Shown in pieces: positions 1 to 64,000 of a stretch of DNA of 64,000 nt. The position numbers and the translations under genes were made by a program. The notes below the pieces were generated by a model. The model searched no databases and had not been told where the DNA came from. It saw only the letters and a program-made list of their open reading frames with translations. The stretch spans positions 80,162 to 144,161 of the forward strand of contig DAOULB010000040.1 of the NCBI GenBank assembly GCA_034420695.1. The letters run 5' to 3'. Numbering within the stretch: the first letter of the stretch is position 1; each line of letters begins with the position of its first letter. This stretch comes from Dehalococcoidia bacterium (GTDB taxonomy: Bacteria > Chloroflexota > Dehalococcoidia > Lucifugimonadales > UBA3495).

Positions 1-1488
1 CTCGACTCGGTGGGCACCCTGGGCTTCCGTGGGGAGGCCCTGCCCAGCATCGCCGCCGTCTCTCGCCTGACCATGACGACCCGCACCCACGGAGATGACG
101 CCGCCCACTGGGTGCGCTTGGAATGGGGGAGTTTTGAGCAGTCGGGTTCCCAGGGCGCCGCGCCCGGCACATCGGTCTGTGTGGAGGACCTCTTCGAAAA
201 CATGCCCGCCCGCCGGAAGTTTCTCAGGTCGGCAACCACCGAAGCCGGACGGATACAAGAACTGGTCAGCCGCTACGCCTTGGTCTACCCGGAGGTGGCG
301 TTCCTGCTGACCAACGAGGGCCGCCGGGTTTTCCAGACCCAGGGCAACGGGAATGCCAGGGGCCCCTTGGCCGCAGTGTTCGGCCCCGAGGCCGCCGGGT
401 TGATGCTGGAAATCGACGGGGAAGACCCGGAGTCGGGGTATGCGGTCCACGGATTCATCAGCCCTCCCAGCCTGAACCGGGCCAACCGCACCCAGTTGAC
501 CTTCTTCGTCAACCGCCGCTGGATTCAGAGCCGTATGCTCGCCTATGCCTTGGAGGAGGCCTACCACGGCTTGCTGCCGGAGCGGCGGTACCCGATGGCG
601 GCGGTGGGCTTGTCGGTGCCCTTGGAACAAGTGGACGTCAATTATCACCCCACGAAGCGGGAGGTCAGGTTCCACCAAGAAGGCAAGGCCTTCGCCACCC
701 TGCAGCGGGCAGTCCGCAGCGCTTTGATTGAGCAGTCGCCGGTCCCGGTGATGCACCCTCCCGGCGAGAGTCCCTGGAGGCCCAGTCCCGGACCGGCCAC
801 TGCCGGCCCCTCCTTCTTCCCTTCAACCCCCTTTGCCGGGTCCGGCAGTTCTTCTCCCGGCGGCGGCGAATGGAAGGGCGCTTTGCCCCGCCCGGCTGCT
901 CCGGCGTTGAAGGTGGTGGGCCAGATGAAGCTCACCTACATTGTGGCGGAAGGGCCGGAAGGCATGTTCTTGGTGGACCAGCACGCCGCCCACGAGAGGG
1001 TGCTGTTCGACCGGCTGGTGGCGGACCAGAACCCAGGGGGAGGGGAGCGCGCTCCCCAGTCTCAAGCCCTGCTGCAACCGGCGGAGGTGGAGCTCAGCCC
1101 CTCCCAACTGGATACACTGATCAATAACTCCGAGAAGCTGGCCGCCTACGGGTTCATTGTTGAGCCCTTCGGAGGCAATAGTTATCTGCTGCGTGCAGTT
1201 CCTGCGGTGGTCGCTGCGAAGGAAGGGGGAGACCCGGCCGGGTCCTTGGTGGACGTACTGGACATGGTGGCATTCGAAGGGTTGATGCGCCGCCAAGAAG
1301 ATGTACTGGCGGCTTCAATAGCCTGTCACGGGGCCATTCGGGCCGGAAAGCCGCTGACGGAACCGGAAATGCGCAGCCTGCTGGAACAGTTGGAAGGGGC
1401 CGACAATCCCCACACATGCCCCCACGGCAGGCCCACCATGGTTCACTTCAGTTCTTATCAGGTGGAGAAGGAGTTCGGTCGGCGGTAG
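1..1488 (+). CDS. mutL: DNA mismatch repair endonuclease MutL (5'-partial, begins before the window)
   Basis: GFRGEAL ATPase motif, LFENMPARRKFL, VDVNYHPTKREVRF, C-terminal DQHAAHERV and CPHGRP endonuclease motifs; frame is open from base 1. Confidence 0.97.
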   Translation, partial: LDSVGTLGFRGEALPSIAAVSRLTMTTRTHGDDAAHWVRLEWGSFEQSGSQGAAPGTSVCVEDLFENMPARRKFLRSATTEAGRIQELVSRYALVYPEVAFLLTNEGRRVFQTQGNGNARGPLAAVFGPEAAGLMLEIDGEDPESGYAVHGFISPPSLNRANRTQLTFFVNRRWIQSRMLAYALEEAYHGLLPERRYPMAAVGLSVPLEQVDVNYHPTKREVRFHQEGKAFATLQRAVRSALIEQSPVPVMHPPGESPWRPSPGPATAGPSFFPSTPFAGSGSSSPGGGEWKGALPRPAAPALKVVGQMKLTYIVAEGPEGMFLVDQHAAHERVLFDRLVADQNPGGGERAPQSQALLQPAEVELSPSQLDTLINNSEKLAAYGFIVEPFGGNSYLLRAVPAVVAAKEGGDPAGSLVDVLDMVAFEGLMRRQEDVLAASIACHGAIRAGKPLTEPEMRSLLEQLEGADNPHTCPHGRPTMVHFSSYQVEKEFGRR

Positions 1489-1504
1489 CAGCCTCCCGGA
1501 CTGT

Positions 1505-1714
1505 CTAGGCCTTGTCCTTGTCCCTGGGGCGGAAAATGGAGTCCCCGCCCGGCAGGTTGGACTTGGAGGCCGTCAAACGGCCCCTGTTTTTCCTGATCCA
1601 GGGAATTGCCGGCGTCGATACTATTGCCAGGGCGGCGGCGCCTATGGCCAACTTGATCAGGAAGCCCCGCCGGGATTTTCGCGAACTGTCCTTTGAAGAC
1701 TTATTGTCTGCCAC
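1505..1714 (-). CDS. Small (69 aa) protein with twin-arginine-like motif and one hydrophobic helix
   Basis: GTG at 1714 preceded by GAGGA; sequence VADNKSSKDSSRKSRRGFLIKLAIGAAALAIVSTPAIPW...; same strand as and downstream of the glycosylation cluster. The track ORF start (1819) is probably too long. Confidence 0.6.
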   Translation of the reverse strand: MADNKSSKDSSRKSRRGFLIKLAIGAAALAIVSTPAIPWIRKNRGRLTASKSNLPGGDSIFRPRDKDKA

Positions 1715-1840
1715 GGTTCGGTCCTCACTTGCTGGAACGGTCCAGGATACGGCGAACAAGCCGAGTCCCGAATTTCCATCTTTTAATCGATTGTAACCCC
1801 GCTGCCTGAAATTTGCCACCTGCCCCGCCTGGCGCTCGTC

Positions 1841-3172
1841 TCAGGCCTGCAAGATTCCCCGGTCTTCCAAGAGCATCCGGGCCACCTGCCTGCCCATGCG
1901 TACCGAATAGTTGGTGCCCCGGTCTTCGGGATATATCTGGGTGGTATTTGCCAAGTATAGATTGGCAATGGGGGTCCGGTGAGAGGGAATGCGCTGGCTG
2001 TAGTTGATGCCGATGATGGGCTGGGCGGCATCAACCTTGTGGTGGTGGAAATCGAGAATCCAAGAACGGTCGAATTCCGGGTTGACCTTCTGCAGGTGGG
2101 GAATGAACTCCTCCAGCAGTTCCGGGCCGCTCTTCTTGTACAGTTCGCCGTTGGGGTCCGGGTAATTGCTGAGGTACACAATGTGCCGCCCGCCGTAGAG
2201 GGACTTGTCAAGCATGTTGGTGTGCTCGATTATGCCGACGAAGGGCAGGCTCCGGTCGGCAACGTTGAGCCAGTAGGTGGAAGAGAGGGGCCGGTCCAGC
2301 TCCAGGATTACCAGCACTGCCGACAGGTACTGGGCGCCCTCCAGCAATTCCAGGTAGTCCGGCGGCAGGGGGGAGGCCAACCGGGTGAAAACGTAGGAAG
2401 GGGTGGTGGCGATTACTGCATCGTAGCCCTTGCTCTCCACGGGAAGGCCGGGCAGTTCCACCTCCAAGCCGGTGGCAGCCCCCTGTTCCACCACTACCCG
2501 CCTCACCCCGGCGGAAATGTGCACCTGTCCGCCCTGTTCCACTATTCGTTGGGCCAGGACGTCGAACACCTCACCGAAGCTTCCCATGGGGTAACCCAGC
2601 CGCTCCTTCTGCATGCCCTTGCTCCGGGAAGCGACCCGCAAATGGATTTTGCCCCAGATCCAAGCCATGCTGATCTGGTCGTAGTAGTCGCCGAATTTGC
2701 CCCGGAGCAAGGGCTCCCAGATGACCTCGCAGGCCCTCCGGCCCATGTGTTCCTCCAGCCACCGCTTGGCCGTGACGCCCTCGAACTTGCGCCAGTTCCC
2801 GGTCTTCTGCAGGGCGAAGGTCCACAGGCCAACCCGTAATCGCTGCAGCAACGAAAGGGGCGTGAACCGCAAAAGGTCCAGAGGGGTGGAGAAGGGCCAG
2901 ATTCGGCCGCCGTAAAACAGCCCCACCTTCGACTCCAGCCAAGCCAGCCGGTCTCCCAGGCCGATTTCCTGGATTAGCTCCGCCATGTCGGTATCGCTCA
3001 CGAAAAGGTGGTGGTAACCCCTTTCCAACTGGCTTTCGCCGACGGTGAAGGTCGATGCCTGCCCTGCCAGGAAAGGAGCCCTTTCGAAGACTTCGGCGTA
3101 GTGGCCGCGCTTGGTCAACTCGTAGGCTGCCGCCAGCCCGGCCGCCCCGCCTCCAATAACCCCTACTCTCAT
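1841..3172 (-). CDS. FAD-dependent oxidoreductase (amine oxidase / protoporphyrinogen-oxidase-like fold)
   Basis: N-terminal GGGAAGLAAA...EVFER dinucleotide-binding motif, ERGYHH; start overlaps the stop of the upstream membrane gene (3169-3172). Confidence 0.85.
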   Translation of the reverse strand: MRVGVIGGGAAGLAAAYELTKRGHYAEVFERAPFLAGQASTFTVGESQLERGYHHLFVSDTDMAELIQEIGLGDRLAWLESKVGLFYGGRIWPFSTPLDLLRFTPLSLLQRLRVGLWTFALQKTGNWRKFEGVTAKRWLEEHMGRRACEVIWEPLLRGKFGDYYDQISMAWIWGKIHLRVASRSKGMQKERLGYPMGSFGEVFDVLAQRIVEQGGQVHISAGVRRVVVEQGAATGLEVELPGLPVESKGYDAVIATTPSYVFTRLASPLPPDYLELLEGAQYLSAVLVILELDRPLSSTYWLNVADRSLPFVGIIEHTNMLDKSLYGGRHIVYLSNYPDPNGELYKKSGPELLEEFIPHLQKVNPEFDRSWILDFHHHKVDAAQPIIGINYSQRIPSHRTPIANLYLANTTQIYPEDRGTNYSVRMGRQVARMLLEDRGILQA

Positions 3173-4299
3173 CCCGGGCCGCTCCCGGCTTGGGGAAGGT
3201 TCCCTGACGGGCCCGTGGGGCTCCAGCCTTGGGACAGAGGGGCTTCGTTCTGCTCAGCCTGCTCCACAGGACGCCGGGCCAATTGGGTGATGGACAGGTT
3301 TTGCGTCCAGAGCAGGGCCAGCCCCGCCAAATTCACCGGCAGCCACAGGGCCACAAGGTGGATGAAGGCCCCGTAGGCCCCGGCTAAGGAAGCGCCCACT
3401 CCCAACACCACTAAGGTCTGTTGAGTGACCAGTTCGAAGGGGCCGATCCCGCCGACGGCCGTGGGCATGGCGGTTGCCAGGTTGGAGGTTGCGGTCACCA
3501 GCATAGCCACCAGCAAGAACGCGCCGAAAGAAGGGAAATAATCGTGGAGGCCGAAGGAGTAACCCACCAGCAGGTACATGGAGCCCTCCATAGCCCACAC
3601 CGGCAGGGAGAGCAGGAAGACTATCAGGTGTTTACCGGGCGAGTTCAGGATGGCCAAGCCTAGGATGAAGCCGGTCAATAGGCCGCGGACCCGTGCCTTG
3701 GCCTTGCTTCCCGGAACGAAGCGCAACCCCAATTCCACTATCTTCTGGCTGCTGCCCTGCCTCGCCAGCAGGGTCAGCACCACCAAGGCCGCGGCGAAGA
3801 CCCCCGCTACGGCGATGGAAAGCACGATGGCCGTTCCCCGGGAGAGGCCGGCTTGGCCGCTGAAGGCCCCCATCAGCAGGAGAAGGGGCGCCGACAGGGC
3901 GCAAAAGGCCATCAGGGTCATCCCGTCGTAGACCCGCTCCACTGCAATGGTGGCTAAGGCGGTGCCGGAACTGCACTCCTCGCGCCGGGCCAGGTAGTAG
4001 GCTCTCACCAGTTCCCCCAGCCGGGCGGGCAGGAGGTTGTTGGCCATGTAGCCTATTACAACCACCGGGTACAGCCTGGAAACGGGGAAGGACTGGATGG
4101 GTGACAGCAGGTAGCGCCATCGGAAGGAACGGAAGTAAAGGCCAACGAAATATATGACTATGGCCGGGGCCAGGTAAACGTAGTTGGCCCGGGCCAGGGA
4201 GCCCTTGATTTCGGCGGGGTCAACTTGGAAGGCCAGCAGCCCCAGGAAACCCAGGCTGAAGGCCACCCCCAGCCAGAAGCGCCAGTCACGATAGAACAA
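3169..4299 (-). CDS. Lysylphosphatidylglycerol-synthase TM-domain / flippase-like membrane protein (UPF0104-like)
   Basis: FRSFRWRYLL, GYMANNLLPARLGELVRAY, ERVYD and P..GGIGPFE motifs; multiple TM segments. Confidence 0.85.
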   Translation of the reverse strand: MFYRDWRFWLGVAFSLGFLGLLAFQVDPAEIKGSLARANYVYLAPAIVIYFVGLYFRSFRWRYLLSPIQSFPVSRLYPVVVIGYMANNLLPARLGELVRAYYLARREECSSGTALATIAVERVYDGMTLMAFCALSAPLLLLMGAFSGQAGLSRGTAIVLSIAVAGVFAAALVVLTLLARQGSSQKIVELGLRFVPGSKAKARVRGLLTGFILGLAILNSPGKHLIVFLLSLPVWAMEGSMYLLVGYSFGLHDYFPSFGAFLLVAMLVTATSNLATAMPTAVGGIGPFELVTQQTLVVLGVGASLAGAYGAFIHLVALWLPVNLAGLALLWTQNLSITQLARRPVEQAEQNEAPLSQGWSPTGPSGNLPQAGSGPG

Positions 4300-4428
4300 G
4301 TTGGCAGGGTCCTAAAAGCGAGTTAATCCTTGCCCAGGGCGCCGGCCAAAAGTCGGACAAGGGCCGCCAGTATAAGCCAGCCGCCGGTTGAGTCACAAGG
4401 AAGGCCGGAAGTATCAAGGCAGGCAGGC

Positions 4429-7014
4429 TCAGGGCAGGTAGCTGTAGTACAGGGCGTCGTACCAAGGGTCCTCCAACCGGCGAAAGAGCCAGTAGTTAAT
4501 ACCGTCACTCCACGATTTCCGGCTGCTCAAGGCCGATTGGAAATATCTCAGGTCCTTGGTGAATTGTACCTTGCTGGGCAGTCCCCTGAACCCAAGAAAC
4601 GAGCCCTCATAGGCGCGGTTTTCGCCGGGCCTCCGGTAGCTCTCGGGAAACCAGAGCAGGCTCTTGAGGGGGCCGTCCCTGCGGAAGTGTTCCAAGTCCG
4701 CCTCGTCCCGGTCGCCGTGGACCGTGGTCAGCAGCCTGGCCGAGGCTTCCGTTGATTCTGACACTGGCTTGCAGTCGGAAGTCCAGGCCGGGTCTGACTC
4801 GCTCTTGAAACAGGCGAACCTGAGGCTTTTCTGGTCGTGTAGGTGCCTCACGTACCATTGCAAGGGGTACCATACGTCGTAGTCAACCACTATTTGGGTT
4901 TCAAGATTTTCCCGAAGGGACAGGAGGTCCAACTCCCGGTAGGTTGTCTTCAGGTCGGAGCCGCCTTGGGCGTAAACCAGGACTTCGACGTTGGAATCGT
5001 CGTAGGTGTAGGCGGCCCGGAAGCCGCCCCATATGCTGAATCCCAGCAACAGGGCCGCCAGCCCGAGGCCACCCAGTGCGGCGCCCCGGCGATGAGGGTC
5101 TGCTTGCAGCAGTCCGGCGGAAACCAGCCCCGCTGCCGCGCAAGCCGCCAGCAGGAGCCATTCGGTATTGCCCCAAGTGGACTCCGTATCGACCCACCGG
5201 TAAACCAAGTACACGGCCCCGGCGAGGAGCCCAGGCCAGAGGACCAGTTGGGCGGTGTAGGCCCGGTTCAAGGCCTCCTGCCAGCGCACCCGTTCCAGGA
5301 GGCGCCCCAGGAAAGCCCCGCTGAGGAAAATCAAAGGCAGGGAGATATTTACCAGCAGCCACGGCATTTTCTCACTGGCCACGGTGTAGGCCAGGAAAGT
5401 AACCAAGGCCCACAGGGTCATCACCAGTCCGAGGGGGTCACCCCGCCGCAGGAAATAGACCGCTCCCGTGATCCCGAAGGCCGCCGGAAGATATTCGTAA
5501 ATGGAAACCCCTACGAAGTAGTAGTACCAAGGCTGGTCACCCCTGGCCACCTCTTGCTGGGCCATCCAATAGCCCATGCCTTGCCACACGCCGCTGAAAA
5601 CCCCGGCAAGGTTGGTGAAGAAGGTGGTGTAGAGCAGGGTCCAGATGCCGTAGAACACCCCGGCCAAGCCCAGCCACGCCAGCCCCAGCCAGCGAATCCC
5701 CAGCCAGGCCGAACCGGCTAAGGCGGCCCCCACCACCAGTACTGCCGCGACGAAGTTCAAGGGAATTCCGTTGGGGATTTCCCCCAAGGCGGTGCCCGGC
5801 GGCAGCAGCCAGTGCACCACCCCGCTGACACTGAGCGCAGATGTGAACAGCGCCAAGTAGACCGCGGTCAGCAGGGGTGGGAGGAACAATAACGCCGGGT
5901 CTCCGCGCCAAGTGTTCCGTGAGACGTACAAGGTGAGAGCGGCCGCGGCTGTGAGGACGCCGGCGGCTGCCACGGAAGCCTGCCAGTCTCCGGTTCCAGC
6001 GTCAAAGGGAAGGAGGACCGCAAAGCAGACCGCGGCAACCAGCGCCAGCGGAACACCCAGGGAGCCGGGCAGCTCCTTGACCGGGGTCCCGGAACGGCGG
6101 CTGTGCCAGGTCAGGGCGGTCACGCCCAGCATGGCTACTATGAGGTGAGTCCACCACTGGCCTTGGTACAACGGGATGGATAGGTACGGGCCCTCCCATT
6201 GGGGGGCTCCCACCAGCCCTTCCGAAACGCCGTCGGGGTTGACCAAGGCCAGGCCCAAGGGCCCCTGCAACAGGCCGAAAAGAGGCCCCCACTGGGGGAG
6301 GGTCAAGGTGCATAGCAGGAGGAAGAATCCGGCCGGACCCGCCAGTCCCCGCAGGGAGGTCCTGCGAGTGAAACAGGGAGCCAACTGGGGGAGGGCCAGC
6401 AGGAAGGCCACCCCACCAAAAAACAGGGTCACGAAGTAGGCCGTCTCCTTGGTGGCAAACATGAAGGCCAGCACCGCAGCGGCAAGGAACAGGTAACGGT
6501 TGCGCCCCTCTTCGATGTATCGCCACAGGAGGACCAGCAGGGCCGAAGCCCAGAAGGCCATGATGATGTCGTTGCGCCCGAACCGGCTGAAGTACAGCAT
6601 CACCGGCGAAAGCGCCAGCAGGGTCCCGGTCAACAGGGCGCCGGCGTTGCCGATGCGCTCCCGCAGGAAATAGGGAATCCCCACCAAGGCCGTGCCGAAA
6701 AACACATAGGCCAAGCGGGCGGTGAAGTCGGTGTCGCCGAAGACCCGGATGAACAGGGCCGTCAAGTCTACCTGGAAGGGGCCGTGCATCCAAGGGGAAT
6801 GAATAAACCCGTGACCTTCGGACAGCCGCCACGCTGCCTGGAGGTGGATGGCCTCGTCATAGTGCATAGTGCGGCCATCCAGTTCCCAGAGCCGCAGCGC
6901 CAAGGCAAGGGCCATCAGGCCGAGGAACGCCATTTGCGGCCATTCCAAGGTGATAGTGAGGGTGGGTAGTTCCCGGCGGCGGCCTGGACTTTTACCTGAT
7001 TTCAGCCTGAGCAT
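4429..7014 (-). CDS. TIGR03663-like GT-C (PMT/GT39-like) polytopic membrane protein
   Basis: RLWELDGRTMHYDEAIH, WMHGPFQ, YFSRFGRND, KET, YWMAQQEVARGDQPWYYY, EKMPWL, LVYAQ motifs. Confidence 0.8.
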   Translation of the reverse strand: MLRLKSGKSPGRRRELPTLTITLEWPQMAFLGLMALALALRLWELDGRTMHYDEAIHLQAAWRLSEGHGFIHSPWMHGPFQVDLTALFIRVFGDTDFTARLAYVFFGTALVGIPYFLRERIGNAGALLTGTLLALSPVMLYFSRFGRNDIIMAFWASALLVLLWRYIEEGRNRYLFLAAAVLAFMFATKETAYFVTLFFGGVAFLLALPQLAPCFTRRTSLRGLAGPAGFFLLLCTLTLPQWGPLFGLLQGPLGLALVNPDGVSEGLVGAPQWEGPYLSIPLYQGQWWTHLIVAMLGVTALTWHSRRSGTPVKELPGSLGVPLALVAAVCFAVLLPFDAGTGDWQASVAAAGVLTAAAALTLYVSRNTWRGDPALLFLPPLLTAVYLALFTSALSVSGVVHWLLPPGTALGEIPNGIPLNFVAAVLVVGAALAGSAWLGIRWLGLAWLGLAGVFYGIWTLLYTTFFTNLAGVFSGVWQGMGYWMAQQEVARGDQPWYYYFVGVSIYEYLPAAFGITGAVYFLRRGDPLGLVMTLWALVTFLAYTVASEKMPWLLVNISLPLIFLSGAFLGRLLERVRWQEALNRAYTAQLVLWPGLLAGAVYLVYRWVDTESTWGNTEWLLLAACAAAGLVSAGLLQADPHRRGAALGGLGLAALLLGFSIWGGFRAAYTYDDSNVEVLVYAQGGSDLKTTYRELDLLSLRENLETQIVVDYDVWYPLQWYVRHLHDQKSLRFACFKSESDPAWTSDCKPVSESTEASARLLTTVHGDRDEADLEHFRRDGPLKSLLWFPESYRRPGENRAYEGSFLGFRGLPSKVQFTKDLRYFQSALSSRKSWSDGINYWLFRRLEDPWYDALYYSYLP

Positions 7015-7079
7015 CTTGAAGCCTTTGGTAGTTCACGGGCGTAAGTGGTTCGTGCAGAGACCGGGCCGGCGCGCCCAAG

Positions 7080-9467
7080 TCACTGTTCATACTCGTATAT
7101 GGTTACGTCGTGGCTGGTGAAAACGGGCTTTAAAAAGCCGTGGTTCTCCAGGTTTTCCCAGCCATAGCTCTCCGTCTCCCGGTGACCTTGGTACACGTAT
7201 CTTACCCCGTATAGGTCCAACAGTTCCCGCACTTGGCCGTGGTCGCTGCTGCGGTAAATGGTCTCTACGTCATCGGCCCGGCCTTCGAACAATTGGCTGC
7301 TGCCCCGCCATTGCAACTCATGGCTCGGCCAGCCGAGCACCGTGGCCCGTCCGGTGCTCGACGATATTCGGCCGTACTCGGTGTAGTCGTCCCCCACCGC
7401 CTCCACGATTCGGCCCCATGGGGCAACATCGCGGAGCCAGCCTATGGCGGCGTACTCTCCGGGCCGCTCCCCCTTGATGAAGGCCAGCCCGTCCAAGGTG
7501 TTGGCTTCGAAGGAGTGGCCTTCCCGCAGGAGCCCGGTGCGGTCTAGAGCGGCCCCCGCGGGGTAGTAAAGGGCTGCTGCCACCAGTACGGCAACCAGCA
7601 GCAGCCAAAGCCGATGGCCGCCTGCCTTCATCCAACTTGAACTCAACACCGCACCGGGTTGAGGAAACCTCATAGGACGTGAGGCCCAGTAGAAGATAGC
7701 GTAGCCTCCGGCCAGCCCCAATAGCAGCCAAGCTTGGTAATACACCTTGAAAACCGTGTTCATCCGCCGCAAGCCGCCCCCGAAGGCATCGGCTACGTAG
7801 AATAGCTCCGCCCCGGCCAGCAGGAGGAACCCCGTCAACAGCAAACCCAAGGTGAACACCCGGCCGGGGTCGTCTCCAGAGCGAGCACAGCGGGCCAGGC
7901 TGTAGCAGGCCAAGGCCGCGACGGCCAGGGCGGGCAGTGCCCAACCCGCCCTGTGGAGTATGGAGGCCGTGGAAAAGCTCCCGTCCACGATTCTTGCGGC
8001 AATGGGGGCGGCCATAACCCAGATCGCGAAGGGAAGCAGCATGGTCAAAACTACCGCTAGCAGAAGTGGTCGTTGCTCCCTGTCGTGCAGACCCAGGACC
8101 GGAAGTTGGCGCAACAGGAAGGAGACGCCCAGCAGGGAAAACAGACCCATTACCAGGAGGAAGTGGAAGGGCCTTGTGCCATGCTCCAAGAGGGGCAAGA
8201 CTCCCTTGGCTTGGGTGGAGAATGTCAAATAGAAGGGAAGAAACAGGGCGACGCCAATTGCCAAGATGGACGCGAAGACGAAGATGGCGCGGCCAGCACC
8301 CCGTAGTCCCCGGCGGCAGCCGGGGACGCACCACTTTACCATGAAGACCAAGGCCAGGAAGAATGCGACGGTTACAAAGTCCCAAGTGTTGATGAAGGCC
8401 AGGGAGCCGATGAACATCGCCAGGGCGGCGGCTTCCAGGGGATGGCGTTTCAACCAAGTCAAGGCCGGTTGTTCTTTGTACAGCATCAGGTTCAGGCATA
8501 GGTACAGGGCTAATACCATAAAGGGCAGGGACAGGACATGGGCATGGAGGTCCCCCAGGAGGAAGCTGAAGAAGGGGAATTCGGTGATGGTGTAGTCCAG
8601 GCTCTGCCCGCCGGCGATGGTGTCTATCACCCGGGTGGCGCGCCACCACCACCAGTTCTCCTGTGGGAAGAAGGCGCCGGTCCCGGTCGGGCTCCCCTCC
8701 AGCCCCTTGATGCCCACCCATTCCCAGAAGGCGGCCGACCCCCAGCCTTGGGCCCAGACGAACTCCATGACCCCTTCCAGGTTACCCGCGAGAATAATCA
8801 GCAGCGGCGCGGCCAAGGCATAGAGCGTCGCCCGCCGGACGCCGGCGCCCGACAGGCGTATAAGGTTGTAGAGCAGTCCGAAGGACGCCGAAGCCAGGAG
8901 GGCTGGGACGGAAGCAAGGGCCAGGTTGTAGGCAACGCTTGAGGGGATGGACGTCAACTTGGCGAGCAGGGCCATGATGAAGTGGCCGAAGTAGTAGTAG
9001 CTGATGGAATGGCCGGCAAGCCACGGGTCCTCCGGAGGGAAGAAACGGCTGTGGAGGGAGGCGTTGAAAAGGGCAAGGTCCATCGGCTTTTCGGTGTGGT
9101 TGATGGCCGGTGATTCGGATGTGATCCCTGCCCAGAGCAGGAAGAACCCCAGGAAAAGGACCTCTGCCGCGGCCAAGGCGGGCCAGTGCTGCTTTACAAA
9201 TGAGGCCAGTTCCCGCCAGCGGTCCTTGATCACCCACCAAGAAGCAAACCCAAGAATGAGCACGATTCCCAGGATGGTGTACCGGGCGCTGGGAACCAAG
9301 TGGGTCAGGCCCAGCACCCAAATGGCATAGGAGCAGAGCACCAGGGAAAAGGGCTTGGCCACGGCAAAGCCGCGGTCCGGGAGGCGGTGCAACAATCGAA
9401 AACAAAGGGGGAAGGACAGCAGCCCCAGGAATTCTATGGCCAGAAGCCAAAGGAGCAGGTCAAGCAC
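7080..9467 (-). CDS. DUF2298 (Chlor_Arch_YYY-type) membrane protein
   Basis: EKPMD, DPWLAG..ISYYYFGH, ITEFPFFSFLLGDLHAH, NTWDF, RMNTVFK, TLDGLAF motifs. Confidence 0.85.
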   Translation of the reverse strand: MLDLLLWLLAIEFLGLLSFPLCFRLLHRLPDRGFAVAKPFSLVLCSYAIWVLGLTHLVPSARYTILGIVLILGFASWWVIKDRWRELASFVKQHWPALAAAEVLFLGFFLLWAGITSESPAINHTEKPMDLALFNASLHSRFFPPEDPWLAGHSISYYYFGHFIMALLAKLTSIPSSVAYNLALASVPALLASASFGLLYNLIRLSGAGVRRATLYALAAPLLIILAGNLEGVMEFVWAQGWGSAAFWEWVGIKGLEGSPTGTGAFFPQENWWWWRATRVIDTIAGGQSLDYTITEFPFFSFLLGDLHAHVLSLPFMVLALYLCLNLMLYKEQPALTWLKRHPLEAAALAMFIGSLAFINTWDFVTVAFFLALVFMVKWCVPGCRRGLRGAGRAIFVFASILAIGVALFLPFYLTFSTQAKGVLPLLEHGTRPFHFLLVMGLFSLLGVSFLLRQLPVLGLHDREQRPLLLAVVLTMLLPFAIWVMAAPIAARIVDGSFSTASILHRAGWALPALAVAALACYSLARCARSGDDPGRVFTLGLLLTGFLLLAGAELFYVADAFGGGLRRMNTVFKVYYQAWLLLGLAGGYAIFYWASRPMRFPQPGAVLSSSWMKAGGHRLWLLLVAVLVAAALYYPAGAALDRTGLLREGHSFEANTLDGLAFIKGERPGEYAAIGWLRDVAPWGRIVEAVGDDYTEYGRISSSTGRATVLGWPSHELQWRGSSQLFEGRADDVETIYRSSDHGQVRELLDLYGVRYVYQGHRETESYGWENLENHGFLKPVFTSHDVTIYEYEQ

Positions 9468-9532
9468 GGGAATTCAGTTAGGACCTGCGTTGCTGATCGC
9501 TCTGTGATAGTTGGGCCGCGCCACGGCTCCGG

Positions 9533-10489
9533 CTAAGAGACCGGGGCCAGGAGGGAATCGATGAAGTCCTGGGTTTCGAAGGGTGCAAGGTCTGCCAAGC
9601 CTTCCCCGGTGCCGATGAAAAGGATGGGCACCCCGAGTTGCCGGGTTACCGCCAAGGCTATCCCGCCACGGGCCGTCCCATCCAGCTTGGCCAGGAAGAC
9701 TCCGGTACAGCCCACGGCTTCGGTGAACGACTCGGCTTGGGCCAAGCCGTTCAGGCCGGTAGTGGCGTCCAAAGTCAGGATGACTTGGTGGGGCGCTGAG
9801 GGATCCAAGCGGTTAAGTACCCGGCGAATCTTCTTCAGTTCCTCCATGAGGTTGGCTTTGGTGTGCAGGCGTCCGGCAGTGTCAATGATGAGCACGTCGG
9901 CGCCCCGGGCCTTGCTGGCCTGAAAAGCGTCATAGGTCACGGCCCCCGGGTCCGCCCCGGACTGGTGGCTGATGACGTCCACACCGACCCGCTGCCCCAG
10001 CACCTCCAACTGCTCGCTGGCCGCCGCCCGGAAAGTGTCCGCCGCTCCGATCACTACCTTCTTTCCGGAGGCGGTGAAACGGTTGGCCAGCTTGGCAATG
10101 CTGGTGGTTTTGCCCACGCCGTTGACGCCGACCATCAAGATTACGTAGGGGGCCGGGCTGTCTTCATCCTCCAGCCAAAGGGCGGGGTCGTTGCCCGCCT
10201 CCAAGTCATGGGCCAGGGACTCCTTCAACCGGTTGTAGACCTCCTCCGGGCTTTGGAGCCGGCGTTGCTGGACTTGGGAGCGCAGGTCATCGATGAGGAC
10301 TTGCGCGCATTCGACACCCACGTCGGAGGAAATCAGGATTTCCTCCAGTTCGTCCCAAGCCGAGTCGTCGAGGTTGGAAGACTGGAGCACGCCCAGGATG
10401 CGGCCGAACCAGCGTTGCTGGGTGCGCTCCACCCCCTGCTGGGTCTGGCGCTTATTCTCGGCGGCGTTACGCTTGAAGAGGCCGAACAT
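9533..10489 (-). CDS. ftsY: Signal recognition particle receptor FtsY
   Basis: GVNGVGKTTSIAKLA, DTFRAAA, DTAGRLHTK, KLDGTARGG. Confidence 0.97.
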   Translation of the reverse strand: MFGLFKRNAAENKRQTQQGVERTQQRWFGRILGVLQSSNLDDSAWDELEEILISSDVGVECAQVLIDDLRSQVQQRRLQSPEEVYNRLKESLAHDLEAGNDPALWLEDEDSPAPYVILMVGVNGVGKTTSIAKLANRFTASGKKVVIGAADTFRAAASEQLEVLGQRVGVDVISHQSGADPGAVTYDAFQASKARGADVLIIDTAGRLHTKANLMEELKKIRRVLNRLDPSAPHQVILTLDATTGLNGLAQAESFTEAVGCTGVFLAKLDGTARGGIALAVTRQLGVPILFIGTGEGLADLAPFETQDFIDSLLAPVS

Positions 10490-10637
10490 TTACCCGTCCT
10501 ATTGAAGTTGCCCTTCTGCCTGGATTGTCCGTCCATTTGACCGGCGCCAATGCTGCCGGGCAATCGGGAGTTGAGATGCGTCTCCGGGAAGAAAGGACTT
10601 GGGTATCCGGTGCCCGTGTGGCCGGTCGGGTCTTGGT

Positions 10638-11351
10638 TCAGGGTTGACGGGTTTCCTGGACCTGCATGTCCAGGTTTTCCAGGGCGTTGCGAGCGGCTTC
10701 CCGTTCGGCGTCGGCCTTTCTCCCGCCTTGTCCCCGCCCGGCTACATTGCCGTCAACCACCACCTCCACCGTGAACACCGGGTCATGGTCCGGTCCGGTG
10801 CTGCCGGCCAGCCTGTATTCCGGGCCTGGAATCCCCTGACCTTGGACCCGCTCCTGCAGCAGTGACTTGGCGTTCGCCGGGGCGGCTCCCATTGCCAAGT
10901 AAGCGTCAATCTCGGGGGCCATGGAACGCAATATGAAGTCCTTGGCGTGGGCAAGGCCCTGGTCCAAGTAGACCGCGCCGGTGACGGCTTCCATAGCGGC
11001 AGCCAAGGTCGAGTCCCGGCCCCGCCCTTGACTGGCCTCCTCCCCATGTCCAAGGAGGATGAAATCTCCCAAGCCCAAACGGCGGGCCACCCCCGCCAAG
11101 GATTCCCGGCACACCAGGGAAGCCCGGCCCTTGGTCAGGTCTCCCTCGGAATGGCCGGGCAGCAACTGGTATAGCTCGGAAGAAATCACCAGTTCCAAGA
11201 CGGAGTCGCCCAGAAACTCCATGCGCTCGTAGGAATCGATGGAGTCTCCGCCGGTCTCGTTAATGTAGGAACGATGAACCAGGGCCTGATGAAGCAGGCC
11301 CTGGTCTTGAAAGGTCACGCCAAGTCTTGGTTCCAGGGGATGGGCGGCCAA
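10638..11351 (-). CDS. rnc: Ribonuclease III
   Basis: ALVHRS, ERMEFLGDSVL signature, C-terminal dsRBD (AKSLLQE...GPDHDPVF...KADAEREAA); TTG start. Confidence 0.96.
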   Translation of the reverse strand: MAAHPLEPRLGVTFQDQGLLHQALVHRSYINETGGDSIDSYERMEFLGDSVLELVISSELYQLLPGHSEGDLTKGRASLVCRESLAGVARRLGLGDFILLGHGEEASQGRGRDSTLAAAMEAVTGAVYLDQGLAHAKDFILRSMAPEIDAYLAMGAAPANAKSLLQERVQGQGIPGPEYRLAGSTGPDHDPVFTVEVVVDGNVAGRGQGGRKADAEREAARNALENLDMQVQETRQP

Positions 11352-11354
11352 GGA

Positions 11355-11993
11355 TTATCCCCGGATGACCCCATGAGGCCACGGAGGCTGAGGGCGCTTC
11401 ATCTCTCCCACATGCTCCAATTGCCCAATCACGTGGGTCATTGAATCGTAAATCTCTGCTGCCTGTTCATCCGGAGGAATGAACATCTTGAGGAAGGCAG
11501 CGTTTCCGCCGGGGAACACGTAGGTCGGGACCCCGAACACGCCGTGCTCCTCTACCGCCTTGGTATGGCTCTCGGCGATTTCCCGCAGAAGGTCGGGGTC
11601 GGACTGGTCCTCCAAGAACCGGCCCATGTCAAGGCCAGCCACTGTGGCGGCCTCCTTCATCACCTCGGGGTCGTTCAAGTCCTTCTTCTCTTCGTGGCGG
11701 GCCTTGAGCAGGGCGACGAAGAACGACTTAAAGGCCTCTTCCCCCTGCCTCTTGGCGGCCAAGCCCGACATGTGGGCCAGGAAGGTCTTGTCGGACCCGT
11801 CCAGCACCCCGGGTTGCTCCCAAGTCTTCAACTCCGCATTAGAGTCCGCATTGACTTGGGCCAAGGAAAAGGGCTGCCAGTCAATCTCTATGGTGTTTCC
11901 AGTGTTGTCTTCCACCTTTGCCAGCCACATGGCGGCATTGTACACGAATGGTCAACGAAAATCGTAATATGTAGTGAACTGACTCCCAGCCAT
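11355..11993 (-). CDS. DsbA/FrnE-like thioredoxin-fold protein with in-frame UGA (candidate selenocysteine) at the catalytic position; 212 aa on read-through
   Basis: ATG 11993 with GGAGG 8 nt upstream reads MAGSQFTTYYDFR, then TGA (11954-11952), then in the same frame PFVYNAAMWLAK...; cis-Pro loop FGVPTY; no Cys elsewhere in the protein. Confidence 0.85.
11919..11937 (-). promoter_or_regulatory. Candidate bacterial SECIS hairpin
   Basis: UGCC-GCC-AUGU-GGC-U-GGCA: 7-bp stem with one bulged U and a 4-nt loop starting 21 nt 3' of the UGA. The loop G is at position 3, so the consensus fit is imperfect. Confidence 0.5.
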
Positions 11994-12041
11994 TACTTCG
12001 CCTCCCTTAGTGGTATCGTGCGCCTCTAATGGTCTCTGCAG

Positions 12042-12070
12042 ATTGTAGCTATCCGCCCCGCCCATGTCAA
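12042..12070 (-). promoter_or_regulatory. Sigma70-type promoter for the DsbA-like/rnc/ftsY unit
   Basis: TTGACA-N17-TACAAT on the minus strand, about 50 nt upstream of ATG 11993. Confidence 0.75.
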
Positions 12071-12293
12071 AGCACCTGGTTGTCTCTGTCAGCCTCTCCT
12101 TGATGAGGATTCGGAGAGTGCCGTGGGGGCTTACCACAAGCCTGTTGGCAACAGGGCTGGTTCATGCTCATCCGGCGTCGGCTTTCGTTTACCGGTAGCG
12201 GAAAGCGCGGACTGAGGGGCGCCAATGAGGGAAGCGGCGCCCCCGTTTAAGGGAGCGTGGGCAAGGGCTGCACCGGGGAATTACGGAACGTCA

Positions 12294-12302
12294 TGGTATA
12301 AT
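12294..12302 (+). promoter_or_regulatory. Extended -10 promoter element upstream of cca
   Basis: TG-G-TATAAT about 50 nt before the cca start. Confidence 0.5.
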
Positions 12303-12352
12303 GCGGCCACCCGGAGGCCCCCACGCACAAGCTCCAGAATATCCCACCTCCC

Positions 12353-13627
12353 ATGCTCGCCGATGTAGTAGAGAGTATTGGCGGTCCATCGCTGACCGCT
12401 CTTCGTGCGTTACAGCGTATAGCCCTGGACCGGAACGAACGGGTCTATCTTGTTGGAGGCCCGGTCCGGGACGCATTGCTGGGGCGCCCGCTGAAGGACC
12501 TGGATTTCGCGGTGGAAGGCAATGCTGCGGCATTGGCTGCCTCGCTGGCAGGGGAAATTGAGGGCCGCTTGGTGGTGCACCGGCGATTTGGGACAGCGTC
12601 GGTTATTGCAACAGGCTGCACCGTTGACTTGGTAACCGCCCGCCGGGAACACTATCCCCAGCCGGGGGCTCTTCCTGACGTTATTCCCGCTTCTATTGAG
12701 GACGACTTGGCCCGCCGGGATTTTTCCATCAACGCCATGGCCATTCCACTGGCGCCGGAGGGCTGCGCTCTGATCGACCACTGTAGCGGCCGCGAAGACC
12801 TCCGCCGGGGGTTGGTGCGAATACTCCATCCCAACAGTTTCACCGATGACCCGACGCGGATTTTCCGGGCGGTGCGATATGAGCAGCGGCTCGGTTTCGA
12901 GATTGAGGCTGCCACCCTGGAGAGCATCCAGCGCACTCTCCGGGACAAGCGAATCGACCTGCTGACCGGGGACAGGGTGAGGCATGAGCTGGAGCGCATA
13001 CTCAAAGAGGAGAATCCTGCTCCGGCCCTCGTTCGGGCAATGGAGCTTGGCGTGCTGGCCGGGATGCATCCGGCCCTGACCGGGGAAGGTTTCTTGAACA
13101 GGATTCAGCGGCTGGCGGAGGGCTCCCGGAACCGGGCCCTTCGGCTTGACCCCTTGGTGTGGCTGGCGGCCCTTGTTCACCACTTGAAGGAGTCTCAAGC
13201 CCATGCCTTGGCCCAGCGTTTGAACATGCCCCGGTCATGGCGGTCCGCCGTAGAAAGTTCCGTTTGCCTGAGGGAGCATTGGCAGAAACTAGGAACCCCC
13301 GGGTTGGCCGACTCCTCTCTGGTTCATATACTGGGGCAATGTTCTGAAGATGCGGTTCTGGCAGCTTCACTCTTTGGCGAGCCGGTCCACATCCGGGAGC
13401 GCTTGAGTAGATACTTGGAGCATCTACGCCGAGTCAAGCCCGACGTGGACGGCGATGACCTTCGGGAGTTGGGAATTGCCCCGGGTCCTGAACTGGGACA
13501 AATTCTTGAGGCGGTCTGGGAGGCCAAGTTGGACGGCCTGGTGGTGACCAAGGCTGAACAAGTCCAATTGGCCAGGGACATCCTGGTTGGCCGGAGGCAG
13601 AAGACTCCGGCCTTGGAAGGTTCATGA
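12353..13627 (+). CDS. cca: CCA-adding tRNA nucleotidyltransferase
   Basis: YLVGGPVRDALL...DLDF, DLARRDFSINAMA, DDPTRIFRAVRYE, ERVRHEL-like motif. Confidence 0.9.
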   Translation: MLADVVESIGGPSLTALRALQRIALDRNERVYLVGGPVRDALLGRPLKDLDFAVEGNAAALAASLAGEIEGRLVVHRRFGTASVIATGCTVDLVTARREHYPQPGALPDVIPASIEDDLARRDFSINAMAIPLAPEGCALIDHCSGREDLRRGLVRILHPNSFTDDPTRIFRAVRYEQRLGFEIEAATLESIQRTLRDKRIDLLTGDRVRHELERILKEENPAPALVRAMELGVLAGMHPALTGEGFLNRIQRLAEGSRNRALRLDPLVWLAALVHHLKESQAHALAQRLNMPRSWRSAVESSVCLREHWQKLGTPGLADSSLVHILGQCSEDAVLAASLFGEPVHIRERLSRYLEHLRRVKPDVDGDDLRELGIAPGPELGQILEAVWEAKLDGLVVTKAEQVQLARDILVGRRQKTPALEGS

Positions 13628-13836
13628 CGGAAGACTTGGACGCAGAGGCCTGCGTAATCTGCGGGGAGGACTTGGACGAGGTGCACCAAGCAACCTGCCA
13701 GCTTTGTGGGGGCAAGTTCCACCACCCCTGGTCCCAGGATGCCGAGGTGCCCAAATGCGGCCTGATCGGCAGCCACGAGGAGGCCCTGGCCATAGTTTTT
13801 CTTTGCAACGACTGCTATTACGGCCGCAGGCCATGA
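13624..13836 (+). CDS. Small (70 aa) Cys/His-rich putative zinc-finger protein
   Basis: CVIC...CQLC...FHH...C...H...CNDC; ATGA overlap with the cca stop. Confidence 0.7.
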   Translation: MTEDLDAEACVICGEDLDEVHQATCQLCGGKFHHPWSQDAEVPKCGLIGSHEEALAIVFLCNDCYYGRRP

Positions 13837-14039
13837 GTTGCCCCGCCTGGCCGACCCCTCGGTCATGCCACTCGACTTCCTTCCAGTCATGTTTGAAAGG
13901 CAGTCATGGTTCGCATATTTCCGGGCCGAACTTTTACCGGGATGGCCAAGAAGGTAATTCGGACAGCCTGAAGACCCGCATTTTGACGGTTGCCGTCCCA
14001 GCCCAATAGACAGCCAAGAACGGGAGAATTGAGGGTTAG

Positions 14040-15077
14040 ATGAAAGCGGTTTATATCGAGTCCCACGGCGGCCCGGAAGTGTTGACCTATGGAGAACGCC
14101 CGGAGCCTTCATTGGGGCCCAATACAGTCAAGATCCGGGTCGGCGCCTCGGCGTTAAATCGCCTGGACCTCTACACCAGGTCCGGCGACCGGGGACTGGC
14201 CAGGGAGTTTCCGCCGCCCCTGATACTGGGCGGCGACTGTGCCGGGACCGTGGCCGAAGTTGGGGGAGGCGTAACCGGCCTCAAGGAAGGGGACCGGGTC
14301 ATTATCAATCCGCGGCTGAGTTGCCAGCAGTGCCCGGTCTGCCTGTCCGGGCAGGACGACTTGTGCCGCCGTTCGCAGTTCCTGGGCAGCGCCATAGACG
14401 GGAGCTACGCGGAATTCCTGGTGCTTCCGGCGGTCAACGTCCATCCCATTGCCGACGGTGTGACTTTCGATCAAGCTGCGGCGGCTCCCACCACCTACCT
14501 GCCGGTGTGGAACATGCTGGTGCGGCGCCTGCAGCTCAAGCCTTGGCAGACCGTGCTGGTGCTGTCAGCCTCGGCGGGGGTAGGCACGGCGGCAGTGCAG
14601 GTGGCCAAGGACGTAATCGGAGCTACCGTAATTGCCACCACCAGCACCCCGGAGAAGGCGGCCAAAGCCCGGGAACTGGGGGCTGATGAGGTTATCAACT
14701 ACTCCGAGGAAGACATAAGGGGACGGGTAAGGGAGATTACCGGGGGCGCCGGTGTGGACTGCGTAGTTGACCACGTCGGAGCCGACTTCTTCGAGGCAGC
14801 CTTCGGCTCCCTGCGGTCGGGAGGCCGATACGGCATCTGCGGGGCAACTACCGGGCTGCGGACCCAGCTGCACTTGGGCCTGCTGTTCAGCCAGCAGAAG
14901 GAGGTCTATGGGGCCTACATGGGCACCAAGGAAGACATGCGGGAGATAGTTGAGATGCTCAACCGGGGGGCCGTCCGCCCGGTGGTGGACCGCACTTTCC
15001 CTCTCCCGGATGCCGCCGACGCCCACAGGGCCATGGAAGAGACCGCCTTTTTCGGGAAGCTGATCCTGAGCCAGTAG
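14040..15077 (+). CDS. Zinc-binding dehydrogenase / quinone oxidoreductase (MDR family)
   Basis: ALNRLD, structural Zn motif CQQCPVCLSGQDDLC, SAGVG, FGKLIL. Confidence 0.9.
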   Translation: MKAVYIESHGGPEVLTYGERPEPSLGPNTVKIRVGASALNRLDLYTRSGDRGLAREFPPPLILGGDCAGTVAEVGGGVTGLKEGDRVIINPRLSCQQCPVCLSGQDDLCRRSQFLGSAIDGSYAEFLVLPAVNVHPIADGVTFDQAAAAPTTYLPVWNMLVRRLQLKPWQTVLVLSASAGVGTAAVQVAKDVIGATVIATTSTPEKAAKARELGADEVINYSEEDIRGRVREITGGAGVDCVVDHVGADFFEAAFGSLRSGGRYGICGATTGLRTQLHLGLLFSQQKEVYGAYMGTKEDMREIVEMLNRGAVRPVVDRTFPLPDAADAHRAMEETAFFGKLILSQ

Positions 15078-15132
15078 GAAGAGTCTCGCTGGATAACGTG
15101 CCGTGCCTCAGTTGGGCCAAGGGCCATGCCTG

Positions 15133-15492
15133 CTACTGCTCTTTTAGCAGGGCAGCTATCCGGTGGACAAAGTCGTGGACCATTGGGCGGCCTTCTTCCA
15201 AATCGTCGTCTTCCATGAAGTCCCGGTAAAAGTTATTGTGAAACTGGCGGGCGGCAAAAAACTTGGATGGAAGCGAGGAATCGTTGCGTTCCTCGGACAA
15301 CCGGTTAACAGCAGTGACGCGCGCCCGGTACTTTCCGTAGGGCCAGCCCCGCTGCTTGGCGATTGCCGTGACGGCATGGGACGCCGCACCCCACAGCTTC
15401 TCTGAACCTTGCAGTGCGTCACCGGCGGCGAACTGCTCGCCGGAGTGGCGAAGAAAGTCCAAGGCGGCCTGCAGGTGCTCCTCGGCGGTCAT
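15133..15492 (-). CDS. PaREP1/HEPN-like protein, copy 1
   Basis: GD..QGSEKLWGAASHA..AIAKQRGW and FHNNFY motifs shared with copies at 29625 and 56344. Confidence 0.75.
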   Translation of the reverse strand: MTAEEHLQAALDFLRHSGEQFAAGDALQGSEKLWGAASHAVTAIAKQRGWPYGKYRARVTAVNRLSEERNDSSLPSKFFAARQFHNNFYRDFMEDDDLEEGRPMVHDFVHRIAALLKEQ

Positions 15493-15586
15493 TTCTCGTT
15501 TTGCCTTTGTAGCCTGTTTCGAAGTGGAAGACGGCCACGAGACTTGGGTGACCCTGCAATTCTACAACAAGGGACGACGGCAAGGG

Positions 15587-16477
15587 TCAGGAGTCCATTG
15601 AAGCATGGGCTTTCTTGGGTTCCCGCTTGGCCTTCTTGTCCCGGAGGCGGCGTCCGTGGAAGAGGTATTGTTGGGAGTAGCCTCCGTAACGCCCGAAGTA
15701 TTGCCGGGCCCATCCCAATAACGCCCGGTCCGGCGGAGTCTTTTGGCCGGGGAAGTACCACTCGCCCAATGCCCGGCGGACCCAGACGTCGATGGGGAAG
15801 GCCTCCAGCTTCTCCAAGGAAAAGACGGCGATGCAGTCTGCAATCTTGGAGCCGATGCCAGGAGACTCCATCAGCGCGTTCTTGGCATCCAGATAAGGCA
15901 TCTCCACCAGTTCATCCAAATCCAAGCGCCCCTCGAGGACTGCGACGGCGGCCCGGTGGACGTAGGGGGCGCGGAAGCCCAGCCCCAGCCGCCGCAACTC
16001 TATCTCGCCGCCCTCGGCCAAGTCCAAGGGCGTGGGAAAGGTGTAGCGCCGGTAGCCGTTGAGTTCCAAGGGCGTGCCGAAAGCCCCGGATATACTCTCC
16101 ATGTTCTGATGGATACGGGGAATATTGGAGGTTGCGGAGCAAATGAAGGCGACCAGGCACTCCCACGGTTCGGTGCGAAGTATTCGCAACCCAGGGTAGG
16201 TCTCTACCATGGCAGCCACCCGGCGGTCCTGTTTGATTTCTTCGTAGATGGAGTCCAAGTCGTCGTCCAACCGGAAGTAGCTCTTCAAGCTGGGAGCCAG
16301 TTGCAGCGCCGGGGTAGGCGAAGACTTGAACTCGAAGCCGTCGCCGGTCTGACGTATCTTTACTAAGTCGCCCCGCACCACGCCGGCGTACCATTCTCCT
16401 TCCAGACGCCAGCGGTGGGCTTGGCCGCTCTCCAGGCTTGCCGCCAGGTCGAAGGGTTGGTCAACGGTCACTTTCAC
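15587..16477 (-). CDS. 8-oxoguanine DNA glycosylase (Ogg1-like, HhH-GPD)
   Basis: SLESGQAHRW, GLRIL..EPWECLVAFICS, LGFRAPY, GIGSKIADC, FPIDVWV, YSQQYLF. Confidence 0.9.
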   Translation of the reverse strand: MKVTVDQPFDLAASLESGQAHRWRLEGEWYAGVVRGDLVKIRQTGDGFEFKSSPTPALQLAPSLKSYFRLDDDLDSIYEEIKQDRRVAAMVETYPGLRILRTEPWECLVAFICSATSNIPRIHQNMESISGAFGTPLELNGYRRYTFPTPLDLAEGGEIELRRLGLGFRAPYVHRAAVAVLEGRLDLDELVEMPYLDAKNALMESPGIGSKIADCIAVFSLEKLEAFPIDVWVRRALGEWYFPGQKTPPDRALLGWARQYFGRYGGYSQQYLFHGRRLRDKKAKREPKKAHASMDS

Positions 16478-16489
16478 TTCACTTCCTCC

Positions 16490-19354
16490 CTACTTCCGCC
16501 TTGGGCCAAGCCACTCGGCAGTCTGGTTGGCCACGTTGTTGATGCTGCTGGGCTTTAGAGTGCAAGACGGCATCGACTTCAGGAACGATTGGCCGTAATT
16601 GCGCCCGGTAATCCGCCGGTCCAGTACTACCAGCGACCCTCTATCCCCTTTGTTGCGAATCAGCCGGCCGATGCCCTGCCGGAACCTCAATACGGCGTGG
16701 GGTATCGAGTACTCCTTGAAAGGGTCCTTGTATTGCTCGGACCGGGACTTGGCAATGGGGTCGCTTGGCACGTGGAAGGGCAACCGGGTCAGCACCAAGG
16801 CCTGCAGCACGCCTGAGGGCAGGTCCACACCCTCCCAGAAACTGCTGGTGCCCAGCAACACTGCCGCCGGATTGGCTGCGAACCGGGACAGCAACTGCTG
16901 GGGCGACCCGTCTACGCCTTGGGCCAGAACTTCGATACCGTCGGGCGTCAACCGGCTCCTTAGACGCTGGGCAACGCCTCTTAAGGCCGAATAGGAGGTG
17001 AAAAGGGCCATAGTATGGCCGTCGAGGGTCTTGCCCAAATCCACCAGCACACGAGTCATTGCTTCCATGTACCCGTCCTGGTTGGGAGAGGGCATGTCTT
17101 CCGGTATGAGAAGCAGGGCGGCCCTCTGGTAGTCGAATGGAGAGCCCACCAACAGCTCGTCGCTATCTTGAGGCAGGCCGGTGCGCTGGCGGATGTAGTC
17201 GAAGCTCTCCTCCGTACTGAGGGTGGCGCTGGTCATGATGACGCTTTCCTTGCGTTCAAACAGTTGTTCCGCCAGGGTTCCGCCCACTTCCAAGGGGGCC
17301 GAATTGAAGGACAATTCATCCCCAGGCGGGTTACGCGTCTGGGTGCGGGCCAGCCAGTCGATGGTTGCTGTGCCGGTGCCTCCGATTATCGTTCCCAATT
17401 TGTCCTTCAATTGTTCCAGGTTATCTTGGATTCCACCGGACTCCAGTGTCAGCGCACCTTGGTCGGGGCCCGATTGCAGGTCGGTGGTCTGCAGGTATTG
17501 AATAAGCCGGTCCAATGCGCGTAAGGTCCCTTGTATGACCACATCCAAGTTCTCCCAGGCAAGGTTGAGTTCCTCCCACTGACGGGTGCCGGCCCCCCCG
17601 GCGTGGAACTTGTCCAGAAGCAATTGGCTGTTTTCTTCGCCGCTCCTTTCTCGAGGTGCCTGGAAGAGCTGTTCCGCCCCGGCCCAGAGCCTGGCCCACA
17701 ACTCCTTCAACCGGGGAATTGCGGTTTCAACCTCACCTGCTGCGGCCTCTCCTTCACGCCGGACCGGGGCGGCCAAGGACTCGCCGGCCAAGGCCAAGCG
17801 GAGCTGTGCCGCTAGCCGGTTATGGGGTTCCAAAGCCTCCTCAAGGCTGGCCGGCGTCACTTGGAACCCCAACTGACGGGTTGCGGCGTCTTCCAAATTG
17901 TGAGCTTCGTCGATGATCAGGTGCTTGTATTCCGGGATCAGGCCCCCGCCCCGGGCCAGGTCGGACATCAAGAGTGCGTGATTGACCACCACGATGTGAG
18001 CTTGCTCTGCCCGCTCCCGAGCAGTTCGCAAAAAGCAGGGGCCGCCGTCCTTGAGGCCGGGGCACCAGCCTCCTTCGCCGGCGGAGGTGCGGTTCCACGT
18101 GAAAGCGTCCCGGCCCGAGAGGTTGATCTCACCCCGGTCGCCGGTGGCGGTGTCTTGCAGCCAAACGGCGGTCTTGCCCAGCAGCCTGGCCTCGTCGACG
18201 CTGGGGCCATCAATGGCATTGAGGTAGTTCCAACGCTTCAGGCAAAGGTAGTTGCTCCGTCCCTTCAACAGGGCGGCCTTGAGGACGCCGGGCTCCACCA
18301 GGCCTGCTTGTTCCAGAACATCGGCCATGGCCGGAATGTCCTTGCGCAATAATTGCTCTTGCAGGTTGATTGTGTTGGTAGATATGACCACCCGCTGGCC
18401 TTGGGACAGGGCGAACAGAGCCGCCGGCAATAGGTAGGCCATCGACTTGCCTACGCCTGTGCCGCCTTCAACTACCAAGTGCTCTCCCTGGTAGATGGCC
18501 TTGGTTACGCTGGCGAGCATCTCTTCCTGTTCCGGGCGGTGTTCGAAGCCCTGAAAGGCCTTTGCGAACGGCCCGTCGCTGCTTAGCAGCCTGGAGACTT
18601 GCTCCTCGTCCAAGTGTCGCAAGCTGCTCTCGGCCCGGCGCTGTTCCGCTTTGCCCAAACGAGCAGACAGATTTTCCAAGTCAAGGCCGGTAAAGCCAAA
18701 AACCGATGGGCCGGCTCCTCCGGCAACTGTCCGGTCAGTGAATTCAGACAAACCGGAAAACAGCGTCCCGATTGACCACTCGCTGCGCTGGGCAATAGCG
18801 GCTAGGTAGGACAGCCGCCCGGGTTCTAGTTCCGCCGCTTGGCGAAGCAGCGCTAGGAAGACTTGCTGGGTCGCTTCGGCGTCTCCCAGTGCCCGGTGGG
18901 CGCTGTTGTGGATGATGCCGAAATGGCTTGCCAAGGACCCGAGGGAGTACTGGGAGGCGGCGGGCAGCAAAACCGAAGCCAAGTCCCAAGTGTCGTAGGA
19001 CGTGTTGAGAAGGGAGAGCCGGTGAGAGGCTAGAAATCGAAGGTCAAAGGCAATGTTATGGCCTATCACTGGGTGGTGTTCGACGAACTGTTCCAAGCGG
19101 CCTGCCACTGTGGAAAAGAAGGGAGCGTGCTCTACTTGGTGAGGGGAAATCCCGGTGAGGCGTTGAACGAAGTCGGGAATCTGGCGACCGGGATTGATGA
19201 AGGTCTGGAAGGTATCTAGGACCCGGTCGCCTTGGAACTTGACCGCGCCCACCTCAATGATGTTGTCGCGGTCGGAGTCCAGCCCGGTGGTTTCCAGGTC
19301 TAAAGCTACGTGGACTCGTTCAAAGGGGTCAGCGACTGTATGTAGTAGCCCCAT
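16490..19354 (-). CDS. dinG: DinG-family helicase with N-terminal DEDDh 3'-5' exonuclease domain
   Basis: DLETTG...HNIAFD...HRALGDA; GGTGVGKS, LKGRSNYLC, VVNHALL, IDEAHNL, SFWEGVD, RQGIGRLIR. Start set at ATG 19354 to avoid overlapping the upstream gene. Confidence 0.9.
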   Translation of the reverse strand: MGLLHTVADPFERVHVALDLETTGLDSDRDNIIEVGAVKFQGDRVLDTFQTFINPGRQIPDFVQRLTGISPHQVEHAPFFSTVAGRLEQFVEHHPVIGHNIAFDLRFLASHRLSLLNTSYDTWDLASVLLPAASQYSLGSLASHFGIIHNSAHRALGDAEATQQVFLALLRQAAELEPGRLSYLAAIAQRSEWSIGTLFSGLSEFTDRTVAGGAGPSVFGFTGLDLENLSARLGKAEQRRAESSLRHLDEEQVSRLLSSDGPFAKAFQGFEHRPEQEEMLASVTKAIYQGEHLVVEGGTGVGKSMAYLLPAALFALSQGQRVVISTNTINLQEQLLRKDIPAMADVLEQAGLVEPGVLKAALLKGRSNYLCLKRWNYLNAIDGPSVDEARLLGKTAVWLQDTATGDRGEINLSGRDAFTWNRTSAGEGGWCPGLKDGGPCFLRTARERAEQAHIVVVNHALLMSDLARGGGLIPEYKHLIIDEAHNLEDAATRQLGFQVTPASLEEALEPHNRLAAQLRLALAGESLAAPVRREGEAAAGEVETAIPRLKELWARLWAGAEQLFQAPRERSGEENSQLLLDKFHAGGAGTRQWEELNLAWENLDVVIQGTLRALDRLIQYLQTTDLQSGPDQGALTLESGGIQDNLEQLKDKLGTIIGGTGTATIDWLARTQTRNPPGDELSFNSAPLEVGGTLAEQLFERKESVIMTSATLSTEESFDYIRQRTGLPQDSDELLVGSPFDYQRAALLLIPEDMPSPNQDGYMEAMTRVLVDLGKTLDGHTMALFTSYSALRGVAQRLRSRLTPDGIEVLAQGVDGSPQQLLSRFAANPAAVLLGTSSFWEGVDLPSGVLQALVLTRLPFHVPSDPIAKSRSEQYKDPFKEYSIPHAVLRFRQGIGRLIRNKGDRGSLVVLDRRITGRNYGQSFLKSMPSCTLKPSSINNVANQTAEWLGPRRK

Positions 19355-19451
19355 CTCACTCCCATCCCAACTTCCCATACCGGACTGGCTGCGTTTTATT
19401 TCCCGGCTACAGCCTGGAAGCAGGAGCCGTGTCTCGGCTCTGCTGTCGTCT

Positions 19452-20162
19452 TCAGTCGTTCGTAGCTTCGGATGAATAAGGACGGAGCCGCCCCGAGCGG
19501 AGGCCGGTAGCCGGATAAAAGGCGCCGGCGTGAAGCGCGGCAAGGAATTCTGCCTCGTTGTTTATCTCGTCCCGGAAGGCGGTGACAAACCTGCCAATGC
19601 CGTGGACCGAGTGGGCGTCGCTACCGCCGGTTACCGGCATTTCCAGCAGGGAGGCGACCTCCATTGCCATGTAGTTTTCGTTGTCGGCAGTGCCGCCATT
19701 AGCCACCTCGACGGCATTGGCCAGCTTGAACACCGGGTGGGAGGAAGCAGCGGCGGCCGTCCGTGGAATCTCTTCATCCCGGGACGGGTATAGCAGGGGC
19801 CGGACGGGGACCGAACGCCCAAGCACCGCCCTGAACGGGTGGGCTGACACCACGAAGCCGCCGATTGACTGCATGGTGCGGCAGAGGGTTTCCGCCTTCT
19901 GAAAGCCAGGCTGATACCGGTCTATTCCAAAGGCCAGCATGTGCCCCATATCCGTTTCGACCTCTGCGGCCCGCACTAGCACCACGTTGTGGCGGTCGGC
20001 GAACTCCCGGAATTCGTGCCTGTCCCAAGGGCCGCTGTGCTCGGTTAAGCATAGGCCCCGCAGCCCCAGCCGGTCGGCCTCCAGTATCAAGTCCTCGGGG
20101 GACAGGCTGCTGTCACTGCTTCCCTTGGTAGTGTGTATGTGCAGGTCGAACAATCGGGCCAT
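19452..20162 (-). CDS. PHP-domain metal-dependent phosphoesterase
   Basis: DLHIHT, TEH, AHPFR, EVANG, GGSDAH. Confidence 0.88.
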   Translation of the reverse strand: MARLFDLHIHTTKGSSDSSLSPEDLILEADRLGLRGLCLTEHSGPWDRHEFREFADRHNVVLVRAAEVETDMGHMLAFGIDRYQPGFQKAETLCRTMQSIGGFVVSAHPFRAVLGRSVPVRPLLYPSRDEEIPRTAAAASSHPVFKLANAVEVANGGTADNENYMAMEVASLLEMPVTGGSDAHSVHGIGRFVTAFRDEINNEAEFLAALHAGAFYPATGLRSGRLRPYSSEATND

Positions 20163-20284
20163 CTAAAACCATCCGTCGGTGAACCCAGTCTAAGTTCCGC
20201 GACGATTATCGTCAATGGCCGGAAGTCCCTTCCGGTGATGGGCTGGTTGGCCAGGAAACATGAACTCCGGGCGCCAAAGGGACT

Positions 20285-20773
20285 TCAAGAAGGAGCGAGG
20301 GCAGCTTGGGCCAAGTCCGGGAACTGTTCCAGAGGAAGCACTTGGCCGGTGGCTTCGAAGTGTTCTATCAGTCTGCGGATATCGTCAGGCACGGGCTTAC
20401 TGCGACCGGAGGAGGCATCGTAGCCGACGTGCACCGCTTCCATGACCGTGAGCAGTTCTCCACCTTGCTGACGGTAGATTTCCAGCTCCATGGTCATACT
20501 TGAGGTGCCTATGCGGGATATCCTCACCAGCAGGTCCAGCATGTCATCCACCCGGGCAGGGGCCTGATACTCCACGGTCAATTTGACCACCGCGGTATCG
20601 AAGTAACCATGCTCAGCCACCCGGTAGATGCTGAATCCCAAGTTCCGAAAATACTCGGACTGGGCAACTTCCAAATAGTTCGCATAGGCGCCGAAGAATA
20701 CGATCCCTTGGGCGTCGCACTCCATCCAACGCACCCGAACGGGGGTCTGAAATCTGAACCGGTCTTTGGACAT
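20285..20773 (-). CDS. Acyl-CoA thioesterase (YbgC/FadM hot-dog family)
   Basis: VRVRWMECDAQGIVFFGAYANYLE, VEYQAPARVDD. Confidence 0.88.
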   Translation of the reverse strand: MSKDRFRFQTPVRVRWMECDAQGIVFFGAYANYLEVAQSEYFRNLGFSIYRVAEHGYFDTAVVKLTVEYQAPARVDDMLDLLVRISRIGTSSMTMELEIYRQQGGELLTVMEAVHVGYDASSGRSKPVPDDIRRLIEHFEATGQVLPLEQFPDLAQAALAPS

Positions 20774-20818
20774 GCTGCCTCTGTGCGGAAGTGCTACCTG
20801 GCCGTCAGCCTACCGTGT

Positions 20819-21601
20819 TTATCCGGACGTAGAATTTTTGGAAGTGTGGTCTGGGCCGGCACGGTATCCCAAGGATGATAAGTAGTCCAGGTCCGACGAC
20901 GTCAGTTCAGCGGTACGCAGTAGGTCCGGGCGCAATTCCAAGGTGCGGCGCAGTGACTCACGGCGGCGCCACTGGTGTATCTCGGCGTGGTGGCCGGAAC
21001 GCAAGACCTCCGGCACACCCAGCCCCCGGAACTGGGCCGGCCTGGTAAAGAGGGGGTGCTGCAAGAGGCCGCAACTTATGGAGTCTTCGGTTACGTTTTC
21101 TGAAGAGCCGACAACTCCGGGCACCAATCGGGCTACGGTGTCTATCAAGACCATGGCAGGGAGTTCGCCTCCGGTCAGGACGTAGTCCCCGATGCTGATA
21201 TCCTTGGTAGCCAGGTGCTGCCGCACCCGCTCGTCCACCCCGGCGTAGTGGCCGCAGACCAGGACCAGCGCGGGGGCTTGAGACAACTCTTCAGCCATGC
21301 TCTGGTCCAGCAGACGGCCTTGTGGCGACAGCAGGATTACTTCGGCCCTGCTCTGGATGCCGGGAGGAAGTCCGGATACAGCATCTTCCACAGCTTCGAA
21401 AACCGGCTCCGGCTTCATCACCATGCCGGGGCCTCCGCCGAACTGGTAATCGTCGGCCGTGCCGTGGGCGTCGTGGGTGTAGTTGCGGATGTCGGTAACT
21501 TCAAGGGAAACCAGGCCCCGCTGCATGGCCAAACCCACCATGCTGTGTTCCAAAGGGCCTGGGAACACCTGTGGAAAAAGGCTTAGCACATGGAAAATCA
21601 T
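20819..21601 (-). CDS. trmD: tRNA (guanine-N1)-methyltransferase
   Basis: MIFHVLSLFP, DDYQFGGGPGMVMKPEP, CGHYAGVDERV, SIGDYVLTGGELPAM. Confidence 0.97.
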   Translation of the reverse strand: MIFHVLSLFPQVFPGPLEHSMVGLAMQRGLVSLEVTDIRNYTHDAHGTADDYQFGGGPGMVMKPEPVFEAVEDAVSGLPPGIQSRAEVILLSPQGRLLDQSMAEELSQAPALVLVCGHYAGVDERVRQHLATKDISIGDYVLTGGELPAMVLIDTVARLVPGVVGSSENVTEDSISCGLLQHPLFTRPAQFRGLGVPEVLRSGHHAEIHQWRRRESLRRTLELRPDLLRTAELTSSDLDYLSSLGYRAGPDHTSKNSTSG

Positions 21602-21640
21602 GGCAGGACAAAGCCGGGATTGCCCCGGCTCCACAAAGGC

Positions 21641-22894
21641 CTAGGCCGCCACCGGAGAAGCCAGAGGCGCAAGGCGGTTAACGAAGTCCTCGCCGCCCTT
21701 CATTATGAGGTGAAGCTTCTCCCGGTCGCGCAGCACGCCGATGTTTCGCAGGGGGTCTCCGTCGACTACCAGGATGTCCGCGAGCTTTCCCGTCTCAATG
21801 GTGCCCAAGCTTTTATCCAGCCCAACGCATTCCGCGGCCCAACCGGTGGCTGCCTGAATGGCCTGCATGGGGCTCATTCCACGCTCCACCAGAAGCTCCA
21901 CCTCTCTCGCATTGTCGCCGTGGACGAAACCGCCGGCGTCGGTCCCCGCCACCACCTTGACCCCTGCCGAAAGGGCCAAGTGCAGACTTTCCTGGTGGAC
22001 CTGCATCAAGGCTGCGGCCCGTGCCCGCATGTGAGGAGCGCTGACAGTTGAGTGAAACTCGTAAACTTCGAAGGTCGGGACGAAGAACGAACCGTTGTCG
22101 GCCATCAGCTTCAAGAGGTCGGGGTCATTGGCCAAGTAGCACCCGTGCTCGATGGAGCCGGCGCCTCCCTTAACCCCCATGGTTAGTCCGGGGCCCCCGA
22201 CGGCGTGACACATGGTCTTGCGGCCCAGGGCCCTTGCCTCTTCCACCAAGGCTTGGACTTCGTCGGGCCCGAATTCTACGTCCATTGGCCCGTGTCCTGG
22301 GCGGGAACTCGCCCCTCCGGTGGTGGCGAACTTGATAACGTCCGCTCCTACCCGCACCATTTCTCTGACCTTGGCCCGTACTGCCTCCGGACCGTCGGCC
22401 ACGCCTTCAGGAAGCCGGGGGTCGGGATGAAAGGCGTTCCGGTGGCCCGATCCGCTGACCCGGTCGGCCAAGCCCCCCGTGGGGGAGATAATGCTTACTG
22501 CGACCATCAGGCGCGGGCCAGGATAGAGGCCCTCTTCTATGGCTTGTTTGAAACCAACGTCCAACCCCCCGGCGTCTCGAACACAGGTATACCCAGCCGC
22601 CAGGGTGTCTTCCAGGGCCTTTGCAGTGCGCAGATGGTCCAGGGAAGCGGGCTCGCTGAGGCCCCACCTTCCGGCCAGGTCGTAGTTCTTGGACGCCAGG
22701 TGATCGTGGCAGTCGATCAATCCAGGCATCAGTGTCATGCCCGATGCATCGAACGCTTCAGCGCCTTCGGGAATGGGCACGGCAACCCTGGGCCCGATGG
22801 CTTCGATGCGTTCCCCGTCGATCAGGACTGACGCGTCATTAAGCACCGGAGAGCCGGTGCCATCGATGATGTTTACCCCAACAATGGCTTTCAT
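21641..22894 (-). CDS. Metal-dependent amidohydrolase
   Basis: MPGLIDCHDH, VRDAGG, IKFATTGG, HAVG, IEHG, GTDAG, GKLADILVVDGDP. Confidence 0.9.
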   Translation of the reverse strand: MKAIVGVNIIDGTGSPVLNDASVLIDGERIEAIGPRVAVPIPEGAEAFDASGMTLMPGLIDCHDHLASKNYDLAGRWGLSEPASLDHLRTAKALEDTLAAGYTCVRDAGGLDVGFKQAIEEGLYPGPRLMVAVSIISPTGGLADRVSGSGHRNAFHPDPRLPEGVADGPEAVRAKVREMVRVGADVIKFATTGGASSRPGHGPMDVEFGPDEVQALVEEARALGRKTMCHAVGGPGLTMGVKGGAGSIEHGCYLANDPDLLKLMADNGSFFVPTFEVYEFHSTVSAPHMRARAAALMQVHQESLHLALSAGVKVVAGTDAGGFVHGDNAREVELLVERGMSPMQAIQAATGWAAECVGLDKSLGTIETGKLADILVVDGDPLRNIGVLRDREKLHLIMKGGEDFVNRLAPLASPVAA

Positions 22895-23119
22895 AACCCA
22901 CCTCTCGTGGCTGGGATGCTAATTAACCTGGGTTTGGTTGTCAACTTGGAACGGATATCGGAGCCCCGCTTGATCGGCCATTAAGAGAATGGAGGTAATT
23001 GGCCGTCCGAGGTGGAATTCCGGCGAAATCGTACCAGTCCTTCGTGGCTACAGGAGGCCGTCTTCCTTATAATTCGGATGGATTATGGATTTTTAAATAA
23101 GGAATTACGGGTTAGGCAA

Positions 23120-24175
23120 ATGCTAATAGGGCGGCTCAGGGCTGTGGAGAAGGCTGTGAAGGAAGGGGTATTTGTTCGTCTGGCTTGGCTGGCCGCCGCC
23201 GTAGCTGCGGTTACGCTCACCTCAGCCTGTTTCGGGTCTTCGAGTGACCGGGTTGCTTTTGTTACGACTGTTGGGGGCGACCCCGAAATAGCAGTGGTTG
23301 ACGTGACGACAGGTCAAGCGACGCAGGTGACCGACAACCGGAGCCGGGATCTCCTTCCGCGGTGGTCCCCCGATGGGAAGAGCATCGCCTACTTGTCCGA
23401 CGAATCCGGCAGCCTGGAGGTCAACTTGGTGGACCCCGACGAGAAGACTGTCACCAAGTTGACCGACGGCGGCAATAACCGCTACCCCAGATGGGCTCCG
23501 GACGGCCAAAGTCTCGCCTTCATTTCTGGAGAAGACGGGCGGTCTGATCTGCATCTTTTGTCGGTGAAAGATGGGAAGACTTCTGTGGTGTCCTCCAACT
23601 CCTACAATGATGTTCTGGGTGACTGGTCACCCAGTGGGGAATGGCTGGTCTATTACAATGAGGGAGGCCCCGAGACCCAGGGACTCTGGCTGAGAAATCC
23701 CCAAGGCGTGAACCTGGTGCGCCTGACCGATGACGAGGACCGCGGCCCGGTATGGTCCCCCGACGGCAGCCGTATCGCCTTTGTCCGCAGCAACGAAGGG
23801 AAGGGGGACATCTTCGTCTTGAAACGGCAGAGCAAGGAGGCTTGGCAGGAAGACTTTGACTTGGATCGCCTGACCCGGCACGAAGCCAATGATCACTCTC
23901 CGAACTGGTCCCCCGATGGTTCCCGGCTGGTTTTCGTTTCCCATAGAGACGGGAATGCCGAGATTTACTCTATGGAAGCCGACGGGTCCGACAAGTTGCG
24001 GCTGACCAAGAATAACGCCGATGACTTGACCCCGGACTGGTCCTCCGACGGGAGCCGAATCGCCTTCGCCTCCAACATCTACGGTCCCTCGGAGATATTT
24101 GCAATGAAGGCCGACGGCAGCGATCAGTTGCGGCTCACCAATAACAACGCTGAAGATTCCTCTCCCAACTGGTGA
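23120..24175 (+). CDS. PD40-repeat (TolB-like beta-propeller) putative lipoprotein; start uncertain
   Basis: Repeated P.WSPDG..IAF units; hydrophobic stretch ending in the lipobox-like LTSAC. Confidence 0.8.
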   Translation: MLIGRLRAVEKAVKEGVFVRLAWLAAAVAAVTLTSACFGSSSDRVAFVTTVGGDPEIAVVDVTTGQATQVTDNRSRDLLPRWSPDGKSIAYLSDESGSLEVNLVDPDEKTVTKLTDGGNNRYPRWAPDGQSLAFISGEDGRSDLHLLSVKDGKTSVVSSNSYNDVLGDWSPSGEWLVYYNEGGPETQGLWLRNPQGVNLVRLTDDEDRGPVWSPDGSRIAFVRSNEGKGDIFVLKRQSKEAWQEDFDLDRLTRHEANDHSPNWSPDGSRLVFVSHRDGNAEIYSMEADGSDKLRLTKNNADDLTPDWSSDGSRIAFASNIYGPSEIFAMKADGSDQLRLTNNNAEDSSPNW

Positions 24176-24319
24176 CCTTTCGCCGGATGCAGGCTTGGAC
24201 CGGCTTCCTCCTTGGCTGCTCCAAGCCTTGGAGTTGAAAGGATTGGGGTTGAAGGGAAGGGTGCGGGCAGAAGCTGCCAGGGCGTCGGCATTGAATAATC
24301 CAAACTATTAGTCCAACTA

Positions 24320-24473
24320 TCCTTTCAATTAGACGCAACACAACATTGCAATTAGACGAACTGTAACATTGCAATTGGACGCTATCGTACATTCCAATAA
24401 TAGGCCATCAAACATTTCAATTGTACGTACTTAAACATTGCAATTGGACGCAAAGTAAAGTTACAATTGGACG
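24320..24473 (+). repeat. Tandem array of seven 16-bp motifs (consensus ACATTGCAATTGGACG) at an exact 23-bp period
   Basis: Units start at 24320, 24343, 24366, 24389, 24412, 24435 and 24458, separated by 7 variable nt; AT-rich against the GC-rich background. Confidence 0.92.
24438..24467 (+). promoter_or_regulatory. Probable promoter embedded in repeat units 6-7, predicting a leaderless mRNA
   Basis: TTGCAA (24438)-N18-TACAAT (24462-24467); ATG at 24474 is 7 nt after the -10 and has no SD sequence. Confidence 0.5.
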
Positions 24474-25760
24474 ATGGATAGTGCCCCACTTTATCCTCGT
24501 TATGCTGAAGGCCCCTTGGTTGAAGCGTTGGCCGACTCGCCGGCGGTGCTCATTCATGGCCCGCGCCAATGCGGCAAGACCACCCTGGCCCGCTGGATTG
24601 GCAGTTCCTTAGGATACGACTACATCAGCTTTGACGATGATGTAGCCCGCGTTGCTGCGGAGGCCGACCCAGCGGGATTTACCTTGGGGTTGCCTGAGCG
24701 GGTAATTTTGGATGAAGTGCAGCGGGTGCCGCTGATTTTCAATTCCTTGAAACAGGTGATCGATGACCGCCGCATTCCCGGGCGGTTTCTACTCACAGGC
24801 TCTTCTCAGGTGTTGTTGGTGCCTGCCCTTTCGGACTCCTTGGCGGGCCGAATGGAAATCTTGGAGTTGCATCCCCTATCCCAGTGTGAAATGTATGGAG
24901 GCGTACCCAACTTTCTCGACGACTTGTTCTCTGGGTCGTTCCAGACCAATATAACTCAGCGGCTCAGCGACGAATTGGCGAACCGAATAACGGCGGGCGG
25001 GTATCCGGCGGCCTTGGCCCGTCCCACTGCCCGCCGCCGCGCCAACTGGTACCGGAACTTCATCGAAGCCCAAGTGCAGCGGGACGTGCGGGACATGGCA
25101 AGGATCAGCTCCCTTGACCTTTTGCCGAGATTGCTCAGCGCCGCCGCTTCTCAAACTGCCCGGTTGTACAACCTATCCAGCCTGGCATCGCCCTTCCAAC
25201 TTAGCCGCCCCACCATAGGTGACTATGTGGAGTTGCTGGAGCGCTTGTTCCTCATCGACCGGCTTCCTCCGTGGTATGACAACAGGCTGAACCGCTTGGT
25301 GAAAACCTACAAGCTTCACATTGGTGACACAGGCGTCGGATGCGCTTTGCTCGGTTCCAACCCAGCAACGCTGGCCCAGGACCGGTCTCTCTTGGGCCAG
25401 TTGTTGGAAACCTTCGTGTTTCAGGAGTTGAGGCGCCAAGCGGTGTGCCAGGAGTTGCCACTGACCTTTTATCACTATCGCGACAAAGACCAAGTGGAAG
25501 TCGACATTGTCATTGAGCGGGGGGCACGTGCCGTGGCCGGCGTCGAAGTAAAGGCCGCCGCCTCGGTCGCCCCGTCGGACTTTCGAGGCCTCCGCAAGCT
25601 GAAGAGGACGGCCGGCGACCGGTTCACGGCCGGAGTGGTGCTCTACGACGGTGAAGTAACCGCCAGCTTCGGCGGCGGTATGTTCGCCGTTCCGCTGCGC
25701 ACCCTCTGCGAAGGTCGATACGTTGGTGCAGAATCCTTGGTGCTGGAGGGAGCCGTTTGA
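24474..25760 (+). CDS. AAA+ ATPase (AAA_14-like) with C-terminal DUF4143 / PD-(D/E)xK-like domain
   Basis: Walker A GPRQCGKT, Walker B VILDEVQ, GRFLLTGS, ESLAGR-like DSLAGR, K.HIGDTG, LLETFVFQEL, YHYRDKDQVEVDIVIE...VEVKAA. Confidence 0.9.
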   Translation: MDSAPLYPRYAEGPLVEALADSPAVLIHGPRQCGKTTLARWIGSSLGYDYISFDDDVARVAAEADPAGFTLGLPERVILDEVQRVPLIFNSLKQVIDDRRIPGRFLLTGSSQVLLVPALSDSLAGRMEILELHPLSQCEMYGGVPNFLDDLFSGSFQTNITQRLSDELANRITAGGYPAALARPTARRRANWYRNFIEAQVQRDVRDMARISSLDLLPRLLSAAASQTARLYNLSSLASPFQLSRPTIGDYVELLERLFLIDRLPPWYDNRLNRLVKTYKLHIGDTGVGCALLGSNPATLAQDRSLLGQLLETFVFQELRRQAVCQELPLTFYHYRDKDQVEVDIVIERGARAVAGVEVKAAASVAPSDFRGLRKLKRTAGDRFTAGVVLYDGEVTASFGGGMFAVPLRTLCEGRYVGAESLVLEGAV

Positions 25761-25895
25761 CACTGGTATGGGGACGTTCTGCTTTATGCGGAAGCTCCCC
25801 AACCAGGTCAGTCTCATAGACCGGCCCGGAGCCCGGTGTTAAACTGCATTCGCCATTCCCCAATGCTATCTTTTCCCCTTCTGATTTTGGTTGAC

Positions 25896-26474
25896 GTGGA
25901 ATACAGCCGCATCGCCCCAATGATGGGCAACCTGTGGTCTCCCATCGCCGCAATTACCAGTTCATGGAAGGGCAAGAACAACGTCCAGATTGCCGTGGCG
26001 GCTGCCGCGGCTTCCATCGTCCCGGAAAGGCCCCGGGTGTTGCTGCAGATTTATAAGACCAATTACACCCACTCTCTAATTGAATGCAGTCGGGCCTTCG
26101 CGCTGAACTTTCTGCGGATCGACCAGTTGGAACTGATTAAGAAATTCGGATTCAGTTCGGGGAGAGACATAGACAAACTGGCGGAAACTCCGTTTTCCCA
26201 TGGGGTTGCCGGAAGCCCCATCCTGGACGATTGCTGGGGATTCCTGGACTGCCGGGTTATTAATGCCATGGACGGCGGGGACATGACCTGCTTCCTTGGT
26301 GAAGTACTGGACGGGTCCATGCTGTCCGAAGGAGAGCCGCTGTGGTGGAGGGATGCCCGGAGAAGGATACCCGGTGATTGGATGGAAGAGTGGGACCGGA
26401 AGATTTCCGGTGAGGTCCAAGTTTCTCTTGCCACAATGGACGAAATAGACTATTCGCCCTGGCAACCCCGTTAG
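25896..26474 (+). CDS. Flavin reductase-like (DIM6/NTAB) protein; start uncertain (25896 GTG or 25920 ATG)
   Basis: FALNFL, FGFSSGRDIDK, G.PILDDCWGFLDCRV, GDMTCFLGEV. Confidence 0.82.
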   Translation: MEYSRIAPMMGNLWSPIAAITSSWKGKNNVQIAVAAAAASIVPERPRVLLQIYKTNYTHSLIECSRAFALNFLRIDQLELIKKFGFSSGRDIDKLAETPFSHGVAGSPILDDCWGFLDCRVINAMDGGDMTCFLGEVLDGSMLSEGEPLWWRDARRRIPGDWMEEWDRKISGEVQVSLATMDEIDYSPWQPR

Positions 26475-26509
26475 GGCCCAGTTGGCAACTTCCCACACTC
26501 GTTGGTGAA

Positions 26510-27667
26510 ATGACTGTAGAACAGGTAGGCAAAATCATAGAGGAGATACACGCCGCTCCTCCGTTGGCGGTGGTCGCCGCGGCGGGGGCTGGCAGCCAGG
26601 CAGTGGCGTGGCTCCTGGGTGTGGCTGGCGCCTCCCGCACGCTGCTGGAAGTGGTGGTGCCCTATGGCAGGCTGTCCATGATCGACTTCGTGGGCCGCGA
26701 GCCCGACCAGTTTGTCTCGGAGGAGAACGCCCGGGACATGGCTTCTGCTGCCTACCGCCGGGCCCTCGATCTCAGGGAAGATAGCCAGCCTGTCCTGGGC
26801 CTGGCCTGCACCGCGACAATTGCCACCGACCGTACCAAGCGGGGCGACCATCGGGCCTTCGTGGCGATGTGGGACCAGGCCGGCTGCTCCGAATATGGAC
26901 TGCTCTTGGACAAGGGTCTCCGGGACCGGGAAGGGGAGGAGGAACTAGTCAGCCGGCTGATTATCCAGGCGTTGGCCAAGGCTTCAGGGGTTGACGACGT
27001 TCTCCCCTTGGAAGTGCTGGGCTTGGTGGAGCTCACCGCCAATGACAGGCTCCAATATCGGCGGACAGACCACCCGGACCCCGTTAGTCTGTTGCTGGAG
27101 GGAGCCGTTTCCTGGGTAACGGCCCACCCGGATGGCAGCCTGATTCCTGAAGAACCGTGGGCCGGAGCCATACTCCCGGGCTCCTTCCGACCTTATCACC
27201 ACGGTCACCGCCAGTTGGCCAAGGCTGCGGAAGAGATCCTCGGTTGCCCCGTGGCATTTGAGCTGTCGGTTCTAAACGTCGATAAGCCACCTCTGGAAGC
27301 TTCGGAAATCAGGAAGCGGTTGTCCCAGTTCACCGGTGAGGCGCCGGTGTTGCTCACCCGGGCAGAGACCTTTCACAAGAAGGCCGGCCTGTTTCCCGGG
27401 TGCACCTTCGTTGTGGGTTGCGACACCGCAGTGCGGCTGGTGGCTGATAGATACTACGGCAACTCCTACGAGGAAATGGCGAGGGCCCTGGCTGAAATCT
27501 GGGCTGCCGGCTGCCGATTCTTGGTAGCTGGGCGCGAGGCGGACGGACGATACCAGACCGTGGCCGATGTGCCGGTGCCCGAGGGGTTTGGTTCCCTGTT
27601 TCAAGGGATACCAGAGTCCCGGTTTAGAGTAGACATCTCCTCCACCGCCCTTCGGGCACATACGTGA
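26510..27667 (+). CDS. Two-domain protein: CinA/PncC-like N-terminal domain fused to an HxGH nucleotidyltransferase-like domain
   Basis: N-half GVAGASRTL...Y...VSEENARDMA...GLACTA; C-half PGSFRPYHHGH, ELS..NVDKP, VGCDTAVRL..RYY, ISSTALR. Confidence 0.65.
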   Translation: MTVEQVGKIIEEIHAAPPLAVVAAAGAGSQAVAWLLGVAGASRTLLEVVVPYGRLSMIDFVGREPDQFVSEENARDMASAAYRRALDLREDSQPVLGLACTATIATDRTKRGDHRAFVAMWDQAGCSEYGLLLDKGLRDREGEEELVSRLIIQALAKASGVDDVLPLEVLGLVELTANDRLQYRRTDHPDPVSLLLEGAVSWVTAHPDGSLIPEEPWAGAILPGSFRPYHHGHRQLAKAAEEILGCPVAFELSVLNVDKPPLEASEIRKRLSQFTGEAPVLLTRAETFHKKAGLFPGCTFVVGCDTAVRLVADRYYGNSYEEMARALAEIWAAGCRFLVAGREADGRYQTVADVPVPEGFGSLFQGIPESRFRVDISSTALRAHT

Positions 27668-27773
27668 AATCTGGACTGGCTTTACCCTTTATTTGCCTGC
27701 GGCAATCCTCGGCCTTGCCCCATGTTAGCCTCAAGGCAGCAATATTCGGCACGGGCTAGACCGGATCCTTAAA

Positions 27774-27802
27774 TTGACGCTCTACAGGAACGGTGGTATA
27801 TC
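27774..27802 (+). promoter_or_regulatory. Possible sigma70 promoter of the nuo operon
   Basis: TTGACG-N17-TATATC about 85 nt upstream of nuoA. Confidence 0.4.
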
Positions 27803-27885
27803 ATGATATTGCACTTCCGTTCCAACCAAACCCCGCGCCGACCCTGGTGATGACCTCGGAGCCCCCCTGGCAACCAACCGGAGTT

Positions 27886-28308
27886 ATGTGGCAGTTAACC
27901 GTACCCAATCTACAGGCATTTAACCCCGAACTATTTGCCCAGAACTGGATCGCGGTAGCCTTGGCCGCCTTCATAGCTGCCGCGGCAATAGCCGCAATGT
28001 TCGGAGCGTCCCGCCTGCTTTCAGCCCGCCGGCGGTCCGAGTTGAAGTTGACCCCTTATGAATGCGGGATTCCGGCTACCCCTTACGCTTGGTCCAATAT
28101 CAGTGTCCGGTTCTACGTCTTTGCCATCCTGTTCCTGATTTTCGACGTGGAGGCGGTTTTCCTCTTCCCGTGGGCGGTAATCTTCCTGGAACAGAAAATC
28201 ACCCAAGCAAACGCGGTCCCCTTCTACGCCATGATGCTGTTCTTGGCGGTGCTGGGATTCGCCATCGTTTACGCTTGGAAGAAGGGGGCCCTGGATTGGC
28301 AGAGATAA
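27886..28308 (+). CDS. nuoA: NADH-quinone oxidoreductase subunit A
   Basis: [41 protein letters not shown]; ATG 27886 follows GGAG. Confidence 0.93.
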
Positions 28309-28832
28309 CCCAAGACGGCGGAAACCGGCCTGCCCCAAGCACGCTTCATCTGGCGACCGCCGGCAAGGTTCCAGGGGTTATCACCACTACCACCGAACAG
28401 CTCTTTGCCATGGCCCGGAAATCGTCTCTGTGGACGTTGAGCTTCGGACTTGCCTGCTGCGCCATAGAAATGATTTCTACCTACATGGCCCATCACGACT
28501 TCGACCGGTTCGGCGTGGTCACTTGGCCGTCCCCCCGCCAGTCGGACGTGATGATAGTTGCCGGCACGGTGGTCAAGAAGATGGCCGAACCAATTCGCCT
28601 GCTGTACGAGCAGATGCCAGAGCCCAAGTGGGTCATAGCCATGGGTAGCTGCGCCACCAACGGCGGCCCCTACTACCGCTCCTACTCGGTGGTGATGGGC
28701 GTGGACCACATCATTCCGGTGGACGTGTACGTGCCGGGTTGTCCGCCGCGTCCCGAGGCGCTGCTATACGGCATCCTTAAGCTCCAAGAAAAAATCATGG
28801 AAGACGCCGGAAAGAGTGTCGACACCCAGTAG
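28296..28832 (+). CDS. nuoB: NADH-quinone oxidoreductase subunit B (probable TTG start overlapping the end of nuoA)
   Basis: [45 protein letters not shown]. Confidence 0.95.
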
Positions 28833-29331
28833 TTCCCAATCGATACTGGATACCCTTTCCTCCGAAAACCGCCTGTTGTTGGACAGAATGGTGGCAGCGA
28901 TGGCCGGCCTCCACCCCGGCCCCGGCGCAATGCGGGACCTGCCATTGGTGACCGTCGAGCCGGGCGACCTGCTGCAAGCCTGCCAGATTGCCAAGGAATC
29001 CCCGGGATTGAATGCCAACCAACTGTTGTGCTTGGCCTGCGTGGACTACCAGGAGCACTTTCAACTGGTGTACTTCCTCAGGTCCCTGGGTGGTCCCGGG
29101 GAACCGGTTAAGATTATGGTCATCAAGGCCAACCTGTCCTATGAAGACCCCCGCGCCCCTTCGGTGGTCCAACTGTGGCGGGCTGCAGAGTGGTACGAGC
29201 GCGAAGCCCGAGACCTATTCGGGGTGACCTTTGAAGGAAACCCCAACTTGACGCCCTTGCTGCTTTACGACAAGTTCGAGGGTTTCCCGGGGAGGAAAGA
29301 GTTCCCCCTCAACGATTACCAGGAGTTCTGA
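28816..29331 (+). CDS. nuoC: NADH-quinone oxidoreductase subunit C
   Basis: [42 protein letters not shown]. Confidence 0.9.
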
Positions 29332-29336
29332 CCCGT

Positions 29337-29582
29337 TTGGATAGCGTGACTTTGACTGCTCGGGTGACTCTCGACGACGGCGTGTACGTGGCAAGGGTGG
29401 ACCAGTTGCCCATTGAGGCTACCGGGGGTTCCCCTGAAGAGGCCAAAGAGGAACTGACGGAGGCGTTTATGTCCTGGCTGCAATCTCAGGACATCGGGGA
29501 AGTCTTGGAAGTCACCTTGGGCAACGCTGGTTTCCCCGGGGTGGATGAGGAAACGGAGGTCCAGTTGGAGTTTGTCGAGTAG
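29337..29582 (+). CDS. Small acidic HicB-like-fold protein
   Basis: GVYVARVDQLPIEATGGSPEEAKEELTEAF resembles the HicB N-terminal Y.A.VP.LP....G.T.EEA...L.EA pattern; in the nuo operon direction. Confidence 0.55.
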   Translation: MDSVTLTARVTLDDGVYVARVDQLPIEATGGSPEEAKEELTEAFMSWLQSQDIGEVLEVTLGNAGFPGVDEETEVQLEFVE

Positions 29583-29624
29583 TACTGGCGGTTGACACTT
29601 TCGTTAGTGTCGTCCGGCTGCGAC

Positions 29625-29996
29625 TTATCCGCCTTGCCCGGCGTCTGGCAGTGTCGCCAGCACTCGGCTTACCAAGTCGCTGATTTTGGGGCGGTCCGTT
29701 CGCCATTCGTGGTCTTCCATGAACCAATGGTAAAAGTCACGATGGAACTTCTCAGCGACGCCGAAATTGGAGGCGATTAGTGGGTCATCCAGCTCATCGG
29801 CCAACCTTTCGGCTGCTTGCTTTGTGGCAGCATGGCTGGTCTGGGGCCATCCCCGCTCCAAAGCTACTGCCATCAGCGCATGGGAGGCGGCGCCCCACAA
29901 TTTCTCCGATGCCTGCATTTGGTCGCCTTCGGCATAGTGACGGTCTGCCTTTTGCAAGTAGTCCAAGGCGGTTTGGGCGTGTTCCTGAGTGAGCAT
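29625..29996 (-). CDS. PaREP1/HEPN-like protein, copy 2 (antisense inside the nuo operon)
   Basis: GDQMQASEKLWGAASHA...ERGW, FHRDFY; TATAAT on the minus strand at 30038-30033. Confidence 0.75.
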   Translation of the reverse strand: MLTQEHAQTALDYLQKADRHYAEGDQMQASEKLWGAASHALMAVALERGWPQTSHAATKQAAERLADELDDPLIASNFGVAEKFHRDFYHWFMEDHEWRTDRPKISDLVSRVLATLPDAGQGG

Positions 29997-30060
29997 GCAG
30001 CGTCTTGCCCCTCGTGGTATCGATTATGGCCTATTATAGGGTATGCGGGTGCGGCCTGGC

Positions 30061-31266
30061 ATGGCAAGCGCCCCGGGCGAAGCTCCCTTTGGGCTCTCTC
30101 TTGATGAGTGGAACGTTGTGGAAGTAATGGAAAGCTCCCTGAACAAGATGGACGACGCAGCAACCTCGGGGGAACCCATAGAGATGCTGCTCAACATGGG
30201 ACCCCAGCATCCGTCCACCCACGGGGTCTTCCGAATGGTCCTATGGGTCGATGGGGAAAAGATTGTGGACATGGAGCCCCACATAGGCTACCTGCACCGG
30301 GGTTCGGAGAAAATCTGTGAAGGGGAACAGTACCATCAAGCCATAACCCTCTTCGACCGAATGGACTACGTTGCCAACTTCAACAACGAGCTGGTGTACT
30401 GCATGGCGGTGGAAGAACTCATGGGCTTGGAGGTGCCGGAAAAGGCCGAGTACATCCGGGTCATTCTCTGCGAACTGAATCGAATTGCCAGCCACCTCCT
30501 CTTCGCCGCCACTATGGGCCTGGACGCCGGGGCCATGACGCCCTCCATGATCTGCTTCCGGGGAAGGGAAAGAGTCCAGACCCTTTTTGAGGCTGTCTCC
30601 GGGGCCAGGATGATGCACAACTATTTCAGGGTCGGCGGCCTGAAGGAAGATGTGCCGGACGGCTTCCGTACTATGGTCGAAGAGTTGCTCCCGCTGCTCA
30701 GGGAAGATGTGGAGGAGTCGGACCGGCTGCTGACCTTCAACGAGATTTTCCTTGCCCGGCTCAAGGATGTGGGAGCGATCTCCGTGGACGACGCCATCGA
30801 CTTCGGATTCACCGGCCCCTGCCTGCGGGCCTGCGGCCTGGACTATGACCTGCGTAAGGCCGAACCCTATTCGGTGTACGATCGTTTCGAGTTCGACGTG
30901 CCAGTGGGTTTGGACGGGGATTCATGGGACCGGTATTACGTACGAGTCCAAGAGATGTACCAGTCACTGAGCATCGTGGAGCAGGCCCTAGCCCAGATGC
31001 CGGAGGGTGGAGTAGCCTCCTCCCTGGGACGGCGCTTGATCCGGCCCCCGGCGGGGGAGGTTTACGCCCGGGCGGAAAATCCGCGGGGTGAAATAGGAGT
31101 TTACCTGGTGAGCGATGGCACCGACCGCCCGTACCGGGTCAAGGTCAGGCCGCCCTCCTTCTGCAACCTGTCGGCCATCAGGCACATGCTCCGCGGAGCT
31201 TGGGTGGCAGACGCAGTGGTAATCCTGGGCTCCCTGGACATAGTGCTGGGAGAGGTTGACCGGTGA
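30061..31266 (+). CDS. nuoD: NADH-quinone oxidoreductase subunit D (start uncertain)
   Basis: NMGPQHPSTHGVFR, GYLHRGSEK, DRMDY, ELNRIASHL, ENPRGE, GSLDIVLGEVDR. Confidence 0.96.
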   Translation: MASAPGEAPFGLSLDEWNVVEVMESSLNKMDDAATSGEPIEMLLNMGPQHPSTHGVFRMVLWVDGEKIVDMEPHIGYLHRGSEKICEGEQYHQAITLFDRMDYVANFNNELVYCMAVEELMGLEVPEKAEYIRVILCELNRIASHLLFAATMGLDAGAMTPSMICFRGRERVQTLFEAVSGARMMHNYFRVGGLKEDVPDGFRTMVEELLPLLREDVEESDRLLTFNEIFLARLKDVGAISVDDAIDFGFTGPCLRACGLDYDLRKAEPYSVYDRFEFDVPVGLDGDSWDRYYVRVQEMYQSLSIVEQALAQMPEGGVASSLGRRLIRPPAGEVYARAENPRGEIGVYLVSDGTDRPYRVKVRPPSFCNLSAIRHMLRGAWVADAVVILGSLDIVLGEVDR

Positions 31267-32459
31267 GTCTGGCATTGCCCCTGCTGGTAGTCGGTGCGTC
31301 CATCAGTGTGGCAAGTGTCCTGTGGGACCTGCTCGCCCTGTTCCTCCTGTTTTTCGCCTTGTCTGTCGTGGTCTTGTCGCTGGTATGGCTGGAACGCAAG
31401 GTTCTGGGCCGGCTGCAGCGCCGGTTGGGGCCCACCCGCACCGGGCCCATGGGGCTCTTTCAGCCAGTGGCTGACGCCATGAAGCTGCTGCTGAAAGAGG
31501 ACATACTGCCCACATCGGCAGAAAGGGCCATTTTCTGGCTGGCCCCGGTGGTGGTGGTGGTGCCTGCTTTCATGATCTGGGTGACCATCCCGGGGGCCCA
31601 GAACGCCGTTGTGCGGAACTTGGAGCTGGGCCTCTTTTACATCACCGCCTTCGCCGTGATGGGTATACTAGGGCTGGTTCTGGCCGGTTGGGGCTCGGCT
31701 AACAAGTATGGCGCCCTGGGTGGACTTCGGGCTGCGGCCCAGCTTATCAGCTACGAAATTCCGGTCATCATGGTAGTAGTGGCCGTGGCTATGCTGGCCC
31801 AGTCCTTGGACCTGCGGGAAATCGTGGTACAGCAGGAACCCTATCCTTTCGTGTTGGTCCAGCCCCTTGGACTGCTGATCTTCTTTATAGCGGGCTTGGC
31901 CGAGGTGGGGCGCACGCCCTTTGACATTTACTTCGCCGAGTCGGAAATAGTCGGCGGCCCCTTTGTGGAATACAGCGGGGCCCACTGGTCGGTGTTCTTC
32001 CTGGCTGAGTATATCAACACCTTTGCCATTGCAGCCCTCACCGTTCTGCTGTTCCTGGGTGGTTGGTCCGGCCCACTGCTGGACGGCGCCTGGGCAGTGG
32101 TCTGGTTCCTGGTGAAGGTCTACTTGGTGGTACTGGTCATCTTCTGGATTCGCGGCACCTTTCCACGGCTCCGGATAGACCAGCTGATGGCCTTTGCCTG
32201 GAAGGTGATGGTGCCCCTGTCATTCTATGTTGTGGTGATTACTGCGGTGTACCAATTCTACGGTTGGCCTGCTTGGTCTCTGACGTTGATGTCTGGTGCC
32301 GGCCTGCTGGTGGTGGGGGCGGTAATCTACCGCCGCTTGACTGGGCCGGCGAACCGGGTGGCCCAAGTGCGGGCCCGGCAGCTTGCCTTGGAGCGCAGTC
32401 GCCGGGAGGCCTCGTCGGCGGCCAGGGCCGAAGGTGCAGCGAGGGCCAATGCTGAATAG
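31263..32459 (+). CDS. nuoH: NADH-quinone oxidoreductase subunit H
   Basis: ERKVLGRLQRRLGP, QPVADAMKLLLKED, RAAAQLISYE, RTPFD..AESE, FPRLRIDQL. Confidence 0.95.
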   Translation: MSLALPLLVVGASISVASVLWDLLALFLLFFALSVVVLSLVWLERKVLGRLQRRLGPTRTGPMGLFQPVADAMKLLLKEDILPTSAERAIFWLAPVVVVVPAFMIWVTIPGAQNAVVRNLELGLFYITAFAVMGILGLVLAGWGSANKYGALGGLRAAAQLISYEIPVIMVVVAVAMLAQSLDLREIVVQQEPYPFVLVQPLGLLIFFIAGLAEVGRTPFDIYFAESEIVGGPFVEYSGAHWSVFFLAEYINTFAIAALTVLLFLGGWSGPLLDGAWAVVWFLVKVYLVVLVIFWIRGTFPRLRIDQLMAFAWKVMVPLSFYVVVITAVYQFYGWPAWSLTLMSGAGLLVVGAVIYRRLTGPANRVAQVRARQLALERSRREASSAARAEGAARANAE

Positions 32460-33042
32460 TCTGAAAGGCCTTTGGGTTACTTTCGTTTCCACGGTAAACG
32501 GGTTGCGGGAACCGGTTACTCGCCAGTACCCCGCGACCGGCACAGTATGGCAGAGGAGCCGGCGGCCCACTCCGGTTCAGCCCCGCTTCATGGGCTTCCC
32601 GGCCCTTACTTGGGACGAAGAGGTGGAGGAACCCTTCTGCACCAGTTGCATGGTCTGTGTGCGCCAGTGTCCCACCCATTGCATGTCGGCCACCATGCAG
32701 GACAACCCCCTCCACGAGCAAGGGTTGAGCCGCCGCCGGAAGATTGTCGAACGCTTCGAAATCAATCTGAACCGTTGTATACTTTGCGGGATTTGTGTCG
32801 AGGTCTGCAACTTCGACGCGATCGTCATGAGCCATGAGCACGAGATGAGCACCTATCGACGGAATGGCGACCGCGTCAGCCTCCCGGTGTTGCTCGAGAT
32901 GGGTAGAAAGTTCCAACGGGAAACCGGGTGGTCCCGCCCGTCGGGACGGCCTCCGGTACAGGAAGAGGCTTCCGCCTCCGGTGGGAGTGCCCCCTCCGAA
33001 GACCACGAACCTGGGGCCGGTCCCGCCTCTTCGGCGGCTTAG
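32449..33042 (+). CDS. nuoI: NADH-quinone oxidoreductase subunit I (2x[4Fe-4S])
   Basis: VTRQYP, CTSCMVCVRQCP and CILCGICVEVC. Confidence 0.93.
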   Translation: MLNSLKGLWVTFVSTVNGLREPVTRQYPATGTVWQRSRRPTPVQPRFMGFPALTWDEEVEEPFCTSCMVCVRQCPTHCMSATMQDNPLHEQGLSRRRKIVERFEINLNRCILCGICVEVCNFDAIVMSHEHEMSTYRRNGDRVSLPVLLEMGRKFQRETGWSRPSGRPPVQEEASASGGSAPSEDHEPGAGPASSAA

Positions 33043-33179
33043 TGCCAGAAGCCGGATGCCTTTCCGAAATCGCCCGGTGGCGAGTTGCAACTCAACGACC
33101 ACAGGACGCCTGCATAATCCGTCCTTGGAGTATTCTTTGCCGCTTGAGGCCGGCGGTGCCTCAACATGATTGACGTTCT

Positions 33180-33683
33180 ATGTCCTGGTTTTTGTTTGGC
33201 CTGCTAGGCGCACTCACTCTGGGGGCAGGGCTCGGCGTGGTGCTCACCCGTAACGTGGTGCACGCTGCGCTGTTTCTGCTCTTGTCCTTGGTGGCTGTGG
33301 CCGGCTTGTACTTGGTGCTCTTCGCCGAGTTTCTTGCCTTGGTGCAGGTGCTGATTTACGGCGGCGCTATTATCATCGTCCTGCTTTTTGCCATCATGCT
33401 GACCCGCTCCTCCGAGTACCCCGGCATAAGCGACAACCGGCAGTGGCCGCTGGCGGCTGTCGCCGCACTGGGACTACTGGGAGTGCTGGCTGCGGCATTC
33501 CTGGCTCCGGCCTTCTTGGACGCGCCTGTCGAAGCCACGAGTCCCCAGAGTCCTTCCTTTGCCGGCTTGGGCAACTCCCTGTTCACCACTTGGGCCATCC
33601 CCTTCGAAATTGCCTCCCTGGTGTTGCTGGTTGCCTTGGTGGGGGCGATCATCATCGCCCGGGACGGCGGGGACAACGGTTAG
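33180..33683 (+). CDS. nuoJ: NADH-quinone oxidoreductase subunit J
   Basis: RNVVHAALFL, AEFLALVQVLIYGGAI, PFEIASLVLLVALVGAI. Confidence 0.93.
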   Translation: MSWFLFGLLGALTLGAGLGVVLTRNVVHAALFLLLSLVAVAGLYLVLFAEFLALVQVLIYGGAIIIVLLFAIMLTRSSEYPGISDNRQWPLAAVAALGLLGVLAAAFLAPAFLDAPVEATSPQSPSFAGLGNSLFTTWAIPFEIASLVLLVALVGAIIIARDGGDNG

Positions 33684-33686
33684 CCT

Positions 33687-34007
33687 TTGGTCCCCCTGGT
33701 CTATTTTCAACTGGTAAGCGCCGGGCTTTTTGCTATTGGTCTTTACGGAGTGCTGGCCCGCCGCAGCGCTGTGCTCATCGTGATGTCCATCGAGTTGATG
33801 TTGAACGCGGTGAACATCAACCTGATAGCGGCGGCGGCCTACTTGGAGGGAACCGGCAACTTCCGGGCCTTTGACGGGCAGATAATCGCCATCTTCGTGA
33901 TAACGATTGCTGCGGCGGAAGTGGGACTGGGCTTGGCGATAATTCTCCGGATGTACCGCAACCGGTCCACGGTCAACGTGGATGAAATAGACCTGATGAA
34001 GTGGTGA
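33687..34007 (+). CDS. nuoK: NADH-quinone oxidoreductase subunit K
   Basis: MSIELMLNAVNIN, GQIIAIFVITIAAAEVGLGLA. Confidence 0.95.
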   Translation: MVPLVYFQLVSAGLFAIGLYGVLARRSAVLIVMSIELMLNAVNINLIAAAAYLEGTGNFRAFDGQIIAIFVITIAAAEVGLGLAIILRMYRNRSTVNVDEIDLMKW

Positions 34008-34025
34008 CCCCGGCGGGCTGTTAGT

Positions 34026-35975
34026 TTGGAATTTGCCTGGCTCATACCGGTAATTAGTTTCGCGGCTGCTCCGCTGGCTTGGCTGGCCGGGCAGCGAGTG
34101 CGCGGCCGGCCCTTCCTGGCGGGTGCGCCGGCCATTATCGCAATAACTGTGGGGTTCGTCCTTTTCTGGGTGGCCCTCTTCGGGTTCCTGAACGTTGCTC
34201 CGGATACGTCCGGATGCCGGGTTCCGGAAGAAACCGGGTCCCTGACCTGCGAATACCAGCGCACTTGGTTCCAAGCCGGATTGCCCCAACTGGGAAACAG
34301 CGTGACCCTGGACTGGGGCGTCCTGATCGACCCCTTGTCGCTGGTGATGGTGGGCCTTGTCACTTTCGTCGCCTTGATCGTGCAGGTGTACTCCCTGGGC
34401 TACATGCGGGATGAGCCCAGGATCGGCTGGTACTACGCGGTCCATGCCTTCTTTGCCGGCGCTATGTTGACCCTGGTGCTGGCCGACAACTTCCTGCTGC
34501 TCTATGTCGCATGGGAGTTGGTGGGAATCAGTTCGTATCTGCTGATAGGTTTTTGGCACGAAAGGCCGGCGGCCAGGGAGGCGGCAAAGAAGGCCTTTAT
34601 CGTCACCCGGATTGGTGACGTGGGGATGCTGGTGGGCATTCTGCTTTTGTGGCGGGAGACCGGCAGCTTCAGCATGTCGGAAGCCTTCGCCCAAGCCCGG
34701 TTGGGCTCGATTACCGGAGGCGCCGAGGGCATGGGAGAAGGGGTTGCCCTTGCCGCCGCCCTACTGCTATTCCTGGGGGCAATGGGCAAGTCGGCCCAGT
34801 TCCCCTTTCACGTCTGGCTGCCCGATGCAATGGAAGGCCCCACTCCGGTCAGCGCTCTGATTCACGCCGCTACCATGGTGGTCGCGGGAGTGTACTTGGT
34901 CGCCCGGGCGTTCCCCATCTTCGAGGCATACGACGGCGACGCCCTCTTGGTGGTAGCCGCAGTGGGGCTCGCTACCTCTTTGCTGGCCGCAACAATCGCC
35001 TTGGTGTCGGTGGACCTGAAACGGATTCTGGCCTATTCCACCGTCAGTCACTTGGGCCTGATGATGCTCTCCCTGGGCGCATTCGGGTACACCGCAGCGG
35101 TGTTTCACCTGCTGGCCCACGGGTTCGCCAAGGCCCTGTTGTTCCTGTCGGCAGGCAACGTCCTGCACCAGACGGAATTGCAGGACGTGCGGCAGATGGG
35201 AGGACTGGCAAAGGTCATGCCCCTGACCGCCCTGTTGTTTTCGGTGGGAGCCCTGTCGCTGGGGGGAGTGCCGGTCCTTGCCGGGTTCTGGAGCAAGGAC
35301 GAAATCCTGGCGGCCCTTGCAGCGGGCCGCCATCCAATCTTCCTGGCCCTTGGCTTGGTCGCCGCTCTGCTCAGCGCCCTGTACATGGCCCGGGCCTTGT
35401 TCGTCACCTTCTTTGGGGACCTCAAACGGGAGAACCGGCGGGTCCATGAGGCCCCCTGGGTTATGACCGGCCCGATTTTGCTGCTGGCAGTCCTGGCGGT
35501 AGGATTCGGGTTCGTCAGCTTCAACTGGCCCGGGGAATTCAAAGGGTTTGGAACTTTCGTCTTCTTCGGCCACGGCGAGGGTTTCCATTTCAACTGGGGG
35601 CTGGGAATAGCTTCGGCGCTCCTAGCGATTCTGGGTTTCGCCTTTGCCTGGCTGGTCTATCTGAAGGGCGTAGTATCCGCCGAGAGGGTCCGCAACAGCT
35701 TTGGCGTCCTGTTCACCGCTGCGGAGAACAAATTCTACTTCGACGAGGCCTATCAGTGGGTTATTGACCGGGTGGTGCTGACGGTTTCCGGGTTCCTGGC
35801 CCTGTTCGACCGGGCGGTGGTCAACGACCTTGGGGTCAACGGCCCAGCGAATTCGGTTCGCCGCTTGGGAGTGATGCTTCGCCTCCACGTAACCGGCCAT
35901 CTTTACAGCTACGCGCTGGCTATGACACTGGGGACAATTGGAGTGGCCCTGTTCTGGTGGCTTCGGTCCACCTGA
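34026..35975 (+). CDS. nuoL: NADH-quinone oxidoreductase subunit L
   Basis: YSLGYM, WELVGISSYLLIGFW, GKSAQFPFHVWLPDAMEGPTPVSALIHAATMV, GFWSKDEI. Confidence 0.96.
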   Translation: MEFAWLIPVISFAAAPLAWLAGQRVRGRPFLAGAPAIIAITVGFVLFWVALFGFLNVAPDTSGCRVPEETGSLTCEYQRTWFQAGLPQLGNSVTLDWGVLIDPLSLVMVGLVTFVALIVQVYSLGYMRDEPRIGWYYAVHAFFAGAMLTLVLADNFLLLYVAWELVGISSYLLIGFWHERPAAREAAKKAFIVTRIGDVGMLVGILLLWRETGSFSMSEAFAQARLGSITGGAEGMGEGVALAAALLLFLGAMGKSAQFPFHVWLPDAMEGPTPVSALIHAATMVVAGVYLVARAFPIFEAYDGDALLVVAAVGLATSLLAATIALVSVDLKRILAYSTVSHLGLMMLSLGAFGYTAAVFHLLAHGFAKALLFLSAGNVLHQTELQDVRQMGGLAKVMPLTALLFSVGALSLGGVPVLAGFWSKDEILAALAAGRHPIFLALGLVAALLSALYMARALFVTFFGDLKRENRRVHEAPWVMTGPILLLAVLAVGFGFVSFNWPGEFKGFGTFVFFGHGEGFHFNWGLGIASALLAILGFAFAWLVYLKGVVSAERVRNSFGVLFTAAENKFYFDEAYQWVIDRVVLTVSGFLALFDRAVVNDLGVNGPANSVRRLGVMLRLHVTGHLYSYALAMTLGTIGVALFWWLRST

Positions 35976-36018
35976 TGGCTGCCCTGATGGCTGTATGGGA
36001 AGAGAGCGGGCTTAGGGC

Positions 36019-37530
36019 ATGACCTCATTCGACCAAGGAGTCCTGTTTCTGGTGATAGTGGCGCCACTTCTGGGCGCCGCTCTCACCATGTTCCTGCCAA
36101 AGGACAGGCCGGCGGACGCTTGGTATTTCGCCACCGGCGTGGCAACTATTTGCCTGGCTCTGTCCCTTTACATTTTCATCCGCTACGACTACGGGGAGGG
36201 TGGCTACCAGATGGCCCGCACCTTCCCTTGGCTGGACGCCCCGCTGAATATTGCCTTCTCCCTGGGAGTGGACGGCATCGGCGCGCCCCTGGTGCTGCTC
36301 AACGGTATTGTGCTGATGGGGGCTACCCTTGTTTCCCAGACCATCCGGCAGCGTTCCCGGGACTTCTTCGTGCTGCTGCAGGCCCTCGGCGCGGGGGTGT
36401 TCGGCGTATTCGTGGTCCGGGACCTGTTCTTCCTGTTCTTCTTCTACGAGCTGGCGGTGCTCCCCATGTACCTGCTGATCGGCGTTTGGGGCAGCAGCAC
36501 CGATTTCGGCTCCTTCCTCAGGACCAAAGAGTACGGGGCCATGAAGCTGTTCATGTACTTGGTGGCGGGCAGCGTGCTGGTCTGGATTGGCATCCTGGCG
36601 CTTTACATAAAAGCTGCCGAAGCCGGTGTTCCCACCTTCTCCCTGGAGGCCCTTGGAGACCTGGCCCTGCAGGGACATTTCAGCGAGGAGTTCCAGACTT
36701 GGGTGTTTCCCCTGTTCATGGTCGGGTTCGGGGTGCTGGCCGGCCTCTGGCCTTTCCACACTTGGTCTCCCGACGGCCACGTGGCGGCTCCCACCGGTGT
36801 CAGCATGTTGCACGCCGGCGTTCTCATGAAGCTGGGTGCCTACGGAATCATACGAGTGGGCATGGTGCTGCTCCCGGAAGGAGCCGAGAACTGGATGCCG
36901 GTGCTCATCTCCCTGGGAACAGTGAACGTCCTCTACGGAGCGGTGGCTGCCATTTCCCAGACCGACCTGAAGTACGTCATCGGCTATTCCAGCGTGAGCC
37001 ACATGGGCTACGTGCTCATGGGCATAGCCACCCTGGACCCCATCGGACTGGGGGGCGCGGTGCTCCAGATGTTTTCCCACGGCATCATGACCGCCTTGAT
37101 GTTCCTAGTGGTCGGAGCGGTATACGACCGGACTCACGTCCGGGACGTCAGCGTATTGAACGGCCTCTTCGGGCGCATGGGCGTTGCCAGTTTCTGCTTC
37201 GCTGTAGCCGGCCTGGCCTCCCTGGGGCTGCCGGGACTCAGCGGGTTCATCGCAGAATTCATGATATTCACCGGCGCGTTCCGTACCTATCTGCCCTTGG
37301 CGGTGCTGGCGGTAGCCGGAGCCGCTATAACCGCGGTGTACATACTCCGCCTGCTGGCCAAGACCTTCCTGGGAGAGAAGGACCCGAAGTGGGAAGGCTT
37401 GACCGATTCCAGCCCGGTGGAGAAGGGAGTGGGCCTGGCCTTTGTGCTCATTCTGGTGGTGGTAGGGGTATGGCCCCAGCCGATGATGCGGGTAATTAAC
37501 GTTGGAGTCGCATCCCTTCCAGGTGTCTAG
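36019..37530 (+). CDS. nuoM: NADH-quinone oxidoreductase subunit M
   Basis: LGVDG, FFYEL..LPMYLLIGVWG, PFHTWSPDGH..APT, LMKLGAYG, YSSVSHMG, LGLPGLSGFIAE. Confidence 0.95.
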   Translation: MTSFDQGVLFLVIVAPLLGAALTMFLPKDRPADAWYFATGVATICLALSLYIFIRYDYGEGGYQMARTFPWLDAPLNIAFSLGVDGIGAPLVLLNGIVLMGATLVSQTIRQRSRDFFVLLQALGAGVFGVFVVRDLFFLFFFYELAVLPMYLLIGVWGSSTDFGSFLRTKEYGAMKLFMYLVAGSVLVWIGILALYIKAAEAGVPTFSLEALGDLALQGHFSEEFQTWVFPLFMVGFGVLAGLWPFHTWSPDGHVAAPTGVSMLHAGVLMKLGAYGIIRVGMVLLPEGAENWMPVLISLGTVNVLYGAVAAISQTDLKYVIGYSSVSHMGYVLMGIATLDPIGLGGAVLQMFSHGIMTALMFLVVGAVYDRTHVRDVSVLNGLFGRMGVASFCFAVAGLASLGLPGLSGFIAEFMIFTGAFRTYLPLAVLAVAGAAITAVYILRLLAKTFLGEKDPKWEGLTDSSPVEKGVGLAFVLILVVVGVWPQPMMRVINVGVASLPGV

Positions 37531-37566
37531 CGATAATGGCTGGTTTTGCCTTGCCGATGAGAGAAA

Positions 37567-39132
37567 ATGCCGGGTCTGACTGAAAATATTCACCTGCTGG
37601 CCCCGGAGTTCGCCTTGGCGGGACTGTCCCTGGCAATCTTTGCCTTGGACCTGTTCATCCCGGCGAGGCACAAGACAGCGCTGCCCTGGCTCACCGTGGC
37701 CGGACTGCTGGGCGTGGCTGCTCTTTCGGTGGTGATGCTCTGGGGGCGTCAGGAATCGTTGTATGACGGCTTGCTGGCGGTTGACGCTTTCTCCCTGTTC
37801 TTCAAGGTGTTCTTCCTGGGAATCGCCGTCTTCATAGTGCTGGTCTCAACGGAGTATACGGGCCGCTTCCTGGAAAACCTGGGGGAGTTCTACGCCCTGC
37901 TGGTCTTGTCGGTGCTGGGAATGAACGTCATGGCCCAAGCCAGGGAGTTGCTGACGGCCTATATCGCCTTGGAACTGCTCAGCTTCGTGCTTTACGTGCT
38001 GGCGGCCTATGCCCGGCGGGAGCCCAAGTCCAATGAAGCCGGGCTCAAGTACATCCTCATCGGCGCCTTTTCCTCGGCAATTCTCCTCTACGGTCTGAGC
38101 ATGGTGTATTCCACCCTGGGCGTAACCAAGTTCGTCGAAATAGGCCTGGCCCTCAACGATTCCGCCGGTGCCTTCCAGCCTGCCCTGTGGGTAGGGATCG
38201 CCCTGCTGGTGGTTGGACTGGGCTTCAAGTTATCGGCGGTCCCGTTCCACATGTGGGCCCCCGACGTGTATGAAGGAGCCCCCCTTCCGGTGACTGCCTA
38301 CTTAGCGATCGGCTCCAAGGCGGCGGCCTTTGCCTTGGTGCTGCGCCTTGCCGCCGAAGGGTTGCTCCTGGCGGAAGACCAGTGGGGCCAGTGGCAGTTG
38401 GTGCTGGCGGTGCTGGCGGCGGTAACCATGGTGGTGGGCAACTTGGTGGCCTTGGCCCAGCGTAACATCAAACGGCTGCTGGCCTACTCCAGCATCGGTC
38501 ATGTGGGCTTCATTCTTGCGGGAATAGCCGCCATGACCCACGATTCCGTATTGGTATCCAACGGCGTCATTCTTTACCTGGTTGGCTATGCGGCAACCAG
38601 CTTGGTGGTATTCGCCGGGGTCATCGCCTTTTTCAACCGGACCGGTAAAGAGGAGGTGAGCGACTTTGCCGGGCTTGCAGACCAGCAGCCCTTCCTGGCG
38701 GCATCCATTGCCATCGGCCTGTTTTCCTTGGGGGGGCTGCCCATCTTTGCCGGCTTCGCCATCAAATTCTACCTGTTCGTTGCCGTGGCCCAAGCCGGTT
38801 TCCTCTGGCTGGCGGCTCTTGGCGTGTTTGCCAGCCTCATTTCCCTGTACTACTACCTGCAGGTCATCCGCCAGATGTACATAGAGAAACCGGCTGAAGA
38901 GAGCTTAGAGGAGGGGGCCGAACTCCAGCGGGCGCCCGTCTCCGGTGCAGGGGCCTCAGCATCTGCGGTTCGCCCCTACCCACTCCTGGCAGGAGTGCTG
39001 GCCGTGGGGCTGCTGGCCGTCGTGTTCCTGGGAGTTTACCCCGGGCCGCTGCTGGACCTGATTGAGCCCGCCAGCCGGGCCATTTTGCCTTCCGGAGAAT
39101 GGGCCACTTTCCCCATGCCCCCATTTAAGTAA
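37567..39132 (+). CDS. nuoN: NADH-quinone oxidoreductase subunit N
   Basis: ALELLS, SNEAGLKY, FKLSAVPFHMWAPDVYEGAP, KRLLAYSSIGH, SLYYYL. Confidence 0.95.
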   Translation: MPGLTENIHLLAPEFALAGLSLAIFALDLFIPARHKTALPWLTVAGLLGVAALSVVMLWGRQESLYDGLLAVDAFSLFFKVFFLGIAVFIVLVSTEYTGRFLENLGEFYALLVLSVLGMNVMAQARELLTAYIALELLSFVLYVLAAYARREPKSNEAGLKYILIGAFSSAILLYGLSMVYSTLGVTKFVEIGLALNDSAGAFQPALWVGIALLVVGLGFKLSAVPFHMWAPDVYEGAPLPVTAYLAIGSKAAAFALVLRLAAEGLLLAEDQWGQWQLVLAVLAAVTMVVGNLVALAQRNIKRLLAYSSIGHVGFILAGIAAMTHDSVLVSNGVILYLVGYAATSLVVFAGVIAFFNRTGKEEVSDFAGLADQQPFLAASIAIGLFSLGGLPIFAGFAIKFYLFVAVAQAGFLWLAALGVFASLISLYYYLQVIRQMYIEKPAEESLEEGAELQRAPVSGAGASASAVRPYPLLAGVLAVGLLAVVFLGVYPGPLLDLIEPASRAILPSGEWATFPMPPFK

Positions 39133-39175
39133 TGCGGCGCCGGCCTTGGCGGGGCCGGGAACCAAGCTAATCCTT

Positions 39176-39184
39176 TGATATAAT
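39176..39184 (+). promoter_or_regulatory. Extended -10 element upstream of the LOG-like gene/eno unit
   Basis: TG-A-TATAAT, following a CCGGCC/GGCCGG hairpin just after the nuoN stop. Confidence 0.45.
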
Positions 39185-39242
39185 TGGCCCGGTTTTTCGC
39201 AGCCGGGGGAACCGCTCCCGTAATTCAGAAAGGTCGAGCTTC

Positions 39243-39737
39243 GTGATGATCATAGCGGTGATAGGCAGCAGCAACCCGGCCTTTCCCGAACACTTGGAAC
39301 TGGCGGAACAGGTGGGGAGAGAACTTGCCCGCCGCGGGGCCACGGTGGTCTGCGGCGGTCTTTCCGGCATCATGGAGGCGGTCTGCCGCGGCGCCAAGGC
39401 GGAGGGCGGTATGACCATCGGCATCCTGCCCGGCAATACGCCCAGGGATGCCAACGCCTTCGTGGACATTCCCATCGTCACCGGAATGCGTTACTCCCGC
39501 AACGTGATAGTGGTCAACACCGGCAGTGCAGTAATTGCCATCGGCGGGGCTTGGGGCACCCTTTCGGAGATAGGCCATGCCTTGGGGGACGGAATTCCGG
39601 TGGTAGGACTGAAGAGCTGGCCCTTAACTCGGAACGGTGACGGCGTTTCGGTGGAGGGCGCAATGGTGTTGGCCGCCGACCCCAAGGACGCGGTGGACAA
39701 GGCCTTGGCCGCCGCCGCGGCCAGGGAACTGGCTTGA
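39243..39737 (+). CDS. TIGR00725-like LOG/Rossmann-fold nucleotide-binding protein
   Basis: VCGGLSGIMEAVCRGAK, GILPG, RNVIVV, AIGGAWGTLSEI. Confidence 0.88.
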   Translation: MMIIAVIGSSNPAFPEHLELAEQVGRELARRGATVVCGGLSGIMEAVCRGAKAEGGMTIGILPGNTPRDANAFVDIPIVTGMRYSRNVIVVNTGSAVIAIGGAWGTLSEIGHALGDGIPVVGLKSWPLTRNGDGVSVEGAMVLAADPKDAVDKALAAAAARELA

Positions 39738-39785
39738 CTCCGTGGGTATCCCAAGCAGGCCATAAGCAAGAGGTAGCAGGACATC

Positions 39786-41117
<1,332 letters not shown>

Positions 41118-41236
41118 CCTCGGCATTGCGCTTTTCAAGTATCGCATACCGAGGTAACATACACGTGAAGGCGTTGCACGCCTTGACGCAACTATCCTGC
41201 CGAATTTAAGGGATTGCCGGAAGGGAAGGGGGCGAT

Positions 41237-41539
41237 ATGACGACGACCAACGCTCTGGACGACCAGTTTGACGACGCCGAGAGAGGACTTGAGTGGCTGG
41301 AAAAGCTGGAAGCTCTCCAAGCCCGCTCAGCGTCAGACCAAGCGGCCATCGAGGTCGCCGAATACGTCATGAAGCTGCGGGGCGCGGTTCTGGCCCTGGC
41401 CGATGACCGCGGCGTGCCGGAGATCGGGGAATCCGTGGGTGAGGAAATTGGGCAGTTGGTGGCCGAGCTTCGCTATGAAGGCGCTAATGACCGCTGGTAC
41501 AGCCGCATCCGCCCGGCCCTGCTCAAAACCGACCCCTGA
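41237..41539 (+). CDS. Hypothetical acidic helical protein (100 aa)
   Basis: ATG after a purine-rich SD; host-like codon usage; lies between eno and gap. Confidence 0.65.
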   Translation: MTTTNALDDQFDDAERGLEWLEKLEALQARSASDQAAIEVAEYVMKLRGAVLALADDRGVPEIGESVGEEIGQLVAELRYEGANDRWYSRIRPALLKTDP

Positions 41540-41601
41540 TCCAGGCTCCAACAAAGGCTCCCTCAAATTCTGGAAGACAATGCACATTGCGGAGGTAAGG
41601 A

Positions 41602-42615
41602 ATGGTAACCCGGATCGGGATTAACGGCTTTGGAAGAATAGGTCGCTTGGTGATGCGGGCCACCAACTCCCTCCACCCGGAGAGTCTTGAAGTCGCGGCG
41701 GTGAACGACCTCACCGACGCCAAGACCAATGCCCACCTCTACAAGTACGACACCAACTACGGGCCCTACGCCGGCACCGTGGAGGCCAACAACGGCGACC
41801 TTATGGTGGACGGGCGCAGCGTCAAGGTGTTTTCGGAGCGTGACCCGGCCCAGATACCTTGGGCTGAAATGGGGGTTGACTTGGTGGTGGAGTCCACCGG
41901 TATCTTCACCGACGCCGAAAAGGCCAGGGGCCACCTGAACGGCGGGGCCAAAAAGGTGGTGATATCCGCTCCCGCCACCGGGGAAGACCTCACCGTGGTG
42001 CTGGGAGTGAATGACCACCTCTACGACGCCGAGAAGCACAACATCGTTTCCAATGCCTCCTGTACCACCAACTGTTTCGCTACTATGGTGAAGGTGCTCC
42101 AAGACGCCTTCGGCATCGAACACGGTCTGATGTCCACCGTCCACTCCTACACCAACGACCAAGCGATTCTGGACCAGCGGCACTCCGACCTGAGAAGGGC
42201 CCGGGCCGCGGGCATGAACATCATCCCCACCAACACCGGGGCGGCCAGGGCGGTCGGCCTCGTCCTGCCCGAACTCAACGGCAAGCTCCACGGCATCGCC
42301 TTCCGGGTGCCTACTTCCACTGGGTCCGTCACCGACTTCGTAGCCACGTTGTCCCGGGACGTTACCCCAGACGAGGTGAACCAAGCCTTCTTGGAGGCGG
42401 CCCAAGGCTCCTTGAAGGGAATACTGGAATACACCGACGAACCCTTGGTCAGTTCCGACCTCCGGGGCAACCCCCACAGCTGCATCTTCGACTCCCTTTC
42501 CACCATTGTGATGGAAGGCCGGATGGTCAAGACCATGGGGTGGTACGACAACGAATGGGGATACTCCTGCCGCACCGCCGACCTTTGTTCATTGATGAGC
42601 GACAAGGGCATCTGA
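41602..42615 (+). CDS. gap: Type I glyceraldehyde-3-phosphate dehydrogenase
   Basis: GINGFGRIGR, SNASCTTNC, HSYTNDQ, WYDNEWGY. Confidence 0.98.
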   Translation: MVTRIGINGFGRIGRLVMRATNSLHPESLEVAAVNDLTDAKTNAHLYKYDTNYGPYAGTVEANNGDLMVDGRSVKVFSERDPAQIPWAEMGVDLVVESTGIFTDAEKARGHLNGGAKKVVISAPATGEDLTVVLGVNDHLYDAEKHNIVSNASCTTNCFATMVKVLQDAFGIEHGLMSTVHSYTNDQAILDQRHSDLRRARAAGMNIIPTNTGAARAVGLVLPELNGKLHGIAFRVPTSTGSVTDFVATLSRDVTPDEVNQAFLEAAQGSLKGILEYTDEPLVSSDLRGNPHSCIFDSLSTIVMEGRMVKTMGWYDNEWGYSCRTADLCSLMSDKGI

Positions 42616-42742
42616 CCGCGGCGCTGCTGCGAATCCAGGAAGACCCGGAAGGGGCTAGGCCCAGGCGGTCGTCCCGTTCCGGGTTTTCTATTCTTGGGCC
42701 GCTTGTTCCCAAAGCAGCCTCAGATTTGATGTAGGGCCGGTC

Positions 42743-45700
42743 TTGTTCCCCACCCGCAGTATTCCCCCGCCATTGGCCCGCCTGTACCAAGCCGTGCAAA
42801 CCTCCTTTGCCAGACTGTGGGCCCATGTGTCGCCTGAGACAGCGGTGCTTGGCCTGATACTGGCTGCGGGCTTGGCATTGCGCTGGAACGGCCTGGACTG
42901 GGACCGGGGTTACGGGTTTCATCCCGACGAGCGGGATATCTACATGCGGGCCGAATGCATGTACCAAGCCCTGACCAACTCACCCGGCTTTCGCGCCTGC
43001 GGCTACCTGCAGGAATGGCCCAACGTTGTCCCGGGGGTGCCCGGGCTCAGCGTGTTCCTCGATCCGGAACGCAGTCCCCTCAACCCCCACTGGTTTCCCT
43101 TGGGAAGCATCCTTGTCTATGCCTTGGTTTTCCTTCGCTCGGTACTGGAAACCGTGACCGACCTTTCCGCCTTCGATATGCGCTTCGTCGGCAGGGGCTT
43201 GGCCGGGCTGGCCGATGTTGGGTCGGTGTTCCTGGTGTTCCTGTTGGGGCAGCGCCTCTTCGGACGGAAGGCCGGGCTGCTGGCCGCGGCCCTCACCGCT
43301 CTGGCGGTGGTCCACGTGCAGCACAGCCATTTCTACCGCCCCGAGCCCTTTGCCGCCTTCTTCACACTGGGGGCATTCTGGGCGGCGTTTCGCATGATGG
43401 AGCGCCGCCGCATTGCCGACTCGCTGCTCGTGGGAGCCTTGGTTGGCTTGGCGGTCGCCCCAAAGGTCAGCGGGGCCGTGGTGATGCTGCCGGTGGCGAT
43501 GGCCTACTGTTTCCGGCTTTGGGACGCCATAGGCGGCCACGGTCCGGTAGGCCGTGAGACTTGGTGGAAGGTTGCCGCCCACGGTGCGGCCATGCTGGCG
43601 GCCTCTGCTGCCGTGTTCTTTGCTGTTACCCCCTATGCCCTGCTGGACTTTGCATCTTTTTCCTGGGACTTGGAAATCCAGGGCTACATGGTGCGCAATG
43701 CAGGAATATGGCCCTTCACGGTGCAGTACGTTGGTACCCAGCCTTTTCTGTACCAGTTCAAGCAGACGGCCGTGTTCGGTCTGGGGCTGCCCCTGGGTGT
43801 AATAGCCTGGCTGGGCATCCCCTTCGCCGCGTTTGCCCTGTTCCGGGACCATGCCTCCTTCCGGTATCTGGCTATGGTGCTGGCCTACGTGGCCGCCAGC
43901 CTGGCCATTCTGGAAAGCTTCGAGATCCGCTTCCTTCGCTACCTGTTCACCTTGATGCCCCTGATGATTCTGCTGGGCTCCGGGATGCTCTTCTGGTTCT
44001 TGGATGCCGCCGGAAGCCTGGCGGACCGGGGCGGCGCGGCTGGCCGGGGGGCGTCAACTGGGACACTGCCGTCTTGGACGGCCTGGGCGGGCCGCGTGCT
44101 CCGGTGGGCGTCGCTGGGGCTGATTATTTTCGTTCTGGCGGCCACCGCGTTCTACTCTCTGGCTTTTCAGAGGGTCTACTCCACGGAGCACCCGGCGGTA
44201 GCTGCTTCCCTCTGGATTAACCAGAACCTCGAGAGGGGAACCCCGATCGTCAGCGACAACCATTGGGACGAGTTCCTCCCTGACCTCTACCGGTACGACC
44301 TGTGGCAGTACCCCGTGTACGAAGAGGACACCCCGGACAAGATGGAGACCCTGGCCCGCCAACTTAGCCGTTCGGACTACTTGGTCTTTTACAGCCACCG
44401 GCCCTACTTCAGCGTCAGCCGGGACCCAGAAAGGTTCCCTTACAGCGCTCATTACTACCAGAGGTTGTTCGACGGAGACTTGGGCTACCGCCTGGAAAGG
44501 GCCTTCACTTCTTACCCCGGCCTGTGGGGGGTTGAGTTCCGGGACGACCCGGTCGGCGCCGCGAGCCTGCCGTCTCCCTATCCGGCAACTGGGGCGCAAA
44601 GGGGAGCATGGAGTTTCAACCTCGGCTACGCCGATGACAACGTGGTGGGATACGACCATCCCCAAGTGCTGTTGTTCCGCAACGAGGCGGGACTCCCCTT
44701 CCAATCGCTGAAGGAAACCCTGGTTATTGAGCCTCCTCCGGACGGTATCTGGGAAGAGCCAGGCCCCTTGATGCTGTCAGAACGAGACTTGGAGTTGCAG
44801 CAGCGGGGAGGCACTTGGAGCCGGATAGTCGACCGGGAGAGCTGGACCAACCGCCTTCCGGTGCTGGCTTGGCTCCTGGCGGTGGAACTGGTCTTCCTCG
44901 CAGCCCTGCCCCTTGCGATCTACCTTTTTCGTTTCCTGCCCGACCGGGGAATCGTCCTCGCCCGGGTCTTGGGGTTGCTGCTGGTCTCCTACTTGGCCTG
45001 GCTTGCGGTGAGCTTGGGTTGGTTGGAGTTTTCCCGGACGGCCATCGTTGCCGGGTTCTTGGCTGTGGCGGCCTTTTCCCTTCTGTTGTTGGCCCTCCGC
45101 TGGAACGAAATCACCGGGCTGGTGAGGCAGCGGTGGCGGTTGTTGGTGGGGGTTGAGACCCTGTTCCTCCTGGCGTTTCTCGCCTTTGTGCTGTTGCGGG
45201 CGCTCAACCCTGACTTGTGGCATCCTTGGCGCGGCGGCGAGAAACCAATGGAACTGGCCTACTTGAACGCCGTCATCAAGTCCACCACCATGCCGCCTTT
45301 TGATCCCTGGTTTGCCGGTGGATACCTTAACTATTACTACTTCGGATACGTAATGCCGGCGTCCCTGGTGCGTATAACCGGCATCATTCCTACGACAGCG
45401 TTCAACTTGGCCGTGCCGCTCTTCTTTGCCCTCACCGTCACCGGGGCCTTTTCCTTGGTTTACAACATGGCCCAAGGTGTACGGGCGTCCCGGATCAGGG
45501 AGCTAGAATCGCTTAACCTGGCAGGATCTCGGGGCCTGTGGGCCGTCTTGAAGGGTCCGGTCGGAGCCGGCCTGCTGGGGGCCGTCTTCGTCGCGGTCAT
45601 AGGGAACCTCGACGGCATGCTGCAGGTGGTTGAAGGTGTGTGGGGCCGGTTGTTCCACTCCGGGTCTCCGCCCCTTGATTTCGACTTCTGGCGCAGCAGT

Positions 45701-47281
45701 CGGATGATTCCCAGCCTGGAGAATTTTGAGCCACCGGCCCTGGCGTTCTGGCTGAAGGACGGAGCCGCCGGTGTGCAGCACGTTACTCCCCACATCACCG
45801 AGTTTCCATTTTTCACCTTCCTCTTTGCCGATTTTCATGCCCACCTGATGGTCGTTCCCATAACCTTGTTGGTGCTGGGTCTGGGAATGAATCTGCTGGC
45901 CGGCCTGGGACGGGACGGCATCTCCTGGACGTTGGCGGCTGCCTTGGCCTTGGCGGTGTCCTTGGGTTCCCTGTGGGCGGTCAATAGCTGGGACTATCCA
46001 ACCTACCTGCTGCTGGTGGTAGCCCTGCTGGTCTTGGCGGCCTACCGGCTAGCCGGGTCTCCGCGCCGCCGGATATTCTTCGGCGCCCTGTTAGCGGCGG
46101 GAGTAGTGGCCGTCAGTCTGGCCGCTTTCTGGCCCTTCCACCAAGCCTACGAGACCTTCGACAGCGGTTTGGAGGCTTCCTTGTGGCGGACGCCCCTGGA
46201 CCGGTACCTGCTGATACACGGCCTGTTCCTGTTCATTGCCGTATCTTTTCTGTTGGCGCAACTTCGGAGGAGTGTGCCGGGCTTGTCCGGTGGTTTCCGC
46301 GGGGGTGGGAGCGCCTTTATGGCGGCAAAGCGGAAGCCCTTAGCCGTCGTTGGGGTGGCGGGAGTTGTGTTCCTGCTCTTCGCCCTGTCCGGATATTGGA
46401 CTGCCGCTGTCCTTTGGCTGGCGCTGGCTGGGGTGGCCTGGGCTGCTTGGCGGTCGATTGCTCGGGACCAGGGCGGCAGCCCCTATGCCTTGTTCCCCCT
46501 GGCGCTGCTCGCTATGGGGCTGGGAATCAGTATTGGACTGGACTTTGTGAGAATCTCCGGGGATATCGGGCGGATGAATACCCTGTTCAAGTATTACTTG
46601 GAAGTGTGGGTGTTTTTTGCCTTGGCCGCGGCCTACTTCCTGTGGCGCCTCTTCGACAGCGGGTCCGTCAGGAGAATGCCGGGATGGGCCCGGGGCGCTT
46701 GGCTGGCGGTCCTCTTGGTGCTGTTGATATCGTGCATGGTCTATCCCTTTTGGGGGACCAAGGACCGTTTGGGGGACCGCTTCATGGATACCCCTCTGAC
46801 CTTGGACGGTACTGCCTACATGGACGACGCCTACCACTTCGAGTCCGGCCAGCCCCTCGCCCTGCGCTGGGACTTGGAAGCAATCGAGTGGCTGCAGGAC
46901 AACGTGGCTGGTTCCCCGGTGGTGCTGGAAGCCCACGGCCCCCAGTACCATTGGAACTCCCGCATCGCCAACTACACCGGGCTTCCCACGGTCCTAGGCT
47001 GGCCTTGGCACCAGACCCAGCAGCGCATGGCCTACTACCAGCATATAGACGAAAGAGTCCGGCACGCGGGCTACATCTACAACACCACCGACTTCGCGCT
47101 CGCCGAGGAACTGCTGCGGTTGTACCGCGTAGAGTACATCGTGATTGGAGAGCTGGAACGTATCTACTACGATGCGCAAGGACTTCAGAAGTTTCTGCAC
47201 TGGGAGGGGGAGGATCGCATGGCAAGGGTCTTCGAGAACCAGGGTGTAACCATCTACAGGGTGCTGTGGATCCAACCATAG
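42743..47281 (+). CDS. 1512-aa fusion: N-terminal GT39/PMT-like glycosyltransferase plus C-terminal DUF2298 module
   Basis: N-half FHPDE, PHWFPLG, QHSHFYRPE, K.S, PFTVQY; C-half GGEKPME, DPWFAGGYLNYYYFGY, ITEFPFFTFLFADFHAH, NSWDY, RMNTLFK, TLDG. Confidence 0.85.
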   Translation: MFPTRSIPPPLARLYQAVQTSFARLWAHVSPETAVLGLILAAGLALRWNGLDWDRGYGFHPDERDIYMRAECMYQALTNSPGFRACGYLQEWPNVVPGVPGLSVFLDPERSPLNPHWFPLGSILVYALVFLRSVLETVTDLSAFDMRFVGRGLAGLADVGSVFLVFLLGQRLFGRKAGLLAAALTALAVVHVQHSHFYRPEPFAAFFTLGAFWAAFRMMERRRIADSLLVGALVGLAVAPKVSGAVVMLPVAMAYCFRLWDAIGGHGPVGRETWWKVAAHGAAMLAASAAVFFAVTPYALLDFASFSWDLEIQGYMVRNAGIWPFTVQYVGTQPFLYQFKQTAVFGLGLPLGVIAWLGIPFAAFALFRDHASFRYLAMVLAYVAASLAILESFEIRFLRYLFTLMPLMILLGSGMLFWFLDAAGSLADRGGAAGRGASTGTLPSWTAWAGRVLRWASLGLIIFVLAATAFYSLAFQRVYSTEHPAVAASLWINQNLERGTPIVSDNHWDEFLPDLYRYDLWQYPVYEEDTPDKMETLARQLSRSDYLVFYSHRPYFSVSRDPERFPYSAHYYQRLFDGDLGYRLERAFTSYPGLWGVEFRDDPVGAASLPSPYPATGAQRGAWSFNLGYADDNVVGYDHPQVLLFRNEAGLPFQSLKETLVIEPPPDGIWEEPGPLMLSERDLELQQRGGTWSRIVDRESWTNRLPVLAWLLAVELVFLAALPLAIYLFRFLPDRGIVLARVLGLLLVSYLAWLAVSLGWLEFSRTAIVAGFLAVAAFSLLLLALRWNEITGLVRQRWRLLVGVETLFLLAFLAFVLLRALNPDLWHPWRGGEKPMELAYLNAVIKSTTMPPFDPWFAGGYLNYYYFGYVMPASLVRITGIIPTTAFNLAVPLFFALTVTGAFSLVYNMAQGVRASRIRELESLNLAGSRGLWAVLKGPVGAGLLGAVFVAVIGNLDGMLQVVEGVWGRLFHSGSPPLDFDFWRSSRMIPSLENFEPPALAFWLKDGAAGVQHVTPHITEFPFFTFLFADFHAHLMVVPITLLVLGLGMNLLAGLGRDGISWTLAAALALAVSLGSLWAVNSWDYPTYLLLVVALLVLAAYRLAGSPRRRIFFGALLAAGVVAVSLAAFWPFHQAYETFDSGLEASLWRTPLDRYLLIHGLFLFIAVSFLLAQLRRSVPGLSGGFRGGGSAFMAAKRKPLAVVGVAGVVFLLFALSGYWTAAVLWLALAGVAWAAWRSIARDQGGSPYALFPLALLAMGLGISIGLDFVRISGDIGRMNTLFKYYLEVWVFFALAAAYFLWRLFDSGSVRRMPGWARGAWLAVLLVLLISCMVYPFWGTKDRLGDRFMDTPLTLDGTAYMDDAYHFESGQPLALRWDLEAIEWLQDNVAGSPVVLEAHGPQYHWNSRIANYTGLPTVLGWPWHQTQQRMAYYQHIDERVRHAGYIYNTTDFALAEELLRLYRVEYIVIGELERIYYDAQGLQKFLHWEGEDRMARVFENQGVTIYRVLWIQP

Positions 47282-47505
47282 TGGCAATGTAGCCACTGGA
47301 GGAGGTCGATTCCTGCGCGCTGCGTTTCGCGGTTTAGTTTATTTGGAGGGGGGACTTCCGTTGACTGGAGACAATTCTCCAAAAACTGGGCGGATTATCC
47401 ATTTCCCAAGTATTGACACTGCATTGACATAATTGTTAGATTCTTAAAAGAATTTAAACTTTATGTGAAACATCGGCCGGGGGAATCCGCATCGAAACAA
47501 TAGCC

Positions 47506-47772
47506 ATGATCCGGGACATTTTCATCACCGTGTTCGCCGGGGTGGGCATTGTGCTCATGCTGGTGGCCGGTTTCCTGATGTTCCGGTTGTACCGCACGGT
47601 TAAACGGACCGCCCAAAAGGTGGAAACGGTTTCCGCCGCTGTGCTGGAGACCATTCTCAGTCCGCTGAGCTATCTGACCAGTTTGGTTGAGGCCGGCAGG
47701 AAAGTGGTGGAAATGGTGCAGGACTTCCGAGGCAGGGGCAGAAAGGAGCAGGAGGAAGGGGAACCGGCTTAA
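47506..47772 (+). CDS. Small membrane-anchored hypothetical protein
   Basis: N-terminal TM helix followed by an amphipathic/coiled segment; TTGACA-containing AT-rich region upstream. Confidence 0.55.
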   Translation: MIRDIFITVFAGVGIVLMLVAGFLMFRLYRTVKRTAQKVETVSAAVLETILSPLSYLTSLVEAGRKVVEMVQDFRGRGRKEQEEGEPA

Positions 47773-47962
47773 AGAAGGTTAAACGGCAATAATGTATCTA
47801 CGCCTGCTGGCCTTTTCGGCGGCGGACGGTGTGACAAGAGAGTTGGGATGAGGTTGTGTGATGGTGCTCTTGGCAACGTCCGCCCCGGAAGGGCCAGCGT
47901 TTTTTGTTCCCTTTGACCCCCAGTTCCCGCGTCAGAAGATTCCTGCGTCAAAGACTTCCGCG

Positions 47963-48808
47963 TTAGGGGTTCCAGCAGGGGTAGGAACCGAACACCCGCA
48001 GCAGCCGGGAGATGCTTCCCAGGGAATCCAGGGCCTCCTTGACCACTGGGTCTTCCCGGTGTCCGGAGCAATCAATCAGGAATATATACTCGCCCAGCGA
48101 CTGCTTGTTGGGGCGGGACTCGATCTTCATCAGGTTGACACCCCGTTCTGCAAACACACCCAGCGCGTTGTACAACAGTCCCGAGGTGTCCCTTTCCTGG
48201 AAGGAAAAGCAGATGGACGTCTTATCGTTACCGGTGGGGGGATGGTCTTCCATCGCCAGCACCACGAACCGTGTGACGTTATTGCGGTTGTCCTGGATGT
48301 CCCGGCCGATTATCTCCACGTCCGGGTTGAGCTCCGCAGCCCGCCGGGGGGAGATGGCGGCGCCCGGCGCGTCTGAACCCTTCATGTCGTGCACCGCCGC
48401 CACGGTGCTCAGAGACGCCATCTGCTGGGCGTTGGGAAAACATCTTTCCAGGAACGCCTTGCACTGGGCCAGCGCCTGGGGGTGAGAGTAGATAACCTCT
48501 ATGTCGGAGAGCGCCGTGCCCGGCTTCGCCATCAGGTAATGCTCGATGGGGACTACCACTTCCTGCTGGACCGATAGCTCAGGTTGCCCGATGAGAAGGT
48601 CCAAGGTGAAGTTGACCGAACCCTCAAGACTGTTCTCAATAGGGACAACGCCTTTCGACGCGATGCCGGAAATAACCGCCGAACCCACTGCCTGGATGGA
48701 CGGAAAGGGCTGAAGGTCGAAGTCTCTGTCTCCTGTATACAGAAGGGCGGCTTCCTCGGTATAGGTGCCCACCGGGCCCAGGAATCCCAGTCTGTCGGCC
48801 ATAATCAA
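47963..48808 (-). CDS. pheA: Prephenate dehydratase (monofunctional, with ACT domain)
   Basis: FLGPVGTYTE, PIENSLEGSV, SHPQALAQC, N.TRFVVL, NLMKIESRP, GSYP. Confidence 0.95.
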   Translation of the reverse strand: MIMADRLGFLGPVGTYTEEAALLYTGDRDFDLQPFPSIQAVGSAVISGIASKGVVPIENSLEGSVNFTLDLLIGQPELSVQQEVVVPIEHYLMAKPGTALSDIEVIYSHPQALAQCKAFLERCFPNAQQMASLSTVAAVHDMKGSDAPGAAISPRRAAELNPDVEIIGRDIQDNRNNVTRFVVLAMEDHPPTGNDKTSICFSFQERDTSGLLYNALGVFAERGVNLMKIESRPNKQSLGEYIFLIDCSGHREDPVVKEALDSLGSISRLLRVFGSYPCWNP

Positions 48809-49464
48809 ATCCCGGTCAGAAGGTCGTATAGGGTCTGTTCGAAATTCCGGTCCATCACTACCAGTAGTTCGTCCTCCGATTCCAGGAACAGGTCCGGAAG
48901 AGGACGCAATACCTGGGTCCTCCGCACCACTGCGGAGATAAAGCAGCTCTGGGGCATGTCCACTTGACCCAGTTGTTGACCCACCACTGCTGCGTCGTCG
49001 GGCACCGTAATGCTGACCAACTCCATTGCCGGGTTTCCCAAGCTCATGAGATGCAGCAGGCTGTGCTCCGGAATCCGCTCCTCCAATCGTTCCAAGGCCA
49101 AGTGAGTGGAATTTATCACTTCATCCACTCCCAGTACTTGAAAGACCGGCTCGTTTCGCGGGTCCCTCACCAAAGCCATTGTCTTGGGCGTCTGGAATAC
49201 GTGCTTTGCTACTTGGCACGCCACCAAGTTGACCTCGTCCCTCTTGGTAGCCGCAACCACAACGTTGGCCCTGGCCGCTCCTGCTCTCTTCAGAGTATTG
49301 TCGTCGGTACCGTCGCCGTGAATGGCTACGCTCCCCAGTTCCGAAGCCAGGAAGTTGAACCTGTTCCGGTCTTTCTCCAGGAGCACGACCTCGTGGCTGG
49401 AAGCCAGAAGAGACTTGGTCAACTGGTAGCCAACTTCACTGCATCCAATTACCAGAACGTACAT
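48805..49464 (-). CDS. TrkA-family RCK protein (N and C domains)
   Basis: MYVLVIGCSEVG, HGDGTD..LKRAG, D..NLVACQ, C-terminal TrkA_C. Confidence 0.85.
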   Translation of the reverse strand: MYVLVIGCSEVGYQLTKSLLASSHEVVLLEKDRNRFNFLASELGSVAIHGDGTDDNTLKRAGAARANVVVAATKRDEVNLVACQVAKHVFQTPKTMALVRDPRNEPVFQVLGVDEVINSTHLALERLEERIPEHSLLHLMSLGNPAMELVSITVPDDAAVVGQQLGQVDMPQSCFISAVVRRTQVLRPLPDLFLESEDELLVVMDRNFEQTLYDLLTGI

Positions 49465-49481
49465 AGAAGGGGGTTCCGGCC

Positions 49482-49877
49482 CTAGAGGTCCTGGTCCAAG
49501 TCGTGGAGCAAGTCCAGGGTTGGGCTGATTACCTCCATGCCCAGGCTGGCGTATAACTGCTGCAACGGGGGGGCGTCCACCCGGCACACCACCCGGCCAA
49601 CGTTGAATATACTCTTGGCCGTTTGAGCGGCCAGCAGGTTCTGGTGGTCGTCTTCGGTGAGTGCGAGGAACATTTCAGCGTGGTCGATGTTCCCCAGATG
49701 CAGCCAGTCCTGCATCTGGGGGTCGGTAATGCCGATGACGGCGACTTGGTGCCCGTCAGCCGCTTCGTCCAAGTAGTCCAAATCGCTGCCGATTAGTGTG
49801 ACGTCATGCCCGTTCAACCTCTGGGAAGACAACAGGGCCGTGGTCAGGGAACCGCAGCCAAAAATAACGATCCGCAC
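49482..49877 (-). CDS. Stand-alone TrkA_N (RCK) domain protein
   Basis: VRIVIFGCGSL, ALTEDDHQNLLAAQTAK, VVCRVD. Confidence 0.75.
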   Translation of the reverse strand: MRIVIFGCGSLTTALLSSQRLNGHDVTLIGSDLDYLDEAADGHQVAVIGITDPQMQDWLHLGNIDHAEMFLALTEDDHQNLLAAQTAKSIFNVGRVVCRVDAPPLQQLYASLGMEVISPTLDLLHDLDQDL

Positions 49878-49878
49878 T

Positions 49879-50337
49879 TTACAGGTCTTGCTCCAGGAAG
49901 GGAGCAACGGCTTGCTCCCTGAGGAAAATTACCCTGCAGGATGAGTTGTTGAAAATATAAGTAGACGTAGCGCCCAAGTGGCAGTTGCCGAACCGCCTGC
50001 GGTATGGAACCCCAAGGATGACCAAGTCCATGTGCCGGTCTTCGGCTTCCTGCACTAATGCGGGACCCGCTTGCCTGGCCTGCAGCAGCTTGGCCTGAAC
50101 TGCCTTGAACTTCTCCGTTGCCCCTATGTCCTCGATGCGCTCCAGTATCCGCTCTCCCTCGGCCATGGCGGTTCCCAAGTCGGTGCCCAAAGGCAGGTCA
50201 CGGGATACTTCGATGACGTAAACGGCGTGGAGTTCGGCCTTGTGCTGCTTGGCGTAGCGGCAGGCCCAGCGGAACGTTCTCTCCGCCGCCGGAAGGCCGT
50301 TTACCGGGACCAGAATTCGGGCGGCTTCCTGTTCCAT
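49879..50337 (-). CDS. Universal stress protein (USP)
   Basis: ILVPVNG, AVYVIEV, DLVILG, LGATSTYIFNNSSCRV. Confidence 0.88.
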   Translation of the reverse strand: MEQEAARILVPVNGLPAAERTFRWACRYAKQHKAELHAVYVIEVSRDLPLGTDLGTAMAEGERILERIEDIGATEKFKAVQAKLLQARQAGPALVQEAEDRHMDLVILGVPYRRRFGNCHLGATSTYIFNNSSCRVIFLREQAVAPFLEQDL

Positions 50338-50422
50338 TCCTCACCCTGTTCTACCGCTTAGCCCTGCCACACTAAGCTAGGGCCCGCCGCCGGTTAGTTC
50401 TGCCAAGGTTTAGCTGGTGGAC

Positions 50423-50455
50423 TAGACCCCTCGTCAAGCCTTGGTGAGGGGTCTA
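50423..50455. terminator. 10-bp perfect inverted repeat between the ktrA-like and usp genes (terminator-like, no U-tract)
   Basis: TAGACCCCTC-N13-GAGGGGTCTA. Confidence 0.35.
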
Positions 50456-50481
50456 ATACGGGGGAGCCTGGTGCTCCAGCG

Positions 50482-51183
50482 TCAGGATGTGGCGGTTCCC
50501 ACCAACGGCGGCAGTTCTTTGGAGCTGGAATACAGCTTCCCCAACTGCTCGGTCGTTCCGGCCACCACCAGCAGGTCCCCGGGCTTTATCTCTTCGTCCC
50601 GGGCCGGGTGGAGGATGTAGTTCCTAGCCCGTCGTATCGCCAGGACGGACACCCCGTGGTTGCCGCTGGTGGACGTCAGCCCCGCCTGCTCCAGTGTGCG
50701 GTGCAACATCTGCTCCGGCGGGTACACCTTGCTGATGCCAAAGTTGGGGGCAATCGACATGTAGTCGATGATGCCAAGGTCGAATCCCACGTGAGCGGTG
50801 CGGCGGGCGGACTCCATTTCCGGGTACACCACCTTGTTCACGCCGATTCTCTCCAGGGTCTCCCCATGCAGTTCGTTGATCGCCCTGGTTATCACGTAGG
50901 GGATCCCCATGTCCTTGAGCATAACGGTGATCAGGATGCTGGCCTGCACGTTTTCGCTGCCCAAGGCCACCACGGCCACGTCGAAGTCCTGCACGTCCAG
51001 TTCCCTGAGCGCCGACTCGTTGGAGGCGTCGGCCCGGACCGCGTAAGTGACTTGGCCCAGCATGTCCTGGATCTTCGACTCGTCCAAGTCAATCACCAGG
51101 ACGTCATGACCCGACTGGAAAAGTTCCGCTGCCATTGTTGCGCCAAAGGTACTGAGACCGATGATGCAGACCTGCTTCTTCAA
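50482..51183 (-). CDS. trkA: KtrA/TrkA potassium uptake regulatory subunit
   Basis: VCIIGLSTFG, ADASNE..LREL, VAVVALG, PEMESARR. Confidence 0.88.
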   Translation of the reverse strand: MKKQVCIIGLSTFGATMAAELFQSGHDVLVIDLDESKIQDMLGQVTYAVRADASNESALRELDVQDFDVAVVALGSENVQASILITVMLKDMGIPYVITRAINELHGETLERIGVNKVVYPEMESARRTAHVGFDLGIIDYMSIAPNFGISKVYPPEQMLHRTLEQAGLTSTSGNHGVSVLAIRRARNYILHPARDEEIKPGDLLVVAGTTEQLGKLYSSSKELPPLVGTATS

Positions 51184-51195
51184 CTCACCCCTCCG

Positions 51196-52728
51196 CTAGC
51201 CTATTTTAACCCTTTCCCTGGCAAAACGGTATACCGAAGCGTCCTCACCGGGGGTCAGGGCCAAGGCTAACGCAATAGGTCCCAGCCTTCCCACAAACAT
51301 GGCTGCCATGAACAAGCACTTGCCGGCCAAGCTCAAATCCGGAACGATTCCGGTGGAGGCTCCGGTGGTCCCCAGCGCGGATACAACGTCGAACACCAAG
51401 TGGAGAAAGGGAATCTCCGGATCGGTGATGGTCAGGATGGCCGTGGCTACCGCCAGGAAGGCCATTCCCAGGACAACCACGGTCAGGGCGCGGTTGACCT
51501 GGGGCTGGGGTATTTCCCGCCCGAAGGCTTCGGCCCTGGCCCTCTGTCTTAGCGAAGACACCACCGCCGCCACTATCACGGCGAAAGTCACCACTTTAAT
51601 GCCGCCGGCCACCGACCCGGAAGCTCCCCCGATGAACATCAGCGTCAGGAAAGCGGTCTTGGTCACGTCCTGCACTTGACCGAAGTCCATAATGGCAAAA
51701 CCGGCCGTCCTGCCGCTGACCGACTGAAACACGGCGCCAACGCCCTTGTCGGCCCACCCCATTCCACCCATGGTGTCGGAATTGGTGGACTCGGCCGCCA
51801 CCAGCACCAAGGCGCCCAGTACCCAGAGGGAGAGGCTGGTCGTGACCACCAGCTTGGTGTCCAGGCTGAACCTGCGGAAACGGCGGTTCCGGTATACGTC
51901 CACAATCACCGTCCAGCCCAGTCCCCCCACGGCCATCAGTGCTGCGGTGACTATGAGCAGCGACGGGTTGGAGGCGAACCGGGTAAGGCTGGAGCCAACG
52001 GGCAGCTCGGGAAGAATGTTAAGCCCGGCGTTGTTGAAGGAAGAGACCGACAGGAAGACCGAGTACCAGATGGAACGGCCAAGTTCAGCCCCGTCCAGAC
52101 CCCGAATGTGGAACAGTATTATCAGCGCGCCCAAGAGGTACAGGCCGAATACCATGAGCACCACCCGGCGGCCGATTCCCCTCAGCCCCTGCAGGTGTGC
52201 CACTCCCACCGTGTCCTGCATCAGGCCGCTGCTGACCATCCGTTCGGGCAGGGTTGACCTCTGTCCCATGAGCAGCAGGAGGAAAGTGCTTAGCACCATG
52301 AACCCAAGGCCGCCGACCAGCATCAGGACGAATATGACCGCCTGCCCGAAGATGCTCCAATAGGTGCTTGTGGGAACCGCCGTGTGGCCGGTGACGGTTG
52401 TGGCCGAGACCGCGGTGAAGAAGGAAATATCCAGGGAGGTGAATTCCCCTGCATTGCTGGAGAACGGAAGCGCCAGCAGCAGCCCGCCGGCCAGGATCAG
52501 GGATGCAAAACCGAACACCAGGATGTAAGTGGCGTTGGAACGACGGCTGGGTTCCCGTACCGGCGGGGTGGTTTCAACGGTCGGAAGCAGTTCCCGGAGC
52601 CGCGGTTGGCGCAGGACAGGGTCCCGTCGCCTGTTGGGTAGGACTAGGGCCAAATTGAGGCTCCGTTCGAGGGGAAGTCGCGGGGGAGCATATTGGGGAA
52701 TCCGGCCGGCGGACGCCCCGGGTGCCAA
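51196..52728 (-). CDS. trkH: KtrB/TrkH potassium uptake membrane subunit (start uncertain)
   Basis: FTAVSATTVTG, GGLG, SSFNNAG, RTAGF, MFIGGASGS.AGGIK, SALGTTGAS, GRLGP. Confidence 0.92.
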   Translation of the reverse strand: MAPGASAGRIPQYAPPRLPLERSLNLALVLPNRRRDPVLRQPRLRELLPTVETTPPVREPSRRSNATYILVFGFASLILAGGLLLALPFSSNAGEFTSLDISFFTAVSATTVTGHTAVPTSTYWSIFGQAVIFVLMLVGGLGFMVLSTFLLLLMGQRSTLPERMVSSGLMQDTVGVAHLQGLRGIGRRVVLMVFGLYLLGALIILFHIRGLDGAELGRSIWYSVFLSVSSFNNAGLNILPELPVGSSLTRFASNPSLLIVTAALMAVGGLGWTVIVDVYRNRRFRRFSLDTKLVVTTSLSLWVLGALVLVAAESTNSDTMGGMGWADKGVGAVFQSVSGRTAGFAIMDFGQVQDVTKTAFLTLMFIGGASGSVAGGIKVVTFAVIVAAVVSSLRQRARAEAFGREIPQPQVNRALTVVVLGMAFLAVATAILTITDPEIPFLHLVFDVVSALGTTGASTGIVPDLSLAGKCLFMAAMFVGRLGPIALALALTPGEDASVYRFARERVKIG

Positions 52729-52771
52729 GGCCGGGAATCGGCCGCAGGAGCATAATCAGGGAAGCAGACGG

Positions 52772-52800
52772 ATTGTATTGAGCCGCCGCGGGAGTGTCAA
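52772..52800 (-). promoter_or_regulatory. Sigma70-type promoter of the trkH-trkA unit
   Basis: TTGACA-N17-TACAAT on the minus strand. Confidence 0.72.
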
Positions 52801-52921
52801 CTGAACTGCCCGTGCACGACGCTGAGACTTGGCCTTTCCCGAAGCAGGGACTGTACGCCCGGTATGCTAATATGGACTCCAGTTTCAATGACCGGCCCAA
52901 GCCGGATGTGGGAGACTCGAA

Positions 52922-55399
52922 ATGACCAGCAGCCCCCGACAGGTGGAACTCCGCTATGACCCTGCAGCCATCGACAGGAAGTGGCAGGAGCGGTGGGAAA
53001 GGGACGGCATCTACAGCGTGGATGACGACGACCCCCGTCCCAAGTGGTATGAAATGACCATGTACCCCTATCCCTCCGGGGACCTGCACATCGGCCACTG
53101 GTATGCCATGGCTCCCTCGGACTGCCACGCCCGGTTCCGGCGGATGCAAGGCTACAACGTGCTGCACCCCATCGGTTTCGACGCCTTTGGCCTCCCGGCG
53201 GAAAATGCCGCCATCAGCCGGGGAATTCACCCTTACAACTGGACCATGGACAACATCGAAAACATGCGCCGCCAGTTGCGCTCCATCGGCGCCGTGTACG
53301 ACTGGGACCGGGAAATCGTCTGCTGCCTGCCCGAATATTATCGCTGGAACCAGTGGCTGTTCCTCAAGTTCTATCGCGAGGGGCTGGCCTACCGGGGCAA
53401 GGCCCCCGTGGTATGGTGCCCCTCCTGCCAGACCGTGCTCGCCCACGAGCAGGTGGTGAATGGCGGCTGCGAAAGGTGCGGCGCGCTCATCACCCGCCGG
53501 GACTTGGAGCAGTGGTTCTTCCGCACCACCAGCTACGCCGACCGCTTGTTGGATTTCTCCGGCCTGGAGGACTGGCCCGAAAAAATACTGACCATGCAGA
53601 CCAACTGGATCGGGCGCAGCGAAGGTGTGGAAATAGGGTTCGATATCAGCCACTGTGGCCTTGAAGAAAAGGAGATCCGCACTTTCACCACCAGGATAGA
53701 CACCATCTTCGGCGTGACCTTTATCGTCCTGGCCCCGGAGCACCCACTGGTCGAGCAATTGACTTCCGGCGAACAGCGCCAGGCCGTCGAAGAGTACATC
53801 GAAAAGGCCCGCCGGACCTCCGAGATTGAGCGTCTCTCTACCGAAACTGAGAAGACCGGCGTTTTCCTGGGCAACTATGCCGTCAACCGGCTCAACGGGG
53901 AGCAGGTCCCCATATACATCGGCGACTACGTGCTGACCAGCTACGGTACCGGCGCGGTCATGGGCGTACCGGCCCACGACTCCCGGGACTTCGTCTTCGC
54001 CAAGAAATACGGCCTCCCGGTGCGAATCGTCATTGCCCCGATAACCTGGGACGGCAGCGACCTGGCCGAAGCCTACGTGGAAGACGGCTTCATGACCAAC
54101 TCAGGCAAGTACGAAGGAATGACCGACGAAGAAGGCAAAGAGGCCATTGCCGACGATATCGAAAAGAACGGTTGGGGCAAGCGGGCCGTATCCTACCGGC
54201 TGCGCGACTGGATAATCTCCCGCCAGCGCTACTGGGGCACGCCCATCCCCTTCGTGTATTGCGACCAGTGCGGCGGAGTGCCCGTGCCGGAGGAAGACCT
54301 GCCCGTATTGCTGCCTTCCGACGCCGAGTTCAAACCCACCGGCGAGTCCCCCTTGGCGTCCAACCCCGGATTCGTCAACACGGAATGTCCCCAGTGCAAG
54401 GGCCCGGCCCGCCGCGAAACCGACACAATGGACACCTTCTTTGACTCTTCCTGGTATATGCTGCGCTACTTGGACCCAAACTATGAGGGTGGGCCCTTTG
54501 AGTCCGGCCAGACTAAGGCATGGATGCCCGTGGACCAATACACCGGCGGCGCAGAGCATGCCGTGATGCACCTGCTGTATTCCAGGTTCTTCATCAAGGC
54601 GTTGCACGACATGGGAATCCTCGATTTTGAGGAACCCTTCCTGCGGCTCTACAACCAGGGTGTCATCCTGGGCTCGGACCACGAAAAAATGAGCAAGAGC
54701 AGGGGCAACGTGGTCAATCCCGACGAAGTTGTGGGCCAGTTGGGCGCCGATGCCGTGCGGTGCTTCCTGATGTTCATTGGCCCTTGGGACCAAGGAGGGC
54801 CTTGGAGCGACGTAGGAATCAACGGCACTGCCCGCTGGCTCAACCGGGTGTGGGACATGGTGGAGCGGGACGCCGATAGCTTGGAGGGAGAGACCTTCGA
54901 CCCTGAGACGGAGCGCCAGAGCCAGCGGCTGCTTCACCAAACCATCCGAAAGTGTCACAACGACATGGACCAGTTCAAGTTCAACACCGCCATCGCATCG
55001 CTCATGGAGTTTTCCAATCACTTGAACCGGGTTTGGGCCGACGCCAGCGTGCATCCTTCCACTTGGCGGCAGTGTATCGAGACCTTCCTGCTGCTGTTGG
55101 CGCCTATGGCCCCCCACTTCACCGAAGAACTCTGGGAGCGAAAGGGCCTTCCCTACAGCATCCACCAGCAGAGCTTTCCAACTTGGGATGAAGGCCTTGC
55201 GGCCGAAGAGACCATCACGCTGGTTGTCCAGGTCAACGGTAAGGTGAGGGACCGCTTGGATGTCCCCGCGGACATAGACGAGGCCACCGCCCAGAGCCAA
55301 GCCTTGGCCAGTCCACGGGTGCAGGGTTACACCCAAGGAAAAGAGGTCCTCAAAACGGTTTACGTGCCCGGTCGGCTGGTGAACCTGGTAGTGCCCTGA
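52922..55399 (+). CDS. leuS: Leucine--tRNA ligase
   Basis: MYPYPSGDLHIGH (HIGH), GFDAFGLPAENAA, SRQRYWGTPIP, KMSKSRGN. Confidence 0.98.
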   Translation: MTSSPRQVELRYDPAAIDRKWQERWERDGIYSVDDDDPRPKWYEMTMYPYPSGDLHIGHWYAMAPSDCHARFRRMQGYNVLHPIGFDAFGLPAENAAISRGIHPYNWTMDNIENMRRQLRSIGAVYDWDREIVCCLPEYYRWNQWLFLKFYREGLAYRGKAPVVWCPSCQTVLAHEQVVNGGCERCGALITRRDLEQWFFRTTSYADRLLDFSGLEDWPEKILTMQTNWIGRSEGVEIGFDISHCGLEEKEIRTFTTRIDTIFGVTFIVLAPEHPLVEQLTSGEQRQAVEEYIEKARRTSEIERLSTETEKTGVFLGNYAVNRLNGEQVPIYIGDYVLTSYGTGAVMGVPAHDSRDFVFAKKYGLPVRIVIAPITWDGSDLAEAYVEDGFMTNSGKYEGMTDEEGKEAIADDIEKNGWGKRAVSYRLRDWIISRQRYWGTPIPFVYCDQCGGVPVPEEDLPVLLPSDAEFKPTGESPLASNPGFVNTECPQCKGPARRETDTMDTFFDSSWYMLRYLDPNYEGGPFESGQTKAWMPVDQYTGGAEHAVMHLLYSRFFIKALHDMGILDFEEPFLRLYNQGVILGSDHEKMSKSRGNVVNPDEVVGQLGADAVRCFLMFIGPWDQGGPWSDVGINGTARWLNRVWDMVERDADSLEGETFDPETERQSQRLLHQTIRKCHNDMDQFKFNTAIASLMEFSNHLNRVWADASVHPSTWRQCIETFLLLLAPMAPHFTEELWERKGLPYSIHQQSFPTWDEGLAAEETITLVVQVNGKVRDRLDVPADIDEATAQSQALASPRVQGYTQGKEVLKTVYVPGRLVNLVVP

Positions 55400-55486
55400 A
55401 CACGGCCATCTCCCTCTCCAGTGGAGGAAGCGGTTTGGGGTGTGATGAATTCCTTCCCAATCCTGAAATATGCCGGAGGAGTGTCA

Positions 55487-56326
55487 ATGACAACCGAAGT
55501 AAAACCCCAGGACAAGACCGTCAGCGCAAACGGGATAAAGATCAACTACCTCGACTGGGGCAACCCAACCGCAACGACCATGGTGCTGCTCCACGGCCTC
55601 CGGGGCCACCGCCACTCTTGGGACGACATCTCCGCAGCGTTCTGCCGGGACTACCACGTGCTGGCCCTCGACCAGCGGGGCCGCGGCGAGACCGATTCGG
55701 CTCCCGATGGCAACTACACCACCGAAGCCTTTGTTGCGGACTTGGAAGGCTTCTGCGACGCCTTGGGCTTGGACCGCTTCGTGCTGGTCGGCCACTCCAT
55801 GGGCGGTCGCAATAGCCTCGTGTACGCCAGCCGCCACGCCTCCAAGCTGGAAAAGCTGGTGGTCGTCGACGTAGGACCTGAAATGGACCCCCGGGGCAGC
55901 CAGCGCATCACCCGGGAACTGGTGGAGGCGCCTGACGAGTTCGACTCCTTTGAGTCCTTGTACGAATACATGAGCAAGCAGAACCGCTTCGCCAGTGAAC
56001 CCGTCCTCCGCCGGCGGCTGCAATACGCCACCCGGCTATTGCCCGGCGGGAAGATATGCTGGCAGTACGATCCCGAAATCAGGGAATCCAGGCGGCGGGG
56101 AGACACCGCCCCTCAGATGGACTTGTGGCCGGAGCTGCCCAAGATTTCCTGCCCCACTCTGGTTATCAGAGGGACTGAGACCGACGTCCTGGCCCCTCAG
56201 ACTGCCTCCCGCATGATAGACGAACTGCCGCAAGGGCGCCTCGTCGAGGTCCCCAAGGCTGGCCACATGGTGTTCGAGGACAACCCGCAAGACACCGTCG
56301 CCGCCATGCAGGCTTTCCTGGGCTAG
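55487..56326 (+). CDS. Alpha/beta hydrolase
   Basis: LLHGL, DQRGRG, GHSMGG nucleophile elbow, AGHMV; ATG 55487 follows GGAGGAG. Confidence 0.9.
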   Translation: MTTEVKPQDKTVSANGIKINYLDWGNPTATTMVLLHGLRGHRHSWDDISAAFCRDYHVLALDQRGRGETDSAPDGNYTTEAFVADLEGFCDALGLDRFVLVGHSMGGRNSLVYASRHASKLEKLVVVDVGPEMDPRGSQRITRELVEAPDEFDSFESLYEYMSKQNRFASEPVLRRRLQYATRLLPGGKICWQYDPEIRESRRRGDTAPQMDLWPELPKISCPTLVIRGTETDVLAPQTASRMIDELPQGRLVEVPKAGHMVFEDNPQDTVAAMQAFLG

Positions 56327-56343
56327 GCCGGGGGAAGCAAGCC

Positions 56344-56928
56344 ATGACTTTGGAACTGCCGGACGCCGGATACCAGACCCCCCACGACCACATGGCCATA
56401 AGCCGCAGGTTCATTGCCCAAGCCAGGAAAGAACTGGAAGACGATGACCGCCTTCAAGCGTCCGAAAAGCTCTGGGGGGCAACCGCCCACGCCCTCAAAT
56501 CGATAGCCGCGCAGCGTGGATGGCATCACGACGACCACCTGCTGATCAAGCAAATCGCCACCCAGCTAAGTGACGAATTTGAACGCCCGCATTTCGACGC
56601 CAATGTCCGTTTTGCGGAATCCTTTCATGTGAATTTTTACTCCAACATGGAACAAGCGGATAATATCGAAAGAGCTATTAACCTCGTCGAACAGTTGATT
56701 GCTGACTTGGACCTAGTACGCTCCGCATCGCCGCGTCCCTTCCAAGTCAAGAACAACTCTCAAAGAAACCGCCTGCAGTTCCTGTTAGGCAGGCAGGTCG
56801 GCGCCGATGAATCGTCCGAAGATGGTTTTGTGAACCACGAACGATTGGAACGGCTCAGGCAGCGCCGTGAGCGCCAGAACCTTGCGCCCAGCCAGGGTGA
56901 AGAGGCGGATGGCGCGTCCGCCGAGTAA
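56344..56928 (+). CDS. PaREP1/HEPN-like protein, copy 3, with C-terminal extension
   Basis: DDRLQASEKLWGATAHALKSIAAQRGW, FHVNFY. Confidence 0.75.
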   Translation: MTLELPDAGYQTPHDHMAISRRFIAQARKELEDDDRLQASEKLWGATAHALKSIAAQRGWHHDDHLLIKQIATQLSDEFERPHFDANVRFAESFHVNFYSNMEQADNIERAINLVEQLIADLDLVRSASPRPFQVKNNSQRNRLQFLLGRQVGADESSEDGFVNHERLERLRQRRERQNLAPSQGEEADGASAE

Positions 56929-56985
56929 CAAACCTGGCAAGCGCCGGATACTAAACCCAGCCACGGACGAAGACAGGAGAAACCG

Positions 56986-57708
56986 TTGACCTCCAGCCCA
57001 TCACCCAGTAAGGACCAGCCCCCCGCCCCTATGAACATGGCGGTGAAGGAAATATTGTCCGGGCCCCCGGCCGACGGAGGTCCTGGTGAAGGCATCCTCT
57101 TTCGCACCAGCCGCGGCGACATCCAAGGCATCCTGCACCGGGCTCCTGACGCTGACAAGGGCATGGTCTGGGTCTGCGGGGCCAGGGGAGGTTTCGGCGG
57201 GCCGGGCCCAGGCACCTACCAGCGGCTGGCTGAAGAATTTACGGGCCGGGAAATCACCTCTCTCCGGCTGGACTACCGGCTGCCGAACTTCTTGGATGAG
57301 TGCGCGTTGGACCTGATGGTCGGCGTTGCTGGGCTCAAGGGTCTCGGCTGCGGCTCGGTGGTGGTTGTCGGTCACTCCTTCGGCGGGGCGGTGGTGATTG
57401 CCGCGGCTGCTGCCTATCCCCGCATTTCCGGGGTGGTGTCCCTTTCACCCCAGACCTACGGCGCAAGCGGGGCGGGGCGGATAGCGCCCCGGCCCATATT
57501 GCTGGTCCACGGCAAAGCCGATACCCGGTTGCCCTACTCCTGCGCCATGCAAATCCACCAGATGGCCGGCGAGCCCAAGACCCTGGTGCTCTACGACGGA
57601 GCGGAACACCGGCTGGAAGAGTGCCGCGACCAATTGGAAGACCTGCTCCGGGACTGGATTCCGGAAACCCTGGCCGCAGCCGCACCGCAAACGGGAACTG
57701 GCACGTAG
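56986..57708 (+). CDS. Small alpha/beta hydrolase (dienelactone-hydrolase-like)
   Basis: GHSFGG, LLVHGKAD, YDGAEH triad pattern. Confidence 0.82.
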   Translation: MTSSPSPSKDQPPAPMNMAVKEILSGPPADGGPGEGILFRTSRGDIQGILHRAPDADKGMVWVCGARGGFGGPGPGTYQRLAEEFTGREITSLRLDYRLPNFLDECALDLMVGVAGLKGLGCGSVVVVGHSFGGAVVIAAAAAYPRISGVVSLSPQTYGASGAGRIAPRPILLVHGKADTRLPYSCAMQIHQMAGEPKTLVLYDGAEHRLEECRDQLEDLLRDWIPETLAAAAPQTGTGT

Positions 57709-57728
57709 CGTCCTGCACATCCCGGGCG

Positions 57729-58655
57729 TTAGGACAACAGAGGTGTCACCTCTTCGGCAATACGCTGAATCTGTTCCACGTTGGTGTCGCAGGGCCCCAG
57801 CATAACCGTTTGGGCTCCGGCGTCGATGAACGGCCTGATCTTGGCGGCGCACCTTTCCGCCGGCCCCCAGGCGCAATGCTCTTCAACGTCGTATCCCGGC
57901 CCGTAATAGGCGTGCAGTGATGCCCGCAGTTCCGCCTTGCACCGCTCTTCGTCGTCGCCCACGCAGATGTAGACCAACTTTCCCGATTCCATGGTATCCG
58001 GGTCCTTACCCACCTCTCCGGCGCGGTTTAGGACCGCCTGCCATGCTTGGGCGAAAGACTCGGCGTCGCCGGTGCTCCCTGCCACCCAGCCGTCGCCCAG
58101 CTCGGCGCTTCTCCGCAACACCGCCTCCGAACGCCCGCCCAAAATGATGGGCACTGAATTGTTCCGCGGCGGTTTCGGCATCAAGCTGGCGTTTTCCAAG
58201 TCAAAGTGCCGTCCGTGAAACGTCACCTCATCCTCGGCCCACAACCGGCGCATCAACTCCAATCCCTCGGTGAACCTGCTGACCCGGCTGCTCAAGGACA
58301 CCCCCAGCGACTCGAACTCCTCGTCCCGGCCTCCCAATGATATTCCCAGGGTGAGCCGCCCGCCGGACAGGGCGTCCAACGTGGCCGTGGTCCTGGCCAT
58401 CAGCGCCGGGTGCCGCAGGGCGAATAGAATCACCGCCGTCCCCAAGCGGATTCTCGACGTGGCAGTAGCAGCGCAGGCCAGCAGGGTAAACGGGTCCAGG
58501 ATGCTGATGCGGTGGAAAATCCGGTCGGTCATCCACAGCGACTCGAACCCCAGGTCTTCCGCAGCCTTGAAGAAACTGGCGAAGTCCTCCATGCTGGGCG
58601 TTGCCCCTTTGTAGCTGCCTGGCACCAGGATGCCAATGTTGGCCTTAGCTGTCAT
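57729..58655 (-). CDS. LLM-class flavin-dependent oxidoreductase
   Basis: AEDLGFESLWMTD, DPFTLLA, TSRIRLGTAV, D.LSGGRLTLG, P.P...PIILGG. Confidence 0.92.
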   Translation of the reverse strand: MTAKANIGILVPGSYKGATPSMEDFASFFKAAEDLGFESLWMTDRIFHRISILDPFTLLACAATATSRIRLGTAVILFALRHPALMARTTATLDALSGGRLTLGISLGGRDEEFESLGVSLSSRVSRFTEGLELMRRLWAEDEVTFHGRHFDLENASLMPKPPRNNSVPIILGGRSEAVLRRSAELGDGWVAGSTGDAESFAQAWQAVLNRAGEVGKDPDTMESGKLVYICVGDDEERCKAELRASLHAYYGPGYDVEEHCAWGPAERCAAKIRPFIDAGAQTVMLGPCDTNVEQIQRIAEEVTPLLS

Positions 58656-58725
58656 AGTTTCCTCTCTAAGCATGTTTCCTGCCCGACTGGGCTCACCGTT
58701 CCCGGCTCTCGGCGTTGCGTTCTGG

Positions 58726-59531
58726 CTAGAACTGACCCAGGAACTCCAGCACCCTCTCCGTATACTGCTGCGGCGCGTCTCCGTGGGGAGGCACCTCGCC
58801 CCACTGGCTGTTGGGTACCAACCGGTGTACCCGCTCCGCCAAGGGCCGGGGGTGAATGTCGTTGGAGCCCGGCATGATCATGGACGGCGTCCTGATATTG
58901 CCTAGGGCTTCCGCAGTCATGCCGAGGCTGACGTAGGGCCCGTCGAACAGGGCGTAGATGGTGTCCCGCATGACTTGGGCAAAGTCCTCGGGCCGCATCG
59001 CCTCCAAGCGCTCCCTGTACTCGTGTTCGTACTGTGCCCTTTCCGGGGTGAAGGGAGAGAACCGGCTGTTCAGGTCGAAGGCGTCAATCACCGGCTTGAT
59101 GCCCTCGTTCATCGCCATGTCCAAGCTCTTGAACAGCTTGCCGGCCAAGTAGGCGTCGCAGATGGTGCCACCGGCGATGTTGGAAGGGAAGATGGCCTTT
59201 ACCCTCTCCGGCCTCCGGGAGGCGCAGCCAAAGGAGATCGCCGCCCCGAAGACCCTCCTCCCAGGAAGGCCTGGTCTATCGAAAGGGCGTCCATCAATTC
59301 GAAAACGTCCTGGCACACTTGGTCCCAAGTCTGCACCACCAAGGGGCTGTTGGACTTGCCGCCGAAGCGCCGGTCGTACACTATTACCCGGTACGACTCG
59401 GCCAGGGTTCCAGCCACTTCCGAATAGCTGTCCGACTTGCCCTGCAGTCCGCCCGCCGACAATATGACCGGGAATCCGCTCCCCAGTTCTTCATAGTAAA
59501 GCTCGGCCCCTGAGACGCTGGCGGTTGGCAT
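58726..59531 (-). pseudogene. Alpha/beta hydrolase split by a 1-nt frameshift (pseudogene or sequence error)
   Basis: 5' frame reads LYYEELGSG...YDRRFGGKS...FLGGG; only 2 nt (TC, 59252-59251) lie before the 3' frame FGAAISF...; one extra base restores GGSFG and a 268-aa protein. Confidence 0.85.
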
Positions 59532-59876
59532 GTTCTACCTCATAACAAGAATGTGGAAAGGGGTGGCTCTGCCGCCCGATAGATTGAACGTGGAGCCCAT
59601 CAAGGCTGTTCTTCGGCCCCGATTATAGGTTTGCCGTTGGCCCCTTTCAACGTCACGTTCAGCCAGGCCGTTTCCGATTGGAATTGACCATTCGAACGCT
59701 ACCCCTGCATTCGCTTCCCTTACTGACAGTTTCCCCTTTCCTTACCGCCTCGCGACCCGTTACCATAGTATGTGCAATGAATCTAAACCCTTCCCCGCAC
59801 TGCTCCCGGGTTGGCCCTTCAAGTTGAAATGTCCGATTTTGTCGCAAAAATCCGAAATTCCAAAGCTGCCAGCTAC

Positions 59877-59934
59877 GACAAACCTTGACAAATCTCGACA
59901 AATCTCACAAAAATCGAGACAAACCGCTGACAAA
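59877..59934 (+). repeat. Six GACAAA-like hexamers at roughly 10-11 bp spacing
   Basis: GACAAA at 59877, 59887, 59897, 59918, 59929 and CACAAA at 59906; inverted TTTGTC at 59838. Confidence 0.7.
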
Positions 59935-60161
59935 ATCGCAAGCCGGTGGCATTCAGAGCCAGCAGCATGACCTCCACCGCTTTCTTCCCCGAGTAATGGC
60001 CGCCCTTCAGGATGTACCCGTCCCACGATTTCTCTCGCCACTTCCCCCGTCTCCCCGGCCAGTCCCTGGAGCACATCCCCTTTAGCCGTGGTAAAATCCG
60101 TTCAGCGCCAGCAGACCTTTCCCCAAACCCGCTCGCGCACTATGGAAGGAGGTTCAAGCCA

Positions 60162-62486
60162 ATGGCTTCTAACGTTGTCCTGGCAACCGAGGAGTACAAC
60201 GTAGTCGGCAGCCGCCCCATCCGTCACGACGGCACCGACAAGGTTACCGGCAAGGCCCAGTACGGGGCCGATATCCATCTCCCCGGCCTTCTTTACGCCA
60301 AGGTCCTCCGCAGCCCCCACGCCCACGCCCGTATCAAGTCCATCGACGCCAGCAAGGCTTTGGCCCTCCCGGGAGTCAAGGCGGTGGTCACCTCGGCGGA
60401 CTTCCCCGAAATCAATGGCCGCTTGGCCGATTTGGGCGAGGGCGCAATGAGCAATCCCAAGTTCCTCAGCAACAACTGCCTGGCCGCCGATAAGGTCCTC
60501 TACAAGGGTCATGCCGTGGCCGGCGTTGCCGCAGAGAACTCCAGCATCGCCGAGCAGGCCTTGGCCCTCATCGACGTGGATTACGAAGTGCTTCCCTCGG
60601 TGGTGGACGTTCTGGACGCCATGAAGGAAGGTGCCCCCGTGCTCCACGAGAGGCTGGCCAACTCCAACAGCCCCATGGTGCGGGCCGGCGGGCTGCGCTC
60701 CGACGACGACCGGGAAGCCAGCACCAACGTTGCCAACAAGTTCGTCTTCGAAGTCGGCGACCTTGAAAAAGGGTTCAAAGAAGCCGACGTGGTGGTGGAG
60801 CGGGAGTACCACACCGCTACCGTTCACCAAGGCTACATCGAGCCCCATTCCGCCACCGCCTCTTGGAGTCCCGATGGCAAGGCCACTATCTGGTGCAGCA
60901 GCCAAGGTCACTTCAACGTGCGGGACCAGACAGCCAACATCATGGGAATCCCCAACTCCAGCATCAAAGTGGTCCCCATGGAAATCGGCGGCGGGTTCGG
61001 CGGCAAGACCCTGGTGTACTTGGAACCCGTGGCCCTGATGCTCTCCAAGAAGACGGGACAGCCCGTCAAGGTCACCATGAGCCGCTCCGAAGTCTTCGAG
61101 GGCACCGGTCCCACTTCCGGCACCTACATGCGCTTCAAGCTGGGCGCTAACAAGGCCGGGAAGATTACCGCTGCCGACGCCACCCTCATCTATGAAGCCG
61201 GTGCCTACCCAGGTTCTCCGGTCAACCCTGGCGTCCAGTGCATGTTGGGGCCTTACGATATCGAGAACGGCCGGGTGGAAGGCTATGACGTGGTGCTGAA
61301 CAAGCCCAAGACCGCTGCCTACCGGGCCCCCGGCGCTCCTGCCGCCGCCTTCGCCGCTGAGACGGTGGTCGACGAAGTGGCGGAGAAGCTGGGCATGGAC
61401 CCCTTGGAGTTCCGCTTGCTCAACGGCGCCAAGGAGGGCACCCGCCGCATTACCGGCCCGGTGTTCCCCCGCATCGGCTACTTGGAGACGGTGCAGGCTG
61501 CCAAGGATCACGAGCACTACTCGGCGCCTCTGTCTGAGGGCCACGAGGGCAAGCTGGTCGGCCGCGGCGTGGCCAGTGGGTTCTGGTTCAACGGTACCGG
61601 GCCCTCCTCCGCCACCGCCAGCGTTATTTCCGATGGCACGGTCAGCCTAGTCGAGGGTTCTCCCGACATCGGAGGCAGCCGGGCCGCTGTGGCAATGCAA
61701 CTGGCCGAAGTGTTGGGAATAGCCGCCGAAGACGTGAAGCCTCAAGTGGGGGACACCGATTCGGTGGGATTCACCTCCGTCACCGGTGGCAGCGGCGTGG
61801 CCTTCAAGACCGGCTGGGCCTGCTACGAAGCCGCCCTCGACATCAAGCGCCAGATGGTCCAAAGGGCCGCCACTATCTGGGACGTTTCCCCGGACGACGT
61901 TCAATACGAAGACGGGGTTATCTCCCACAAGTCCGACCCTGAGCTGCGCATCACATTCAAGCAGTTGGCCGCCCGCCTGAACGGCACCGGCGGGCCAATC
62001 GTGGGCCGGGCCAACGTCGACCCCCGGGGAGCCGGCGGCGCATTCGCTGTCCACTTGGTGGACGTCGAGGTGGATAAGGAGACCGGAAAGGTGGATATCC
62101 TTCGGTACACCACCTTCCAGGACGCCGGCAAGGCCGTCCACCCCAGCTACGTAGAAGGCCAGATGCAAGGGGGAGCGGTGCAGGGGATAGGCTGGGCCCT
62201 GAACGAAGAGTACTTCTTCAACGACCAGAGCGAGATGGTGAATTCCAGCTTCCTGGACTACAGGATGCCCACCAGCCTGGACCTCCCCATGATCGACACC
62301 ACGATAGTGGAGGTCGCCAACCCGACCCACCCCTATGGAGTGCGGGGCGTCGGCGAGGTCTCGATTGTGCCGCCCATGGCCGCCATCGCCAACGCAATTC
62401 ACAACGCCCTGGGTGTCCGGATGACACGTTTGCCCATGTCCCCAGGCAACGTCCTGGACACGGTCTGGAGTGAGAACGGCAGCTAG
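60162..62486 (+). CDS. Xanthine dehydrogenase/CoxL-family molybdopterin-binding large subunit
   Basis: KVTGKAQY, VLRSPHAHARI, GGGFGGK, AYRAPG, GQMQGGAVQGIG, GVGE; ATG 60162 follows AGGAGG. Confidence 0.93.
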   Translation: MASNVVLATEEYNVVGSRPIRHDGTDKVTGKAQYGADIHLPGLLYAKVLRSPHAHARIKSIDASKALALPGVKAVVTSADFPEINGRLADLGEGAMSNPKFLSNNCLAADKVLYKGHAVAGVAAENSSIAEQALALIDVDYEVLPSVVDVLDAMKEGAPVLHERLANSNSPMVRAGGLRSDDDREASTNVANKFVFEVGDLEKGFKEADVVVEREYHTATVHQGYIEPHSATASWSPDGKATIWCSSQGHFNVRDQTANIMGIPNSSIKVVPMEIGGGFGGKTLVYLEPVALMLSKKTGQPVKVTMSRSEVFEGTGPTSGTYMRFKLGANKAGKITAADATLIYEAGAYPGSPVNPGVQCMLGPYDIENGRVEGYDVVLNKPKTAAYRAPGAPAAAFAAETVVDEVAEKLGMDPLEFRLLNGAKEGTRRITGPVFPRIGYLETVQAAKDHEHYSAPLSEGHEGKLVGRGVASGFWFNGTGPSSATASVISDGTVSLVEGSPDIGGSRAAVAMQLAEVLGIAAEDVKPQVGDTDSVGFTSVTGGSGVAFKTGWACYEAALDIKRQMVQRAATIWDVSPDDVQYEDGVISHKSDPELRITFKQLAARLNGTGGPIVGRANVDPRGAGGAFAVHLVDVEVDKETGKVDILRYTTFQDAGKAVHPSYVEGQMQGGAVQGIGWALNEEYFFNDQSEMVNSSFLDYRMPTSLDLPMIDTTIVEVANPTHPYGVRGVGEVSIVPPMAAIANAIHNALGVRMTRLPMSPGNVLDTVWSENGS

Positions 62487-62667
62487 TCCAGCTAACCGGC
62501 CCCCCAATGGGGCCACACTTGGAAAGCCGATGGGGGCGCTATATGCGCCCCTGTCATTTGTCCGCCGCGGCCGCCTCTGGCAAAACCCCCTTCCCGCGTT
62601 TATGATGGGGCAAGTCTATTTGGTGCTTTCAAGATACTGAAGCTATCTATCCAAGGAGGAAATCAGC

Positions 62668-63627
62668 ATGGCGTCGAATATCAGCATCTGCGTGGGAACC
62701 GTGGGCCAGGGCATCTGGCAGAGCCCCGACGGCGGGGAAAATTGGGCAATGGTCAGGGAACCACTGCAGACCGAGTCTCAAGTCCGGGCGTTGACTCCCC
62801 ACCCCACCAAATCCAGCGTCATCTACGCCGGGGCCCAGAACGGCCTGTTCGTCAGCAACGACAAGGGCGTGAGCTGGGAACATATTGATTCCCCAATGAA
62901 CAATCTGCACGTGTGGAGCATCGCCATCGACCCCGACGATCCGGAGACCATTTTCGTGGGCACCCGCCCGCCCTACGTATTCCGCACCAAGGATGGTGGC
63001 AAGAACTGGGAGAAGCTCCCGGTCGAAATGGCTATGGAGTGCGCCATCGGCAGCCCCCGGATCACTGCCTTGGTCATCGACCCTTCCAACCCCAAGAACG
63101 TCTGGGCCGGCGTGGAGATCGACGGCGTCTATCGCAGCCTGGACGGCGGTGACTCCTGGAGCAAGGTGGAGGAGGGTGTCGAAGACCCCGACATCCACGG
63201 CATCGCCGTTGGCCCCGGCAGCGTGCTGGTCAGCACCCCTCGGGAGGTCTTCGCCAGCAATGACGTAGGTGAGAGCTGGCGTTCCTTGGTAAAGACCCAG
63301 GACTTCCCGCTGGGCTATTGCCGGTGGGTTGCGGTCAAGCCCGACGATCCCAGCGTGGTGTTGGCTGCCAACGGCAGCGGCGCTTACGGCAGCACCGGGG
63401 GCATACAGAGGTCCAGCGACGGCGGGCAGTCTTGGCAGACTATGGCTCTTCCCGTGGAACCCAACTCCTCCATTTGGGACTTTGCCTTCCATCCGTCGGA
63501 CCCCAACACCATCGTCGCCAACACCCTGTACGGCGAGGTTTACACCAGCAGCGACGGTGGCAGTTCCTGGGACAAAATCAAACGGGAATTCGGCGAAGTG
63601 CGGGCGGTGGCCTGGCTCCCCAACTAA
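62668..63627 (+). CDS. Asp-box (BNR) beta-propeller protein, no signal peptide
   Basis: Seven S/T-x-D-x-G-x-x-W boxes (SPDGGENW, SNDKGVSW, TKDGGKNW, SLDGGDSW, SNDVGESW, SSDGGQSW, SSDGGSSW). Confidence 0.85.
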   Translation: MASNISICVGTVGQGIWQSPDGGENWAMVREPLQTESQVRALTPHPTKSSVIYAGAQNGLFVSNDKGVSWEHIDSPMNNLHVWSIAIDPDDPETIFVGTRPPYVFRTKDGGKNWEKLPVEMAMECAIGSPRITALVIDPSNPKNVWAGVEIDGVYRSLDGGDSWSKVEEGVEDPDIHGIAVGPGSVLVSTPREVFASNDVGESWRSLVKTQDFPLGYCRWVAVKPDDPSVVLAANGSGAYGSTGGIQRSSDGGQSWQTMALPVEPNSSIWDFAFHPSDPNTIVANTLYGEVYTSSDGGSSWDKIKREFGEVRAVAWLPN

Positions 63628-63673
63628 GAACGGCTAAAAACGACGGATTCGCCCGGCCAACAAGGAGAGGGCC

Positions 63674-64000
63674 TTGGCATCGATAAGGGCCAATAGAGCC
63701 AAAGAAAAACTCGAGGCTGGCGGAGTGGTCACCACCATCTCGGGTTTGTCCAGCAGCGACATCATAGACTTCCTTGGGCCCATGGGCTTCGACGCCGCCT
63801 GGCTGGAGACCGAGCATGGCTCCGTGACTTGGGACCAGTTAGGAGACATGACCCGGGCGTGTGACCTCTGGGGAGTGACCCCAATCACCCGGGTCAACGC
63901 CAACGAGCCGTGGTTGATAACCCGCACCTTGGACCGCGGTTCAATGGGCATTGTCGTGCCCCACGTCAACAGCAGGGATGAGGCGGAGAAGGCGGCCCAG
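63674..64000 (+). CDS. HpcH/HpaI aldolase family protein (3'-partial; not in the ORF track)
   Basis: TTG after AAGGAGAGG; MASIRANRAKEKL...GFDAAWLETEHG...RVNANEPWLITRTLDRGSMGIVVPHVNS; frame open to the window end. Confidence 0.88.
   Translation, partial: MASIRANRAKEKLEAGGVVTTISGLSSSDIIDFLGPMGFDAAWLETEHGSVTWDQLGDMTRACDLWGVTPITRVNANEPWLITRTLDRGSMGIVVPHVNSRDEAEKAAQ

Follow-up and report, generated by a model that had tools for sequence, protein, structure and literature searches.

A gene for a DsbA-like protein in the window, by which we mean the whole 64-kb stretch of DNA analyzed here, from the genome of a marine Chloroflexota of the SAR202/Dehalococcoidia type, most probably encodes a genuine selenoprotein. 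The in-frame TGA at codon 14 of this gene is likely read as selenocysteine (Sec), a reading to which we give a probability of roughly 90% and which rests on comparisons of sequence. The features on which the argument depends are as follows.

12042..12070, minus strand: sigma-70-like putative promoter, TTGACA (12070..12065), a 17-nt spacer and TACAAT (12047..12042), matching the consensus at 11 of 12 positions
12001..12006, minus strand: Shine-Dalgarno sequence GGGAGG, 7 nt 5' of the ATG, read directly
11993..11991, minus strand: start codon ATG, read directly
11355..11993, minus strand: coding sequence of the predicted DsbA-like selenoprotein, 212 codons plus stop, with Sec as codon 14; Pfam PF01323 (DSBA) at 63.6 bits and PF22234 (Rv2466c-like) at 37.4 bits
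11952..11954, minus strand: in-frame TGA (codon 14), which falls after strand beta1 and before helix alpha1, where the catalytic residue lies
11951..11938, minus strand: 14-nt spacer between the UGA and the hairpin
11919..11937, minus strand: candidate bacterial SECIS (bSECIS) hairpin, with 5' arm UGCCGCC (11937..11931), loop AUGU (11930..11927) and 3' arm GGC(U)GGCA (11926..11919)
11357..11355, minus strand: stop codon TAA, ending the read-through frame
10638..11351, minus strand: rnc (RNase III), starting 3-4 nt past the stop of the selenoprotein gene

On the minus strand the frame reads MAGSQFTTYYDFR up to the TGA (11954..11952), continues as PFVYNAAMWLAK (PFVYNAAMW...) and stays open for 198 further codons. 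A mechanical list of open reading frames cuts the gene in two, giving 11952..12137 (61 aa) and 11355..11945 (196 aa). The original prediction had described a single frame running from ATG 11993 through the UGA for 198 more residues, preceded by a strong Shine-Dalgarno sequence and a consensus promoter, and all of these were found in place at the coordinates listed above. Promoter-like sites numbered one, compared with 0.3 ± 0.6 expected from shuffles, and GGAGG was also present 5' of the start in orthologs L001, L005 and L006. The downstream rnc gene is a probable operon partner of the selenoprotein gene and is context that lies outside the recoding device.

A search over 5.8 billion proteins returned 440 relatives of the window protein. 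Most of the close relatives among these had been called at 189-196 aa, with their start just past the TGA column, and a minority were 210 aa long and read FYDFR-C-PFVYNA, with Cys exactly at the window's TGA column. At the DNA level, the truncated calls turned out to have this in-frame TGA as well, with a conserved FTTYYDFR, an ATG and a GGAGG 5' of it. When one genome per GTDB species was scanned, 434 relatives came up, the best 80 of which were kept. All 80 were Dehalococcoidia, SAR202 or Chloroflexota MAGs with 64-83% amino acid identity, and in each of these distinct species genomes TGA occupied the catalytic column, as it did in 88 of the 88 orthologous loci fetched overall. The distant homologues L093-L095 (44-45% identity), which come from other environments, also had TGA at this column, and representatives of these more distant subfamilies, one of them from groundwater, read FYDYT-U-PFVY and CDYT-U-PYVH.

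The UGA had been predicted to sit at the position of the catalytic Cys, and the alignments bear this out, as homologues had either Cys or TGA in this column. Full-length homologues (P0020, P0023, P0024, P0027, P0035, P0038 and P0061) read FYDFRCPFVY there, and in the Cys homologues L089-L092 the codon is TGT or TGC. The UGA column also aligns exactly with Cys24, the single Cys of DR2335 from Deinococcus radiodurans (PDB 7DK9; the C24S mutant is 7DKA). The Sec forms share a gene order of CCA-adding enzyme (divergent), DsbA-like gene, rnc, ftsY, DUF2298, PMT_2, LPG synthase and amine oxidase, and the core of this order (cca, DsbA-like, rnc, ftsY) was also found around the Cys ortholog L089 and the distant groundwater Sec forms L094 and L095. 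Because the Cys form L089 occupies the same syntenic slot, Sec and Cys alternate inside a single group of orthologs. The remaining Cys forms have other surroundings, and one of these adjoins OsmC and glutaredoxin genes.

The codons 5' of the TGA have the character of coding sequence. An ATG or GTG lies exactly 13 codons 5' of the TGA in 84 of the 88 loci, and FTTYYDFR is kept in frame 5' of the TGA among the orthologs. Entropy in the nine codons before the TGA was 1.03 at third positions versus 0.32-0.40 at positions 1 and 2, synonymous changes stood to non-synonymous changes at 116:44 in the last seven codons, and purifying selection was strong on both sides of the TGA. These patterns indicate that the 13 codons are translated. 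They might be translated as a 13-codon leader peptide ending at a true TGA stop, with a truncated DsbA-like product then made from an internal GTG (11945) or ATG (11930). Gene callers do annotate products of 189-196 aa, and most orthologs have an ATG or GTG (the M/V of AAM/VWL) soon after the TGA. Nevertheless, we consider such an arrangement very improbable. Its product would have neither strand beta1 nor the fold's only redox residue, and the supposed leader, besides evolving as coding sequence, matches the N-terminus of the Cys forms residue for residue. The internal start has no Shine-Dalgarno sequence, whereas GGGAGG precedes ATG 11993, and in three orthologs (L084, L085 and L087) CGG (Arg) stands in place of the internal M/V codon. 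The callers themselves choose four or five different internal starts, hence the range from 189 to 196 aa.

Decoding of the TGA as Sec, the reading that we favor, is further supported by a hairpin 3' of the UGA. The window hairpin has 7 bp with one bulged U (11923) and a predicted energy of -10.3 kcal/mol. Folded as a single sequence, the 71-nt stretch that contains the UGA was unremarkable when taken alone (z = -0.13 versus dinucleotide shuffles), and the hairpin beats 99.25% of synonymous-codon shuffles of the same peptide (p = 0.0075). All 75 distinct Sec-form sequences have the hairpin at the same distance from the UGA, at -9.8 ± 0.8 kcal/mol. Four Cys forms gave structures of other shapes at -4.5 to -7.0 kcal/mol, weaker than those of the Sec forms. 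Part of the hairpin overlaps the conserved residues A-A-M/V-W-L, and some of its conservation therefore stems from the protein.

Covariation was scored on an ungapped alignment of the 75 distinct ortholog sequences, with two bulge registers specified by hand; the ortholog hairpins place the bulge at either column 47 or column 49. The closing pair is formed by columns 33 and 51, which are both third codon positions and lie 18 nt apart, and it is C-G in 41 orthologs, U-A in 32 and other or unpaired in 2. The pair 37/46 is G-C in 66, A-U in 8 and G-U in 1. The covariation score was 0.215 versus 0.119 ± 0.009; none of 500 shuffles reached 0.215, which also lay above all slid controls. Fitch parsimony on a neighbor-joining tree built from the rest of the gene gave at least four changes at column 33 and at least three at column 51, consistent with at least three coordinated U-A/C-G switches, and at least two coordinated switches are needed for pair 37/46. 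For the 75-sequence alignment, RNAalifold gave as its consensus a different, weak structure without covariation in place of the hairpin, because the orthologs use two bulge registers. In L094 (44% identity), the hairpin is rebuilt from different nucleotides, CGGCGGCC-GUCU-GGC(U)CGCCG, with the bulged U kept. The 7-bp stem-loop that had been predicted 14 nt past the UGA is thus present, conserved in the 75 Sec forms and covarying.

In E. coli fdhF, the SECIS element is a stem-loop that follows the UGA closely; its upper stem has a bulged U, its small apical loop has GU, and the spacer of the minimal element is usually quoted as 11 nt. The window hairpin likewise lies in coding sequence 3' of its UGA and has both a bulged U and a GU in the loop, but differs in its 14-nt spacer, in its AUGU loop (or GUGU, in orthologs), in having no evident lower stem and in showing no Rfam similarity. 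The whole window gave no Rfam match at the gathering threshold, and a lncRNA match to the local region at E ≤ 10 was rejected as spurious. The published bSECIS model describes a loop of 3-9 nt with G in its first two positions, a stem of 4-16 bp, a distance of 16-37 nt from the UGA and a minimum free energy of at most -7.5 kcal/mol (PMC13188914). Of its four criteria, the window hairpin agrees with three (distance 21 nt, 7 bp, -10.3 kcal/mol) and departs from the fourth, as its AUGU loop has G at position 3. All four were found together in 43 of the 75 orthologs, which have a GUGU loop, and three of the four in the window and 30 others.

We also considered whether the UGA could be recoded without Sec, either through hairpin-stimulated read-through by a near-cognate tRNA (Trp or Cys) or through a lineage-specific reassignment. 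One ENA gene call reads the codon as W, and searches of the window and of related loci found no Sec machinery. This explanation is scarcely likely. TGA ends 21 of the 49 long ORFs in the window, those of neighboring genes included, and the genetic code is therefore standard, with no reassignment of UGA. The W arises from the code table used in that call and is an artefact; the ENA cluster concerned (P0048) has an apparent Trp at this column that is a TGA translated under another code table, and an enzyme with Trp as its catalytic residue would be inactive. Among homologues only Cys codons take the place of this codon, the classical pattern of Sec/Cys exchange, and the geometry of the hairpin largely fits the bacterial SECIS model. 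In addition, the Dehalococcoidia are documented as selenoprotein-rich, as two MAGs of this class in BSepDB, with 49 and 46 selenoprotein genes, are among the ten richest bacteria (PMC13326102).

In the 64-kb window we found no selA, selB or selD and no tRNA genes, and ARAGORN detected no tRNA-Sec in the window or in 60 loci. Regular expressions for SelD (GxGC/UGxK) and SelA (GDKLLGGPQ) gave no match in six-frame translations of 1.72 Mb of related loci. Because most of this DNA covers one and the same 20-kb syntenic region, the absence of sel genes is uninformative, rather than negative, about what lies in other parts of the genome. When the window was scanned for further TGA-interrupted genes, and all loci for CxxU/UxxC contexts, nothing came up but artefacts of adjacent genes and noise out of frame. 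Among the housekeeping functions encoded in the window are MutL, a nuo operon, enolase, GAPDH, LeuRS and Trk. Dehalogenimonas has SelA, SelB and SelD (PMC5029168, supplement), and that 2016 survey included just one SAR202 genome, assembled incompletely from a single cell, which it scored negative (PMC5029168). A literature search found no paper on SAR202 and selenoproteins together. The case for Sec machinery in the window's genome thus stands at the level of the class, by analogy with other Dehalococcoidia.

The UGA had been predicted not to be a pseudogene lesion, and a check for a misread TGC or TGT had been proposed; although a lone in-frame stop near the 5' end does resemble a fresh nonsense mutation, the chance of a pseudogene or of a sequencing or assembly error is practically negligible, because the same TGA is present in all 88 independently assembled loci, from many projects and technologies, and the frame, start, Shine-Dalgarno sequence and promoter are intact, with strong purifying selection on both sides.

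The read-through product expected from Sec decoding is 212 aa long. It was proposed to be a DsbA-like protein without any Cys, in which Sec would be the only redox residue; its Pfam DSBA score exceeds the cut-off (63.6 versus 25.6 bits, residues 8-164), and the product does contain zero Cys. The redox motif is U-P-F-V, and the CxxC/UxxC dithiol motif of classical DsbA/FrnE is absent. Also absent is the export signal of DsbA proper, as strand beta1 begins at residue 6 without an N-terminal hydrophobic leader, and the product is accordingly predicted to be cytoplasmic, with no signal peptide. An AF2 model was made of the natural Cys form P0020, which is 70% identical to the window protein (pLDDT 84.6, pTM 0.83). 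The model has a strand at residues 6-10, Cys14, a helix at 15-29 and a helical insert at 44-150, and it places the catalytic residue at the canonical thioredoxin-fold active site, the N-terminus of alpha1. Foldseek searches with this model returned 87 PDB matches at E ≤ 0.001, mostly of DsbA-like folds, with TM scores of 0.78 for DR2335, 0.66-0.71 for Rv2466c and 0.57-0.59 for kappa-class GST and HCCA isomerase.

DR2335 was the best match in fold and also the best solved match in sequence (E = 9e-21 over residues 8-203). Both it and the window protein are cytoplasmic proteins of about 210 aa, with one redox residue in [FY]D[FY]x-C/U-P[FY], a GxP-T cis-Pro loop and a C-terminal [IV][KR]RP. They differ in that DR2335 uses Cys and the window protein Sec, and their identity is only about 29%. 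Judged from sequence and model together, the window protein is a DR2335-type DsbA-like enzyme with a single redox residue. According to a review of thiol reductases in Deinococcus, there are no functional data for DR2335-type proteins (PMC8945050), and our literature search on the function of DR2335 and on the study behind 7DK9 yielded nothing useful. Because its function is unreported, DR2335 provides the fold but not the chemistry. Two other known types of relative are cytoplasmic enzymes of DsbA-like fold that use a low-molecular-weight thiol. The first is Rv2466c, the mycothiol/mycoredoxin-dependent reductase of M. tuberculosis, but this has CPWC. The second is kappa-class GST/HCCA isomerase, which has a catalytic Ser where the window protein has Sec and its relatives Cys; sequence similarity to this group is marginal (2imd, E = 0.84).

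When 1.84 billion representatives were searched exhaustively, the family proved to be small, with 612 clusters. All of its full-length members have one Cys, in CP[YF]x, plus a C-terminal [IV]KRP, and many members are truncated at the same column. Three members of the wider family are fused to dephospho-CoA kinase (CoaE). A crotonase fusion named in the 2026 catalogue of prokaryotic selenoproteins was sought among the distant relatives, and the CoaE fusions, the only ones seen in the wider family, were found instead; no crotonase domain was present in the window protein or in its 440 close relatives.

We hypothesize that translation starts at ATG 11993 and that the UGA (11954..11952) would be decoded by SelB and Sec-tRNA(Sec), with SelB recruited by the mRNA hairpin (11937..11919) 14 nt past the UGA. 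Translation would then run on to the TAA (11357..11355) and yield the 212-residue cytoplasmic protein. In the folded protein, Sec is expected at the N-terminus of helix alpha1, facing the conserved GVPT cis-Pro loop. Its selenolate may attack a disulfide or an S-thiolated substrate to form a mixed selenenylsulfide, and an external thiol, possibly a low-molecular-weight thiol or a thioredoxin-like partner, would release it. As its +3 residue is Val and Cys is absent throughout, the protein cannot form an intramolecular disulfide or selenenylsulfide in its cycle. Monothiol-type exchange is therefore the most likely chemistry by analogy with established thioredoxin-fold chemistry, and our confidence in its details and in the kind of substrate and reductant is low.

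DsbA-like selenoproteins with UxxC (form 1) have been known since the Sargasso Sea study of 2005 (PMC1088965). [quoted passage not shown] Closer to our protein is an entry in the 2026 catalogue of prokaryotic selenoproteins, "DsbA-like protein form 2", with PF01323, DxxUP and the exemplar MDP6049977.1 (PMC13188914). The window protein shares PF01323 and the mono-Sec DxxUP motif (D11-F-R-U14-P15) and likewise has no Cys at +3. The exemplar is labelled crotonase-family, whereas the window protein has no crotonase domain, and the two were compared by motif and description only. The window gene thus belongs to an already catalogued kind of selenoprotein and is not a new mechanism. The original prediction had suggested that this monoselenol form and its lineage may be unannotated. 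That suggestion stood in part, in that the homologues are annotated as truncated proteins, but not for the DxxUP form, which is catalogued (PMC13188914), or for the Dehalococcoidia, which are known to be selenoprotein-rich (PMC13326102).

A more specific reading is that the genes studied here form a distinct, undescribed ortholog group, a core-genome monoselenol oxidoreductase of the DR2335 type that would be Sec-fixed across marine SAR202 and related Dehalococcoidia, locked in the order cca/selenoprotein/rnc/ftsY, and partnered by coenzyme A (CoA) or another non-glutathione thiol. We offer this as a tentative and rather unlikely possibility. The link to CoA is suggested by the CoaE fusions in distant relatives, themselves a weak pointer, together with conserved basic residues (KRQG, RHE, KRP), and under it the enzyme might, for example, remove CoA from S-CoAlated proteins or take part in CoA-disulfide exchange.

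SAR202 is one of the most abundant bacterial groups of the deep ocean. Fixation of a redox enzyme that depends on Sec in 80 or more species would add to the view of marine Dehalococcoidia as heavy users of selenium, and the understanding of Sec recoding and of DsbA-fold chemistry is unchanged by the finding. The natural Sec/Cys pairs and the CoaE fusions provide handles on the function of the DR2335-type single-Cys family, for which a crystal structure is known. The gene is mis-annotated at the scale of the clade. All of the GenBank and ENA homologues inspected were truncated "DsbA family protein" or "hypothetical protein" entries of 189-196 aa without the active site, with GenBank "DsbA family protein" records of 190-194 aa among them, and one large ENA cluster shows a spurious Trp at the active-site position. 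NCBIfam has no model for the family, and for this reason annotation of SAR202 and Dehalococcoidia genomes will go on repeating the error; hundreds of records would be mended by a model made for the family and equipped with a Sec rule.

The in-frame TGA of the DsbA-like gene was also found at the catalytic column in three distant homologous loci, L093 (1..930), L094 (5725..6421) and L095 (2603..3299), one of which is from a groundwater metagenome, despite an identity of only 44-45%. In these loci the candidate SECIS hairpin is made up of different nucleotides and lies at the same distance as in the window gene, and the gene arrangement, cca / dsbA-like / rnc, is that of the window. Because the TGA, the hairpin and the synteny have all been kept, Sec use in this ortholog group appears not to be confined to marine SAR202.

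One apparent variant at the Sec column was found to be spurious. The database protein P0048, which represents a cluster with 147 members, has Trp at this position, and the corresponding DNA (L005, an ENA contig) has TGA. Evidently, the gene caller applied a code table in which TGA is read as Trp to this short contig, resulting in a spurious full-length "W" variant.

Additional hints on function came from relatives outside the window. Three distantly related proteins of ~415 aa (P0136, P0155 and P0206) were observed to consist of a dephospho-CoA kinase (CoaE) part, matched at 156-169 bits, and a C-terminal single-Cys DsbA-like domain that belongs to the same family as the window protein and reads FFDFSCPYVY. 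These fusions are a Rosetta-stone hint that the DsbA-like family possibly works with coenzyme A. One Cys-form homologue that is not in the conserved synteny (L091, 982..1799) is directly followed by genes for OsmC-like and glutaredoxin proteins. This setting among thiol-redox genes fits the proposed role.

Several other ORFs of the window were noted:

29625..29996, minus strand, PaREP1/PaREP8 ORF (Pfam, 53 bits)
56344..56928, plus strand, PaREP1/PaREP8 ORF (Pfam, 42 bits)
42743..47281, plus strand, 1512-aa ORF that joins an N-terminal PMT_2 part to DUF2298 (368 bits) in a single protein
13624..13836, plus strand, 70-aa ORF between the CCA-adding enzyme and a Zn-dependent dehydrogenase

PaREP1/PaREP8 is described in Pfam as an archaeal family, and the window is otherwise bacterial (Chloroflexota). 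The first of these ORFs breaks the nuo gene row: it is flanked by nuoC (28816..29331) and nuoD (30043..31266) and is encoded on the other strand. The 1512-aa ORF represents a second copy of the DUF2298 and PMT_2 functions in the window, whose separate-gene versions (7080..9467 and 4429..7014, respectively) are both 3' of rnc and ftsY. Neither the 70-aa ORF nor a 385-aa ORF (26510..27667, plus strand) had a Pfam match; an ORF of 70-73 aa was called at the position matching the former in homologous loci L001-L008.

Among these loci, the RNase_T/DEAD/Helicase_C_2 gene was split into two ORFs in L006 (4078..6950) and L007 (4074..6949), both low-coverage (8-10x) long-read contigs. The gene is whole in the near-identical genome of L008 (4088..6961), a 43x circular contig, and the splits probably reflect frameshifts introduced during assembly, not a biological difference.

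What the first reader, a model, noticed from the sequence alone, without database searches (positions are those of the whole stretch)
24320..25760. Exact 23-bp-period repeat array abutting a leaderless AAA+/DUF4143 ATPase-nuclease gene
Seven 16-bp units (TCCTTTCAATTAGACG, ACATTGCAATTAGACG, ACATTGCAATTGGACG, ACATTCCAATAATAGG, ACATTTCAATTGTACG, ACATTGCAATTGGACG, AAGTTACAATTGGACG) are separated by 7 unrelated nt with no indels. The last unit ends on the base before the ATG. The core holds the palindromes ATTGCAAT and CAATTG. Units 6-7 supply TTGCAA-N18-TACAAT, placing +1 on the A of ATG (leaderless, no SD). Conserved cores, free spacers and rigid spacing indicate selection for cooperative protein binding, not slippage, and 23 is not a codon multiple. 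The gene encodes an AAA+ ATPase with a C-terminal (D/E)xK nuclease-like motif, a widespread but poorly characterised family. Hypothesis: a one-gene system whose ATPase oligomerises on its iteron-like array for autorepression, possibly as a defence or selfish module released when repression fails. Alternatively the array is transcribed as a repeat RNA.
Basis: partly seen in the sequence, partly recalled or inferred. Interest (0 to 1): 0.85.

Follow-up and report, generated by a model that had tools for sequence, protein, structure and literature searches.

The report
Phased operator array of DUF4143 ATPase-nuclease
A rigid 23-bp-period array of 16-bp DNA boxes forms the promoter of an uncharacterised ATPase-nuclease gene and travels with that gene across many bacterial phyla, which predicts a DNA target for one of the commonest candidate phage-defence families.

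Summary
Window 24320-24473 holds seven 16-bp units at an exact 23-bp period. The last unit ends one base before the ATG of a 428-aa AAA_14/DUF4143 protein, which matches PADLOC candidate PDC-S01.

The array is a conserved cis-element of this gene clade:
- 72 of 79 homologous loci (47-82% identity, more than 10 phyla) have the same kind of array.
- Spacing is rigidly 23 or 22 bp, spacers carry about 0 bits, and arrays hold 2-11 scored units.
- A metagenome search with the DNA motif alone found 121 arrays; 93 lie directly upstream of the gene or its remnants.
- The promoter-proximal unit has A at position 6 in 91% of arrays, against 18% in inner units. This makes TACAAT, and with TTGCAA of the previous unit it places +1 on the ATG.

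A confident model (pLDDT 84) shows AAA+, lid, winged helix and PD-(D/E)xK nuclease, closest to archaeal AAA+ ATPases and Orc1/Cdc6.

Best reading (inferred, about 0.6): the protein binds head-to-tail, one protomer per unit, and cooperatively represses its own leaderless promoter. More distant homologues carry other direct-repeat motifs or palindromes abutting the ATG. Binding, the transcription start and a defence role are untested. I found no prior description.

The parts
24320..24473 (+). Array of seven 16-bp units at an exact 23-bp period. Units: U1 24320-24335, U2 24343-24358, U3 24366-24381, U4 24389-24404 (degenerate), U5 24412-24427, U6 24435-24450, U7 24458-24473. GC is 36% against 61% for the window.
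   Evidence: the same architecture occurs in 72 of 79 homologous loci
24438..24443 (+). Predicted -35 hexamer TTGCAA, inside unit 6
   Evidence: TTGCAA/TTTCAA is the conserved core of inner units
24462..24467 (+). Predicted -10 hexamer TACAAT, inside unit 7. It lies 6 nt before the ATG, so the predicted +1 is at or next to 24474 (leaderless, no Shine-Dalgarno sequence).
   Evidence: unit position 6 is A in 91% of 43 promoter-proximal units against 18% of 235 inner units
24474..25760 (+). Gene for a 428-aa AAA_14/DUF4143 protein (PADLOC PDC-S01)
24474..25088 (+). AAA+ core and lid (residues 1-205). Walker A is residues 29-37, Walker B is residues 78-83.
25113..25328 (+). Predicted winged-helix domain (residues 214-285). 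The recognition helix is about residues 245-258 (SRPTIGDYVELLERLF), followed by a beta wing.
   Evidence: AlphaFold2 model with pLDDT 84; Foldseek matches to AAA+-WH proteins 2fna, 2qen, 2qby_B and RuvB
25329..25712 (+). PD-(D/E)xK nuclease-like domain (residues 286-413). E312/E318, D344 and E358-x-K360 are invariant in 75 homologues.
   Evidence: DUF4143 is listed as a PD-(D/E)XK family in PMC3424549

Best explanation
The array and the gene form one compact, horizontally mobile module.

Promoter. The two promoter-proximal units make a sigma70-type promoter: -35 TTGCAA in unit n-1 and -10 TACAAT in unit n. Its transcript starts at or next to the A of the ATG, so it is leaderless and needs no Shine-Dalgarno sequence.

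Protein. The product has an AAA+ ATPase, a lid, a winged helix and a PD-(D/E)xK nuclease domain.

Proposed mechanism.
- Each asymmetric 16-bp unit is read by one winged helix.
- The direct-repeat, fixed 22/23-bp phasing (about two helical turns) places protomers head-to-tail, so neighbouring AAA+ domains can contact each other.
- This gives cooperative, probably ATP-dependent, filament-like occupancy.
- Occupancy of the last two units occludes the promoter, so the gene is steeply and negatively autoregulated and the nuclease is kept at a low set-point.
- Upstream units act as nucleation and buffer sites.

Shown here: the array, its phasing, its linkage to the gene across phyla, the promoter-like specialisation of the last unit, and the domain architecture.

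Inferred: that the gene's own product binds the array, that the effect is repression, and that binding is cooperative and ATP-dependent.

The downstream job of the nuclease is unknown (candidate defence PDC-S01).
For: (1) Linkage.
- 72 of 79 homologous loci in Dehalococcoidia, Gammaproteobacteria, Binatia, Gemmatimonadota, Nitrospirota, Planctomycetota, Zetaproteobacteria, Bacteroidota and others carry the array.
- There are 9.1 unit pairs per kb upstream against 0.011 elsewhere in the same loci.
- The best self-match period is 22/23 in 74 of 77 loci, while control segments prefer multiples of 3.
- The reverse search by DNA pattern gave 121 arrays: 75 with the gene directly downstream and 18 with gene remnants.

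(2) Selection on the cores. Unit positions 4-16 carry 1-2 bits and the spacers about 0 bits. The seven spacers in the window are unrelated to each other.

(3) Operator and promoter overlap.
- The last unit ends 0-2 nt before the start codon in 43 of 75 non-redundant arrays.
- The A6 switch creates TACAAT only in the last unit.
- This is the only promoter-like site in the region.

(4) A DNA-binding domain exists. The AlphaFold2 model (pLDDT 84, pTM 0.85) has a canonical winged helix after the AAA+ lid. The top Foldseek hits are AAA+-WH proteins, including Orc1/Cdc6 bound to origin DNA.

(5) Co-variation.
- Motif distance tracks protein distance, r about 0.5, p<=0.0005.
- Clades with CTGACAATTAGTCG, TAACGATTGGACG, TTCCGGAATTTACG or GCAAATGGTGG units have different residues at the start of the recognition helix.
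- Homologues at <=33% identity have palindromes abutting the ATG instead, for example CCTTGCAA-N21-TTGCAAGG.

(6) A host factor is unlikely. Genomic context differs in every lineage and is housekeeping in the window, so nothing but the gene travels with the array.
Against: - There is no binding, transcription-start or expression data.
- After controlling for the rest of the protein, the link between motif and winged helix is weak (partial Mantel r 0.13-0.15, p about 0.04-0.05), so the reading domain is not pinned down.
- The PWM was trained on the same upstream regions. The period test and the DNA-pattern search are independent of it.
- Solo arrays exist: 14 arrays with at least 1.3 kb of contig downstream have no gene. 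Some loci have arrays on both sides of the gene. The array may therefore do more than regulate.
- Three to eleven sites is more than simple repression needs.
- The -35/-10 spacer is 18 nt rather than the optimal 17.
Confidence: 0.6

Rival explanations
1. The array is mainly a recombination or mobility site. The nuclease acts on arrays to insert, move or delete the gene (homing-like or cassette-like behaviour), and regulation is secondary.
For: - Close relatives (>70% identity) occur in different phyla and in unrelated contexts.
- L032, L034, L035 and L069 have same-orientation arrays on both sides of the gene, between conserved neighbours.
- L003 and L004 have a second 2-unit array plus the first 8 nt of the gene about 800 nt upstream, enclosing an antitoxin-like ORF and a PIN remnant.
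- L112 has two arrays flanking about 3.2 kb that, by eye, holds a toxin-antitoxin pair, a tRNA and integrase-like genes.
- Solo arrays and internally deleted genes are frequent.
Against: - In the window and in most loci there is no second array.
- No inverted-orientation arrays and no target-site duplications were seen.
- Deletion junctions are scattered, not fixed at the array edge.
- The last unit is specialised as a -10 element, which a pure recombination site does not need.
- Flanking arrays can arise from tandem duplication followed by gene decay.
Confidence: 0.12
2. The array is bound by the protein but activates transcription, or serves only as a loading or assembly platform. An ATP-dependent filament would be nucleated here and act elsewhere, as ParB does from parS or DnaA from its boxes. 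Repression is not the point.
For: - The protein has an AAA+ plus winged-helix architecture like the initiators.
- There are many more sites than a repressor needs.
- Solo arrays exist.
Against: The sites overlap both the -35 and -10 elements and abut +1. That is the geometry of repression, not activation.
Confidence: 0.1
3. A conserved host transcription factor or nucleoid protein, not the encoded ATPase, binds the units.
For: TTGCAA is similar to a -35 hexamer, and AT-rich phased repeats can attract nucleoid proteins.
Against: - The array co-occurs with this gene in more than 10 phyla and in unrelated contexts.
- The motif changes with the protein clade.
- No second conserved gene accompanies the array.
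Confidence: 0.07
4. The array is an iteron-type replication origin or a centromere (parC-like) of an integrated plasmid-like element.
For: - The period of 22-23 bp, the unit number and the position next to the gene of the presumed binding protein match plasmid iterons and parC arrays (my own knowledge).
- Distant homologues on plasmids often sit beside resolvase, integrase or ParB genes.
Against: - There is no Rep, ParA, ParM or ParR gene.
- I saw no AT-rich unwinding element or DnaA boxes shared by the upstream sequences I read; no formal search was run.
- The flanks are chromosomal housekeeping genes.
- The array doubles as the promoter.
Confidence: 0.05
5. The array is transcribed as a functional repeat RNA, or is a neutral slippage product.
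For: It is a tandem repeat in an intergenic region.
Against: - There is no Rfam match.
- Folding energy is no better than for shuffled sequence (z -1.1 and -1.5).
- The only promoter-like site fires out of the 3' end of the array.
- Conserved cores with free spacers and cross-phylum conservation exclude neutrality.
Confidence: 0.03

Closest known systems
PADLOC candidate defence system PDC-S01 (Pfam AAA_14 + DUF4143; COG1373)
   Same: The protein is a full-length, high-scoring member (PDLC04790, E 1e-154; both Pfam domains above the gathering cut-off). In L001 the gene sits 24 nt upstream of a type I restriction hsdR gene. The same downstream sequence follows it in L008, L013 and L016. This fits the embedding in defence loci by which PDC-S01 was defined.
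   Different: In the papers I could search, nothing is said about a cis-element, DNA-binding specificity or regulation for this family. Its defence function is unproven. One representative was tested against T4, T5 and T7, and the paper reported protection for four other systems but not for it (PMC12881386).
Plasmid iterons with Rep initiators (pPS10, R6K, RK2, P1, F)
   Same: Both are tandem direct repeats with conserved cores, free spacers and a rigid period of about 22 bp. Both have 3-11 copies, lie next to the gene of the presumed binding protein, and are coupled to autoregulation.
   Different: The protein here is an AAA+/WH/nuclease, not a WH1-WH2 Rep. The location is chromosomal, with no unwinding element or DnaA boxes. 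The array itself is the promoter, whereas Rep autorepression uses a separate inverted repeat.
Archaeal Orc1/Cdc6 with origin recognition boxes; archaeal AAA+ ATPases SSO1545 (2fna) and PAB2304 (2qen)
   Same: They share the AAA+ core, lid and C-terminal winged-helix arrangement and are the best structural matches (Foldseek E 4e-7 to 2e-6). Orc1/Cdc6 genes also lie next to repeated binding sites for their product.
   Different: There is no sequence-level membership. This protein has an extra PD-(D/E)xK nuclease domain. Its sites are head-to-tail direct repeats forming a promoter, not inverted boxes around an unwinding element.
Centromere-like operator arrays of type II/III partition systems (parC-ParR, tubC-TubR)
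   Same: Both are phased direct repeats immediately upstream of, and overlapping, the promoter of the operon. The operon's product coats them cooperatively and autorepresses.
   Different: There is no partition NTPase or adaptor pair here. It is a single gene with a nuclease domain, and it is chromosomal.

Membership tests
Pfam AAA_14 + DUF4143 (COG1373-type ATPase) | Both domain HMMs score above the gathering cut-off, in this order | tested here: met
   AAA_14 scores 89.1 bits (cut-off 27) at residues 22-140. DUF4143 scores 151.6 bits (cut-off 28.1) at residues 202-361.
PADLOC PDC-S01 | Full-length match to a PDC-S01 HMM, as a single-gene system | tested here: met
   PDLC04790, E 1.2e-154, residues 5-413 of 428. 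No partner gene is conserved.
PADLOC PDC-S01 | Confers protection against phage | not testable with these tools
   The family is only a candidate (PMC12988326). One representative was tested against T4, T5 and T7, and the paper lists four other systems, not PDC-S01, as protective (PMC12881386).
PD-(D/E)xK nuclease superfamily | Conserved acidic residue, (D/E)xK catalytic motif on the core beta-sheet, and a helix glutamate | tested here: met
   E312/E318, D344 and E358-V-K360 are invariant in 75 homologues. The strands at 330-360 are modelled with pLDDT >90. DUF4143 is listed as family 100 in PMC3424549. The fold of this domain alone was not searched, and activity is untested.
Orc1/Cdc6-type initiators | AAA+ core, lid and C-terminal winged helix | tested here: met
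   Model topology; Foldseek hit 2qby_B at E 2.4e-6, and 2fna and 2qen at about 1e-6.
Orc1/Cdc6-type initiators | Sequence-family membership, and inverted origin boxes flanking an unwinding element | tested here: not met
   There are no Cdc6/ORC Pfam hits and no PDB relative by sequence. The sites are direct repeats only.
Plasmid iteron/Rep origins | Tandem direct repeats at a period of about 22 bp next to the gene of the binding protein | tested here: met
Plasmid iteron/Rep origins | A Rep (WH1-WH2) initiator, an AT-rich unwinding element and DnaA boxes, located on a replicon | tested here: not met
   The protein is AAA_14/DUF4143. The upstream flanks share no AT-rich element. The neighbours are chromosomal housekeeping genes.
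Tn7/Mu-type transposon ends | Sets of about 22-bp sites in inverted orientation at both ends, plus a transposase | tested here: not met
   No phased reverse-strand arrays lie within about 4-5 kb in 81 loci. No transposase lies next to the gene in the window.
CRISPR array | Repeats of at least about 23 nt with unique spacers of at least about 26 nt, transcribed, with cas genes | tested here: not met
   Units are 16 nt and spacers 7 nt. There is no Rfam hit and no cas genes nearby.
Leaderless gene | The transcription start coincides with the start codon | not testable with these tools
   This is predicted only. The -10 element ends 6 nt before the ATG, and the same geometry is conserved in 43 arrays.

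The most novel reading that the evidence does not exclude
The array is more than an operator. It is the cognate DNA on which this AAA+/winged-helix/nuclease assembles head-to-tail, one protomer per 22-23 bp, into an ATP-dependent helical nucleoprotein filament like those of ORC or DnaA. That filament would store the nuclease in an inactive state on self DNA and act as the switch of an immune or selfish module. Solo arrays, arrays on both sides of the gene and arrays enclosing toxin-antitoxin cassettes would then be traces of array-directed recombination that moves or deletes the gene. Palindromic operators in distant relatives would make this a family-wide principle for PDC-S01.
Probability: 0.2. 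Interest if true: 0.9.

Novelty: new variant of a known kind. Interest (0 to 1): 0.72.

Why it matters
PDC-S01 (AAA_14/DUF4143) is reported as the fourth most common candidate defence system in prokaryotes, with about 39,000 copies in one survey (PMC12988326). Its function, ligand and regulation are unknown.

A conserved, phased array that travels with the gene across phyla does four things.
- It predicts a specific DNA sequence bound by the protein, which can be tested directly by EMSA, footprinting or cryo-EM.
- It predicts tight autorepression and a leaderless, host-independent expression signal.
- It warns that heterologous tests done with the native upstream region may be silenced. This could explain why the tested representative was not among the protective systems.
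- It offers a simple genomic marker (motif plus period) for finding the gene, its decayed copies and orphan arrays.

It would also be an example of an initiator-like AAA+/winged-helix protein, fused to a nuclease, using iteron-like phasing on a chromosome.

Tried and rejected
- The first AlphaFold2 run, on a shallow alignment (74-82% identity), gave pLDDT 60 and was discarded. The second run, on a broader alignment, was used.
- The PDB sequence search found only Walker-A matches.
- NCBIfam gave no family.
- An exact two-unit pattern in viral contigs gave 0 hits. The degenerate pattern gave 3, and the gene was found in 9 of 2.9 million viral contigs. The module is therefore not phage-borne as a rule.
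- The window's flanking genes are not found next to any of the 80 homologues, so no empty site could be compared.
- There is no paralogue and no second array in the window.
- An exact-sequence look-up of the protein found nothing on record.
- The partial Mantel test meant to assign the motif to the winged helix was only borderline.
- The RNA readings were rejected: no Rfam match and no better folding than shuffles.
- A text search for the motif returned only papers on unrelated subjects.
- The Pfam match of the L003 remnant to PIN is below threshold (E 0.045).
Full report
**1. The observation**

Window 24320-24473 contains seven 16-bp units starting at 24320, 24343, 24366, 24389, 24412, 24435 and 24458. 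The period is exactly 23 bp with no indels, and the seven 7-nt spacers are unrelated to each other.
- Tandem Repeats Finder reports period 23.
- The consensus 16-mer ACATTGCAATTGGACG, at up to 3 mismatches, hits five times, all inside the array. The expectation is 0.37, and 0 of 100 shuffles reach five.
- Units 1 and 4 are weaker (4 and 5 mismatches) but in phase.
- The last unit ends at 24473. ORF 24474-25760 begins with the first possible start codon of its frame.
- The array is 36% GC in a 61% GC window.

**2. The gene**

The 428-aa product is AAA_14 plus DUF4143. It matches the PADLOC candidate system PDC-S01 over its full length, E 1e-154. It has no NCBIfam model and no solved relative by sequence.

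With a 75-sequence alignment, AlphaFold2 gave a confident model, pLDDT 84 and pTM 0.85. Its parts are:
- an AAA+ core (1-140) and lid (147-205);
- a canonical winged helix (H214-225, strand, H234-241, H245-258, two-stranded wing to about 285);
- an alpha/beta domain (286-413) carrying the invariant E312/E318, D344 and E358-x-K360 of PD-(D/E)xK nucleases.

The best Foldseek matches are the archaeal AAA+ ATPases SSO1545 (2fna) and PAB2304 (2qen), Orc1/Cdc6 on origin DNA (2qby_B) and RuvB. All are AAA+ proteins followed by a winged helix.

**3. The array belongs to the gene**

One genome scan with the protein returned 80 loci at 47-82% identity. They come from Dehalococcoidia, several Gammaproteobacteria, Binatia, Gemmatimonadota, Latescibacterota, Nitrospirota, Planctomycetota, Zetaproteobacteria, Bacteroidota and others. 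Reading their upstream 200 nt shows the same kind of array almost everywhere. In numbers:
- The best self-match period upstream is 23 (57 loci) or 22 (17 loci) in 74 of 77 loci. Control segments prefer multiples of three.
- With a position weight matrix, unit spacing is rigidly 23 or 22 nt. Scored units per locus range from 0 to 11, and most arrays hold 3-7.
- 72 of 79 loci have at least one phased pair. The density is 9.1 pairs per kb upstream against 0.011 per kb elsewhere in the same loci.
- The matrix was trained on these regions. The period test and the next experiment are independent of it.

The reverse experiment was a metagenome scan with only a two-unit DNA pattern. Their breakdown:

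| What lies downstream of the array | Arrays |
|---|---|
| Full-length homologue directly downstream | 54 |
| N-terminal part of the gene, running to the contig end | 19 |
| Full-length but split gene | 2 |
| Internally deleted gene remnants | 18 |
| Nothing recognisable (14 of them with at least 1.3 kb of room) | 28 |

So the array is specific to this gene, but decayed genes and orphan arrays are common.

**4. The array is also the promoter**

Across 75 non-redundant arrays, unit positions 4-16 carry 1-2 bits and the spacers about 0 bits.
- The last unit ends 0-2 nt before the start codon in 43 arrays.
- In those last units position 6 is A in 91%. In 235 inner units it is A in only 18% (G 55%, T 27%).
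- This one change turns TTGCAAT into TTACAAT, which contains the -10 hexamer TACAAT.
- In the window, TTGCAA (24438-24443), an 18-nt spacer and TACAAT (24462-24467) form the only sigma70-like site between 24100 and 26000.
- The -10 element ends 6 nt before the ATG, so the predicted +1 is the A of the ATG. There is no Shine-Dalgarno sequence.

The unit is asymmetric, which fits one protomer per unit in a head-to-tail arrangement.

**5. Co-variation**

Motif variants follow protein clades:

| Unit motif | Loci | Start of the recognition helix |
|---|---|---|
| CTGACAATTAGTCG | L053, L055, L056, L062, L068 | SRNT(I/V)(H/E) |
| TTTACAATTGGACG | Zetaproteobacteria | SRQT... |
| TAACGATTGGACG | L074-L080 | DRLT(I/V)(K/R) |
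| TTCCGGAATTTACG and a related variant, period 22 | L218-L220 (44-45% identity) | D(H/G)KTA |
| GCAAATGGTGG, period 23 | L203 (35% identity) | QRVT |

- Motif distance correlates with protein distance, Mantel r about 0.5, p<=0.0005.
- After controlling for the rest of the protein, the winged-helix-specific signal is only borderline, r 0.13-0.15, p about 0.04-0.05.
- Array and gene therefore co-evolve, but the reading domain is inferred from structure, not proven.

In a small sample of plasmid and viral-contig homologues at <=33% identity, the direct repeats are replaced by inverted repeats abutting the ATG:
- CCTTGCAA-N21-TTGCAAGG in L208, L209, L214 and L226;
- near-perfect palindromes in L205, L206 and L212.

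A repeat operator at a probably leaderless start may therefore be a family-wide trait, with the phased array as the version used by this large clade.

**6. Context and mobility**

- In the window the module sits between housekeeping genes: trmD, an amidohydrolase and a PD40 propeller gene upstream, and a flavin reductase and nuo genes downstream.
- None of the 80 homologous loci shares these flanks, and there is no paralogue in the window.
- Homology ends at the first unit and at the stop codon.
- Proteins more than 70% identical occur in different phyla, so the array-plus-gene module spreads horizontally.
- In L001 the gene lies 24 nt upstream of a complete type I hsdR. The same downstream sequence follows the gene in L008, L013 and L016. 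In L011, L017 and L022 it abuts a tRNA-like sequence, judged by eye.
- It is rare in viral contigs: 9 gene hits and 3 array hits in 2.9 million contigs.

**7. Mechanism**

The best-supported reading has three steps.
- The protein binds each unit through its winged helix.
- The fixed two-turn phasing lets neighbouring AAA+ domains interact, so binding is cooperative.
- Occupancy of the last two units blocks RNA polymerase.

The result would be steep negative autoregulation of a potentially dangerous nuclease. The leaderless, self-contained expression signal suits a gene that moves between phyla. All binding steps are inferred.

Rivals are listed with their evidence in the Rival explanations section. 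The most serious is that arrays also serve recombination or mobility. Supporting it are arrays on both sides of the gene in one clade, arrays enclosing toxin-antitoxin cassettes, and orphan arrays. Against it are the absence of a second array in most loci and the -10 specialisation of the last unit. RNA and neutral readings are rejected.

**8. What is known**

DUF4143/COG1373 is listed as a PD-(D/E)XK family of unknown function (PMC3424549). PDC-S01 is described as the fourth most common candidate defence system, not experimentally validated (PMC12988326). One representative was tested in E. coli B against T4, T5 and T7. The paper reports protection for four other candidate systems and not for PDC-S01 (PMC12881386). 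Searches for DUF4143, COG1373, PDC-S01 and the motif itself found no description of an upstream array or of DNA-binding specificity.

The layout resembles plasmid iterons, parC-type centromere operators and Orc1/Cdc6 with its origin boxes. It fails the defining tests for membership in each (see the membership table).

**9. Verdict**

It is a new variant of a known kind, an autoregulatory iteron-like operator array, attached to a very abundant and uncharacterised ATPase-nuclease family.

Noticed in passing
L032:3780-3870 and 5430-5520; the same layout in L034, L035 and L069 (L039 lacks the downstream array): In this Gemmatimonadota/Latescibacterota clade the gene has a 4-5-unit array, then a leader of about 105-130 nt, then the ORF. 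A second same-orientation array of 3-4 units follows at or just after the stop codon; in L034 and L035 its first unit lies within the last codons. All of this lies between conserved neighbours; the upstream gene looks, by eye, like the end of a DNA polymerase III alpha (DnaE2-type) gene.
   Followed up: partly
L003:3185-3367 (also L004): About 800 nt upstream of the main array lies a 2-unit mini-array followed by ATGCAAAG, the first 8 nt of the DUF4143 gene. It starts a 47-aa acidic-tailed, antitoxin-like ORF, followed by a degraded PIN-like remnant (Pfam PIN E 0.045, below threshold).
   Followed up: partly
L112 (array-oriented copy, reverse complement of the stored locus): 121-183 and 3430-3468: Two same-orientation arrays flank about 3.2 kb. 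By eye this holds a truncated DUF4143 start, an Xre/RES-like toxin-antitoxin pair, a tRNA gene and integrase-like genes on the other strand.
   Followed up: no
L045:3610-3975: Eleven units lie in three blocks (4+3+4), separated by two related spacers of about 60 nt. This is a higher-order duplication of array plus spacer. L046 and L047 show recent 46-bp (two-unit) duplications with identical spacers.
   Followed up: no
L205, L206, L208, L209, L212, L214, L226 (plasmid or viral-contig homologues at 24-33% identity): Instead of direct repeats these have inverted repeats abutting the ATG: CCTTGCAA-N21-TTGCAAGG, or 19-20-nt palindromes. Several of these genes sit next to resolvase, integrase or ParB genes.
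   Followed up: partly
L001:5321-8491 (the same sequence follows the gene in L008, L013 and L016): A complete type I restriction HsdR gene starts 24 nt after the DUF4143 stop codon, so the gene is embedded in or next to a restriction-modification locus in this lineage.
   Followed up: yes
L094, L096, L101, L106, L122, L132, L149, L181, L184, L187 and others (metagenome loci): Intact arrays are followed by internally deleted or truncated DUF4143 genes with scattered junctions. This applies to 18 of 121 arrays. L041 (Opitutales) is a truncated 154-aa copy. Gene decay with array retention is frequent.
   Followed up: partly
L048:3880-3990 and L073:3800-3960: These are divergent upstream repeats. 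L048 has three near-identical 23-nt units (CTGACAAACGGCCAGGCGTAAAC). L073 has an unrelated repeat of about 46 nt (…ACATACCCATATCAG…).
   Followed up: no
window 24192-24257: Between the PD40 gene stop (24175) and the array lie an inverted repeat GGCTTGGA…TCCAAGCC (24192-24227) and a 2-copy 15-nt tandem repeat (24228-24257, reported by Tandem Repeats Finder). There is no T-run, and the terminator scan did not flag it.
   Followed up: no
record titles of L008, L009, L021, L031, L032, L035, L037: Isolate labels such as SB06xx_bin, IRC4_bin, APA_bin, RHO3_bin and Plut_ look, from my own knowledge of such labels, like sponge or coral symbiont metagenome bins. If so, the clade may be enriched in such symbionts.
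   Followed up: no
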